Shown here in pieces: positions 1 to 64,000 of a stretch of DNA of 64,000 nucleotides. The notes below the pieces were generated by a model. That model did no database searches and had not been told where the DNA came from. It worked only from the letters and a program-made list of their open reading frames with translations. The position numbers and the translations under genes are program-made. Within the stretch, counting starts at the first letter, position 1. Each line of letters begins with the position of its first letter. The DNA is from Chlorokybus atmophyticus (Eukaryota; Plantae; Mesostigma and Chlorokybus algae), in assembly GCA_009103225.1 (NCBI GenBank), contig RHPI01002069.1, positions 124,001-188,000 of the forward strand, read 5' to 3'.

Positions 1-3000
1 ATCATCGCCAGCATCGACAATTGGGATTTCAAGTCTCCAGGACAGCTGCGATATAATGGAGGCGCAGACAAGGACCTGCATTGCACTACCACACAAGTGT
101 GCATACCCTTGCCGATGCAGCGAGAGACTTTAATGGAACAGCCTGTGCCTGCGTTGCGTGCACGCACCTGTGCTCAAGCCCAGATGGAGGCGCCTAAATC
201 GCAGGACATGGCAGTCTCACCGCTTGCTCGGCGACCGTTCGTGTACCCTCCATTGTCCGACAACATCACAGAGCTGCAGGCTCATCAGCGAGAGGCGAAG
301 GATGCCTTCCATCTGGTCATGCACAACACTGTTGTAAAAAGAACGGAGATCCCAGGATACGACAGCAATTCGCTGAAAAACGTCCTCGCCAACTTGTGCC
401 CAACAGAAGACAAGCCTGCAGGCCGGGTGCACTATCTACCTCTATTGCCATACAACCCGGACAAACCAGACCATATGAAGCTGGCCTTGCTTGAGTTGAA
501 GCAGCGCCTTGGACTTGATGCAACCAAGCACAAGGTTTGCGTAGTGGGCGATCAGAAAACCTTCAGCCTCATGATACACTTGAAAAACACTGAACCTGGG
601 TACTGGGACTGGGTACTCCCGATGCCAGGCGACTGGCATGCCCTGTATAATCTCATTCCAGTCATCTTCAAGGTGTATTGGGATGCTGGCTTGGACTCAC
701 TATGCATTGCGGCCGGAATACCTGCCAGTACTGCACGAAACATGATTGCGGAAGGAAGCAACTGGAAGAGAATGCACGCCTACCTAGTGCAGAGTTGGGA
801 AGCAATCTATCGGTACCAGCTTCAATGCTTTCACGCGGCATGCCCCACCGTGTGGAGCGACGCTGAGCAGAGCGTCGAAGATATGCACATGCGTGACGAC
901 AGGCACTACACAGCGTTCTTGGAGTATGGACAGCGTCGTTCAGCAACTGACGCCACATGGGCCATGTGGTGGAATTACACCACACGCGATGCAGCAGCGT
1001 ACCTGGGCTTGTATTTTGCAATTCGCAGCAGCAACTGGCGACTACGTGTGGCGGCGTACAAGGCGCTGAGTCCACTGGCTTTTGCGTGGGATCGCCCCCA
1101 CTACCAGCGCCTGATTACACAACACCTGCACGACATCCTCACCTGGCCAGAAGACGTTCTCGAACACCTCCACGCTGGGGCGTTTTGCATCAGCCTGACA
1201 GGCAAGCCGTGCTGTAGTGTTGCAGGAGACGAAGCGCATGAGACTCTTATCAACAAAGATCTCAAGTCCACTCTGTGCAAACCAAATGCCGACTATGTTC
1301 AACGCAAAACCATGTACTTACCATATAGAGCGTTGGTGATCAAGAGAGTCATGCACTTGCTGAGACCGCTGTCCTCGGCACCCAACGCTGACAACACACC
1401 CCCGTTGGCGGTCGCCAGCGACAAGACAGGTTGCAATGTCAGAGCAATGCTCAGCATTTTAAAGCAGGCAGATGTGCTGGCTGATGACCATGGAGAACAG
1501 CTGGTGCACTTGGTCAACCTCCGTGAAGCAAGCCCTGCCGCAGCTGCAGATCTAGCTCGCCATTATGAAGTGGGCATGGACCAATTCCTGCTATACGCAA
1601 AGGTGACGCACTGCAAAGAGATGACAGCAACGAACGTGGGCCGACGGTTTGGCCTCAAAACCATGCTGTTGCGCAAGCAAGTCATCAGGGCAACACGGGT
1701 ACTGGAGCGCATGCGCAAGACCAAGACCTTGATACTCAATCAGCTGTGCAAAAGCCAAGCAACACAAGAGGCCTATCAGGCTCAGTACCAGGAGATCCCG
1801 CTTGCCCTCTTCAACGAAGATGGGAGCATGCGCAAGGGTGACAAAGCGTTGTTCTTAACGGAGCTTTGTGCGTCATGTGAGGGCGTCCAGCTGCTGCGAC
1901 ATCCTCCAGGAGTGGAGGTGGTAATAGCCGAAGGCATGTTCATGATCAACAAAACACCAGGCAGCGGCGTAAACAACATGCGGGACTACCTAGAGCAGAC
2001 ACTTCGCAGCTGCATTCTCCCCCGCTTGTCCAACCCCACCGTCAAGGAGCTGCATGTAATCTTCGACGATCCATCGCATGCAACGGGCATCAAGTCCAGT
2101 TTGCAACAGTACAGAGACGGTGGGTCAGCGGCACGGACTGTCCAACATCTCACCCTCAACACTGAGATTCCACGTTCATGGCGGGATCTCCTTGCCGACC
2201 GCAGCCTCAAGCGCAGCCTGTGTTCTTTGATGACCCAGTACCTCCCTGCAATGGTTGCCAAGCACCTCAGCCCGGGGCAAACCTTCCTGATAGCGGGCGG
2301 CAGCGACGACCCGCAGTGGAAGGACATTGCGAGGCTTGTATCACACACTGGTGAAGAGGTCGTCATGGGCACCACCGACCTGTATTCCTGCAACCATGCC
2401 GAGTCAGATTCGCGTGTGTGGCTGCATGCGCAGCGCTGCGCTCACGACAACGTCCTCATTTACTCACCGGACACCGACGTGTCAATTATCGGGCTTGCAG
2501 CGCTGGAGCAGTGGGGATCCACAAGCAAGCAAGTGCACATTCAAGTGGCCACCAGTGCCAACCACAGCAGCCGACCACCGTTCATCGATCTCTCCAGGTT
2601 GCTCAGTCACCTTGACAAGCTACCCCAACTGCGCTTCCTACCGTCACGCCAGCGCGCGCTGTTCATTCTTATCTTCTTTGCGGGGACTGGGTGCGACTAT
2701 ACTAGCTTCTTTGCGGGAATCTCTAAGAAGTTCTTCTGGTCTGCAGCGCTGACTCGTGAATGCGAGTTCATCACCCGTGTGGAGACTCTAGATGAGAACA
2801 CCGCGGCCACCATGCTGCTCAGGTTAGTCGGCTGCGCTTATTACAGCAAGCACAAAAACGTTTTTCCTGGACACAACAGTGGGGAGAGTCTGTTTATTGA
2901 TGCCAATGGCGGCCCTGCTGGCAAGGACGACCCAACACGGCTGTTCATATGGCTGCGCGCAATCCACGCTGGCATTTGGGACAAAACGGCGGTATGCAAG

Positions 3001-3531
3001 GATGACATACCAGCACCATCCGCACTGACTTTGCATACCCGGCGAGTGATGTGGGTCGTCCGCATGTGGTCTCAGATGTGCATGTCCACCGTGACACAGC
3101 CGCCGTTAGAGGAGTATGGCTACACCCTTGAAGAAGGCCAGTACAAAGCGACTGTCGACACCGAAGAGAACATACTCGCCACCAGAGCACGTGCTCAGCA
3201 GCTGCTGCAGGGTTGCAAGTGCAAAACAAGTCAGTGTCGAACGAGGCAATGCAAGTGCCGCAAGAACGGCAGTATGTGTGGCCCAGGCTGTAGCTGCACT
3301 GGATGTTTGAACCTACCCAATTGCCCCGCACCAACGCAAGACACACAGCAGCCTGCCAACGATCACGATGAAGAAGATGTGGATGACGACGACAGTGATT
3401 GTGACGACTACAACAACCAGGGCAGTGACAATGCACAAGAGGACCCCGACAGCGACAGCGACGATGAGGAGCTTGACTTTAGCCTGCATGCCTGGCTTGA
3501 GAGCGTGGACGAGGCTGACATACGGTGGTAG
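1..3531 (+). CDS. AcademX-like DNA transposase (Academ transposase domain + XPG/PIN-like nuclease + C-terminal Cys8/CXC finger), 5'-truncated by the window edge
   Basis: Frame 1 is open from base 1 to TAG at 3529-3531 (1176 codons, no stops). Transposase-like motifs: SIDNWDF (at the very start), VVGDQK, PGDWH, GDEAHETLINKD. XPG/PIN-like motifs: VIAEGMF, VIFDDP, HAESDSR, SPDTDV, GCDYTSFFAGISKK. C-terminal CKCKTSQCRTRQCKCRKNGSMCGPGCSCTGC followed by an acidic tail. This tripartite layout is the described AcademX architecture. Confidence 0.8.
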   Translation: MIASIDNWDFKSPGQLRYNGGADKDLHCTTTQVCIPLPMQRETLMEQPVPALRARTCAQAQMEAPKSQDMAVSPLARRPFVYPPLSDNITELQAHQREAKDAFHLVMHNTVVKRTEIPGYDSNSLKNVLANLCPTEDKPAGRVHYLPLLPYNPDKPDHMKLALLELKQRLGLDATKHKVCVVGDQKTFSLMIHLKNTEPGYWDWVLPMPGDWHALYNLIPVIFKVYWDAGLDSLCIAAGIPASTARNMIAEGSNWKRMHAYLVQSWEAIYRYQLQCFHAACPTVWSDAEQSVEDMHMRDDRHYTAFLEYGQRRSATDATWAMWWNYTTRDAAAYLGLYFAIRSSNWRLRVAAYKALSPLAFAWDRPHYQRLITQHLHDILTWPEDVLEHLHAGAFCISLTGKPCCSVAGDEAHETLINKDLKSTLCKPNADYVQRKTMYLPYRALVIKRVMHLLRPLSSAPNADNTPPLAVASDKTGCNVRAMLSILKQADVLADDHGEQLVHLVNLREASPAAAADLARHYEVGMDQFLLYAKVTHCKEMTATNVGRRFGLKTMLLRKQVIRATRVLERMRKTKTLILNQLCKSQATQEAYQAQYQEIPLALFNEDGSMRKGDKALFLTELCASCEGVQLLRHPPGVEVVIAEGMFMINKTPGSGVNNMRDYLEQTLRSCILPRLSNPTVKELHVIFDDPSHATGIKSSLQQYRDGGSAARTVQHLTLNTEIPRSWRDLLADRSLKRSLCSLMTQYLPAMVAKHLSPGQTFLIAGGSDDPQWKDIARLVSHTGEEVVMGTTDLYSCNHAESDSRVWLHAQRCAHDNVLIYSPDTDVSIIGLAALEQWGSTSKQVHIQVATSANHSSRPPFIDLSRLLSHLDKLPQLRFLPSRQRALFILIFFAGTGCDYTSFFAGISKKFFWSAALTRECEFITRVETLDENTAATMLLRLVGCAYYSKHKNVFPGHNSGESLFIDANGGPAGKDDPTRLFIWLRAIHAGIWDKTAVCKDDIPAPSALTLHTRRVMWVVRMWSQMCMSTVTQPPLEEYGYTLEEGQYKATVDTEENILATRARAQQLLQGCKCKTSQCRTRQCKCRKNGSMCGPGCSCTGCLNLPNCPAPTQDTQQPANDHDEEDVDDDDSDCDDYNNQGSDNAQEDPDSDSDDEELDFSLHAWLESVDEADIRW

Positions 3532-3640
3532 GGCTTCGCATCAGGGTTCTCCCCTCTAATTGCAGCCGCCTAGCAACTTGACAAACACCCTTGCCGCCAC
3601 TGCCAGCCTGCAACAAGGATCACGCTTAATGGTGCGTCAA

Positions 3641-3669
3641 TTTAGGGTTTGGCTCGTGATGTTAGGGTT
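3641..3669 (-). promoter_or_regulatory. Telo-box-like motifs upstream of the MTase gene
   Basis: TTTAGGGTTT at 3641-3650 (reverse complement AAACCCTAAA) and TTAGGGTT at about 3662, roughly 100 bp before ATG 3754. Confidence 0.4.
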
Positions 3670-3753
3670 ATCAATTTGGCTCAGCGGGCGGTGCTGCTGC
3701 GGCTTGATCGCACCTGGATGCTGTAAATACTGTGCCAGGATAGCAGCAAGAGA

Positions 3754-5530
3754 ATGACGCCTGCTCGTTCTAGACCCGCTTTACTCTGCCAGGTATGCAG
3801 GGCATACACAGTCAACAACGGCCAGCGGGCTCGACTCAAGCGCCATCAGACGCACTGTGGGCAGTACAAGGCGGTGTTTGGCTACACCGCCGCCTGCTGG
3901 CATCATCATGCCGCCGGGGAGTCTGTGATCCGTTGCAGAGGCCAACTCCACTGCACAGCGCCAGAGTTCTTCCACCTGCAGTGCACATGCCGTCAGTGCA
4001 ACTCATCACTTTTCGAGTGGCACGGCACACCCATGCGGTACATGCCATACACGCGGCCAGGAGACAGCGCACACGGCAAGACGATCACCCATGTGCCGGT
4101 CAGTGCGCTGGTAACCCTTATGCATACACGCCTGCACATATGGTCTGCTGCATCCATCTGCAGGTCAATAACAGCACGCCCCATGCACTGCAGTCAACGC
4201 TGCCACGCTGCGGGCGCGGCGCAACGCACCTGGCCAGTGCAGCGGATGGCGTACAAGATAGCAGCACAACAATCGAGGAGGTGAGCCTGCGCTGCCAATT
4301 GCTAGGCCTTCATTCATGGTATACACCAGCATGCGCGCTAACCACACGCAACTGGTGCTTGCAGATGGCACAGCATGCAATCGTTGCAGAGTGTCGCAAA
4401 AGATGCACAGCTCAAGGTGCTGACCTGGTGGGGAGCTCCGTGAGAGTGTTTTGGCCTGCGGACAAGAAGTGGTATGAGGGCTCCATATACCGATGGAACT
4501 CGCATAAAGGTAAGTTAGGCGACTGCTACATAAACGAGGATGTTAATGACTTAGTCGACTTTGCTTGACCTCTTGGTTGGCAGCTCGCTACAGCGTGCGC
4601 TTCCACGACGGCGATGTTCAACACCTTAAGATCGAACGACACAACATCGTGGTTTGCTTCAGACATAATGGAATTATGTCATGTATCCAAATCGGAGGTC
4701 AGAGAGTACCGGTGAGTCAAAAGGCTGCTCTCCCGCTGCCATGTATCCCAATGTGGAGTGTGTCATCACCTCTGCTCATGACCCACACCGCTCGGAGACC
4801 GGACGGCACACCACACCGACCCAAGTTATTGGACCTTTGCTGTGGGGGAGGCGGTGCCAGCATGGGGCTTTACAGGGCAGGGTTTGACATTACTGGCGTA
4901 GACAACATCATGCAGCCGGAGTACCCCTTCAACTTTATCAAAGGCGATGCACTGACTGTGGACCTGGAAGCCTACGACGTCATATGGGCAAGCCCACCAT
5001 GTCAGGCATTTGCAGGATGCATCCCAGAAGGGCAACGGCAACAGCATGGGGGCAACTGGAACCATAGCCAACTGCTGCACACATTGCGCATCCGCCTACA
5101 TCAATGCAGCAAGCCCTACATCATTGAGAACATACCAGGAGCTGCACTCCACATGACGGCCTCGCTCACTCTGTGCGGCACCATGTTTCGACTGTCGACT
5201 TTTAGACACAGGCTGTTTGAGACAAGTCCCCAGCTAGAGGTGGACCTGGTTTGCGACCACACCGAGAAGAGTCTGGGCACCTTGTCTGGACACTCCACCT
5301 ACATGCAAAGTCAGCCCCATCAGTCGCAACATGCTCAGATGTACCCTGTGTATGGGCAGGCTGTTTCACGTGGCACCATAACTGGGTGGAAGAAGGCTCT
5401 CGGCATCGAATGGATCCAAGCTGAAAGCACACTCGTGGAATGTATCCCGCCGGCCTATGCTGAGTACATAGGACGTAAAATGCTGCAGACAATGGGCTAC
5501 ACAGTTAGTGCTCCATTGTCATGGGAATAG
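3754..5530 (+). CDS. Zn-finger/PHD-like + Tudor + C5-cytosine DNA methyltransferase fusion (about 521 aa, 4 predicted exons)
   Basis: Predicted exons 3754-4110, 4164-4280, 4365-4509, 4584-5530, joined in frame by GT-AG introns. Tudor-like segment: LVGSSVRVFWPADKKWYEGSIYRWNSHK|ARYSVRFHDGDVQHL. MTase motif I LLDLCCGGGGASMG, IV ASPPCQAF, VI YIIENIPG, VIII RHRLFE, X ECIPPAYAEYIG. The Tudor-MTase join (phase-1 intron 4510-4583) is well supported; the join to the N-terminal fingers via a 53-nt intron is less certain. Confidence 0.8.
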
Positions 5531-6896
5531 CCAATATGCGACCCACATTCAGGGCACAACGTTGCAAGTTGACACAACAGGCTGCTGACACTGCACAGTG
5601 TGCGTGCACCGCATGTTCTCCAGAAACGTTCCAATGTACTGCAGGACCATGCTAAGACACAGTGCACAACCTAAATGACTTCACGAAGAAAACATCAGGA
5701 CCTACTAATCAGCAGACATGAGTACGAATGCACCTACACAACAATACATGAAAAACTACACAGTGCATACACAATCACATCATGCACGCAGCAACTACAA
5801 CATCATGCTCGCAGCAGCTACAACAAACACCAACCTCTTGCATCCAAGTATCACACAGCACGCGACACACATCACACACACACACACACACACACATGCT
5901 CACCGAAAACGGCTATGCAAAACTCCTCAACACATGTCGCAGTCGCCTTAACCACCTGGCCGATAGAGCCGACCGGGCAGCAGACAGGCGGCCCCACCCC
6001 AGACAGCCCGGCGTCAACGACCTATACCGCTACACACCACCCGCACAACTAGCCCGCACACACAGCGACGCCACCTGGCCGCCGCCGCCGCCGCCGCCAC
6101 GTCAACAGGCGAAAAATGGCGCCGGCGGGAAACCTCTACCACAAATCCTATTCCCACGCAGCTAGGCACTCTGTCAACATCGACACGCATTGGCAACTCC
6201 AGCGACGTCACATTGTGTCACCATCGACACAAGTCGACCCATCCGCCTCTGTCTGCATCGACAAACGGCGAACAATCCATGTCAGTCGTTGGCGACACTG
6301 TGCAGCCTTACACTGACATTGCTGAGTTAACGATTGCCCCATGGCAACCCCTCGGGCTCCCAGACTGACCATGACCATGCCGTCGGCATTGTGCTACGGT
6401 AGCAGGGTCCTGGCCTTGGGCATGGGTCCGTTCACTGAACGGCGTTCAGGCAAAGGTCCTCTCAAAAGCGAATGGGACCTGAGTGGAGTGACCCTGTCGC
6501 TTTTGGGGTCGCTTTCCTAGGGTAAGTGGCCCTAACGTTGGACAATTGGGTCAACTAAAGACCCTCAAAGGGCCGGCCCAATGGTAAGTAGTGCAAACGT
6601 TATGGCGGAAATGGAGCTATTTCTCTGCTGCCGCCTTCGACCAAACTTTGCCGATTTGCCCGTGTCCAACTTGAGGCAAAGTCGTTTTTTGGGCGATCTA
6701 CACTTCACCCTGTGAGAGGGTGATGTGGACGCATCCGTTAACCGATTGACTAGCCAAACAGTGCGTTGGATAGCCAATCTCGTTAGCTTTCCAACAAGCC
6801 TACCCAACGACTCAAACGGGCCAGCGACGGGCCCGTACTGGCTATTCTTAATTCTTTAGGTGTCCGAGAGATATGGTCGGATCACCCTACAGGGTA

Positions 6897-9800
6897 GGGT
6901 CAAGTCCCCTAATTTGGGAACGGCCCCTTATTTGGGGATTAGCCGTTTTTAGCTGATATCTACCGGCCTGTGGGGTATTTACCGGCCATATTATAGGTTT
7001 AGGCAGGTATGATTGATACGCGTCCAACGAGCCTTTAACATTGGCAAACGGATCAGCGGGGCGGGAGTTTTGAATTTTCAAAGTTGGTAAATTTTGTGGT
7101 TCAAACGGTGTAGTAACACCATGAAGTTTGCAACTTAATAACTCTGGCATGTGATATGGATATTGGATGATTTTTTTTTGTTGGGTTTGTATAGGCTATA
7201 GGACCTTATTTCTCAAGTTTCATGCTATTCCACGCGAAAATGCACTAGTTACAAAGTTCACACTTTTGGGGTATAACGCAACGACACAACCCAAAAGTGA
7301 AGTTGGTGACTGTTGCCTTTGTGAGTGTTAGAACTGGTTGGGGCTCCGTGTTTGTGTTTGTATTGCAGTTTGCAATGCCTCAAGCACTCACTAGTTGAGT
7401 GTTGGTGGCATTTCAGTTGTTTGCTAGCTGTAGGCTAAGGTGTGAGGGGGTGAGATAGTGTGAGTGAGGTGTGCTGATGCAGAGGAGACAAGAGCAGTCA
7501 GAGAGTTGTACACGCGTTAGCTGTGTTGCAAAGGAGTTGTATACACTGCTACAAGGTCAGCTAGCCAGCTCAAGTCCTACCCTATGGTACAAAGCAGCAC
7601 GCAAAGGGTGGGTGTGTTGCATTTGTCAGCAACTTTGTCATCACTGTGGCACAAGGCCACTCAGACCACCCTGTTGCATCATGCTGTTGATACTGCAACT
7701 CTCAGGGTAAACGTGTCAAGGCCAAGACACTTCTGGCCAAGAAGAGAAAGAGGAGCCACAACAACTACAGCGCCATGCTGGAGGACATCTAGCGTGCTGT
7801 AGCCTCCATCAACCAGGGCTGTATGCATGTTGCTGATGCTGTCAAGGACCTTGGCATCCCGGACACCACTATGCGTCGCTTCGTTGCACAACCACACACC
7901 ATCCCCGAGTACAAGTGAGTTGAGGCTGTAGGTGCTGCTGTGCTGGTTCAGCAAGTCAAGACAAGTTAGTTAGTGACATGTGTATACAGGTTTGCTGGCG
8001 CTCCCACCATCTTTAGTGATGTTGAGGAGACTGACCTAGCAGAGTTTGTCAAGGCTCGTAATGGGTGGGGTCGTGGCATGACGTGGACAGAGATTGGTAT
8101 AGAAGCAGGCAAGAGGCTAGTAGGAGATGACAGAGCCAAACTGCTAAAGGAAGGGGTACCTGGGAAGAGGTGGTTCGCTGGCTTCAAGCGGAGGAAGCGT
8201 TTGGTCACCAGGAAGGCAGAGCCCCTCGACAAGTCCAGAAGAGTCTTCCTCAACAAACCTGTCGTGTACCACTACTTCCAGCTGCTGGCTGAGACTGTGC
8301 AGCAGCTGCTGGGGGTTGGTCCGGATAGGATCATCTGCGCTGATGAAGTTGGCATCGAACCAGATACGGCCATGCAGAACCAGCGCATCATCTGCGAAAG
8401 GTAAACAAGTTAGTCATGCATTGGTTACACGCACACGCGCACACACACATGCGTTTAAACACAACATTACTAACTTACATGTTTTGCACAGCGGGGCAAA
8501 GTGGGCACAAGCTGCAACTACAGGCAGCAGGGAGCACATCACCCTTATGTGTGCAGTCACCGGAGCTGGTCTCGCTGCCCCTCCCCTTGTCATTGTCAAG
8601 GGCCAACGCCTCACAGTGGATGCCAAGGATTTTGATGTACCTGGAGCAAGATTTGCAGCACAGGAGAACGCATGGATGACAACGGAGATCTTCGAGTTGT
8701 GGATCAGGGAGTTGGTGAAGTGGTATCCCGGAGGAGTTTGTCCTTCCAACCATGCACTGTTAGTGGTGGACGGACATGTGAGCAGATACAACTGCAGCAT
8801 GATCCGCTATGCACAAGACAAGGGCCTCCACATCCTCGTGCTGCCACCCCACACAACACATCGTCTTCAAGTGCTTGATATCAGCTGCTTCCACCCCTTC
8901 AAGGAAGCCTATAGGAAGGAGTATCGCCTGCGCCTGGAGACAAGATACAACTTTGATCTTAGTAGGAAGGAGTTCATGAAGCTGCTGGTGAAGCCTTACT
9001 ACGCTGGGTTGTCCCCTGCAAACATTATCGCGGGCTTCTGGGCATGTGGACTTTGGCCCCTCAACACATATGCACTGGACAAGTACTTCACAGACAAGCA
9101 GCTGGCACCACCACCTCCTGGCCTGTCTGCTCTTTTGGAGGCGATCGACAAGGGCGATGAGGAGGATGACAACAACAACAACAACACAGAGGATTGCAGC
9201 CCCAACACTGAAGCGCCAGCTAAACGAAAGCGTGGCATTAAAACTGCACACTTGCTGACCAGCGACGAAATAGCAGCAGAGATTGAGAGACAGGACCAAG
9301 CCAAGGTTGACAAGGCAGCAGCAGTGCAAGCACGCAAGGAGGCTGCCAAGCAGAAAAAGGAAGAAGCTGTGCATGCAGCAGCAGCAAAGGCAGAGAGGGT
9401 GCAAATAAAGAAGAAACAGGCTGCCTTAAAGAAGATGTTGGCTGAGAGAAAGAAAGCTGCCAAGACTCAAGCCAAGCAGGACGCAGAGAAGGAGAGACAG
9501 CAGGAGCAAGCACAGCAAAGGCAACAAGCACAGCAAGCAGAACAACAGCAGCGAGAGAGAACTGCAAAGGAGGCAACCGAGCTGTGGATGCGCTACGAGT
9601 GGGATCCCATGCAGTGCAACCACCAATTGGGAGACCCCCTGTGGGACTACGCTGAGGGCTTCGCCGAGCGCCATCCCCGCCCAGACCCTGCCCCCCGTGC
9701 ACAGGCCAAGGAGGCGGGCCTCCGCTGGAGACAGCGGCCAAGGGAGCGACACATACACAAGAGACCACCCCGCTAGAGTCCTACACTTAGACAACTTTGT

Positions 9801-10354
9801 AGACCTAATTTGCCTTGACTCACACACCATGTACATACACATGCAGGCATGCAAGACCTTTATGCTCTGCTGTGCGCCTGATGCCACCCATACCCACACC
9901 AATGACGCCGCCGCCCGCTTGCTTGCAACCTTGCAATTGACACAAGGTTTCCCGCCAAGGCGGCGCAGCTTGGCGGGAACAAACCGCCTGCAAGCAATAG
10001 CCTGCACATCACACCCATCACAGCCTGCCCCCCAGCCTACTAGCTGGCTGCCGCCACTTCACAATGGCTGCGGCCAGCAGGTTGATGGCACTCAGGAATG
10101 GCTGACAGCGCCTATCAGCCTTTCTCGAGTCACCAAATTAGGGCACGCGCACCCTTGGGGTCAGACCCTCTGCACCCCCTACTTTGGCGCGGTGTATCTA
10201 ACACGATACCGCGCTAGAAATGTGGAAAAAATAATCATTGTGTAGCCTATAATTCAGCTATCCAGCAACTATACACGTGACCGCCATCAACCCTATCAGT
10301 CAAGCACAATATGCTTAAAACCTCAAATTATCCCCAAAATAGGGGGCTTGACTC
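6897..10354 (+). mobile_element. pogo-family (Tc1/mariner superfamily) DNA transposon with TIRs and TA target-site duplication
   Basis: Left TIR GGGTCAAGTCCCCTAATTTGGGAA (6897-6920) matches the reverse complement of 10331-10354 (GAGTCAAGCCCCCTATTTTGGGGA) at 20/24 positions. TA flanks both ends (6895-6896, 10355-10356). A DDE_1 transposase lies inside. Confidence 0.88.
7706..9776 (+). pseudogene. pogo/Fot-like DD35D transposase (HTH_psq, CENP-B-type HTH, DDE_1) with one premature stop
   Basis: Introns 7915-7989 and 8401-8491 restore the frame. Catalytic motifs ICADEVG, VVDGHVSR and LQVLDISCFHPFK, with 35 residues between the 2nd and 3rd Asp. In-frame TAG at 7790-7792 inside the first HTH (LEDI*RAVASINQG...GIPDTTMRRF). 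Start exon not determined. Confidence 0.8.
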
Positions 10355-10429
10355 TATGCATGCAGTGAGCGAGTCGCTTTCGGGGGGTCCGATGTATGGA
10401 TGAGCTCGACTGCTCAACAAAATGTATTG

Positions 10430-10617
10430 GACATTTGCCCGAATACACCCACCCCCTACAAACAAAGCCCCCCCCCCCCCAAATCAATGAGGTGGGGTGG
10501 GGTGGGGGGTATTAACAGGGTACTCTTTCGCTTGTGAAAGGGGTGGTGGTAAATACAGCCACCCCCGGAACATCCATGGGGGCGTTGTAACAGGGGGGGA
10601 TATTCGGGCAAATACGG
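10430..10617. mobile_element. Short non-autonomous TIR element (MITE) with CCGTA-type termini; left end degraded
   Basis: ATTTGCCCGAATA (10433-10445) is the exact reverse complement of TATTCGGGCAAAT near the right end, which finishes ...AATACGG followed by TA (10618-10619). A related end occurs at 40772. Confidence 0.55.
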
Positions 10618-13090
10618 TAGGTTGCTATTATAGGTGGGAGCCTACTTGCATACATGTCTCACAATACCATTGTGCCACGAAATCTTCGTAAAGGAAATAT
10701 AATTTGGCGAGAGCACTTTACGAAACTCACTTCTCGGCGGCCAGACTTATGCAATGCTGTTAAACTGGTATGCATAGATTGGCGGGGGTTTGACAAAATA
10801 CTGATTTCATATTTTGCGGCGCCTCTCACAAAGATTTTGTGGCATTACGGTATACGTAACACTAAGACTCTTCCCACAAGAAACGGTTGAAGCCTTGTGT
10901 ACAAGCGTGCGTGCACACATAAGGGCTATGCAAGCATGCAAGGCGGTGTCTTGTACACCTTGTGTTATGATGTAACTCTATGACATGAATACGACAAGCC
11001 GTAAGTGGCATACCGCATAAGCGTTGAGACTCGGGGTGATGTATGTGACGCCATCACGTGTGGTCATATGTGCTTATCCAAATTCTCTTTACTATCCCAA
11101 ATTCACACTATTGTTAAATGTCTCATAAGACTCATGAGCACATTGATTATTACATATAAGTAGGACCATTCATGTGAATGGTAATTGATGTGATTTGACT
11201 GTGTAATCAATGGTACACACGCTAATGACACGTACACATCAATTTTGTTCTTTCGTTAATGTTGTAAAACAATAGCCCAGTATATTTGCGAGATCACAAT
11301 TTTGGACATATGACGTCAAAATCGAAACGACCGTTTGCTTGGGTGCAAGTACTGTGCCAATAGTGTTCATTGCAACGTATATAGGTTGCAAGCGATCACG
11401 TACCGGTATATATTCAAAGTGTATTATACTTCAAGAAGTAAGATTAGCAAGAAATGCCTAAATATACGTACCGAAAATTTATGCATATGCATGCATTCAC
11501 CATGAATTGTCAGCACGATGCATTCGTCACCATATTCAAGTTGCTCAATGTAAAAGCACAATTTACAAGATGATTCTGATTTTCGGCTGCAGTTGCCGAG
11601 CCGCGTTATTACTTGATACCCTGTATGTAGCATTTAAATCACTTCTTATATATATGTTGTATATAAGTGTGTTAACAAATTACATATATATGCAAGTTAC
11701 CTTTGATACATAAAGTGTAATTATTGTATAATATAAGTCATGTACATAAACATTATGATTGTACATATATGAGATGGGGCATGTATCCGACATGTGGCTC
11801 CCCATATAGCGGCGACTTTAACTATCATAGCCCATAATGGTTAAGGCGTTGATGTTGTAGTATTATTTGTGCGATTGACATACATAATGCATAATGATAA
11901 CATTACGCTACATACTACCCTTACTGTAAATTATATTACACATAGCAATTACAATCGTGTACATAAAGCGATTAAATAAGTTTGGGTGTCATTGTGCATA
12001 GTACATGACAACTGATGATGTACGCACATTATAAACGTTTTTGCTTACAATTGCTATTAAGCGATTTTGTATTTGTTGGTGTGCACCACAAGCATGCGTT
12101 GCCCACACATACAATAATTATATTGCTAATGAATATATGCACCTCGCGACTCTGCTATTATGAATGAGTTCAAAGTAGTAATCAGTACGACTATTAGCGA
12201 TGTTGAAAATCGTCAGTTAAATAAAAACACTTGAATCTACTCGTGGCATCTGTTGGCTATAGCTGCGATGCTGAACTCGCTTGAATCTGATTGTAACAAC
12301 AAATGGCTTAGACATGTAATGCAATACAAACAATTGATGCGCGACATGCACTGTCATGCGCCCAGCATTAACATAACACTAAATTATTGATTTGTCATCA
12401 ACACTAACACCATACAGCGTCAAGCGTAACGTATGGCATTCAACTCTAATGTGTATGAAAGCCTTTAGGTTGGTGTTTCCAATCGGTAACAAGCCACTAC
12501 TAAAGAAACCCGCGAGGCATGGTAGCAAGCACATCATCAAGACGCAGCAGCAATAGCAGTAGTTAGATACGAATGTAGCGAGTAATTTAATTGGTTTCGT
12601 TTTAACCCATGTTTTTAGAGTTGAGTTACATGGCGAGAAATCAAGCTTAGCGTGCTATCCAAAGTGCATAGCAACAATTGGAGTTTACATTTATTGGGCT
12701 CTGCGCTCTGCAATGAGGTTGATGTAACTTTAAGCAGCTGGGAAAGGCTTCACCTCAGATTCCTCTCGCAAGAAGACGCTGAAGCCAACCATGCTGTAAC
12801 AATGTACAAATAATGCGGACAGCATAGGGTATAACAGAGGGGCCACAAGCAAACAAGCAGACACACAACAACCAAAGCAATATAGACCACCACAAGGCAC
12901 ATACAACTAGCTAGCTATGGGGCTAGACCTATGTGCATGCAAGGCAGGCAGTGAGGCAGGCAGTACGCAGGCAGTAGCAGCTATGATAGCCCTGCCAAAC
13001 TACCTGCACAAGGTAGGAGGCAGGCAAAGGCTTGGGTGAGGCAGTGTGACACTGGACGGCAAGGATGACAAGGACGACGACGAGCATATG

Positions 13091-13149
13091 TGTATAATAA
13101 ATAGAATGCAAGGATTGTGGCATGCATGAGAGTGTGACACACACATGCA
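13091..13149. repeat. Dispersed repeat, copy 1 of 3 (others at 41362-41418 and 57078-57103)
   Basis: Shared core TGT..TAAATAGA..GCAAGGATTGT, extended by GGCATGCA..AGAG.GTG.CACA in copies 1 and 2. Confidence 0.6.
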
Positions 13150-13613
13150 TGAGCAGTCTACTCACCACATTATGAAGCACTCTCATAAACCACCTGGCTA
13201 CTAACCTAGCTGCTACCTACCTTCTCTACTGCCCATACCCATTAGACATGCATGCATGCATGCATGCGTGCGTCATCACCTGCACATGCGCCTTGGTGTG
13301 CACATGCGCAGACCTGTATGGTGTGCATGAATTGTTGTGCGACATCATTGTTACATGTTCAACAAACAATACATGCACACACTCAAACTCGCAGACTCAT
13401 GGATGGTTAGCCTATTCTGCTGCGGAGGCTATCCGTGATGCATCAAACAATGCAGCACCATAAGCATGATAGATATACTGTGCAGCTAAAGTGTTTGTGC
13501 TTCTACGACAACTGTATGCTGTACATATACACAAATGTGTGTCTATCAAAAACCAACAACACAATACGCAATGATACTACATCGAATCTGAAAGAATTGA
13601 TGTTTGATAGAGT

Positions 13614-15405
13614 CTATCCTTGCTCGGCGTCATGCGGTTCATCCTCCTCTCTCTCAACTTGAGAATAAGAGTAAATGCTCTCTCTCTTGTTCCTTGGAAC
13701 AACATCATCACGCGGCGCCTTGCGATCGGCAGAGTACAACACGTAATGTTGAATGATAAAAAGTACGTCGAATAAAGCCGTTTCCTGTACAGCATGACAA
13801 CGACAGCAGTCATGTACGCAGACATATGTATGCGCTCAGTTGGATGGCAACTCTAAGCATGCGTATGTATGGTAACAGGTAAAGAAGGGAGGGAGATGCT
13901 GCTACTCACCACAGAAAGCCCCACTTTGCCTACGTTGCCAGCAAAGCTTGCAAAGGAGCCTGCAATGACACAACATGAAAAGATTGCTGATCAAGATGTG
14001 CCAACAACTGCATAAGAAATCAACAGTAGTAACTGTGTTGCCATGTGACCGCCACAGTGAACATGCAGCATAACAGCCATACCTTGATCAATGCACAGCA
14101 CAAACAGCTGCGTGAAGTTGAACACCGCCCCCGTGAGGTCCAGAAGGATGTTTCCTATCGACCAGCCAATGGTGCTCTTTCGTGCGTAGTTCATGTAAGC
14201 CTGTGCATCGATTTCAAGCTTACAACCACTGATATAAACAGAAACTCGAGCTACAATAACTTCAAGTAACACAATGTGTACCTGAGGTGCGTACTTGATG
14301 GCCGTCATGAACAGCTGCAGGTAGCTGCCAAGGGCATGCAACGTGGTCATTTATTCATGCACGCAAGATCGTTATCACAAATACGAATCACTGCATGTGG
14401 TGCTTACTTACTTGGCGGTGTTTACAGCCCAAAGCCAGCGATCAAACACGACGGCCTGCACAAGCGCGAAACCCAAGAGCGCCCACGCGCACGCGCTGAT
14501 GGCGCCGGCTACACGAGACACGCGCTGGCTCCCTCTCTGTGATTTTGATCATGAGGCTGCAGCCATCGAGAGAGACACATGCACTCATATGTGTGTCACT
14601 CTGTGTATGCGCTCAGACCTGCATGCAGGCGTATACCCATGCGCACACATGCACACGAGCACAAACACGCCAATAACCGCGCACGTGATGTGCACGTGTG
14701 TATACACGTACACATTACACAATACGTGCGCAGACAGCAACACCCTTGATACAATAACACACCACGCACGCAGCAATCGGTGTCACTCCACCTCGTAAAT
14801 GAGCACTTGGAACAGCGTGAATGTCACCAACGCCACCGCATGCGAAGAGAACGCAACGTCGCTTGCCGACACCGGGATGGGCTTCGCAACACCAGCGTGT
14901 CAAACAAGCAATCACACAACGAATGTAATACAAAGTGCGTGTGCGTGTGCATTTGCATTGCATGCGTGCGTGTGCGTGCAAAGCCGTGAATGCGGCCATA
15001 CCGCATGCGGTCCGAACTTTTGTCTGTACTGCCTCTGCACTTGCGGGACGGCCAGCATGCCCACGTTGAACAGGAAGTAGGAAGCATGCTTGGTGAAGTT
15101 GAACACCGCAAAGTCGAAGTTGAAACCAACCACACTGCAGACACAAACACACAGTGACGCAATTGACACCAACAACACCAACCATGCAGCAACAGCAACC
15201 ACAGCATTGAGCAACAACAGTGACAACCACAGCAGTAACGTTTTCAACTCTCATGCCTTTTGCGTCGGTGGTTGAGTATGGCCTGCGGGTAGAACGACAC
15301 GGACCAGGCGGCGAAGCCCGCCCACCCGCACGCCTCGTACGCCGCCTGCGCCCACACAGACGACCAACCCCACGCCGCCTCCACCGCCGCCGCAGGCGAG
15401 CCCAT
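13614..15405 (-). CDS. CTNS: Cystinosin (PQ-loop lysosomal/vacuolar cystine transporter)
   Basis: Spliced translation: GWAGFAAWSVSFYPQAILNHRRK|SVVGFNFDFAVFNFTKHASY ... IKYAPQ|AYMNYARKSTIGWSIGNILLDLTG ... FDVLFIIQHYVLY. Both PQ motifs are present. The first intron is GC-AG. Confidence 0.9.
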
Positions 15406-15530
15406 CAACCCCTACCCTGGCCTGGTAAATAGCGGCCTGGTCCGACCCTTGGCGTGGCAGACTTAGGCTGGCCTGGTCTGGTGTGGCCTGGCCTGGCCTG
15501 GCTGAGATAGCCACAGCCTAGCCAACCGGC

Positions 15531-16650
15531 ATGGCGGCGGCGGCGAAGCGGGCGGCGGGGGCTGTGGTCAAGGCGACCAAGGCGGCGGCAGGTGAGGCGG
15601 GGTCGTCCTCCTCGTCGTCGTCTTCGGCGCAGCGCAACCTGTTCGAGCTGGCCAGGATGTTACCTCAGCACGGACTGGGCGCCGTGTTCTACAAGAAGGA
15701 CTGGGCGGGCTTTAGGTTCAGGCCGCACTACGTCATCACCAGGATACACCACTCACCGGTGAGTTAATACGCATCAATCAGTCAGTCGCTCAGTGCACTA
15801 ACGAGGGTCAATTCTTGGTCGCTTGTTGAGCAATTGTATTGTGTGGCATGCTCTGAATCATAGCACAGACAGAGCAATGCGTGCACTACAGCAACTCAAC
15901 TCATTCGATGCGTTCACCTGGAAGGGTTGAAACACCAACCAAAGGGTTCCAGTGATGGTGCTTTGTCCTTCGCTCCTTGTGTGTTCGTGTGCGTGTGCGT
16001 GCTCATGTGGGTGTAGTGTGATCTGCCGTAAACGAGCGGTGAGATGGTCGCCCCAACCGCGTCAAAGGACACCATGAACCCAACAATCACGGCGATAGTT
16101 GTCGCAATAGCACAGAATGGGGATCCCTGATAACGGCTATGAACAGCAATGCAGTCACGGGATTGAACGTGCATGCGTGCGCGCGTGCATGTACGTTCAA
16201 TCCGTGTTATTGCTCTTGTGTTTATGTCACAACTTGTGCAGGATGGCGCGCACGGCAAAGCGTGGGGTGTTCTCCACTGGCAAGGTGCGTGCATACCAAG
16301 CAGGGGAATGTGGGTGCAGTTTGCACTCCACCCACATTCATATATGAAATGTGGGTGGAGTTTGCACTGCATGAATTGATGTGGGTGCAGTGCAAACTGC
16401 ACCCACTTTCACTTGCATCTGGCCGTCACTGCCACTACCACGCACATGTATCATGCTTCGACATGATCATGGCGCACGTTGCATGGGTGCAGACAAAACA
16501 AGCAGTGAAACAAGGATACGCGGCACGTTGAAGCCGATATGGAAGTTCCGCTCACCGCCGCAGCAGTGGAAAACCCTTCCGCAACAACAACAACAACAAG
16601 AGGGCAGCTCCGTACCGGACATTGATGTGTCCCAAACTTCTACTCCCTAA
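15531..16650 (+). CDS. MRPS34: Mitochondrial ribosomal protein mS34 (MRPS34-like), 3 exons
   Basis: RNLFELARMLPQHGLGAVFYKKDW...YVITRIH | DGAHGKAWGVLHWQG | ...RIRGTLKPIWK matches the MRP-S34 family pattern. Confidence 0.75.
16306..16410. repeat. Tiny fold-back/MITE-like insert in MRPS34 intron 2
   Basis: GAATGTGGGTGCAGTTTGCAC (16306-16326) matches the reverse complement of 16390-16410 at 20/21 positions; a further copy of the unit lies inside. Confidence 0.65.
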
Positions 16651-17622
16651 TCGGTGATGTTGATGTGGGGGATTCTCGTTGCGGCAGTGGATTGTTCAGC
16701 AGATTGAGGTGGGCATTGGGTTGTGGGTCAGGCGCTAGGTGTTGATGCAGCACAAGTTGGGGGAGATGAGCGGTTGCGAGTGGACGTGTATATTGACACA
16801 TGTAGTAGGTCACATAGCATGGGTGCCAAGTGACAGGCGCTGCAGAGTTGAGTATTCTTAAGATGGGGTAGTGACGAGGACACTAACACAGAGAGAGGAA
16901 GACTCAGAGGCCAATGCGTTGCTGGCTAGCTCGTTGACTGCAGACACATGCACAGAATGATTGTACACATGTGATGCAGTGTGGATGTGTCTTGCGTCAG
17001 CTATCTGTGGCAAACAGATCATGGGTTGTGGCCTACGGATTCAACAACCCGATTATGTCTATGTACTGCTTGCTTATGCCAACGCTACTTATGATATGCA
17101 AGCCATTCACCTGAGGGATTACGGCAGCCCGAGCACACGACTCACAGAAGAGCTATGCAAAGCATGCTCAGAAATAGGTATGCACGCGCATGCAACAGTG
17201 GAAGCCAAGGCAAAGGCAGCAATCAACTATGTGGGGGCCAACTCTCGCACTTAATCTCATTTTAGGCGCAACCCATACTAGATACTACAACACAGGCCTA
17301 GACTCGGACCCTCAGGTAGCATCATGCAGGGGCAAGCAGGAGATGACAGCAGCAAAAGACCACCTGCACAATGCAGGGATACATGTACTAGTGGTTGTGT
17401 AACAATATCCGCACACACTACTAGTCATTAGCAACACACACGCCACCGTACCAAATCAATCTATACAAAATAAATGCTCTATACAAAACTTGCAACAGGC
17501 GTTGCTCCTCCTCCGAACACGAGCCTCCATAGGAGCTGTCGTGTTCATCTCAGTCAGACTCACAAAGAGCCGCCAAAAACACCACCACCGCCAACAACAA
17601 CAACACAACAACAACGTCATCA

Positions 17623-20600
17623 TTATTTCAGCGAGGCCCGCCATGCGGATTCGATTGCGGCGGCCATGCGTTTGCAGGCGGCAGGGTCGGCGGCGAGTGC
17701 GGAGCGCAGGCGGTGGGACAGCTCCATCTGCACGCTCGCCAGTCCAAGCGCCGCGCCCTGCTGCGACATCGTCATCCGCCCGCTGCTCTCGCCTGTTGTC
17801 AGTCAATGACATGTAAGATCATGATGTTGCTATCACAAACAACGACTGCACTGAGCATAATGATGATGATCACAACCTCAAGCATAGTGGCATAGCAGTG
17901 GGATGAATACTTGAACAACAGCGACAGCAACGACAAGAAACACAACAACACTACTGACGATCGTTACGATTACACCAACCCTCACCTGTGTCTCCAGTGA
18001 AGCGTGGGTTGTCGTTAACAACAAACTCCACCCCTTTCGGCGTCCAGGATGCGAAGAACTCCTGCAGCCCCTGGCGCAGCCTGTCCCTCAGCCGCGCCGC
18101 GAGCTTGTCGTCCCCCATGCGGGCCAGCGCCTTGGTGCCGAGGTCGCAGTCGGACGGGTCCATGCGCGCCGTCGCGCCGGGGTCCATGCGACCGTGAAGG
18201 TCGACGTGCAGGACTCTGAATGGAACGGAAGCATGAGAGCTGGGGAGCGATCATGCACAATCTGGGGGTAAATTCCCGCATATGCGCGCAAATGCCCGAG
18301 TTTGCATGAGTTATGCAAGCAAGTGCATGCTTGTGCACAACTGTGGACGTGTGCACGAGCGTGCTTATGTGCGTTTGAGCGCGTCCACATACAGCTGTTG
18401 TGAACATAGAAACGTACACAAACTCTGTGTAGCCAATAATGCGCGCAAGCGCGCACCACCGATCGAGTCCTATACCTGCTTTGCCCAGGTTTGCAGTTGT
18501 GTTGGCTCGCGAGGCGGGAGAGCACCAGGTTGAAAGGGGACGCCTGAGCTTCTTCACAAGTCAGGTAGTTAGGGTCCCTGTTGGAAGGGTCGGGATCGTC
18601 AAGCAGCACCGACTTGATCACTTCGGTCGGCGCCCATACGACGTGGCTGCCCTTTACCGCTTCTGCAAACCTGATGTTGTAACATGAATTGGGTGAGCAG
18701 CGCACTTAACATCATGGCGCACGAGATATGCACGTGTGTTGCTAAAAGCTGGAGTCTGTTAACACATGGCTTGATGTGCAGATTTGATCCAGTGTGCATT
18801 CAAGTAAGCGTGTGCATTAACATACTTTATGAGCAGAAGATGCATGCGCAGGTATACATATACATATACTGACAAACTTACATGCATACACATGCACATA
18901 TGCGCGGCGACGCACTACAATCAGGCACATGTAATGCGGTCACTTTGATATGTGTCTTACCTCAAGGCGAGAAGGGTGACAAAGTCCTCAGCTTTATGGT
19001 CTTTGTGCAGGTCACGCTTGAGGCTGACACCATGCGGTGCAGTGAATACCATATCCCCTCTCAACCGCACGTCCAACCGCGCAACGCGCGCAAAGTGCGC
19101 AGCATTGACGTGACGGGACAACCGCATGCAAAAGCACGAGTCCGCATCAGAGTCTTCTCCATTGCACTCAACGCAGTCCACGCTATCAATTGTGTCACTC
19201 TCGTGTGCAGCTGCCGCATCATACGGCAACCGCAGCTTTCGCAAAAGATCAGAGGTCGAGTTCACCTCAGCGGATTGCAGCAACTCCGACACCTGAAGCA
19301 CGTGTGCGTGGGTGATGTGTGACTGCTTGCATGAGAACCAACAAGCAAGTCAACTTGTATGTCTCACCTTCTCCTTGACTTGATCATCCGGGCTAACAAC
19401 GCTGGCAGCCGTTGCCAAGTCAGCCTGCCTGCTGCCGCCAACCTCTCCATTCAACTGTTTAACAACCAACAGCTATTGATGGTTCAACACCAAGCATGTG
19501 ACAGCTACTGACACATTTTCAAAAAGAAGCAATTATAGCTGGGGGACACCTGACTCCCTGACTCACATACACACATCATCTGCGAGCTGGTCCGCAATGG
19601 CGTGCAGCGCCTCCCGCGGGAACAGCTGCTGGACATCGCGGCCGCACTTGGCCGCGATGACGTGGTTCAGAAGGCACGGCGCGCCGCGGAAGTGGGTCGA
19701 GGAAGGGAGAGAATCATTGCGGTCGCCGACGTGGTGCCAGGAGGTGTCCACAGCGCGATACAGGTCTGAGAGCTGCGAGTACACACACACACACACACAG
19801 ACTGAACCACGTGGTTTGAACAGCTGACATGTGCAAATAACACCTCATGGGCACCTCTGCGACTGGTACTGCACTGTCTGGAGTAACTAAACTACCCTGC
19901 CTGCTGCTCGAAACATGCTACCAAGAGTATGGGAATGTCTCTCAAGTCAATGTCTTATGTTCAACTCGAAACATGAATAGTGCAACTATTTTCTGTAGCT
20001 CTACAATGGTGCTTGAGACTGATCTTTCAATGCAGTCATATCAATGAGGGCTGTGTCACGCAGTGTCATGCAACAGGTTGCAAGTATCGAAATGCTGTTG
20101 TCTGATTACGGAAGCTAGTGATGAGTTCAACATACTGATAAAAAGATGTATGTTGCTGACCAGAGAGGTGACCAGACTGATAAGCAAAGTGCGTTTATCT
20201 TACTGTTGCATGCTGCAATGGGTTCATGTCAAGGAAATGACAGTCGTGTCGTGATAATGTTTGCTGCATAGACATCATGCATTTTCCAACGTTGACACTC
20301 AAATTCTGCTCTCTCACATGTGGGACACAGAGATCAACAACTATGCATGCATCACATCGACCTCAACATCTTGACTGAACATCTTGCATGCACTTCAGCT
20401 AAGAGCTCTGTTTCACGTTAAAGTAGAAGCTTACTGCTGATGGATCTCACACATGCATGTGGACAGCACGCAAGCCATGCACCACCACCAGACCACCAGC
20501 ACCTTGCTGAGCTTGATGGCCTGCAGCGTCGACAGCCTCGCTTCATGCTCCGCGGGCGGGAAGTGCCGACGCACGACTGCGGTCAGCTCCGCTGGCACCG

Positions 20601-20652
20601 CGGACACCGTCCCCGCCCCCGCCGCCGTCCCCGCCGCCGCCGCCGCCACCAT
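17623..20652 (-). CDS. Multi-exon protein with a C-terminal N-formylglutamate-amidohydrolase-like (Zn exopeptidase fold) domain
   Basis: Joined exons give MVFTAPHGVSLKRDLHKDHKAEDFVTLLALR|FAEAV...NRDPNY...SR|VLHVDLHGR...DLGT...VVNDNPRFTG|...TMSQQ...SVQMELSHRLRSAL, stop at 17623-17625. Several N-terminal exons are not fully resolved. Confidence 0.55.
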
Positions 20653-21151
20653 GGCCACCCTTACCCGCTGCCACGTCAACATTAGCACACGCAAGCTTTT
20701 GATCTGATCTCATCTTGCGGGGGATGAGTGAATCAATCCGTAACCAGTCACCAATCTTCTGATTCACTGATTGACCGATGACTGATTCAGTGTTTCATTG
20801 ATGCTGTGCCAGCAGCTGTGGAGAGATTTGCGCGTATCGCAGGCGTTACGCCTCTCCCGCGCAACACACGTAACCGATTGACGCTGTCAGCGCGGAAGAG
20901 GCGTATCTAAGTTACGCCCACGCACAGGCTTCGTATCTGCTCACAAAATCCTGCCCTTTGCTAGAGTTTCAGTGCAAGTAACCATTTCAGGCACAGGCGG
21001 CGAGGGTGGCGGCGGTATCGGTGGCGGTGTGCTTGCGATATTGGTAGAGTGGTCGTCGCTGTGGTGAACTTCGACAACGTCGAGCGGTCACTGCGATTTG
21101 CTGCCCTTTCTGAGCGAAATCAAGCTCCCTTGCTGAGCAACTTCAGAAGCC

Positions 21152-21409
21152 ATGGTGCTGGGCTATATCGTCCGGTTTGCGCTTTACCTGGTGTCGCTGG
21201 CTCTAAGCTCCGTCAGCCACCTTCTCAAGTGGCGGCTTGCCTACGGCGTCCTGGCCTTCCTTGTCCTGATGGTCTACACCCGTAGCGACAGCCCCTCGCA
21301 GGTCGCCAAGAAGGATGACATGAAACCACTCATCGACATTGGGGCGCCGACCACGAAGATGGCCACACAGCCGATGAGCCTGCCGCCAGCTGGAGAGCCA
21401 CGCTTCTAG
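21152..21409 (+). CDS. Hypothetical 85-aa membrane protein, single exon
   Basis: ATG-to-TAG ORF with GC-rich third positions and two hydrophobic stretches; divergent from the gene starting at 20652. Confidence 0.45.
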   Translation: MVLGYIVRFALYLVSLALSSVSHLLKWRLAYGVLAFLVLMVYTRSDSPSQVAKKDDMKPLIDIGAPTTKMATQPMSLPPAGEPRF

Positions 21410-23029
21410 CTTGAAACAAGCCTTAAAGCTGAGCAAAGAGAGAAAAAGAGAGGTTCGCACTGCTGCGCTGTGAGATGAAGTGGAAGATGAATCCTGTGCC
21501 AGAGCAAAGCCCAGCACAGCATATTCCCCTGAGAGCTGCATAGCACAGCATAACGCAGCACAGCAGAGCAGTTGAAACCCGCATGTAAGCTCGCGTATAC
21601 ACCAGTGCAGATGTTGGAGAGATCAGTTGTTGTTTGTGTGTTTGTTTGGAGTGAGGGACCACAATCTTGTTGTACAGCTGTATAGAAACACATTGTAATG
21701 TAGAGAGCGCTTCTCTGATATGTAGTTTCAGTTTGGTTTGCTTCAGATCACTTCGAATGCTGTGGTTGCGCCTTGTGTGCATTTGACTGTGTACCGGGTG
21801 CTGTATCATACATGCTCAAAACGTGTTTGCATGCGCACTCAGTTAGTGTAGACTACTTGTACAAGACCACTGATGGTAGCAATGAGAGCACTACACAATG
21901 GCATCTGCATGCACAATTGACGCCATGTGACACGCCACGCGCAGCTTGTGCATCTATGCGAGTCATGCAAATGAACATGCACGCATGTGCACTGCCCCAG
22001 TCTTGATGGTAGGCCACTCGGCTGTGCTTTGATGCATGCATTCTCTCATGCACGTATGCGTTTGCTTCCTTGACGTATGGTTCTACATTCCCTAGTGGCA
22101 GAACAGTATATCGAACAGGCAGTCACATGAGCACAAGTTGGTTAAGAATATCAGATCTTGTCGCCAGCCAGCACAATCTGTCAAGCATACGTAAAGTTGC
22201 ACTGTACCCAAGCTGCTGTGCAAGCTCGCTTGCTACAACAGCGACTTGGTTTTGTGCAAACCGCAGTGGCAGCTTCAGTGTACCACCTGCCAAGAAGATG
22301 TGTATGTTCGCAACCAGCTGTAATTAACATGAGTCGGTGTTATGTGGCAGAACTCCGTGCAGGGGACTGCAATACATAAGGCAGGCACAAGTGCACAGAG
22401 TGTTGCAGCTTGTGTAGATGCTTGCACGTGTGCACTTTCACTTGCATCTCTTGCTTTATAGGTAATGCAACGACTGTTTGTCATGCCATTTGAGAGTTGG
22501 TAGCGTGCAGTGCTACTCAGAAGCAACAGTCACTCCTGTTTATCGACCAATCGCAATCCCACATGGTAATGGAAGGCTGCATTGATGTCTAGCTCTGTTT
22601 GTTGTGTTTGCGTTTGTGCGCTTCTTGTAGCGTGGTTGTGCAGTAGTTGAAGATGTTGGCAAAAATGGAGCAGCTTTTGCAGTTTTCAACTGCACACCTT
22701 ATAATAGCTTCACTGTGCCAGTGCACTAGTGTACACAAAGGTACCAATTTTACTCTACTCTAGCCACGCTACCACTGCAAGCCAGGGCAGAGACACTATC
22801 ACTAGTCTCTGCTACTGCAACCGGCTGGCATACTGTTGTAAACTACACCTATGCAACTTGTGTTGCAGCCGGTGCTTAGGCACTCGGACCTTTCTTCAGA
22901 GGCCTCCGGGGCCTTGAACCTCCAGACAAACAGAACAAGAACAACTGGCAAGCGGGGAGGAGTAGAAGTCCCCATATGCCGACAATAGCATCAACACACT
23001 ACCGAGTGAATCTTTAAAACTACAAGTAC

Positions 23030-25461
23030 ACCCTCCTCAGCCCCTGCTAGAGCGGGTACGCCTGCCGTCTCAGCGCGCTCGGCATGGCCCACGCGGCGGC
23101 GGACTTGGGGCCGGGTGCACTGAGGGGCTTCTGCACAGGGAGAATGTTGTTGTGATTCAGACGTTGAACATGTTGGCAAGGCCAGGGTAAGGTGGTGAGG
23201 CGTTTTGCTGCAAGAGTGTCTGTTTGCCTTACCTTCTTGATCTCAGGGAGACCCCTGGCTGCGGGAGCAGAGGTCACGCGGCGTTGGGGGACTATCGCCG
23301 GGAGCGCCACACCCAGCTGCACGCAGTGACAGTTATTATCGGCACAAGTTTCAGTTGTGGGTATTATATGCTCCTGTTGAAGTTGCGTGTGCATACACAC
23401 GCACACACAAGTGCACACGCACACGCATGCCAGCGCACATGCGCACGCACCTCAGGGTGCATGGCGCTGAACTTCTCGTGCATGGCGTGGGTGAGTGGGT
23501 CCTCTGCCGGCGCGGCAGGGACCTGGTGACCGTAGCCGCCACCCCTCCAAACCACCTTCTGGGTATGCTGGCACACACAGAGTAACCCACATCAACACCC
23601 TGACCGGAGAAGGGACACACACACACACACACACACGTGCGCACACACAGAGATATGCACGCTCTGCAAATGTATATGCGTGCATGCGTGCATGCGTGTG
23701 TGCATACATGGGCATACATGGGCGAGGGTGTACATGTGCGCACACATGCATGCACACACACACGCACACAGATACACACCCTCTTCACACGTACGTGAAT
23801 ACGTGTGCGCGTGTGCACGCCCACCTATTCACGCAAAGACAAACACACCCATCCACCACTCACCCTCTTCGCCACCGCCGCCGCCGCCCTCCAGTGCCTC
23901 ATCGCCCGTCTCATCGCCGCCGACTCCGCCTGCGCCTTGCCCCTCCTCTCTTCAGCGTGTCGCCGGTACCACCTCTGCACGACCGCCGCGGCGTCCTCCC
24001 GCCTCCTCTTCTCAACGTCGTCGTGGTGGTCCAGAGCGCCGCCGTACACGTAGCGGTAGAGGTCCTGCTCTTTGGCTAGCAAGGCGGCCTGGCGGAGACG
24101 CTCGCGCTCGTCCAACTCAGCGGCCTAGAGGAGGAGAACGAGAACAGTATGTTGGGTGTTGCTCTCGCCCTTGGTGATGTGATGGCATGGCAACAACATG
24201 GCAGTGACATGGTGATGAGGGGTGGGTTGTGGCGTACTGTTGGGGAGTCGCTTGGGACTGGGTTGCAGCCGATGCCGTCGAAGAGGCCCTCCATCCAGAC
24301 GTTGTAACGGCCCTACAAAGACAAGCATGAGGTGCGCGTGACTGCTGGTTGGTATTGTTGCTGTTGATGGTATTGGGAGGATGTGTCATTGACGGTGTGG
24401 CTCACCTGAGCAGCCTTGCCTTCAACCCCCTTCTTCTTCATCAAGCTACCAGGCGACTGCAACGAGAGACAAACACAAGTCTGTGATGGCAAAGCACACA
24501 TACACACACACGTACATATACACCCACACCCACACCCGCACCCACACCCACACTCTGTCTCACCAGCGGTGTGCTTGGTCCCGATGATGCCGCCAACGGG
24601 TCCCTCAGCGCCCTCCTCAGTCTCGACGCCGCCCGCGGGGTCCCTCGTTGCCCCGTGCGAGCGTGGCCGAACGCGTCGGTCGCGTGGCCGAGGGAGGAGG
24701 AGGAGTTGAAGGGGGACTTGGGGGAGGCGCAGATGGGACAGCCGCGGCAGTTGAGGTGCTGGTGAGACAGGGAGGACTTCTTGGGGGATCTGCAGGACAC
24801 ACAAGAAGCAGCGCGAGTTGTGTTGAGTTGAGCACATCGTTTGGAATTGGTTCCACACGTCTCGGGATTGGTCGAGTACATGTACACGCACCAACGTGTG
24901 TGGGGTGTTGAGTGTGTTTTTGTGTGTGCTCGCGCGCACACACACACCCACACCCACACCCACACCCACCCACCGAACCAACTTGCAAGCCCACCCTCAC
25001 CTCATGATGGCCCCCGCCCCCAGTCCCGACATGACCCTCGCTCCCCCCGTCGCTCCCGCGACTCCCCGCCCCTTGTCGGCGACGAGCTGCCGCGCGGATC
25101 GCGGGGAGGCCGGCCGGGGGGAGGAGGAGGAGGAGGAGGAGGACAGCGACGACGAGCGGCTGAGAGAGGCGCGGGGGGAGGATTGGGCAGGGGTGAGNGT
25201 GGTGTTGGCTACAAGGGAGAATGGATGCGGCAGCAGTTGTGGTGTTTGTGTGTATGTTGTACTCAGATGTGGCGTTGCGTCCGGGGTGGCTGACTGTGAT
25301 TGGCTGTTCTAATGCGATGCGATGTGCGTGCGTGTGTCCGTTGCTTCAAGGTACAATGATGTGTTGGTGTTTGCCAACAGTCAATGGCCTACTCTCGTTG
25401 GCATCCTCACCTTGAGCTCTGTCCTGAGCGGCCGCAGCCGCATCTGCAGCGCTGCCTCCAT
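23030..25461 (-). CDS. Hypothetical multi-exon protein with an IQ-like motif; boundaries uncertain
   Basis: GC-rich exon-like blocks flanked by GT/AG sites, e.g. AELDERERLRQAALLAKEQDLYRYVYGG...AAAVVQRWYRRHAEERR and SPGSLMKKKGVEGKAAQ. No family recognised. Confidence 0.35.
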
Positions 25462-25486
25462 AGCTCCCGGACCCCTCCGAGGCAAA

Positions 25487-25489
<3 letters not shown>

Positions 25490-25529
<40 letters not shown>
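25490..25529. repeat. (CT)n microsatellite
   Basis: About 20 uninterrupted CT units. Confidence 0.95.
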
Positions 25530-25533
<4 letters not shown>

Positions 25534-28294
25534 CTCGGAGATTTTCCCCTCCCTATACGCTCGCCCTCACCAACTACGTCTCTCCTTCCGCCTCTGCCAC
25601 TGCCGCCTGCGAGGACTTGTGCTTTGTGCGAGATATGGTCGCGAGAATCAAGCGAGCATTGTGGATCAAGGGCGTTTTTTTTCCTCTCCCGGTCAGAGCG
25701 CACGTGACTGGCCCCGCGCGAGCGTGTGTGCGACTCACTCGTGGTGTCCAGGTCGGAGGAGTCATCACGTCAGTAGCAGTAGCAGCTCGGATTAATTGAT
25801 GAGTCATCAACGATGACCGCCCCGGGACAAAAGCCTCAATGTGTTTGAGGTCCCAACTGATCTTGTCCCGTGTTGTTGTCGTTTTACATGAGTTCTTGAA
25901 CTTCAAAGGNNNNNNNNNNNNNNNNNNGGGGGCAAATCTCAGTAAGGGGCTTGTGGTTGCGCTAGAGACAATAAAGGTTGCACTCAACCAACGCACACTA
26001 CACGGATCGATAAGTTGCACACAGCAACCATCATATACTATTATTATGCTTTTGTGAGCGATTTACATTATATATATGTGATGGCTAGGAGGTAATCATA
26101 ATGTGTTATATCCGCTTGTGTTCTTAGCCACTTTGTCCCATTCGCATGCTATTGTTATTCTGCATTACGTTACTACTATACGCTGTGCGGATTGTGATGT
26201 ACAGTTCAATGTATAAATGTTTACTCATTGGTATACATTCGTATATAATATATATTCTGATGTTGCCATTCCATAAGATTAATATGATATTGTAATGCAC
26301 TCTCAACATTATGATGTTAACCATTGTGTCAACATCGCAAATTGATTGCAGTAGCACCCGTTGTGCTACCGTGCATCGTCTTCTCGACGCACCTATTTAT
26401 ATATATAATATATAATAATGCAACGTCAACGAACGTATACAACAACTCATTATACGTCATCAAATGACCAAATCATGTCATAACTCGTACTATTTACCTA
26501 TGGTGTGCAAATTCATATGGTAAGGAGTAGGCGGGAGCATCACCAATTACAAACCCTGCTTTCACTTATGTGTTGTTCTGTCAAAATTCCGCATCTTATA
26601 AAAAGGGTATTCACAATACGAGACAGATTTTGCTTGTAGCATTACACTCACCCAGACACAAGCTCGACTTAGCATAAATGTGGCTGATGTTCTCGCATTT
26701 GTGCAAGTTTGTTGCATGTTTCTGGGAGGTCTGCACAATGGATTGAAGAAGAAGCACGAGCATAAAAGCTGGTCGACTTTGATCAAGCGCTCGACGTGAT
26801 AACTTCATCAACATATGTTTTCACACTCGCTACGTGTACTTGGTAGGCAGCTACGCATGCTAGCATAGCGGTGCATGTGCAGTTCGTTGTCTCATGCTTG
26901 TGCATGACATGGCAATTCATCATCACTGTCCACAATCACAGCATGCAACCATCAACACCATCTTTATCACCGCCAGGCTATGTGCTACGTCTACCTCGGC
27001 TCTATCATAACATGCATGACCCCCCGCAATGTCACAATCATAATGCCTGCCCACATGGCCGTACACAAATTAGTTGTGGTCGTCCAACATGGCAGCAGCG
27101 GTGCAAGCAATGACCAGCATGACTCCCTCCTCCTCCTCCACTCTCTCCCTCTCCCACTTCTCCTTCACGTCTCCAACTCTCCAGCGCTCAGGCGGCGTAA
27201 CCCTTGCAATGTCACCGAGGGCCCCTCCGCCCTGCCCCTCTGCCCTGCCTCCCTCCCCTCCCGCATGCACTGTCATGTCCGACAGAAGTGGGTGCTGTGC
27301 TGCATCAGCGTCATTGCTGGCAGTTGGGTGTTGCCGGTGGGGTTGGGTGGTGGGGTTGGTGTATAGGGTATGTGAAGTGCTGTGTGAGACACACGCATAC
27401 ATATGCCACATGCACACCAACACTCACATGCACACTACCAATTCAGTTTATCAAGTTGTACACCATCACTACCGGGCTAACCACTATCACTATGACACTA
27501 CCGCCCGTCCCCGTTAGCCATGCATGCATGTTGACATGGTCTTACCTGCCCACAGGGCCGTTGTGTGGCTTGCTTGCATATTATAGTACACAAAATGTAA
27601 TGTACAAATTTTTGATGTTTACTGCTATCAACTTGCAATCTGATGCTATCAAGCTCTTATCATTGTCACGTGTATGGTGCTGCCACCCATCCACCCAACC
27701 AGGTAGCCAGCTGCAAACGAGATGAAGACAACCATATACAACTAGCCAACCATTTTTTAAGGAACGCTTCCAACCAATTAGCACATATGCCGCAGAATCT
27801 ATCATCAAGTTGACACGCGTCAGGTTTGTGTCCATGTGCCGGCAATAGATTTGTTTGCACTGCAGTGGGCCCTGTGGGCGTGGCTCTTATGGAGAGAGCA
27901 ATCACGGCCCTGTGGGCGCAGCTCCGGGTTGGCCACCACCACAAACTGTCCCCATGACTACCCTAACTAATGTGGCGGTGGTCTTGGCACAAGGCCTTCG
28001 CAGCTGATGCATGCTAGCATGCATACTTGAATTGTTGTAATGCAAGGCAATTGCTGTTGTTTTGATCTCTAACCTAGCAAAAAAGGGCTTGTGTTGCTAG
28101 ATTAGTGCCCTGGCTTTGACACCGGGACCTTGTGCACGTTTGTCATGGAGAGCGACACGCACTCATGCACCCCAAGCAAGTGCCTACAAGTTCGCACCAC
28201 GCTAGCAAAACAGCCAGCATGTCAGAATTGTACCACCAGCACAACAGCCGGCAGACAACTGCTCTGTACAATGCAATATGCGCACAAGCATGGT

Positions 28295-31200
28295 TCATGT
28301 CCTTGAGCTGTTCTGCTCTCGTTCAATAAGCCTCTGGCCAACAGACATGATAATGGGGTAGATTGGTGCAAACTGCGGTTCCCCGCGGGACTTGATGAGT
28401 TGAGCATACGCATCCAGTGAGGCCTTCACACCTCGCCAGACATCCTCTTCAGAGTGCTGATCAAGCCAGAGGGAATACTGCGCTGCCGTCAACCCGGCCC
28501 GTCTGTGCGGTGACTGAAGTTCATCGGGTCCACGTGTGAACAGGTGATGAAGCACCGCGCTTGCCGGCAGCTCCTGCAAAAGGGGACTGGACTCTAGTTG
28601 GTGCGTCTCGAGAAATATGAGCGGCCGGAATGCGCGCAAAGCGCGATACGGTGCGCCCAGTTTCTCCACAGGATAGATGTTTTGCGCCACCACAAGCTCT
28701 AACTCAGCAGTGTCACGCGCAAGCCGCAACTTGCCAGCTTCTGACAAAGGTCTTATCAGAGAAGCGTGACGAACGAAAAACAGCAGCAGCCTGGTTGCCA
28801 TCTGGCGCAGCAGCGTGTCGTACAGTACTGAAGTTGGTTGTGAAGCACTTGAAAGGTGAGAGAGGAACTCCTTCCGAAAATGCAACACAGCCCTGAAGAT
28901 GTGCACACATTTGTTTGTCGCGATATACGTACTCGAGCATAGGAGCACGGCCACAGCGACACAGACAAGCAGTGCATGTTGGCTGGATAACTCACCTTTG
29001 CAGCTCTTCCATGTAAGGTGATACACTTGTGGCGTAGTCAACATCAGCGTACTGCTGTTGTGACCCACTAAACCGCTCCTCATGCAGCTGAAGAAGGCAA
29101 TTCTCAAGACGTTCGATCATCGCCCGGAAAAGCGGTGTGACTGCATCCTCTGCAATGGAGTAGATGTTCTCCAGAGCTACAGACAAAGCATCTGCTGCTT
29201 GTTCTGGAAGACGGGCTGCGAGCTCGGATGCGCTTATGTACACTTCCTGCAAGGCATGACTGTCAGTGGGCGCTAAAAGTCGAACACCATGTGGTTTACC
29301 ACTTTGCGTACCTGCATGTGATTGCACAAAGCAATGTTCCTCTGTTGCGATGCAGAAATAGCAGCTGAGACCTGCCTTGACTCTGGTCCTGTAGCAATCT
29401 GCATGCATACGTACCACTCAGTGCTACGGCTGCTGATAGTACTTTCAAGGGCGGTAGACAAGACAGAGCCAAGAGAGACTGCGCTCACACCTGATACTCA
29501 GCTTTCTGAGCTGTGTTGAAGAGGGCTTTACTGATGCCTTGCACGACGAGGACGGTCAATGCTGGCTCAGCTATAACAGCATCGACTTCTTCGTGCATGC
29601 GATTTAGAAACTTCCTCAGCAGCTCAGGAGACACAACGCCGCGAGAGCCGCCAGGAAACATAGCATGCACAATGTCCATCAACCGCGACAGTGACTGTGT
29701 CAAGTACGCTGTTTGGTATGGCACAGTCGCGCGCGCAAGTGCATCCCGATCTTCAGGTCGCACGCCTGGCGGTACGCCCTTGACATCCGTGTCTGCACAA
29801 GCGAAGCATAACAGCCGATAAGCACGCCCAAATTCTATCACCTTGGCAACAAACAGCGCCATGATGTGTAATCAGCACAAATTGCGCCACCACCATGCCT
29901 TTAACAGTGCCAGTCTCCTGCATGCTTACCCCTTTGAATCTTTGAAAACATGGCGTGCAGCAGCGCCACAAGCTTTGGGTAGGAGTTTACAAAAGTCTCC
30001 CGAATCATGGAAGACTCGTTGAAGGCACGGGACAGCTGCCGTGACAGCATGTCGACAATGGTGCGCCAGAAGGTTTCAGTCAGCAAAGGTTCACCGGGCT
30101 TGACAACTTCATCCAAGAAGCAGATATGCGTGATGGGATCTCGCTTCTTAGCCAAAACTCTTTGCAAATGCCAGACAGCAACAACCGCGCCGTGGAGCTT
30201 CTCTGTGCATGCAGTAAACCTTTGCCATAATGTATCCTGCCATTTGCCTGAGGCTCCAAACGCTGGTGCTCCCACCTATGGGCATAAGCGCGATAAGCTA
30301 TGTGGGTGCAAAAGACAGCAAAAAACAACACCATTCCATCAACACTTACAGCGCGGACACCTCCTGGTCCCACACTGCCAAGGGAAGTCGTTGAGGACAA
30401 TGCATTGGCATCAAGCGCTGCATGTACCGCTTTGCCAGACTGGGAACTGTACCGACTGACAGTACTGGTCACAGCTGTGTTGAGCTCGCCTAGATTGTAG
30501 TAAACCTACCACATGAGTGTTAAAGCAATGTGTGAGTAATGTCTGTGGAGACGGACTGCCAGAAGGGCCGCAAGTGTTATACTACACCATGCGCATACCT
30601 GTAGCACTGTTCCAACCTCGGCCTGGTTTAAGGATTCCATCCCATTGCGAAACAACTCGTCCGCCTGTTGCCTGACCTGCAAACAGCAAAGGTTAACAAT
30701 GCCAGTGTATATGCAGCAAGCCATGCTTTGACACAGTACCTGGCGGCCAGCATCAGCAAGCCAAGCGGACTCCGCCTCCACAACTTCCACTCCAGAAAGA
30801 TCCGCCTCACCATGTATGGCGTTGGCGTCGTGCAGGAGTTGGGCGGCCTTGGCTAGATCTGTTGTGCGCTGCTCCACACCGTCACCCAACAGGTCCCGCA
30901 GCCTTTGGGACAGACGTAACAAGCGAATGACATGGCGCAACAGTTCAACCGTTTTGTGCAACGCTGCCAGCTGTGCCGTCTTGGCCTTGATCTGGCGATA
31001 CGGCTCTGTGATGTCTGACCTCACCCGCATGATCGCTGCCTGTAAGCATTCGTGCTGTTGATGCTCTGGATGTGGTGTCGATCACGCTGTGCATGCTGAA
31101 AATAAAGGCTACCACAAACCGGCACTTGCTTTAAGAGACCTGAATAGAGGCCACTCCATTGCGCACCACTCCCAGCGCATTTTCCGTGTCTTTCAAGCTT

Positions 31201-32098
31201 GTCACCTGCACATGCCAGACTCATTGCCTGCACACTCATTTACTTAAAACAACCGTATTGTTGGCCAAATAACATTTTTAACACCAACACTGTCATCAGA
31301 CCCTAAGTTCAGACGCCTGCCGTGTCAACTTGTTCGTTGCATTGGCCGCTTAGTACTCATGCACTTCAACGCATTACAACCTTCCAATTGCTGCTTCCAC
31401 CATACAGCTTGCATGCTCGTGCAGAGCAAGAATGCTATTTCTGGCGCTCAGGTACAACTATATGACAATGCCCTGCTACGAGCACTGCATAGCACAAGAT
31501 GATGTCTCGCTGCAATGGTGCTTGATGACATATGACGTTGCAGACAACGACGCGCTATATACCAGAAATGCGTTGCATTAGCACTGTATTCACTTTGAAT
31601 GCATTCCAAGGTGCATGCATGCACTGCAGCAATGCAACGCTTTAGGAATATGATAACGTAGTGCTGCAGTATGCATAGCTCTTTTCTCAAACAACCTGTA
31701 TGCACATGGTACAAACCCACCTGTTGTAGCAGGTCTCCATGGCGTTGGACAACCTCTGTCCTGAGCTCCGTCTCCAGCAACGCAATGCCCTCAGCGAGCT
31801 TGGCGGCGGCGGAGGCGGCGTGGCCTCCTGCAAGGGCGGCGCTTGCAAACTTCGTGGCGTCAAACTGCTCCTCCAGGAAGCCTCGCAGCATGGGGTCATC
31901 TCTCAGCATCTCCAGGGGGGACGGGCCAGCAGGTTTCGCCAACGCCACCGCCGCGGAAGCCGACCCGGAGGGTGAGGCCCCTCCTGCAGCACCTCCAGCA
32001 GCGTCAGCCCCTGGCGCAATGCCGCCTGCTGCATCGCTCCCGGGCTTACCGCTCCCCAACCCCAAGCTCCCTGTCCTCACCAATGCCACAGCCGGCAT
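28295..32098 (-). CDS. COG5: Conserved oligomeric Golgi complex subunit 5
   Basis: FLEEQFDATKFASAAL...KLAEGIALLETELRTEVVQRHGDLLQQ; AQLAALHKTVELLRHVIRLLRLSQRL; IRETFVNSYPKL; FFVRHASLIRPLSEAGKLRLARDTAELELVVAQNIYPVEKLGAPYRALRAFRPLIFLE. Confidence 0.93.
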
Positions 32099-32180
32099 GA
32101 CCACATACCCCGCCAACCCCCGCCGCCGCTGCCGCCAATGCCACCAACCAGCTTGCCGATGACTAAACTACACCATACAA

Positions 32181-32244
32181 CTAAACCTTGACGCGTAAAC
32201 CTTGAGCCCTAAACCCTACGAGCTAAACCCTAAGCCTAAGCCCT
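32181..32244. promoter_or_regulatory. Cluster of degenerate telomere-type repeats (telo-boxes) in the COG5/COX10 bidirectional promoter
   Basis: CTAAACCTTG, TAAACCTTG, CCCTAAACCCTA, CTAAACCCTAA and GCCTAAGCCCT within 64 bp between the two start codons. Confidence 0.6.
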
Positions 32245-32350
32245 GGTAAGGCTGTGGCTGCGGCGGCGGCGGCGATGACGGGGCGGGCGGTGGCCGGGTT
32301 GTAGCTGTGGCCATCCTTATTGAGGAGGTTATTTACTGGAGCTTGGAGCG

Positions 32351-34122
32351 ATGTGGCGGTCTGCGGCCGCCCGGCGATTGAGCTCCGCGGCGGCAGGGGT
32401 GTCCGGCAGAAGCGGCTTGGGGTCGTTGCTGGGAGTGGTGGGCACTTCCTCAGTCAGGGTTGCGAGCACCGCTGCTGCTTCTGCTGAGGCTGCTTCTGTT
32501 GCGTCGCACACGCTCAAAACTGCCGCCTCCACCAGTGCTGCCAGCGGGACGCACCTCGCCAGTTACTGGGGCCGCTGTTATTATGAGCTGTCAAAAGCGA
32601 GGTTAAGGTACGCTCAACCCAAGATTAAGTTCAAGTGCACTTTGAACATGCTTACTTTGAGTAGCCCTAAGCAGCACGCATTGGCTTTCTCATCCAATAC
32701 CGCCCCGGTGTATGTTGTCGTTGGTCTGCAATGCCGGAGCGCTCGCTATGCATGCAAGCTTTTGCACTGTTGGCTGGTACTCATTTGCATTTCGCAGTGC
32801 ACTTGTCGTGGCGACTGCTGGCACCGGGTATGTGCTGGGAAGCGGGGAGGTGATTGACTGGGGTGGGTTTGCACATGCTTGTGCTGGGACAATGGGTGCT
32901 GCTGCTTGCGCCAACACAATCAATCAGGTGTGCACTGTTTCAGGGCTATATGATATCGAGCATGTTGCACACTGTGACCGTTGTCTGCATGCACTGCTGC
33001 TCTCGTTGTTAAGTGGCAACGCGAGATGGCCATCTTATTCTTGTCATCTTCAGGTAATTGAGCAGGGCAAAGACGCCTTGATGAAACGCACAAGGAGGCG
33101 ACCATTGCCATCCGGCCGCATGGGCACGACGCATGCCTTGGCTTTTGCGGCGCTTGCTGGGACTGCTGGTGTTGGCCTGCTCGCCTGGAAGGTATGTGCG
33201 CCATGCGTGCGTGCGTGCATGCGATGTGGAAGTTGTGCTCAAGCTTCTGCAACCTGCTTGTGAAGCACAGTGCATGAACCAACCACTGCTTGTCGTGGCG
33301 CTTGTAGACGAACTGGCTGGCAGCCAGCTTGGCGACAGGAAACATCGGGCTGTACACTCTTGTCTATACTCCCTTGAAAGCAATACATTACAGCAACACA
33401 TGGGTTGGTGCTGTTGTGGGGGCCATTCCTCCGCTGATTGGGTGAGCGTCCATACATACTCTTTAAAACTTGCTGCCGTATGTGTGCTGATGCGGTGCAC
33501 TTATGCTCATTCCAGGTGGGCGGCCGCAAGTGGCAACCTGGATGCAGGCTCTGCAATCTTGGCCTCCGCATTGTACTTCTGGCAGCTACCGCACTTCATG
33601 GCGCTGAACTGGCTCTGCAGGGTTGATTACGCTGCTGGAGGCTACAGGATGCTCTCTCTCCTAGACACCACTGGCAGGCGAATAGCGGCGGTCGCCTTCC
33701 GCAACTGCATATACCTCATACCTCTAGGGTTCTTGGCCACATATCTGGGCGTGACTTCAGAGTGGTTCGCGTATGAGAATGCGCTCCTCTCAGGCGCATT
33801 TGCCCTATCCGCATCTGCTTTCTACCAGCGACCCACCACAACCGCAGCGCGAATGATGTTCAGGGGAAGCCTACTTCACTTGCCTGCATTGATGGCGTGC
33901 ATGCTGGTGCATAGGAAGCCGCAATTTGCAAGCAACACCGCCGCGCAGCCCCAAACACAAGAGTTGTTGCAAGACAACAGTAGTACTGCGGCTGCCAAAG
34001 CCTCGCAGTCCTTTGCAATCAGGGATCTTGTAGAAGCGGGGCCTGTTCATGCGCCCATTGCATACTTCTCTGCTGCCCCATTCCCATTCTTGCCCGTGCC
34101 GCAGTTCGCTGAACGCGTGTAA
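32351..34122 (+). CDS. COX10: Protoheme IX farnesyltransferase (heme O synthase), mitochondrial
   Basis: Presequence-like N-terminus, then YYELSKARL|[15 protein letters not shown]|[22 protein letters not shown] and [26 protein letters not shown]. Confidence 0.95.
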
Positions 34123-35124
34123 AGTAGGTTGTTGAAGTATCTTGCTATGTTCCAGCAGGGCAGGAATTTTGGTGGGTGTATTTGCAATGCAATGCGGCGG
34201 TATGCTGCAGCTGGATTGCCGCCCGCTGCTGGTTCAGTGCTGCATTTGTACACAAGATATGACATAGCAAGACTCTTGAACTGACTGTGAAAGCGCTGAC
34301 ACACTCAGTGAAACAAACAAGCAAGGAAGCATAGCTTATCAGGATAAACACCTGAGGCACTCCTGATGTTGGTGCTCGCGTACATGTCAGTCTTGCCCAC
34401 GCACTGTATCAAAAAATACACGGGTGGCAAGGTGCAGACATGCTGGTTTCTTGACACAGAACATGTGCAGCACAGCCTGATGTAGCAACGTGGTACAGCA
34501 ATCTCCGACGAACACGCGCGTGTGCCCTAGCCCTAGCAGGATCTGCTGTCCCTGACCCACCGACCTCCCCATTATCGTGCGGCCCTGGTTTCAAGGCAAC
34601 AGTTCCACATGCGGGGTACATTCTTCCAACCTGGAGGTAGGCATGCTTCTTTACACAAATGCAGACACGCTAATGCCCCTGCAATAGAGAGTTGAGAAAT
34701 CTGGAGCCCCTTGCACTCCTGTAACAACGGCTGCTGTCTGTTGTGGTTAAATGTTTGTTGCTGTGGTCTATGCCGCTTGCACTATGCATGGGCAATAAGT
34801 CGCATTGCTTGTACAGTGATCAGTCAGCGCAGCAGCCTAGCATCGGCTGTTGCTGCGCCAGGCTATCGTCCCAGCCAATGCGCAACACGCACATCTCAGC
34901 ATGCCAGGCAGCATGCCAGGCAGCAGGAAAACGATCCGGTGTGATCCGAAAACCAGTTTACTGTATGGGAGCTATGCCAAAACCTGTTTATATCATAATC
35001 TATACAATCGAATGGGGCGGTGCTGCAATGCATCACCGACTAATGCCAGTGCATGCTCGATGCTGACTCCTGCTCATGACATGTACAACGGTGCATTATT
35101 CTTAAAGCAAAAATCGGAAATCAA

Positions 35125-38100
35125 TCATAGACTAGCGTGGTTCTTGCTGTTCGACCTCGAAGGTTCCGGCGTCGGAGACCTCACATACCCCTTTGCCGCA
35201 GCCAGCGCCCTGATGTTCTTTAGGTTCTCCTGCCCTGCCGTGTTCTCTTTTGGGCTCTCCAGTTTTGCAAGCGCCACTGCGGCGGCTTTGGCAAAGTCCG
35301 GTGGCTGCATCACCCTCAAAGGAGACCGGCTCCTGTTCTGCTGCTCTGCCTGCTGCAATCCCCGCACGCGGTGCCGGTCCCCGCTGCCCAGCCGCCGGGC
35401 ACCCGACTCGTCCTGTATCTTCTTCAGCGCAGCCACAATGGCATCAAATGTCGGCCGCGCGCGGGGGTTGCGAGCCCAGCATGCGCGTATCAGAGCGCTG
35501 TAGGCTGGTAGTCCCCTGAACGCAGGCTCGCACGTAGTGGGTATGGTCAACCTGTCTTGCTGCTCGGCAACAGCATGCATGATCTGCCAGTTGTTACTGA
35601 ACTCTCCCCAGGGGACCTGCATAGCATTATCAGTGAGCGTTTGATGCTAAGCACTAGTTTGTGACTAGTGTGCAAAGTGATTCGTACCTCCAAAGTCAGA
35701 AGCTCCCAAAGAATAACGCCAAAGGAGAAGACGTCTGCAGCACGATTGTACTTCTCACCCTTCAGCACCTCAGGCGCCATCCACCTTGGACTGTGAAGGT
35801 TGTTGGACGCGGGAATGTGGCTTGCCTCCATCAATCTCGACAAATTGAAGTCACAAACCTGCACAACAGACAGATGAGCTGTCTGCGAGTGCAGCAAGCT
35901 GACAACTTGTTGCAATCGGCCAGGCGCCTTGAGTGGCAGAACCAGCAAGGTGACAACTACACCTTTACGTGCCAATGCCGATCGACCAGTATGTTTGGAC
36001 TCTTCAGATCTCGATGGATGACAGGCGGTTGCGAGGAGTGCAAATAGTGCATTCCAAGAGCAGCATCTGTTGCCATGTTCAAGCGGCGTGCCCAATCCAG
36101 ACTTGTCGAACCAGCCCGTGCCCTCGCCATCACATCATATAGAGACCCTCGAGGACAGTACTCTGTCACTAGGCACAGATCTGGAGGTGCAATGCATGCA
36201 CCGATGAACATTACCTGCATATAAACAGCATAAGACCATGAAGACAAACATCTGTGGACACCCAACAACTCTAAGCACTGCAACACTTGGCTTACCACAT
36301 TGGGATGGCGCATGCGGCACATGATGCCCACTTCTTTTCTGAACAAGGCCACACTCTCTGCTGAAAATGCTGCCCCAAGTGAGTGCCCGCCTGCGTCTGG
36401 ACCCCAAGCAGCACCCAACTTTTTCACGGCTACGTCTGTGTGGCGCCAGCTTGCAAGGTGCACCTGTATAGCCACGTCCGTTAACACCCTGCCGTCAATC
36501 CACTTGAGTAAGCGAAACAACAACTGACCATGCATACCTGTCCATAGGCTCCACCACCAATGTTCCGCGTCAGCTTTAGATCCCCATAGTCAATCTCCCA
36601 GGGCTCCCGAGGCCTGGATGGTTGCTTGGGCTGCTCTGTCATGCCTTCGTGCTTGCTGAGTGCTTCAATGACAGCTACGGGCAATGCCTTAATCATGTCT
36701 TCCAAAGGCACATCCGCATGCGGTTTCTTTGAGGCGCAGGCGTCCATGTCCAACTGGCGCTGCACACTGCCAGCAGAAGCACCTTCGCCTTCTGGCCTGT
36801 CAGGACTACGAGCATGCGGCACCCGAGGAGGGCGTGCTGCGGACGTCCACGATGATGGCTGAGACGGCCGCGTGTCGCCCCCAGTAAGGTAGCTGGATGT
36901 CATGCTTGTTGAGCACGTGTCTTCTGAGACTACAACAGCGCCGCTGATGGGTGTGAGTGGCTCTGTCACCTGGCTGTTGCAGGGAGTGGGAGGCACGAAC
37001 CTACTCGTGGATGGCTCGGGTGAGGCTGCGCTGCTGGCCGGACGCTCCACAGGGGGGCTCATTGTCTTCTGGTGTGTAACACGCGGTGTAGCAAAGAAGG
37101 CACTGCTTGGCTTTGCTGGAAGCTCAAAGCGACCTGGTGGCGTAGCAGGCGCAGGGTCTGACATGTGGCTTCTGGCAGGGGCGGAAGGGCTACCTGACTC
37201 CGGCGTGTTGGTTGAGTTTGCTGACTGCGTGCGGGACTGGTCGTACGAATGAGGTGAGCCCTGTGGAGTTGAGTAAGCACGTGCTGATGTGCTCAACGGA
37301 CCGAATGGTGCATTGGCCGCGCTGTCCGACCAGGGCGTAGCAGGCAGCCTCGGCGTTGCCAAGGCTGCCTGCTTCGTGTATGGGTTCAGCTCGTTCCACC
37401 ACTGCGGACCCAACACAGCACAGTGTCTCCCGGTAAAGTCCTGCGCCAGCTTCAATGCAGCCACGCAGTGAAGCTGTCCGCTGGTGTCGCGACCGGCTAG
37501 AGTCTCACGCAGCGCCCAGATGCGCGCCACGCCATCCTTGGTTACGCTTAGCATGTGGGTTTCACCAACAGGTAGCAAGAACCGCAAGCCCTTGGAATGC
37601 GCCACAGTGGTTGCCAGCATGGACTGCGAATTTAGGTTCCACAACCTCACAGTACCATCCTTGTGCCCGGCATAAGCCCAGTCACCAGATGGGTGCAGTG
37701 CTACAGACCGTACTCTGCTGCCAGGTTGCCCCAAACTTGCAACGGCTTCAACCTTGTCAACTGACCAGACTCGAACACGGCCGCTTTCATGCCCAGAGAG
37801 CACATGCTGCTTGGATTGCGCCATGCAAACAACAGGTCCAGATGGGCTGCAGTCCATGCGCCGCTCCAACCGCTGTTTGGCAACATTCCAGACCTGCAGG
37901 GTTCGGTCGGCGCTGCCACCAGCACTCCAGACTGTTCTACCATCCGAGAGAGCCAAAATGCTTGTGACCTTGTCGCAATGAATGCGCTGATCGCTTGAAT
38001 TGTGGCTTGGCGTGACAGCAGCGCCAGCTGCACAGGTACTGTATGTGTTATTGGAGGCACGCGTATTGGCAAGTGATGTGGTGCAACACTCACAATGAAC

Positions 38101-39871
38101 AGGACGGATGCTCACTAACAATGCAGAATATCAAAACGGGTAGGGTGTGCTTGCCTGGTGCGATTGAAGAATTTACAACAGCACTCTTTCGCAACCTCTT
38201 TCCCACGCTGTTCGCTGCATTGTTGCCCTCAATCTCAAATGTGTAAATACGCCCATGAGCCGTCCCAGCCCAAATCAGCCGAGACGACACAATAGCGATG
38301 CAGGTGATTCCATAGCTCCCAGCAACAGATGCCGGTCCAGAGTCCGCAACCTGCGGCCTTGCGGCCAAAAACACTCCTGTGCTGGCATTCCACAACCTCA
38401 CTGTCCCGTCGTCATGCCCTGTCCACATGTGCACCCCGTCCACGGGGTCAAGAGCCAGGCAGCTGGCTGACTTGCAAATCCCCACAGACGACAGCAAAGG
38501 CTCGGGTGCCGCTGGTGACATGAGGTCTTGCATGCACAAGCTGTTCATGCACCACCACACCTGCAAGGCAGAGAACAATTGATAACCAGCTCACTTGCCA
38601 ACATTTGCTGATGCACAGGTACCAGCAGCCATAACATAGAATGCTCCGCCTTGTTCCAGTACAAGGTCAAGCATGAAATGCATGTGTATACTTGACACAC
38701 AATACACTGCATTGCACAACTGACAAACAGTTGCTGCAGAGTGTTGTGCTCACCTGTCCCCACACAGCAGTACCAATGCAGCGGAGGCAGCTCTGCTGCT
38801 CGTCAACATTGGCAAACCGATGCGCGGCTGACAATGGCACATTAGATGCAGCTTTGCGTTCCTTTGCAGGCGTGATCCATGCATGCGACTGATCATCAGC
38901 ATTGCCCTGAAACCGCGCCCACAGCTCCTGTGCAATCGCGTCAAGCTTGTCTGCCAGCACAGCAACTGCAAGAACACGGATCAGCTTCAGGTCGGTTCAA
39001 GGCAAAATACATCACGCAGCTGCAATGACACTATGCATTGCTGAGCACAGTAGCATGCAAGCTGTATGCGCTGGTGACGCCAGCAAAGACCCCAGCAGCA
39101 CTCAAGACACTGACATTTGCCCACTAGCATGACATACAGAGAAATGCTTCAATGATCCAACAGTGACAGATGTGGTAACGCGGCTGACTGGCTGGTACCG
39201 CTACTGTGCCATGGTCTGTTGGCTGACACCGGAACACAGGCCAAGTGCATGCAACCGGATGGACACATGAAACTCACATGTCTGTTCTGTGTGTTTCTTT
39301 TGCAACCATTTCGCCACTGTGGACTTCTGGCCATCAGCTTGTAGCTTTTCAAGCACAATCCTGGCCACTTTCAGGATGTCTTCACAAAGGAGTCGTTCCC
39401 TGTTTGAAGAGTTGGGTTGGTGCTCAACATGGCAACGGCATACTGCACGTGCTAGCATCCGCATGTCTTAAACAGCATGCATGGGAAGCCCAGAAAAATG
39501 TCAAAACGAAGTATGCACCTCGTATATGCCAGTAACAGCAAAAGTGAAGAAACGCGTGTGTAACACTCAACGCAGCAAAAACGCGTGCGAAGCTGGGCAA
39601 AGACTTGGTGATGTTATTATGTCAGGCTGTCAACTGACCTCGAAAGCGCCCATCCATCAGGCAGATCAACATAATGCAGGGCCGTGCGTGCTGCCACAGC
39701 TGCCCTCAAGATAGGTGTACAACGCTTGAATAGCCACCGCTCTTTCAGCGACTCAACCCGCCAGCTGAGCTCAGCAAGGGCGGAGTCGCACTGCGCCTCC
39801 AAGTGAGGAACGCCCACGGGCGCCGTAGTAGCAGCCAATTCAGAGGCTGACGGCTCCTCTCCATGCAGCAT
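35125..39871 (-). CDS. WD40-repeat-containing Raf-like (TKL) protein kinase
   Basis: WD40-like segments (HMWTGHDDGTVRLWN, VLSGHESGRVRVW, AYAGHKDGTVRLWN), a Ser/Pro-rich linker, then a kinase domain: IGGGAYGQV, VAVKKL, FRKEVGIMCRMRHPNV, HRDLKSPNILVD, VCDFNLSR, WMAPEVL, DVFSFGVILWELLT. Confidence 0.88.
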
Positions 39872-40771
39872 TGTCAAACCCTAACCAGCTCGCATGCTCT
39901 ACAGCAAGGCCTATCCGCTCCCTGCTTCCAGCCTGCTGAGGCAAGCAACAAGCTGCAACTTTCCCCCCAGAGCTGAACTTCTACCCTGCAGGGGGAACTC
40001 CTCAGCTTCACCTTTCACATGTTGCTTGTGAGTCTGTCTGCTGGTCTTTACGACAGCGACAGCATGCCCATGATGACGTGCGTGGAGCTGATGAGAGCGA
40101 CCACGGTGAGCGCACCGATGGCCGCCGCCGCGCTATACTCGTAGAGAAACAAATGCAGCATTGTGCCAGCAGAGGTGAGTGCTCCTCAATGCTGACAGCT
40201 TCAACCTTTCGCCTTCCTGCCGCTTCCACGAACAACACCGCTCCCGCAGGCACCTTTGCCACGCTCACCGCCGCCACCCCCTACGCCAAGGCCAAGGTCA
40301 ACAGCACAACAGAACAGCGGCCAACAGACTCGGTTACTACAGACCGAGTCTCACTCACATTCCCCGCCAACTAACTGACCATGCCAGCATTATACGACCT
40401 GCATTGCCGAAACTTATTAGCAAGCAACTTACGACGTCCCTCCGTCGCCAGCAATAAACGCAGCACCTTATGTTCTGAATACTTATACCATGGCTAAAAG
40501 CTGCGCTAATTTTATGGGGACTTAACTGGCTGCTTGCATCCATGGTTAGGGGCCGTTCAAATTGTTGAGTGATGACGCGCTGTGCGCAGCAGGCGTTCCG
40601 AGCCAGACGCGGGCATCTTGCCGGCAAGCATTTTGCCGTTACAATTGCGCGAATTTGAATATCAAAATATTCGGCCCAGCTAGCAGTAGGGCCGCGCTTG
40701 CCAAAGGTTTGCATGCGAATCCCCGAACAGCTGAATCTACTACACTGTACCAAGGTTTTTATTCACTACTA

Positions 40772-40831
40772 CCGTACTTGTGCGAATACAACCCCCCCTT
40801 ACAAACAAAGCCCCTCCCCCCGCCCCCCCCC
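40772..40831 (+). mobile_element. Solo end of the same MITE family as 10430-10617
   Basis: TA|CCGTACTTGTGCGAATACAACCCCCCCTTACAAACAAAGCCCC aligns with 10433-10480 (ATTTGCCCGAATACACCCACCCCCTACAAACAAAGCCCC). No matching second end found. Confidence 0.55.
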
Positions 40832-40973
40832 GAATTGCTACTGCACATCGCAACGAAGCAACTTTCATCAAGCAACTTTCATTTATAAGACGGTCAACCA
40901 GCTAACATAGCTACATGGGTATGCATCGCAATCGTTTTAAGGCTACACACACATGCTCGTAAATGTGCATGAA

Positions 40974-41160
40974 GCTAGCATGCGTAGTTGAATTGTGATG
41001 CATGTGCAGTGTTATTGTTATAAGGCTTCTGTTGCTTGTTTAGGATTATAACTTTAGCACATGACCTTATGAGCGTTTTATGTAATACATGAAGAGATAA
41101 AGCATAAATTGCTTTATCTCTTCATGCTAGCATGCGTAATTGAGTTGTGATGCATGTGCA
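40974..41160. repeat. Perfect 17-bp hairpin embedded between 35-bp direct repeats
   Basis: CATGAAGAGATAAAGCA-TAAAT-TGCTTTATCTCTTCATG at 41088-41126. Direct repeats at 40974-41008 and 41126-41160 match at 33/35. Confidence 0.85.
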
Positions 41161-42216
41161 CTATTAGCATCAGCTGCGTATGCCTCACGAAAAGAGTGTT
41201 GCACGCTGCGCACTGTTTCGTAGTTGCTCCTTCCCCATACAAGCTGGTTGGCTGGCTTGAATTTAACCATATATAGGAAGACAACTTAGGGTAGACTAGG
41301 AAAACAACTAGAGCTGGTCTGACAATTTCATCCGTTGGTGGTTAAAGGTCCCGGAGAGGTTTGTATCGTAAATAGATGGCAAGGATTGTGGCATGCACAA
41401 GAGCGTGGCACATATGCAGATACCAAATGTTCATGTTATATTTTGTGCAAGATTGTGAGATACTGACTGTGCATAGGCATTCCAATATGACAGATGCAGC
41501 AAAGCACTTGCACAAGCACACATGTAAGAAAATATGTTTGTTTCCATTCCATATAAAGCAGGAGCCACATGGCATGACACGCGAGTGGGAACGAATAGAC
41601 AGGTAAGCAATGCCATTGATGAACATGTATTGTGGCAAGCGTTGGAATGCATACAATCACACATACGGCCTTATTGCTGGCTACCTTGCTAGTGTCTATT
41701 TTACTTTACTCTTACCGTCCTTATCCGCAATTGTGTCAGTGGGCACCTCTACTCTCTGCACCACACTACAACTTATACCACACCTTGCGGGTTGTGGTTG
41801 TGAAGCAGTTTTTGAGAAATTGAAGTTCACTAGTCTATTGCAACCCACCGCCAGTCTGTGTTCAGGTCCATGAGTACTGCATGTGCTACTGCGAGTGCCC
41901 TATCGCACACCAGACATGCCAGGCCAAATTAATGGCTCACCATGCCAGGTAGGTGCGTACATGGTGCTCGGCACAGCGTGCACACAGGTTTGCACGCGCA
42001 AGCGTGTGCGCGCGTGTACATGTGTACAAAGAATGCACTGCGGCATTAGTAACATGCCTAACCCTTATGCATTGTGTGCGTAAGCATGCACAGGTGGGCG
42101 GGCGCAAGGGACACTGAACATTGAACCTACACGGATGTGCCCATGAGATGCTCGTTGGCCCAGCCGCCATAAAAATCAGACCGCATGGTACTTACCATTG
42201 CCAGACACCAGAGCAC

Positions 42217-43341
42217 TTACTTCTTTTTTAATAACTCGACATCAAACACCATGGACGCATCTCGGTTTGAGTTGCCAATGACGGCTTCGAGCCGGCGCAC
42301 TCTGTCAAAGCCCACCACCAGAGGCTGGTCATACACGCTCTGATACACCAATGCCGGCGGTAGGATGCCCCGCCGCTTACCCCCAACCTTCATGCCAGTA
42401 ACCTACCAACGGCACATAAGACACATGCAGACGCCAACGCCACATTATCAAGCACGCCTGCATGATGAGACACTTTGCAATTGCTGTCTCACTCACCAGA
42501 TCAGAGAGCCCCGCTATGACATTACCGTCACCAATCCTGCAGCCATATTGTTAGTGTGCAGCATGTTGTGTGAATTATGTGAAGTGGCTATGCTTGCAAT
42601 CATACCTGAACTCAAACGGCTCAGGGAAGCCATCAACGATATGGTCGTAAGACGAGTCCAGGTTCTTGCCGTTGAAGCCCAGCAGCCGCGAGCTATAGTG
42701 CACCACGGCTACATCACCTCGCTCGACAGCCTCACCAGTGCCCTCCACAATGTCAAGATACCTACCAACACAATAGCAGCAACAAGACTTCAGTTGAGCA
42801 AAGGGCAGTGGTTGCGCAGCAACATGCCATCCAACACTGCCACGAGCTGGGACACCCTCAACACAGTGTTTAACAAGAACAACTAGTACTTCAAAGGGTA
42901 ATACTAAGCTGCTTACCGCACGCCAGCTGGAGTGGTTACATCCTTTCGGCCTTCATAACGCCTCTCCTTGGTGTCGCGCTTGTCCACAGGAGGTGGCACC
43001 GCAGCCCCGCTGCAGCAGAGCAAGCACCATTCTCAAGCAATGCACGAAGTAGGCTGTCTCAAACACTTGCACGCAGCAAAGAACTGCAGCACGATTGACG
43101 TAAGCTCTGACCTTGCTCACCTGGCTGCCGGCGTCTGCGCACAAGCGAGCACGGCAGCCGCAGCCAGCAGCAGGTCTCGGCGGGGTAACGAGGCATTGCA
43201 GTGGTGCTGGTTGTCCCTGCTTGGCTCAGCTGAGGCAGAACCTTGCGCAACCCGCCTCTTGGAAGCAGGGTGGGAAGCACGCGGCTTTGCAACGATAAGC
43301 GGCGTGTGCCATGACAGCGACACCGTCGCCGCCGCCGCCAT
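42217..43341 (-). CDS. Chloroplast thylakoid-lumen FKBP-type peptidyl-prolyl isomerase
   Basis: Bipartite transit peptide with a twin-Arg motif (LPRRDLLLAAAAVLA). Spliced FKBP domain: TTPAGVR|YLDIVEGTGEAVERGDVAVVHYSSRL...PEPFEFR|IGDGNVIAGLSDL|VTGMKVGGKRRGILPP...MVFDVELL. Confidence 0.88.
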
Positions 43342-43599
43342 CGCTGAGCTACTCTGCTGCCCAGCCATGTAATGCACAGCATTGGTGTTGTCAAAGAATT
43401 ACGTAAGTCACTGACGTAACCCGGTTACATCTAGTAATCAGGGTTTCTGAACAAATTGTCCATGTCAGCTGTACGGCGGTTGAGGCCGGCGGCGGCGGCG
43501 GCTTCGGCGGCAGCAGCGTCGGTGTTGTTGGGAGAGGCGGCGAGCATACAGCCGCGGTAGCATTGGAGTTTTGAGAGGGGAGCTGAGCAGTCTGTCAAG

Positions 43600-44828
43600 A
43601 TGCCGGCGACGGCGGGCAGGGTGCGCATGCCGGCTAACAACCGGATGCACTCCAGTGCGGCGCTGCAGACGCACGGCATCTGGAGCAACACCATCGGCTA
43701 CGATCCTTACGCCCCGGAGAACGCCGCCGCTGCTGCCGCCGCTGCAGGCGACGCCGGCGCCAAGACCGGCGCCCTCAGCGCAGCCGCAGCCGCAGGCCAA
43801 CCGGCCTCCGCATACGACGACTTCCAGGGCCTTCTCGCCCTCGCACGCCTCACTGGTACGTTGCTATTGCGTAATCAGAGGAATCTTTGTTGTAGCAGCA
43901 TTGAGCATGGGCAATGGTTACATGCCAGAAGGCAAACCCATCTGAGCCCGCAGGTGCAATCATGCAAGGTATTGGTAATGTGTATGTCATATATTAACGA
44001 CTACAGAGTAGTGGAGGTTTGCCTGCCTGAACTGCATGTTTCAGTATCATCAATTTGGCTCAACTGCGTCCAATTCTGGCTTACTGCTTGTCAGTTGTTG
44101 CCACTGCAATTCAAGTTTGTCGGATCTTGTCCACACCGTGTTCTCATTTGCACATGCATCTCTGTCAGGTTCATCTACGGCCGACGCGTCAAGGGGCGCG
44201 TGCAAGCGATGCGGGAAGGTGGGCCACCTCTCATTCCAGTGCCGCAATTTCCTGCGCTTGGCTCCCAGCGGAGACACCGCCAGCCTGCCCACTGTGCCCG
44301 AAGACCAGCCGCTGCTGTCCAGCAGCGACTCGGATGATGACTCCGACGCTGAGATGACCAAACCCAAAAGGTATGTTAGCAGTATAGTTGTTAATAGGCA
44401 TGTGTATTGATTGGTCATGCATGAGCACATACGTCAACATTGACCGCCAAGTTAATCTTATGCATGGTGCACGGCACTTGCAGTGTTAGTGTGGCTTTGT
44501 GAAAGATAACACATCTACTGCATGGTGCGGCAGTGATGAGGAGCGGGTAACAGACAGAAAGGAGAAAAGTGGCAGGAAGGTGAGAAGGAAAGAGAAAGCA
44601 AGGAAGCACAGGAAGAAGAAGCGGAGGAGCCCAAGCGACAGTGACATGTCCTCCAGCGAGTCAGAAACAGACAGTGAGGAGGAGCGCCGCCAGAGACGGA
44701 AAGAGAGGAAACGCAAGGAGAGGAAGCGCAAGAAGAGCAGCAACGGGAAGAGCAAATCCAGCAGCGGCAAGAGCAGCAGCAGGAAGCGGAAAGGCAAGGA
44801 GAGTACGAACAGCTCAGATTCCGAGTAG
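43600..44828 (+). CDS. CXIP4: CAX-interacting protein 4-like zinc-knuckle protein
   Basis: MPATAGRVRMPANNRMHSSAALQTHGIW...GYDPYAP; zinc knuckle CKRCGKVGHLSFQC; Lys/Arg/Ser-rich tail. Confidence 0.9.
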
Positions 44829-46204
44829 TCGGTTCTCTTTGTATATCTATCTGTATGTATATGTAGTCCTTGTTGCAACTGATTCTACGATCATATGGTT
44901 ACTTCAAGGATTCTAGACACGCCTTATTCTTAGTACCAGGTAGCTGGCCTTTGATGTGTCACTCGTATATACTGAGTAACACATAACCGTTTGGCATACC
45001 ATGATTCATATGACATGGTGTTGCGACTGGTTAAGGTGTACTGTCGAAAGGTGTAACTGTGGCTGTGCATTCGGAGGATCCAGACCTACCACCGCTTGCT
45101 TGCTTGTTTGATTGTATGCGGTGATGTACTGTGCTATCTAATTTACGCTGTATTAGTGTTGTTGCGTATGAATACACAACAATAGGAGTTGCAACAAAGC
45201 AGCTCAAGCGTAGGGGCCATATGCAAACAAGCATGCAGCAGCAAGCATGAATTTCAGTAGGGGCCAAGGCAGAGTTGAAACAACTAACATACGTCTGAAG
45301 CCATATTGGGGCTGGGTAGAACTGTACACAAAATGCGCCAGGGATTTGCTCATGCATAGTGGCAGCCACAACAATCAGATGTGTGCAATGCATGTCGTGT
45401 GTTGCACTGTCTGCTGCTGTGCATTGAGATGCCTTGTGCTATGCATACACTGTGTGACAGTGCGCGCTATATGCATTGATCGCTAGGCTCACAGCCAAAG
45501 TATCACAATGAAGCTTAAAGGCGAGGCAAAACCCTTGGGGGCCTTATAGTCGTAGTGGTCGTGCATGCTACCAACGGAGAGGGCATTGCTAACATCTCTG
45601 TTGCAGGTGAAGCTGCTCGCCCTTGAACTTGCTTGTGCTTGCTGCCTACCCCTACTCCTCGAGGTCCAGTGCACTTGGCTTAGGTTAGCTAGGGGCCCCC
45701 ACCCAGCGTTGTTTGCCTTGTGTCGTTGTTGCTCCCTTACTGTGTTGTTGTGGTAGATGTTTATGCAAGTTGCCTTGTGCTACTGTTTGGCGTCTGCTGC
45801 CATGATCAGCCAACTGTTGCATCCTAAGCATTGGCTCAGTATGACATGTCCAAGACCAACCATGCGCCCGATTCTATAGCAGGCACACAATTTTGCATTC
45901 ATTCAACCCCAATTGCTAACAGCCATAGCAGTTGCTAGCAGAAAACCTTTATACAACTCCAATCAGCGCTTGGTCAACCTGCTACCTGCACAGACAGTGA
46001 ACCCAGCACATAGGTTTGCACTGCAATGCTCAAACATTTATGGGCTTTCCGAACATGCAAGTCAAACAACAATCAACAAGCAACCAGCACACGCACACTC
46101 ACAACCACAAGTAAATATATGTACATATCACATGGGCTCAGCATAGACACAGGATAATTGTTGAACAGGGAGAGGGAGCAGTGGACTGACACAAGGAGCC
46201 GGCC

Positions 46205-47296
46205 ATGGCGGCGGCGGCGGCAGAGCAGCGGCGGCATGCCGCAGCGGTGGTAGCGGCCGCCGACGTGGCCGCCGCAGCGGAGCGAGACGCCGCCGCGGTC
46301 GCCGCTGACGTCGCCCGCCTCGCCGCCGACCTACGCGGCTCCCTCTCACAGGCAAGGACTTACCAGCAGTGACCAACAACACCAACAACAACAACCAGTA
46401 GTTGTTGTGCAACCCACTAGCACAACACAACACAGCACGACAGACGTGTGTTAGCCTTTTGAAGTAGTGTTCTATATGCGACCGCTTGCGGATTTGAAAT
46501 CTAAGTCAGAATACAAATGCTACACAACTTGTCACAGACGCAGGAGGCGAAGTTTTCCCAGCAGTTGCATACGCATGCTGTATGCGTACTTCATGCTCTA
46601 GTCGTAGTGTAAGCAGCATCACTTTGCATGCTCTGTGAAGGTCTCAAGTAGCATAACCATACCATCCGCAACCCAGTAGTCTTTGTTGCCCCTGCGTGCG
46701 CATGTGCGTGTTTCTGCTTTCAGGTGACGGACTGCTCTCTGGAACACATGAGGTGTTTCGATCAAGCTTGCGCGTCAATGGAGTCAACAGGTGAGGAGGT
46801 GGAAGAGTATTTAGAGGAAACAGGTGTGAGATTGTTGATGTTGTAGTCATTGGTCGGTGTCGCGCAGCGGCGGATGCGGCGAAGAAAGCAGGCGCGCTCA
46901 TCAACGAATGCATCAGGTTGGGGTACAGGTTAATAACAAGCGCGCGTACACACACGCACACGCACACGCAGTTGGCCGATTCCTCTGTGTATGTTGTTCT
47001 AACATAGGCTGGAACGCACGTACGCATGCACTGGCGCTCACACACATAATCCCATGCGCGCTTTTGCAATGCAGGTTGAGCCTTGCAATGGACGGTATCG
47101 ATGCACTCGCCCAGCAAATGTAAGCACCACATGTGTGCATGCACGCGCGGATTGCTGGCGGGACGCATCGAGGTGTGCTTGTCGCTCAATCTGCTGTGCC
47201 TGAACCCCTCTCGCGTGCAGGCGAGGCTTGCATGTGCTGGTGGACCAGTTTGAAGCGCAGGCCAACCAGTTGCTTATGGCAGCACCAAAACCATGA
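46205..47296 (+). CDS. BLOC-1-related complex subunit (plant BLOS3/BORCS6-like), 5 exons; absent from the ORF track because the exons are short
   Basis: MAAAAAEQRR...LAADLRGSLSQ|VTDCSLEHMRCFDQACASMEST|AADAAKKAGALINECIR|LSLAMDGIDALAQQ|MRGLHVLVDQFEAQANQLL, resembling the plant BLOS3 coiled-coil C-terminus. The first intron donor is GCAAGG. Confidence 0.75.
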
Positions 47297-47779
47297 CATG
47301 AGTCGTAGCTGAACGCAGCAAAACGTCACCTCACTTTCTGTGGATGACAGTGTACAGCATGTATAGTATGACGAATCACTTGCCATCAACCCGCATGTCT
47401 TCATTTCCGTCAAGGGTCACAATCCTGCATGCATGTGGCGTGTAACTGTGCATCTTACCAGTACGCTATCACAATGTATCAATTGTAAGCAGCAGCGAAC
47501 CTGCCAATCAACACTGACAGAAACCTATCTGCCCACAATAGATTCCACGCGCTATGTACAAACGCACCCTCAACCCTAACCTAGAAGGCACACATCACCG
47601 CACACAAGTCCACAAGGCTGGCACCCACTACCTGGTAGCCCTACTGCACTACTACACTACGCTATCTACTTACACCCCGTATGAGACCACGGATTGAGAC
47701 TGGGGCAGTGGTTGTGACGCTCGGGTGCGGGGCCACACCAATAGAGTGTGTCCATCGAATGAACGGATCGCTATACACG

Positions 47780-50700
47780 CTACGCTGCCCCGGGAGCCTT
47801 CGTCCCCACCACCCCCTGCTCTCCTCCTAACCTCTCCTCCTCCTTGTTCAGCCCCTGCTTGTCAACCCCCTCCTTATTGCCAGCATTGATATACGCCAGA
47901 TACCCGGGATGTTGACTCGACCCATCCGTCTCCGCTCCCAACTCCCTCTCCTTCTCCTTCTCCTCCTTCCCTTCCTCCACATCCCTACCACCTCCTCCCT
48001 TCTCCCTCTCCTCCCTCTTCTCCTCCTCCACCAGGTCGATGAAGAACGGCTCCCTGAGCCTCTTGGGGATGAAGAACAGGGTGTCGCGGCCCGTGGTTGA
48101 CTCGAAGTAGGTGATGAGGAACAGGATGGAGATGGTGACCAAGGGAGTGAGGAGGGAGTCGAAACCGGTCCAGTCGTTGAGGTCGGGGGCGGAGAAGGAG
48201 GACTTGTCCCAGTCGCAGGGGGCGCCGGGGTAAGCGTGGTCGTAGTCCTGGGAGAGGGGTGGGTGGTGGGTGGGTATGTGGGCGCGCACACGAATGCACT
48301 GATACACACTCACATGCACTGATACATACCAATGGGCTGCATATGGGGTGTGGTGTGAGTGTAGTGCGCATGTGGCTTCTGGCACGCAAACACACATGCA
48401 CGCATCCATACCCCGACACACACACGTCCGTGCACGTGTGCATGGTACTTATATGCACATAGCCACCCATCCCCGTCTCCACAAGGCCCCCCTCACTCAC
48501 CTGCGCATACTTCCCGTACGGCAGCACGTACGACCCATCCTTGGGCAGCGTGAACTGCAGCGTCAACCTCATCACGATCCCCGTCGAGATGGACACGACG
48601 GCCGCGTTGGGCGTGGCTCTCTTCCAGTACACGGCCGCGAACAGCGCCGGCACGCACGTGGCGGTGGTGATGTCAAACGCCACGATCAGGAGACGACCCG
48701 GGTCGTTGTTGAGCACCGCCGCGAGGGCAGCGAAGAAGGTGAAGGGGATGGTGAGGAGACGGGCGGCGGAGAGGAGGTTGGAACGCTTCACGAACTTGAG
48801 CTTCCTGGGGAGGAGGGGGTGGGTGGGTAAGTGGGTGGGGGTGTGCGTGATGCGTGTGTCTGCAGGTAGCACACGCATGCGCGCGTGGCTGCGTTTTGTT
48901 GGTGCGTGTATGTGCGCGGGTGTGCGTGCATGCATGCGTGTGTTGTGAGTGTTGTGCGCTGCTTAGCGCTGATGTACTATGCAAGTGCTACAGCTCGAGG
49001 CAACACCACTACTCTTGGTAAATTAAGTGTATAGCTAAGCCAACCTGCCACACTATCCCACCTGCAGATGTTGTGCGCGAAAACGGTGGCAGTGGCGAGG
49101 ATCGCCCCGTCCGCCGTGGACATACTGGCGGATATGATCGAACACAGCACCCATATCCCCAACCCAGTAGGCGCCTACACAAGAACAGCATTAGGCCTAT
49201 CACAACAACAACAACACCACCCCACCCCACCCCACCCCTCCTCACCTGTTTGGCCATGAGTTTGACTAACGCCTGATCGTCCGGCACCCACTTGGCGCAG
49301 CTGGGCAGGTCCAGCAGCACGCTGCTCGTGTCGGCGTCGAACTCGGCGTAGTGGCTGTCGGGACCGTAGTAGTAGCGGGCGACGCCGCCCAGGAAGGCGA
49401 ACGGGAGGCCGACGGCGATGGACATGAAGCCGGAGATGAGGCAGGCCACACGGGCGACCTGGGAGGGAGAGACGCTAGTTCTGTGTGTGTGTGCGTCAGT
49501 GTGTACGCATACGTACGAGCGCACGCGCGTATACGCGCACGCACACATGTGCGCACGCGCATGTGTGTACACATGAGTGCGTGTGCACGTTTCCGTGCAT
49601 GTGCATGGGTGTGTGCGTGCGTGCATGCGTGCGTGTGGGTGGGTGTTCTTGTCGCAAGTTGTGTGTCTGACTCACTCTAGGGGACTTGGCTGAGAAGCAT
49701 CGTGCTTGGAAGTCCAGGGCGGCGAGGTTGCCGATAGCCAATGTGATGACTGTCGACTGCAGTGACAAGCGGTCATGACATCGGTGATGACAGAGATAGT
49801 ACTTCCACCTATGCGCGCGAACCACGTCGCGCAGTGTCAGTGATGAGAACTCACCCAGTTGAAGAGAATGGCGTTGGGGAAGGGCCCGAGCGCATTGATA
49901 TTGAACATCTCGTTCCAGTATATAGTCTTGTCCCCATCTGCCACACGCACACACACACACACACACACACGATTACTCACCCTCAACCCACAGCCAACCC
50001 AACCCAAACCTCCCCACCCCCCAACAACCACAACATCTTACTCGGGAACGCCCCGTTGTCGTACTGGCTGGGGTCCAGCGCGGCTATCTCCGCCGCGGTG
50101 ACGGTCCCGCACGCCTCGAAGCCCGGGAAACCCACGGACTTGGCCGCGTGGGTCGGGTGCTTGGCAAGCATGTAGATGGCGCCGATCAGGAGACCGGACC
50201 AGGAGAGGAAGGCCTGCGAGAATGGGTGGGTGGGTGGGTGGGTACCATAGCATATGCGTGTATATATTGCGTAGTTACATGTGCGCACTTGCGACAAGCA
50301 AGTACGTAGACATGCCAGCACACACACACACACGCACGCACGCACACAAAGAGAGAGAGAGAGANNNNNNNNNNNNNNNNNNNNNNNNNNNNNNNNNNNN
50401 NNNNNNNNNNNNNNNNNNNNNNNNNNNNNNNNNNNNNNNNNNNNNNNNNNNNNNNNNNNNNNNNNNNNNNNNNNNNNNNNNNNNNNNNNNNNNNNNNNNN
50501 NNNNNNNNNNNNNNNNNNNNNNNNNNNNNNNNNNNNNNNNNNNNNNNNNNNNNNNNNNNNNNNNNNNNNNNNNNNNNNNNNNNNNNNNNNNNNNNNNNNN
50601 NNNNNNNNNNNNNNNNNNNNNNNNNNNNNNNNNNNNNNNNNNNNNNNNNNNNNNNNNNNNNNNNNNNNNNNNNNNNNNNNNNNNNNNNNNNNNNNNNNNN

Positions 50701-52153
50701 NNNNNNNNNNNNNNNNNNNNNNNNNNNNNNNNNNNNNNNNNNNNNNNNNNNNNNNNNNNNNNNNNNNNNNNNNNNNNNNNNNNNNNNNNNNNNNNNNNNN
50801 NNNNNNNNNNNNNNNNNNNNNNNNNNNNNNNNNNNNNNNNNNNNNNNNNNNNNNNNNNNNNNNNNNNNNNNNNNNNNNNNNNNNNNNNNNNNNNNNNNNN
50901 NNNNNNNNNNNNNNNNNNNNNNNNNNNNNNNNNNNNNNNNNNNNNNNNNNNNNNNNNNNNNNNNNNNNNNNNNNNNNNNNNNNNNNNNNNNNNNNNNNNN
51001 NNNNNNNNNNNNNNNNNNNNNNNNNNNNNNNNNNNNNNNNNNNNNNNNNNNNNNNNNNNNNNNNNNNNNNNNNNNNNNNNNNNNNNNNNNNNNNNNNNNN
51101 NNNNNNNNNNNNNNNNNNNNNNNNNNNNNNNNNNNNNNNNNNNNNNNNNNNNNNNNNNNNNNNNNNNNNNNNNNNNNNNNNNNNNNNNNNNNNNNNNNNN
51201 NNNNNNNNNNNNNNNNNNNNNNNNNNNNNNNNNNNNNNNNNNNNNNNNNNNNNNNNNNNNNNNNNNNNNNNNNNNNNNNNNNNNNNNNNNNNNNNNNNNN
51301 NNNNNNNNNNNNNNNNNNNNNNGGGGGTATATGGGTATATGCACGGGAGCGTGCGCGTGCGCGTGCATGTATGTACACTGTTACACACGTGCGTGCGTGT
51401 GTGTGCATCGCAATGTGGGGACCATGTATGTGCCCTTGCGTACCAGGAATAGGCTGAGTCCAAGGCCAATGGGGATGACCGCCCCGTCGAAATACTGATA
51501 TCTGTATGCGTACTGCACCGACCCCAGCGTGGCGTTGCTGTCGAGACTGCTCGACGCCAGCATCATCGTCACGAACAGCAGGTTCATCCTCCTCCCCGCC
51601 ACGAAGAAGTTCTGTTACACGCGTGATGCGTATGTACACGTGTGCAATGCGTTTCGATATGTGAGATGCGATGTGTGAAGCGTGTATTCACCTCTGCTTT
51701 GCCTTTGATCATGATGGTGGACACGACGCCGATGATGAAGAAGGCGACCATGGTGAAGATGACGGGGAGGCCGAATATGAGGGAGAGGTGGTTGCGGGTC
51801 CATTCGGCCGGCGTGGGGATGAGGCACACCTGCTCCTGGCACGCCACACCTGTGTGCGTGCATGCGCACGTGCGTGAGAGCGTGTATGCATGTGCGTATG
51901 CAAGAACACAGTGAGGGACAGTTTGCACTCGCGGGTGCAAGGGCAAAGTGAGTCCAAAGCCTTGCATGGTGAGCAGGCTCAAGAGAGAGGAGTGCTTCTC
52001 CCGGTTCTTGTCAATATTGATCAGGGAACACACATCCATTACGTGCGTAGGTGTGCATGTGCATAAGTATGTGACTGTAGTTTGCATCACTCAATCACCT
52101 TCAGCCACCAGCGTCTCATTGCAGAAGTACGTCCAGTTGCCGGTGTCCGCCAT
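47780..52153 (-). CDS. Sodium:solute symporter (SSS/SLC5 family), interrupted by an assembly gap
   Basis: NFFVAGRRMNLLFVTMMLASSSLDSNATLG, AIGNLAALDFQARCFSAKSP, SIISASMSTADGAILA, ALFAAVYWKRATPNAAVVS; multiple transmembrane segments. Confidence 0.85.
50365..51321. other. Assembly gap (N run) inside the SSS gene; an 18-N gap also at 25910-25927
   Basis: Run of N flanked by a (GA)n tract and a G tract. Confidence 0.98.
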
Positions 52154-53225
52154 GTTGTTAGCAGCAACAGCAGCAGCAGCAGGCTGCTCTGCTCTGACGC
52201 GGGTTCAAGCTATACAGCAACCCACACTCCCCACCAGCAAGAGAGACTGACAACGACTGGCACAATCACCGCAACGCTGAGGAGGAGGGCAACCACAACT
52301 AGTACACCACTACACCTATCACTTCAGTGTGTTTGTGACACCTACTAAGCCTAAGCAGGAACCTCTTCTAGCTAGCGCAGTCGATTCCCCCCCCTGCGTT
52401 CAGTGGTGCTGCCGACAATGCCGCTGCCGCCGCTATCTCTCCTCCTCTGCGGTGAGGGCGCCACCGACAAGCATACACACGCAGAGGCTCTACCAGGCAC
52501 ACCACAATGGTGAGGTTTGCTCTCACAGTGTGCAGTGCCAGCCCAAGCCTCAAATGAAATAAAGAACTTGTCACACATGAACAGTGCTGATTTCGTTGAC
52601 GTGCGAAGTCCACTATCAGAGGCCTTAAAGGCCCACTAAAGGCATGCTGCATAACCCCGGGGCAAAACTACAAACTTTCAGGAGAGTGAAAGTCTCCTGG
52701 CCCTTTGCCTCTCGCGCAACTTCAAGCCTTGAAGAGTCGGTCATGTGACGCCCCGCGTCGCCAAGATGACCGGTATACTCACCGCGTACATCCGGCAGCG
52801 TCGCCTCAAGCGACCGGTTTGTATAGGCGTTGTCAGCCGGTTTCAGGCAAGAGGACCGTCCGTAGCGTGTCGTCCTCTGGGCGGACCCCTTCGGCCCCCG
52901 CAGAGGCTGGAGCGGTGTGAGTGGTGTGACACACTCTCGCTCATGACAAAGTGGCCCCTCCACCGCGAAAAGCCGGGCTGGAACAGAAAGGGGGAAACCC
53001 TGATCAGTGTGAGCACTGCTCACTGATCACGTTGGACACGACACCAGCTTGAGTGCGTCCGTTTTGGTTCAGTAAACTGAGCACTGCGGCTTGGCGTCGC
53101 CGGGGTGGTGGGGGTGGTCGTGGTCGTGGTCGTGGTCGTGGTGGGGGTGGGGGTGGGGGGGTGGTGTTAGTCTGGAGAGTGGTGTGACTGCGCTGGGCAA
53201 GGGGGGGGTAAACACATACACAGCG

Positions 53226-56028
53226 ATGACGGCGGCGGGGCAGGAGACGTGGAAGGCGGCCAAGGCGCTTGCGGAGCAGTACGGCGGCGACGTGCGGGCG
53301 CTGGAGAAGGCCGCCGTCGCCGACCCGGCCATCCTCCACGCACTCCAGCTTCAGGATCCCGCCGTCCCCTACGACTCGCCATTTCCCGTGGTAGGACTAG
53401 TGCACTCGCTCACATGCAATTGGACACATACTTGGCATGCATGTTGCATTAACTAGCAGAGCTGCTCAGGTGATGGCCTGCTTGCTCTGTACAAACTGAA
53501 ACTGCAAACATGCAGCAATTGCATTGCTGTGGTACAACCGAGTTTGAAGTCGTCCAAATTGGAGTGCACTCCACTGACAGCAAGTGAACAGCGTTCCAAT
53601 CTGAACTGCATGCAGATGAACTGACTTGCACTGTTTGGGCTGTATGCAACTGGGCGAGTGGTGAAGTGATGTGTCAATTGTCGTACGTGTTGTGGTGCAG
53701 GATGAGGTTGACATTGTCATTCCCACCATCCGCAACCTGGACTTCCTTGAGATGTGGCGACCATACCTCATCAACTGTCACCTCATCATCGTGAAGGACG
53801 GGGATCCCAATGCGGTATGCACATTCAATGCTACAGTGCAGGCTAGTATGCATATCATGCGCACACACATGCACATACGGGCGGGTGCACATGCATGTGC
53901 CCCCCCCCCCCCCCCCCCCCCCCCCNACGCGCATACGCACAAATTGGTGCGCTAGCTTGGCCTTGCACTCGTGATCAATACTATACGCCTTTGGCCGCTC
54001 TTTTATATATATCATCGTGCAGACAGTGAGCGTGCCAGAGGGGTACTCGTACGACATGTACACGCGGGCGGACATGGAGAGGGTGATGGGGCCGAGGGTG
54101 AAGTGCATATCGCAGCGCTCTGCAGCGTGCCGATGCTTCGGTTTCCTCGTCTCTAAGAAGAAGTACATCCTCACCATCGACGACGACTGCTTCGTGAGTC
54201 ATACATATTGCATTCGTTGCTATCATCGCGAGTGTAATAACACTCACAATGACACTACATCCAGGTGGCAAAAACACCACAAGGCAAAGATGTTGACATC
54301 TTACAAGGTCATCTGTTCAACTTGAAGACGCCTGCGCTCCCGTACTACTTCAACACCATGTACGACCCGTATGAACCCGGTGCGAGCAGCACGCACGCAC
54401 GCACACACGCACACACGCGCACTCACAATCATGCACACACACACGCGTGCACACGCTCTCGCGCACACATACGCACATATGCATGTGACATCACTTGACG
54501 ATTGTGAACGCGTGCTGCAGATGCGGACTTCGTGGCGTGCTATCCGTATAGTCTCCGGCAAGGCGTGCCCACGGCCATGTCCCATGGAATGTGGCTGAAC
54601 ATCCCGTAAGTTGTTACAAGGTTGTCGTGTGCTTATACCCAGACACATAGTGGAGTGTTCCATCAACATACCCAACCGGGTGATACGCTAACCATGCTGA
54701 CTTACATGTCAACACTGCGCAGAGACTATGATGGCCCCACACAGCTGGCAATTGACGCTTCATCAAAACCTGCTGAGAAGAGTTTCAGGTGAGTGCAGTG
54801 ACCACCCCACCTTCGGTGTATCATGTTTGTTCATGGACGTGTGACACGCAGGTATGTGGATGCCACGCTAACGCTACCTAAGGGCACACTCTTCTCGTGT
54901 TGCGGCATGAACCTCTCATTCGATCGAACACTCGTCGGGTAAGCAGCAAAGAGTGGGTGTCGAACCATCAATGTACGCACATGGATCTTGTGCATGATGC
55001 AGACAATCTTGTCGCCGGTCATTGCGCGCTTTGCAGAGTAGTCTTTGCTGCAGATAGCCTTCTAATAACCGTCTTTCTCACGTGCCAGGCCGTGCATGTA
55101 CTTTGGGCTGATGGGCATGGTAGGTGCGCCACCTCAGTTATGTTGTTGCTGAGGTAGTTGCATGTACCTGCTTCGATTCAAATATACCCGATACGCGCTT
55201 TGATGACTGCACGCGCACCCTCACTCAGGGCACGCCTTGGGGTCGGTATGAAGACATGTGGGCTGGCTGGTGCACCAAGGTAAACAACGCATCTCACGAT
55301 GGGTATTAGCAACAGAACAGTCGATGCGAATATGTTGGAATGAACATACAAGGGAGTGATTGAATGACAAGCTTTTTGTCTGCCGCATCAGGTGATTTGC
55401 GACCACTTGGGTCTCGGGGTAAAGACTGGCAAGCCGTATGTCTGGCACAGCAAGGCGTCCAATGCGTACGCAAACTGGAGCGTGGAGGCCAAGGGCATAG
55501 AGTGGCAGGACACCATCGTACCCTTCTTTCAGGTGAGCAGGTTGTTGCGTGTGGTTTGCGCTGTCACCTTGCACCATGCGCGCGCGTGCGTGGGNAGCGG
55601 GGGGGGGCATAAAGTGGGTCCGACCACCTCACATGAGAGCACTTGTGCCTAACAGAAGCTTGACGTGGTGAGAACGACTGCTCTTAGGGGGTGCACATTG
55701 GGCTGCTGTTTTGGTCAAGGGAATACCGATCTCATAAAAGGGCTGTGCCTTGTGTGTGCAGAATCTACAGCTCAACGGGGCATCGGTGCAAGAGTGCTAC
55801 AGAGAGATAGCTGAAGCGGTAATATGCATCACGACTCAATTGTCTCGTTGTTCATGTTGGTTGCAGCATACATGGTGGTTGTTTTCGTAACTTTCTTTGG
55901 TACAGGTCCGGCAAGAGCTGACCAAGCTGGACCCTTACTTCAATCTGATGGCGGACATGATGCTCATGTGGCTGGACGCATGGAACGAGCTCTGTCCCGA
56001 TACGCCGGGTTACCACAAAACGCCGTAA
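53226..56028 (+). CDS. RGP: Reversibly glycosylated polypeptide / UDP-arabinopyranose mutase family (GT75), divergent copy
   Basis: [109 protein letters not shown]. Confidence 0.93.
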
Positions 56029-57856
56029 TGCAGGCCGTGCTCGCGCAGTCCCTCAAGCATGTACATGACCATCGTTGTAGTGGTTACTAGAGGTATGTAT
56101 TATCTTTCACCAAGAGGGCAACGTATTTATAGTACTCAGGAAGGATTCGGGTTTGTTGCAGTGCTCGGTTGGAAAATTGCGCTTGTGTACTGCTGTTGAG
56201 TTGCACAAAAGCAACAGGTGTAATGGCTTTTCTCGACACAGATTGTGTTACATGGATCAGGCAACCGCATATCGACTATCAGCTTAGCCATGGTTGCACT
56301 ATTTCTCCTGCCGCGCTCGTGCCTTTTGTCAAACCATACAAACTACCATGCCGTTTCCGTTTGTTGATATTTCACTTTTTATGGTTCCCTGCGTGCTGCT
56401 ATTCATTAGTCAAGGCCTTCGCAACTGTACAGGATGAGCGTGCGGCTGTGTTTTTCTTTCGGTTTGACCACAGGTAGACCGGTTGCGACAATTGCATGGG
56501 CGTCTGTATGCATAGGTGTACAGAATATGCACGTGATGCATGCAACGTGGGCGTGGGCTACACCAATCAAGCTGATCTGGACGCTAACTGAGCTACATGG
56601 CGGGACATGGCTGCCCAAAGTGCCACACTAGTGAGCGATCGTCCCCTCTGTTACATGTACACGCAAGTATCGCTGTCAATAGCAAATGTGCGAGAACACA
56701 AGCACAGCCAAGACACCGCCTGGTAACATCTCCCACCAGGATATGCACTCGACCTGTTGCTGATTTCTGTTTGACCATTCCAAGTCATCAGCACACAGCA
56801 GTGTGCCGCATGCCGTGCATGGAACTGCATGCTGCGCGCCAACCCTAACGCTGGCTGCAGCGATGCAGCTGCGGGCATCGGCAGAGCATCCAGATGGTTG
56901 GAGGAGGGCGGGGGTAGGGAAGGGAGGAGGGAGGGGAAGTCCAAGTCCTGCTGCTGTTGTGACCGCTGGTGCTGCAAATGGGCCGCTAAGCAGGTGGCGC
57001 TGGTGCAGGTAACCACGATTGCAACGTGTGCATGCATGACTGACGGGGGGGGCGTAGATGTAGGTGTAGGAGTAGAGTGTAATAAATAGAGTGCAAGGAT
57101 TGTAGGTAGCCCGGTGGTCGCGTATATAGCACGAGGTGAGTGTGATCTGCAGAGTGTTGCATGCGTGGTGTGGTCTGAATGGGCATACCACAGAGCAGAG
57201 GGCGAGGAAGGAGGCGGAGCCAGGGAGAGAGGGAGGGGGAGTCCTGGTCGCCAATGTGCATGCTGTCTGCGTGACCGAAAGCGCCAACAACTGACCAACG
57301 CCCATGTGGGCAGGTGATTACCAACTGCATATTGGCTGCTGCATGTCTAACGGGGTAGAGGCAGTAGATTAGCGTGCTAGTAGTAGCCCGGTGGTCAAAT
57401 TATTGTCATTTGTAAGACACCTTGCATGTGTTGCTATGTGCTGACTGAACTACACGTTGTGCATGCGCATGCATGTCCTGCATTTGATGTACCCCTCTCG
57501 CACTTTCTGTACTCTAGACCTGCAAGTTCCTGAGGCTGACAGAACAGTGATGAAATCTACCACTGTGCCCTCCCACCCCGATCTCCACACCCTCATACCC
57601 ACCTCAACCCACCCACCCACGTACAACGCTGCACCTGAACTGTGACGAATGACACACTACTGTAACAGAAACAAACACATGAGAACATGTTGCCCCACAG
57701 GCAGCGGAGAGCGGGTACTCCCGCAACACAAAACGCACGACTTGCAAAAGCTCTCCCTCCATGCCGAACAACTCCTAACCAACAAAACTGACGCTACGAA
57801 CAACAGAAGCGTGACAACGCTGCGGAAAACTTGCAACCGACCCATAGTCTGTCATT

Positions 57857-60788
57857 CTAGTACTTGTAGTCCTTGACGTGCAGGGACTCCTGCGACGCGG
57901 CGTCGCCAGCACTGCCAGAATACTTGCCAAGAGAAGCTTGGCCATTGGCCTCGGCACGTGTGAGGAAGGCCTTCTGAGCAGCGGAGATGTTTTCCTTCTT
58001 GCCGCCCCATGCCTACAACCACACAGCAACCAGCTCAGCAATAAAGGAGGACAGTGTCAATATGGCAACATTGATGTTTACCATTAAGGGCAAGCTTGCA
58101 ACTCAACCATGGCATGCATATAGTTGCACCTATGATGCTTGCACAACATGAATAACAATTAACCTCAATGCTGAACGGCATGTGCAGTTTGATCATGACA
58201 TGAAAGTTAAACTCCTCTCGAGGACCATACAGGGCCTGCCGGAATTTCGCACAAACTGCAGCGGTGGGTACCTTGAGGGTAGATGACTGCAGAGCACGGC
58301 CATACGAGAAGCTCAAAGCCCATGGCTTCTTTGTGCTCAACTTGTTCATGGCGTCCAAGTTCTTTGTAGCCTCCTCCTCACTCTGCCATCCACGAAGCCA
58401 ACAAAGGTTTGTAATGCACCTTTAATAGGCGGCGCTGAACAGAACTGCTTGTTTGCGCAGAACCGTCAGCGCGTTGAGAGCGCGCCTTTTAGAAGTTTGC
58501 ACGGGTCACAAAACGAACAGTGCTTGTGGCACAAACTTCCTTACAACCTAATCCACTTGCCTGACCACCAGAGAGGAAGTGAATGCCAGGCACTGCAGGC
58601 GGGACAGTGCGCTGCAGTGCACGCACAGTGTGCAGAGCGATCTAGAAATGTAACAGGAGTGGTGAGTGCCTGTAGGCAATGCAACTGAGATGCGTCACCT
58701 CAAACCTTGCACAACTGAGGTACCTCCTCAGGGGAAGCCCTGTTCGGACACTGCGCACCGGGCGTGACCATGTTGGGCTTGAGCAAGGTGCCCTCCAGCA
58801 TCACCTGAGAACGCGCACCACATGCTCAGGACATGTACTTGTTGTCCAGGCGGCGAAAGTAAGGTGGCACTTACATGATGATCACTGAGTGCCTTGTAGC
58901 AAGCAGCAATCACGCGCTCAGTCACATCAGCGCACTTTTGAATGGAGTGATCGCCATCGCTCAGGACTTCTGGCTCAACAATTGGAACCAAACCATTCTC
59001 CTGAAAACCGCTAAATGTAAGAGTTTGCTGCTGCTGTTCGCTGCTTGTCATACCATAAACACACTCATGCAAAAGCTAGTCAATTGTCTGCAAGGTTGCT
59101 TGTGCACTGAGATGCTAGTGGTAAACATACTGAAACCAAATAGATCATGCTATCAGCTTGTGGTGCAACAAGCTGTCATCAAGCGCTGTGCACACATTGA
59201 CACCAGATGCAATGACATGAAGCAGACCGGATAGCAGACAAGCATACGCGTGACGCTGCACCCAGAATTACCTGGCAGATTGCAGCATATCGCGCAAGAC
59301 CGTAGGCATTTTCGTGGATGGCAAGTTCTGAAGGGCAGCTATCTGAAATCTTCAGCACTGCGCGCCACTACATACAACATAAAGTCAGCCCTAGTGAAAT
59401 ACAGTAGTGCATATGTCCCTCGGATTGCTCCCTGCCCCCATCGGCATTGTTGCTCACCAACGCCACATGTCAAGGACTCGCCAACCCAGAAGCATATGCT
59501 GGCAGTAACTGGCCAGCTCACCAATGCTGCTTAAAACCTTTACAGGGGCACAGCTTACCTTGGCGAAGCGAGCACCGGCTTTGTAGTACTCAGCGCAACG
59601 CGAGCCCAAGCTATCCATACCCTAGAAAAGACAGCATTAGCAGATGCGCCAAAGCAACACACACAGTATGACCTGTGCACAAGAGTATGAGGCACGAGTT
59701 ACCTGTGTGGTGGTCTCACCATCAGTACCGGGCAATTCCACGACACCCTTGTCAACCTGTGATGAAAGACAAAGGTGATGACTGTGTCATGACTTTTTGC
59801 AAATTAAGCAAAAGATGTGCAAACATGCCACAATGGGATAGGGCAACATGCTTAATGCGATAGGGCACCGTCGTGAGCGCTTACCTTGATACCAGGGATA
59901 ACCCCCAACTTCTTCATGACCTCAACAAATGGAGTGCCATCATTTGCCTTCTGGTACCTGCAAATTGCAAACAATTACCGCAGACTGTAGTATCATTTCA
60001 CACAGATAGAGTCAAGAGGGCAGTCTCGCACAAGTGTACACCCGCCTGAAGCGCACTTACAAGGTTTCCTCAAACAAGATGACACCGCTGATGTGGTTGT
60101 TCATGCCCTCCGATGTGAAAAGTAACTGCCTCAGCGTTTGGCGGTTGGCCTAGTGCAAAGCAGAAAACCTCAGTGATTATGACGGATCGAGCTGACACTG
60201 ATAATAAGTCGTGACACAGACAGTCCCATCGAAACTTGCCTCGTTGTTCTCAACGTTGATGCCTTGCAGACGCTTGCCAATGGTGCCTGTGCTCTCGTCC
60301 GCAGCCAGAATGCCTTTGCCAGGTGCTGCGATAGCATTCTGGTCGCAACAACAGCCATATGTCAGGTGCATATAGCAAGCCTGACATGGACAGCATGTTG
60401 CAGCTTGCTTCTGGCGAAACGCGCCCGACACTCAAGGCGGCACGGCGGCTGGCTACCACACATGCTGCGCTGCAAACCATGCTGCAATGCAATAACAAGC
60501 AAGAATGCCGCCTGTGCAGAAGACCGCAACCCTGGCACACGCTGCGCAAGCTATGCGCAACTTGAGGCACAAGTTGAAATACAGCACATGATGGCAAGAT
60601 GTTGTTGAAAGGAGCGCCGCTCGCAAACATAACCAAGTTGCCCACTCACAAGCCAACACCGCGTAGCATGCTTGCCGTAGCAAATGCGCCTACTCTTGCT
60701 TCGACAACGTGCATACACCAGAGCCGCACGCACTGCTTACCGCAGTGGCGATGAGCTCCTCCTCATACTTGCTCCTGAAGTGCGACAT
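57857..60788 (-). CDS. FBA: Fructose-bisphosphate aldolase class I, cytosolic
   Basis: [16 protein letters not shown]|[29 protein letters not shown]|[45 protein letters not shown]|[14 protein letters not shown]-terminal ...KDYKY. No transit peptide. Confidence 0.97.
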
Positions 60789-61884
60789 GATTGCGGAGGA
60801 GTTAGCGAACACAAAGTCAGGGGAACAAACAAGCGCCGCCCACAACTACACCTGCGCCCCCGCCCACAACGCCAACAAAGCAAACGCCAATGGTAGCAAG
60901 CTGACAACTTTAAACTGAAGCATGCAATACCGATAACACCTCCAAAGCCGTCGGATCAGTGTCTCGAAGACAGCCTGAACAAACAGATCTGACGGTCACC
61001 TTCTATGATTCTAAGACCAACGTGACATTATGCCGCTGCAGTCGTGATCAAACGGGCGACATGAGCTCAGGGGTCCTTGGATTCAAGCAGAAAGTCCAGT
61101 CGGCAACCGACAAAGTATGCATCCCAGCAGATCAGCACTTTTTGGCCCAGGTGGCAAGTGATCGATAAGACTGCCGAGATATTATTATCGAGGAGGACTG
61201 CAGCATTCGAGCCGGGTTGATAAAGCCTTGTCAACCGGGAAACCCGTCGCTCGGTTTCAGCCGCCCTGTTTCGATCTGGTTCTGAGCCGTATCAGCTAAT
61301 GATTCCCTTTCGGCGTTACAGTGTAGCTTCGGCCAAGCTGCTGCCCAAGCTGTGCAAATTGCACACAAATTGCGGCCTTGTGCGGCCCGAGGCTGCGGAG
61401 GTGGAGGTGGAGGTGGAGAACTACAAGGAGGACGAGGAGGTGGTGGAGGTGGAGGTGGAGGCAGAGCAGGGAGAGGTTGCGTAGTAGTTGTGGTATACTG
61501 GTCAGTTAGTGTCGGACTTTCTGAGGTGACCAGACAGGTGAAGGCAGGAAGTGAGAGGTGAATTGGAGAAAGGCAGGAAGTCTGCAGCAAGGAGTGTTAC
61601 CCGTGCGTGATTTGTTTGCGAGCAGGCTGTTATTGACGTTGCTGCTTTATGTGTGTAAACCACCTGGCGATTGAGGTTGCAAGGCGTAGCTATTGTCCTT
61701 GCGCTGCTTGAGCCAGAACAAGCCACGGCCGAGCAGTAGGCAGGCAGCTCATCAGCTGGCTGTGTGGGATGTGTAGAGCAGGCTAGGGTTTGTGTTGCTT
61801 AGCTGCTTAATCGCTAGCTTCCCGCCCGTGTCGCTGTGTGGGCTATCACATGTTAGCTAGGCCAAGCGGTGCTGGGCAGCTGGG

Positions 61885-64000
61885 ATGGCCGGGCCATACC
61901 AGAAGTTGCCTGGAACGGAGGTAGGTGGGCCGCCGCCGCGAGGAGGAGGAGGAGGAGGAGGAGGTTTAGGAGGAGGTGGATTGGGTGGAGGAGTCACCTC
62001 AGCGCAGCTGCTCGGGAGGTTTGCTGACGGCACCATCAAGTCATCCGTATCGTCCTGGTCCTCACTGTTATCGCTCGACAACGGGGGCGGGCTGCGCGAG
62101 CCGCCCGACAACGACGACGACGCTGGCTCGGACGAGCCGCTTCTTAGCCCTGTTGGTACGTGCCAGAACGCAAGGCTGCATTGGTTCATGTTGAAAAACA
62201 TCAACTGTGGAAGAGCACATTGGAATCAAGCGCCGTGATGTATGCCGTGTGCATTGGCTTTGCAGCATCTCTGTATAACGTGGAAGTTTGTGTATGAAGT
62301 TTTGGGCTAGCTTCTAAAGGCATGGTAATGCTACAAAGCAACCAGCTGTTTCTACTGCAATTGATTACATATGTTGAGGACTGGGCTGACTACAACAAGT
62401 CGGCTACAGCTGTCAGTAGCGCTTCATCACCCTTATGCAGGGCATGTTGACTGACCTTTACAGGCACAGTGTTTGACAGCGTTTCAGGTCAATGGCGTGT
62501 AGCACTTGTGCATGCAGGGCTCCATGCAGGGCTCCATGTTTAAGCGCTCACATGCAGGACTTATTACCAATTGATTAACGCATTGCCAATCCTGTGTAAC
62601 GCACTGGCACCATTAACCTGCTGTGCTTGGTTTACCCATGTATGTCTGTTTGCCCAGCTCTGTCAGACGACGGACATGTGCGCCCTGGAGCTGCGCTGGT
62701 GCGATCAGTGTCGGGGCATGCCAGAACTGTCGACCTTTGTGTGGCTTATGAGAATGGGCGGCGAGCAGCTAATGTGCCGTATGACACCATACGAAAATGG
62801 GCTGTTGGTGGCGACAAGTTTGTTTGGATAGGTATGTCATGATATAGTATGCAAACTACGCTACACCATGTATTTTGCAGCCGTAGTAATCTACGGCCTG
62901 GTACATGCAGCCTTGTGAAGATGGTCGACAGCATATGTCATGCGCATGCCGACCATGTTCGTGCACGTTGGTTGCTTTGCAGGCATGCATGATCCAGATC
63001 TTGCCTTGTTGCATCGCATTGCAAAGATATTCAAGCTGCATGAGCTGTTGGTTGAGGACGCTCTGGAAAGGGATCCACGACCCAAGCTTGAACGATACGA
63101 TGACAGGTGTTGTGACTAGTGACAAAAGCCTCAGTCACAGTTGAGTAGTAGTAGCAAGTAAATCAGCTACGCTGCGCAGTTACTTTATCACTGTGCGAAC
63201 TGCTGCATATGGTGAAAGCGGGCGAGTGGAGTTTGGCGATATTGATATAGTTGTCGAGGAAGGAGCGATTATCTCCATCAGCCAGCATCCTATGCATCCA
63301 TTCTTTGACGTCCAGGTATACACCTTCGTAGCATTTTACTGTCGCATCTGTTGATCGGCACTGTGGAAAATGGCCAATTGTTGCACGCACTGGTGTTTTC
63401 ATGTGCTTCCACCAATTTGTTTACAACTCCGTTGACAGGTGCGAGCAGAACGCCGGCCGTACTTGTTGAAGATGGGAGTGGCCTCCATTCTATATTGGAT
63501 TCTTTACTGGGTAATCGAGACGTATGTCGCTTTGATACGCCGCATGCGCACCGAGCGTGACGAGCTTGAGAACAGGGTGTTCGAGGATCAGGATGTCATT
63601 CGCTCTGACATTCAACGGCTGTACAAGCTGCGAGCTGGTACGCACATGGCATTGTTGCTGCATTGATGGTGATCAGATGTGCTAACAGCAATCTTGTGCG
63701 CCGCAGATTGCATTAATGTTAGGAGAGCTGTTCGACCACTGGTAGAGATATGTGCACGTCTTGTCTCTGGGGAGGTATGTGCATATCAATGCGCTGTAAT
63801 GGCGTTAGGCATGTGCTCTAACTGCAGCACATGGGTTTAGATGATGTCCGCTACGCAAATAATGTTGCAAGATTGGGGGTCGTGCACATGCATGGCACAT
63901 ATGGTATGGCATACTAGCCCAGCATTAGCGACTGGTTACATGGCATACTCATGCGACTGGTGTTGAACGCGTAGCTACTTGGTCTACTGGTCTGGTTACA
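61885..64000 (+). CDS. CorA-family Mg2+/Co2+ transporter, bacterial-type N-terminal domain; runs off the window
   Basis: Spliced: FVWIG|MHDPDLALLHRIAKIFKLHELLVEDALERDPRPKLERYDD|SYFITVRTA...VEFGDIDIVV|...LLKMGVASILYWILYWVIETY...LENRVFE...IQRLYKLRA|DCINVRRAVRPLVEICARL. The last visible exon ends at about 63774; the GMN motif is not in the window. Confidence 0.85.

Follow-up and report, generated by a model that had tools for sequence, protein, structure and literature searches.

A candidate Tudor-methyltransferase passenger gene beside an AcademX-type transposase gene in a green alga

Introduction

Cytosine methylation is usually regarded as a weapon of the host against transposons. Transposons that carry epigenetic enzymes of their own are already known, and those encoding a DNMT include retrotransposons of Symbiodinium (SymbioLINE-Dnmt and SymbioDIRS-Dnmt3) and also of Klebsormidium, in which the DNMT is of the eukaryotic Dnmt3 or a related type and located inside the ORFs of the element (de Mendoza et al., 2018, PMC5890265). 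In fungi, DNA transposons were found to carry genes for TET/JBP dioxygenases (Kojima, 2025, PMC12730594). DNA transposons encoding a DNMT were also reported from large marine dsDNA viruses (Bao and Jurka, 2013, PMC3627910, as cited in PMC5890265). These elements are of the IS607/TnpB type, reside in viral genomes and contain neither a reader domain nor introns.

The AcademX lineage of the Academ superfamily, as it is cited in PMC10045372, is characterized by one long protein in which a DDE transposase is joined to an XPG-type nuclease and, at the C-terminus, to a cysteine cluster (Kapitonov and Jurka, 2010; Kojima, 2020). The TSDs of Academ elements have a length of 3-4 bp (PMC10045372).

The locus considered here is situated at the left edge of a stretch of 64,000 nucleotides (the window) from a green (streptophyte-like) alga and consists of an AcademX-type transposase gene and a neighboring gene, predicted to be spliced, for a C5 cytosine methyltransferase (MTase). 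In the literature searched, no description of a C5-MTase passenger gene was found for Academ, and we know of no Academ element with such a passenger. The combination of an Academ-type transposon with a Tudor-MTase would be new. On balance, the MTase gene is probably cargo of the Academ element, in which case both genes would be part of one two-gene transposon.

Results

The transposase gene

The following features are found in the first ORF of the window (ORF1):

1-3531, + strand: Academ-type transposase gene, its long final exon with 1176 codons and the stop (the gene continues with its 5' part beyond the left edge of the window)
298-1860, + strand: catalytic core of the DDE transposase, including an all-alpha insertion domain (residues 100-620)
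1858-3030, + strand: XPG/FEN1-like 5' nuclease domain (residues 620-1010)
3211-3312, + strand: CXC ("Cys8") Cys-rich cluster, followed by an acidic tail up to the stop

Frame 1 is free of stop codons over positions 1-3528, corresponding to 1176 codons, and closes with a stop codon at 3529-3531. The ORF is truncated by the left edge of the window, and its homologs extend 550-700 residues further upstream than the first column of the window. Among 1.8e9 representative proteins, 2882 relatives were identified with a top identity of 34%, and protein searches including this collection revealed no relatives closer than the 27-34% identity of the best matches. Homologs are annotated with PF20231 (DUF6589) and PF03638; no literature linking the Pfam family PF20231 DUF6589 to Academ was found.

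The conserved residues of the DDE core are D184 (VVGD), D211/H213 (PGDWH) and D410-E411 (DEAHE), as seen from invariant columns of the homolog alignment. The first catalytic strands of the core are located at or past the window edge. For residues 100-620, an AlphaFold model was obtained with a pLDDT of 75 and a pTM of 0.73. Foldseek returned no match for this model; the exhaustive aligner VIA-align subsequently matched it to P element and hAT transposases, with Z 8.5 for that of the Drosophila P element (227 residues aligned) and Z 5.5 for Hermes (hAT). In the nuclease domain, the conserved acidic set is complete (E639, D689, E801/D803, D824/D826 and D899 within GCDY), again with invariant columns in the homolog alignment. 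Foldseek matched a model of residues 620-1010 (pLDDT 69) to PDB structures of XRN2, FEN1, EXO1 and Rad2 (probabilities 0.8-1.0) at modest E-values (best 8e-4), and the leads of a language model for this domain were XPG_I/XPG_N and Pox_G5. The Cys-rich cluster, which contains eight invariant cysteines, aligns with the CXC domain of LIN54 (5fd3; E 0.004), and one homolog (P0121) is annotated as PF03638 TCR.

Judged from sequence and structural models, ORF1 is predicted to combine a DDE core resembling those of P-element and hAT transposases with an XPG/FEN1-like nuclease and a CXC cluster, which is the architecture of AcademX. The uninterrupted 1176-codon transposase/XPG/Cys8 ORF of the preliminary description is thus borne out by the frame, the DDE model match, the XPG-like fold and the CXC cluster, all of which are present.

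The methyltransferase gene and its predicted reader

On the same strand, the next ATG is found at position 3754, leaving a gap of 222 bp. From this codon, a stop-free model of four exons and 517 codons can be predicted, in which the three putative introns (65, 84 and 74 nt) are all of the GT..AG type with consistent phases (0, 0, 1):

3754-4098, + strand: MTase gene exon 1, a Cys/His-rich N-terminus of 115 codons, with a GT donor at 4099
4164-4280, + strand: exon 2, a linker of 39 codons, with an AG acceptor at 4162-4163 and a GT donor at 4281, phase 0
4365-4509, + strand: exon 3, encoding the first half of a putative Tudor of the plant PDS5C/RDM15 type
4584-5530, + strand: exon 4, the putative second Tudor half (~4584-4660) and, after a linker, a compact C5 DNA methyltransferase (~4790-5527)

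This predicted structure agrees with the earlier proposal of an intact, spliced MTase gene located 222 bp past ORF1 on the same strand. The Cys/His-rich N-terminus encoded by exon 1 is possibly a zinc finger; it showed no match in the PDB or NCBIfam, and its recognition by Atlas was low, with generic zinc-finger leads only. A PHD was considered for exon 1 and rejected, as the C4HC3 signature was recognized neither by sequence nor by profile and the Cys/His spacing appears non-canonical by eye.

Exon 3 matches the Tudor entry 7de9 (66 residues) of the PDB with a phmmer E-value of 2.5e-4 over 31 aligned residues, including the conserved W-P...Y core. The second Tudor half at the start of exon 4, searched alone, gave no significant match. 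The similarity of the first half supports the assignment of the N-terminal reader to the plant PDS5C/RDM15 type of Tudor domain. The mark of this domain in Arabidopsis PDS5C/RDM15 is H3K4me1. Of the reader domains claimed initially, the Tudor alone is supported, and this over its first half, while the PHD has to be dropped.

The claim of a C5-MTase in the last exon is confirmed by a match to the phrog_363 DNA methyltransferase (1.1e-24), by 7908 homologs, the majority of which are annotated with PF00145, and by a complete set of catalytic motifs: DLCCGGGG (motif I), SPPCQ (motif IV with the catalytic Cys), ENI (VI), RHR (VIII) and the C-terminal IPPAY. All 29 invariant columns of an alignment of 15 sequences are retained. 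The NCBIfam dcm model TIGR00675 reaches only 13 bits at a cut-off of 100, and the enzyme is therefore assigned to a short branch rather than to classical Dcm.

The nearest relatives (P0002, P0003, P0006, P0009, P0011 and P0013) display 46-52% identity and share loop and C-terminal signatures with the MTase, which falls into a clade with MBD-bearing relatives at 99% SH-aLRT. One of them, P0009, has a D5 primase-helicase as its neighbor, and its contig is dense, intronless and giant-virus-like; the wider family belongs to phages or bacteria. This clade membership and the neighborhood of P0009 point to a foreign-type enzyme, which would later have gained spliceosomal introns and a plant-type reader. 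No relatives above ~54% identity were found in a collection of 5.8e9 proteins (at lengths of 175-556 aa), IMG/VR and the JGI metagenomes. In addition, 160 loci of MTase relatives fetched from viral and metagenome collections showed no Tudor, exon-1 or Academ-like sequence nearby.

Spacer, downstream region and element ends

Two non-coding stretches border the MTase gene:

3532-3753, + strand: spacer between ORF1 and the MTase gene (222 bp)
5531-6850, no strand assigned: non-coding stretch past the MTase gene, the expected site of the right terminus if the MTase gene is cargo

The spacer contains two boxes that resemble telomere repeats (TTAGGGTT at 3642 and 3662) and, at 3722, a TGTAA, the sole copy of this motif in 3400-7000; such elements may function as promoter or polyadenylation signals. 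A scan of the spacer for bacterial promoters and terminators, whose models are irrelevant to a eukaryote, yielded nothing. The downstream stretch contains a 23-nt tandem repeat (5777-5825), a (CA)n tract (5852-5896) and (GCC)7 (6078-6098). Three of the seven ATCGACA copies of the window are found within 85 bp at 6179-6263, a cluster that was picked post hoc.

Repeat and inverted-repeat searches of 5400-11000 revealed no right terminus, TIR or TSD in the window, and the left end is situated outside of it. Apart from the arms of a pogo-like element, the inverted repeats of this region were short pairs at chance level. The pogo-like element extends over ~6850-10420 and begins ~1.3 kb past the MTase stop, so the right end of the Academ element is expected before ~6850. 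Its presence also bears on the initial portrayal of the surroundings as a TE-only block, which is correct insofar as this element comes next and is otherwise overstated.

The lack of a detected transposon end enclosing the MTase gene would fit an arrangement in which the two genes are chance or regional neighbors, with the right end of the Academ element lying within 3532-3753 and the Tudor-MTase being one member of a multigene family in TE-rich DNA that either belongs to the host or was domesticated from a virus. The spliceosomal introns and the plant-type Tudor, which resemble those of a resident nuclear gene, would also be compatible with such an origin. This arrangement would require the 222 bp to accommodate the 3' UTR of the transposase gene, the subterminal region and TIR of the transposon and the promoter of the MTase gene, and the spacing on the same strand, if recurrent, is improbable as a coincidence. 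Furthermore, CpG depletion is equal over both genes: the observed/expected ratio is even across 1-7000, including the region downstream of the MTase gene (~0.5-1.0, mostly ~0.75), and amounts to 0.36-0.57 in the pogo-like element. Taken together, we consider a chance neighborhood rather unlikely.

Copies in the organism and at other loci

Searches with both genes and with 1-7000 against the whole window (tblastn and blastn) identified no second copy of either gene. Copies were then sought in one low-coverage public run of the organism (run X1), four contigs of which are identical to the locus and thereby identify the run as coming from the same organism. Diverged paralogs were found for ORF1 on two contigs and for the MTase on one contig. 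The preliminary description had asked whether the MTase might be single-copy; according to these paralogs, neither gene is. In the MTase paralog, the amino acid is kept in 13 of 19 flanking codons, and 10 of these 13 carry synonymous changes, which suggests that the paralogs are old copies under protein-level constraint. The contig depth over both genes in run X1 is ~2.6-3.9 and gives no sign of a recent burst of identical copies.

Conservation of a diverged MTase paralog at the protein level would also fit selection at the level of the host, as expected if the two genes were neighbors by chance, and the same holds for the existence of distant Academ elements that lack the MTase: it was absent within 10 kb of all four distant Academ-like loci inspected in other organisms (L002, L003, L085 and L086). 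The MTase is therefore not a general feature of Academ.

Old and diverged MTase paralogs would likewise be expected if a zinc finger-Tudor-MTase unit were passed passively between DNA transposon lineages as a mobile cassette, and the locus had arisen by one such capture or contained a piece of another element, nested in or beside the right arm of the Academ element. A precedent is provided by the fungal TET/JBP genes, which behave in this way across 11 DNA-transposon lineages (Kojima, 2025, PMC12730594). No foreign TIRs were found around 3754-5530, and such a scenario overlaps to a large extent with a passenger role, since the MTase gene would still be cargo at this locus. As a separate explanation, it appears distinctly improbable.

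Discussion

Under the preferred explanation, in which the MTase gene is cargo, a green (streptophyte-like) alga would harbor an AcademX-type cut-and-paste transposon, and the locus would cover the right-hand two thirds of a single copy. Downstream of its transposase gene, this transposon would have a second gene as a passenger, which is spliced separately. In the passenger product, a Cys/His-rich N-terminus would be joined to a Tudor of the PDS5C/RDM15 type and to a compact C5 cytosine methyltransferase, the latter probably descending from a phage and giant-virus family of "orphan" methylases. In this model, both genes would lie between one pair of transposon ends, and the MTase gene would be expressed and give rise to an active enzyme that is used by the element. 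The Tudor may dock the enzyme on nucleosomes with a methyl-lysine mark (H3K4me1 in the case of the Arabidopsis domain), and the methylase would then write 5mC on nearby DNA in a short sequence context. By this means, the element could control how its own copies, or the chromatin around it, are methylated. As functions of such an enzyme, self-regulation, the marking of target sites and an imitation of gene-body methylation are speculative.

In weighing the cargo question, the intact appearance of both genes, their arrangement on the same strand 222 bp apart, the even CpG content, the distance of ~1.3 kb to the next TE and the old paralogs of both genes were counted in favor. Counted against were the missing terminus, TIR and TSD, the missing second copy in the window, the contig depth without signs of a recent burst, and the distant Academ-like loci and 160 MTase-relative loci without such a pairing.

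A more far-reaching version of the model can be formulated, in which the locus is a functional, autonomous Academ copy with an expressed Tudor-methylase that recognizes a specific histone mark, for example H3K4me1, and deposits 5mC at it. The module would have come from a giant virus by capture and would since have been exchanged as a mobile unit among several DNA-transposon superfamilies of the streptophyte alga. We regard this version as unlikely. Should it be correct, DNA transposons would be able to install their own methylation program on host chromatin. If the cargo assignment itself is true, the locus would provide a new combination: a cut-and-paste transposon equipped with a 5mC writer of viral origin that is guided by a histone reader. 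Gene flow from giant viruses would thereby be connected with transposons and with chromatin readers of the plant type, in an early-branching relative of land plants. As both genes look intact, the copy at this locus is a good starting point for tests of activity, binding and expression.

Comparison with known systems

In the composition of its long protein, the locus corresponds to AcademX; the candidate C5-MTase passenger and the green-lineage algal host set the locus apart. The Tudor of the candidate passenger aligns in its first half with that of Arabidopsis PDS5C/RDM15 (PDB 7de9), a domain that is found in plants within cohesin-associated or RdDM-linked proteins, whereas at the locus it is fused to a methyltransferase. 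The MBD-bearing, compact C5-MTases on giant-virus-like contigs share the logic of a reader plus a writer with the locus protein. In these relatives, the MBD is inserted within the MTase, and Tudor and introns are absent; the locus protein, in contrast, exhibits no MBD insert and carries an N-terminal Tudor instead.

With the Symbiodinium and Klebsormidium elements, one host of which is a charophyte alga, the locus would have in common that a C5 cytosine methyltransferase is carried by the element itself. Those elements are retrotransposons, whereas the locus would represent a cut-and-paste DNA transposon with a separate, spliced gene, which combines a compact methylase of the phage/giant-virus type with a Tudor. 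The fungal TET/JBP transposons would resemble the locus in that a DNA transposon carries a separate gene for an enzyme that modifies DNA methylation; the fungal enzyme is an eraser or oxidizer of 5mC, while the algal locus encodes a writer together with a histone reader. The DNMT transposons of marine viruses would share with the locus that a DNA transposon goes together with a cytosine methyltransferase of a type known from prokaryotes or viruses. In contrast to these elements, the locus is nuclear and of the Academ type, and its methyltransferase gene is predicted to be spliced and fused to a Tudor.

The transposase gene

The transposase-like frame at the left edge of the window (ORF1) stays open for 1176 codons in frame 1 (1–3528; stop codon 3529–3531) and continues past the edge. 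Full-length homologs extend a further 550–700 residues N-terminal to the point where the window begins, and the window therefore covers just the final exon of a longer gene. In a word-indexed collection, only three matches of comparable length were found (27–30% identity, with PF20231 DUF6589 and PF03638 TCR/CXC), while an exhaustive HMMER search returned 2882 relatives, with E ≤ 1e-30 for 159. As matches are many and distant, the best reaching 34% identity, the family is, judged by sequence, widespread but distant and has no close relative on record.

A structure predicted for residues 100–620 using 25 homologs (pLDDT 75) matched the Drosophila P element transposase (Z 8.5, 227 residues) and Hermes (Z 5.5), both clearly exceeding the scores of unrelated entries; Foldseek alone gave zero matches for this model. 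The model of residues 620–1010 (pLDDT 69) resembles XRN2, FEN1, EXO1, and Rad2, and acidic residues of the 5'-nuclease type are retained in this region (E639, D689, E801/D803, D824/D826, and D899). Residues 1071–1104 form a CXC cysteine cluster that matches LIN54 (E 0.004). By domain architecture, ORF1 thus shares transposase, XPG-type nuclease, and cysteine cluster with AcademX, for which an XPG-type nuclease and a TSD of 3–4 bp are cited (PMC10045372). A literature search found no paper linking DUF6589 to Academ.

The methyltransferase gene

The ATG of the C5-methyltransferase (MTase) gene lies at 3754, exactly 222 bp 3' of ORF1 on the same strand. The splice model predicted from the sequence comprises four exons:

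3754–4098, + strand, exon 1
4164–4280, + strand, exon 2
4365–4509, + strand, exon 3
4584–5530, + strand, exon 4

This model yields 517 stop-free codons, and the predicted introns (65, 84, and 74 nt) are all bounded by GT..AG and have compatible phases (0, 0, and 1). Two plant telomere-repeat-like boxes (TTAGGGTT; 3642–3669, 20 bp apart) are located 85–110 bp 5' of the ATG and may represent a candidate telo-box promoter element; the window as a whole contains just two copies of TAGGGTTT.

Sequence searches were run exon by exon. Exon 3 (48 residues) matched the 66-residue Tudor entry 7de9 (E 2.5e-4), which we take to be the H3K4me1-binding Tudor domain of Arabidopsis PDS5C/RDM15. The start of exon 4 extends the Tudor pattern by eye (Y-V-F-DGD) and is too short to score when searched alone. 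The Cys/His-rich exon 1 gave only generic zinc-finger leads of low recognition and no match in PDB or NCBIfam, which leaves a PHD identity for it unsupported.

The last exon matched the phage DNA methyltransferase family phrog_363 (1.1e-24) and about 7900 homologs, mostly phage or bacterial, of ~210 residues and annotated PF00145. Relatives at 34–43% identity are found on phage-sized IMG/VR contigs and on JGI metagenome contigs. The enzyme retains every one of the 29 columns that are invariant in a 15-sequence alignment, among them those of DLCCGGGG, SPPCQ, ENI, RHR, and IPPAY. Against the classical Dcm model the score falls far below the cut-off, and the enzyme is therefore placed in the compact branch. 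Among the relatives, two proteins of ~450 residues (P0001 and P0005) are tandem-duplicated compact methylases with two complete catalytic modules each.

In a maximum-likelihood tree, the window MTase falls into an 11-member clade (99% support), six members of which carry a methyl-CpG-binding domain (MBD) inserted within the methylase. Loop and C-terminal signatures are common to these relatives and the window MTase, whereas the latter lacks the MBD insert. One of the six, P0009, is encoded on a dense contig free of introns, between genes for a GT_PLOD/2OG oxygenase, an aquaporin, and a Prim-Pol/D5_N primase-helicase, a context that is giant-virus-like; the contig of another, P0003, is likewise dense. 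Such virus-like relatives with the MBD inside the catalytic domain lie on giant-virus-like contigs (L084, 2874–3716; L001, 2028–3050). No description of this reader-in-writer design was found.

Paralogs and copy number

Four contigs of a low-coverage public sequencing run (X1) are identical to the locus (2460–2660, 2874–3056, 3471–3623, and 4409–4815), and the run therefore derives from the same organism. Word depth on ORF1 and the MTase gene is 2.6–3.9. Three further contigs are diverged: two align to ORF1 and the third to the motif IV region of the MTase. Their unaligned ends were translated in the window's frames. The MTase paralog keeps the amino acid in 13 of 19 codons (DALTVD, CIPE.QR.Q), with synonymous changes in 10 of these 13; for the ORF1 paralogs, the amino acid is kept in 14 of 29 codons, 10 with synonymous changes. 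Both families therefore seem to be old, multi-copy, and under protein-level constraint. These diverged paralogs of both genes remove the possibility, named earlier as contrary to transposon cargo, that the MTase is a single-copy host gene. On the contig sequences, they bear on the copy number of both genes, not on their linkage. Within the 64-kb window, neither ORF1 nor the MTase gene has a second copy.

Evidence on a possible single element

The 1176-codon frame, the 222-bp same-strand gap, and the MTase gene of the preliminary description all stand; its “TE-only” wording is an overstatement, and a PHD domain is unsupported. Downstream of the MTase gene, no TIR, TSD, or recognizable terminus was found within the window, and the left terminus lies beyond it. 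Only about 1.3 kb separates the MTase stop codon from another transposon:

6850–10420, pogo/DDE_1-like transposon (+ strand ORFs 7973–8404 and 8316–9776; DDE-type motif by eye)

Its inverted arms (about 6852–6920 and 10333–10420) are imperfect, with an 18-nt indel, and its ORFs have no PDB sequence match. Given its position, an enclosing right end would fall within 5531–6850, provided that the pogo-like element does not itself sit inside an Academ arm. Three of the seven window copies of ATCGACA fall inside 85 bp of this interval (6179–6263), a cluster that looks like subterminal repeats, for a motif picked post hoc. CpG observed/expected is similar in ORF1, in the MTase gene, and in the sequence 3' of them (0.49–0.98, mostly about 0.75); the pogo-like element is strongly depleted (0.36–0.57).

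Directly after the pogo-like element lies a MITE-like unit (10433–10613) with 29-nt inverted arms, 79% complementary and 123 nt apart. Farther on, an assembly gap (N run, about 50366–51400), with (CA)n and (GA)n tracts ahead of it, explains why GC drops to 0.30 and why artefactual ORFs pile up and overlap on the two strands (49983–51639).

Beyond this genome, no MTase was found within the fetched flanks of four distant Academ-like loci, and none of 160 MTase-relative loci had an Academ-like ORF, Tudor domain, or exon 1 nearby. The combination of an Academ-like ORF and a Tudor-MTase is, so far, specific to this genome. With close same-strand spacing and shared CpG profile on one side and the missing termini and these searches on the other, a two-gene element enclosing ORF1 and the MTase gene is the best explanation and a reasonably probable one. 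That the MTase gene is an unlinked neighbor from a TE-island gene family seems unlikely. Still less probable is that transposon families exchange the gene as a cassette or that it is a nested fragment; the gene would be cargo even so.

Comparison with known mobile elements

If the two genes form one element, it may use Tudor-guided 5mC writing to its own benefit, a mechanism suggested by domain content. Both genes look intact, which makes this copy notable within the genome. In our literature search, neither nuclear DNA transposons with a C5-MTase as passenger nor Tudor fusions to the compact MTase type were found to have been described. DNMTs are known within retrotransposons of Symbiodinium and Klebsormidium, and DNMT-encoding DNA transposons in marine viruses are mentioned in the same study (PMC5890265). 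TET/JBP genes reside on fungal DNA transposons of 11 lineages and pass between lineages, and Phytophthora Harbinger and MuDR elements carry SET genes (PMC12730594). PHD and chromo reader domains frequently occur fused to TEs (bioRxiv 10.1101/2021.11.30.470311). A DNA-transposon passenger consisting of a C5-MTase with a Tudor domain would be a variation on these known TE-borne epigenetic enzymes.
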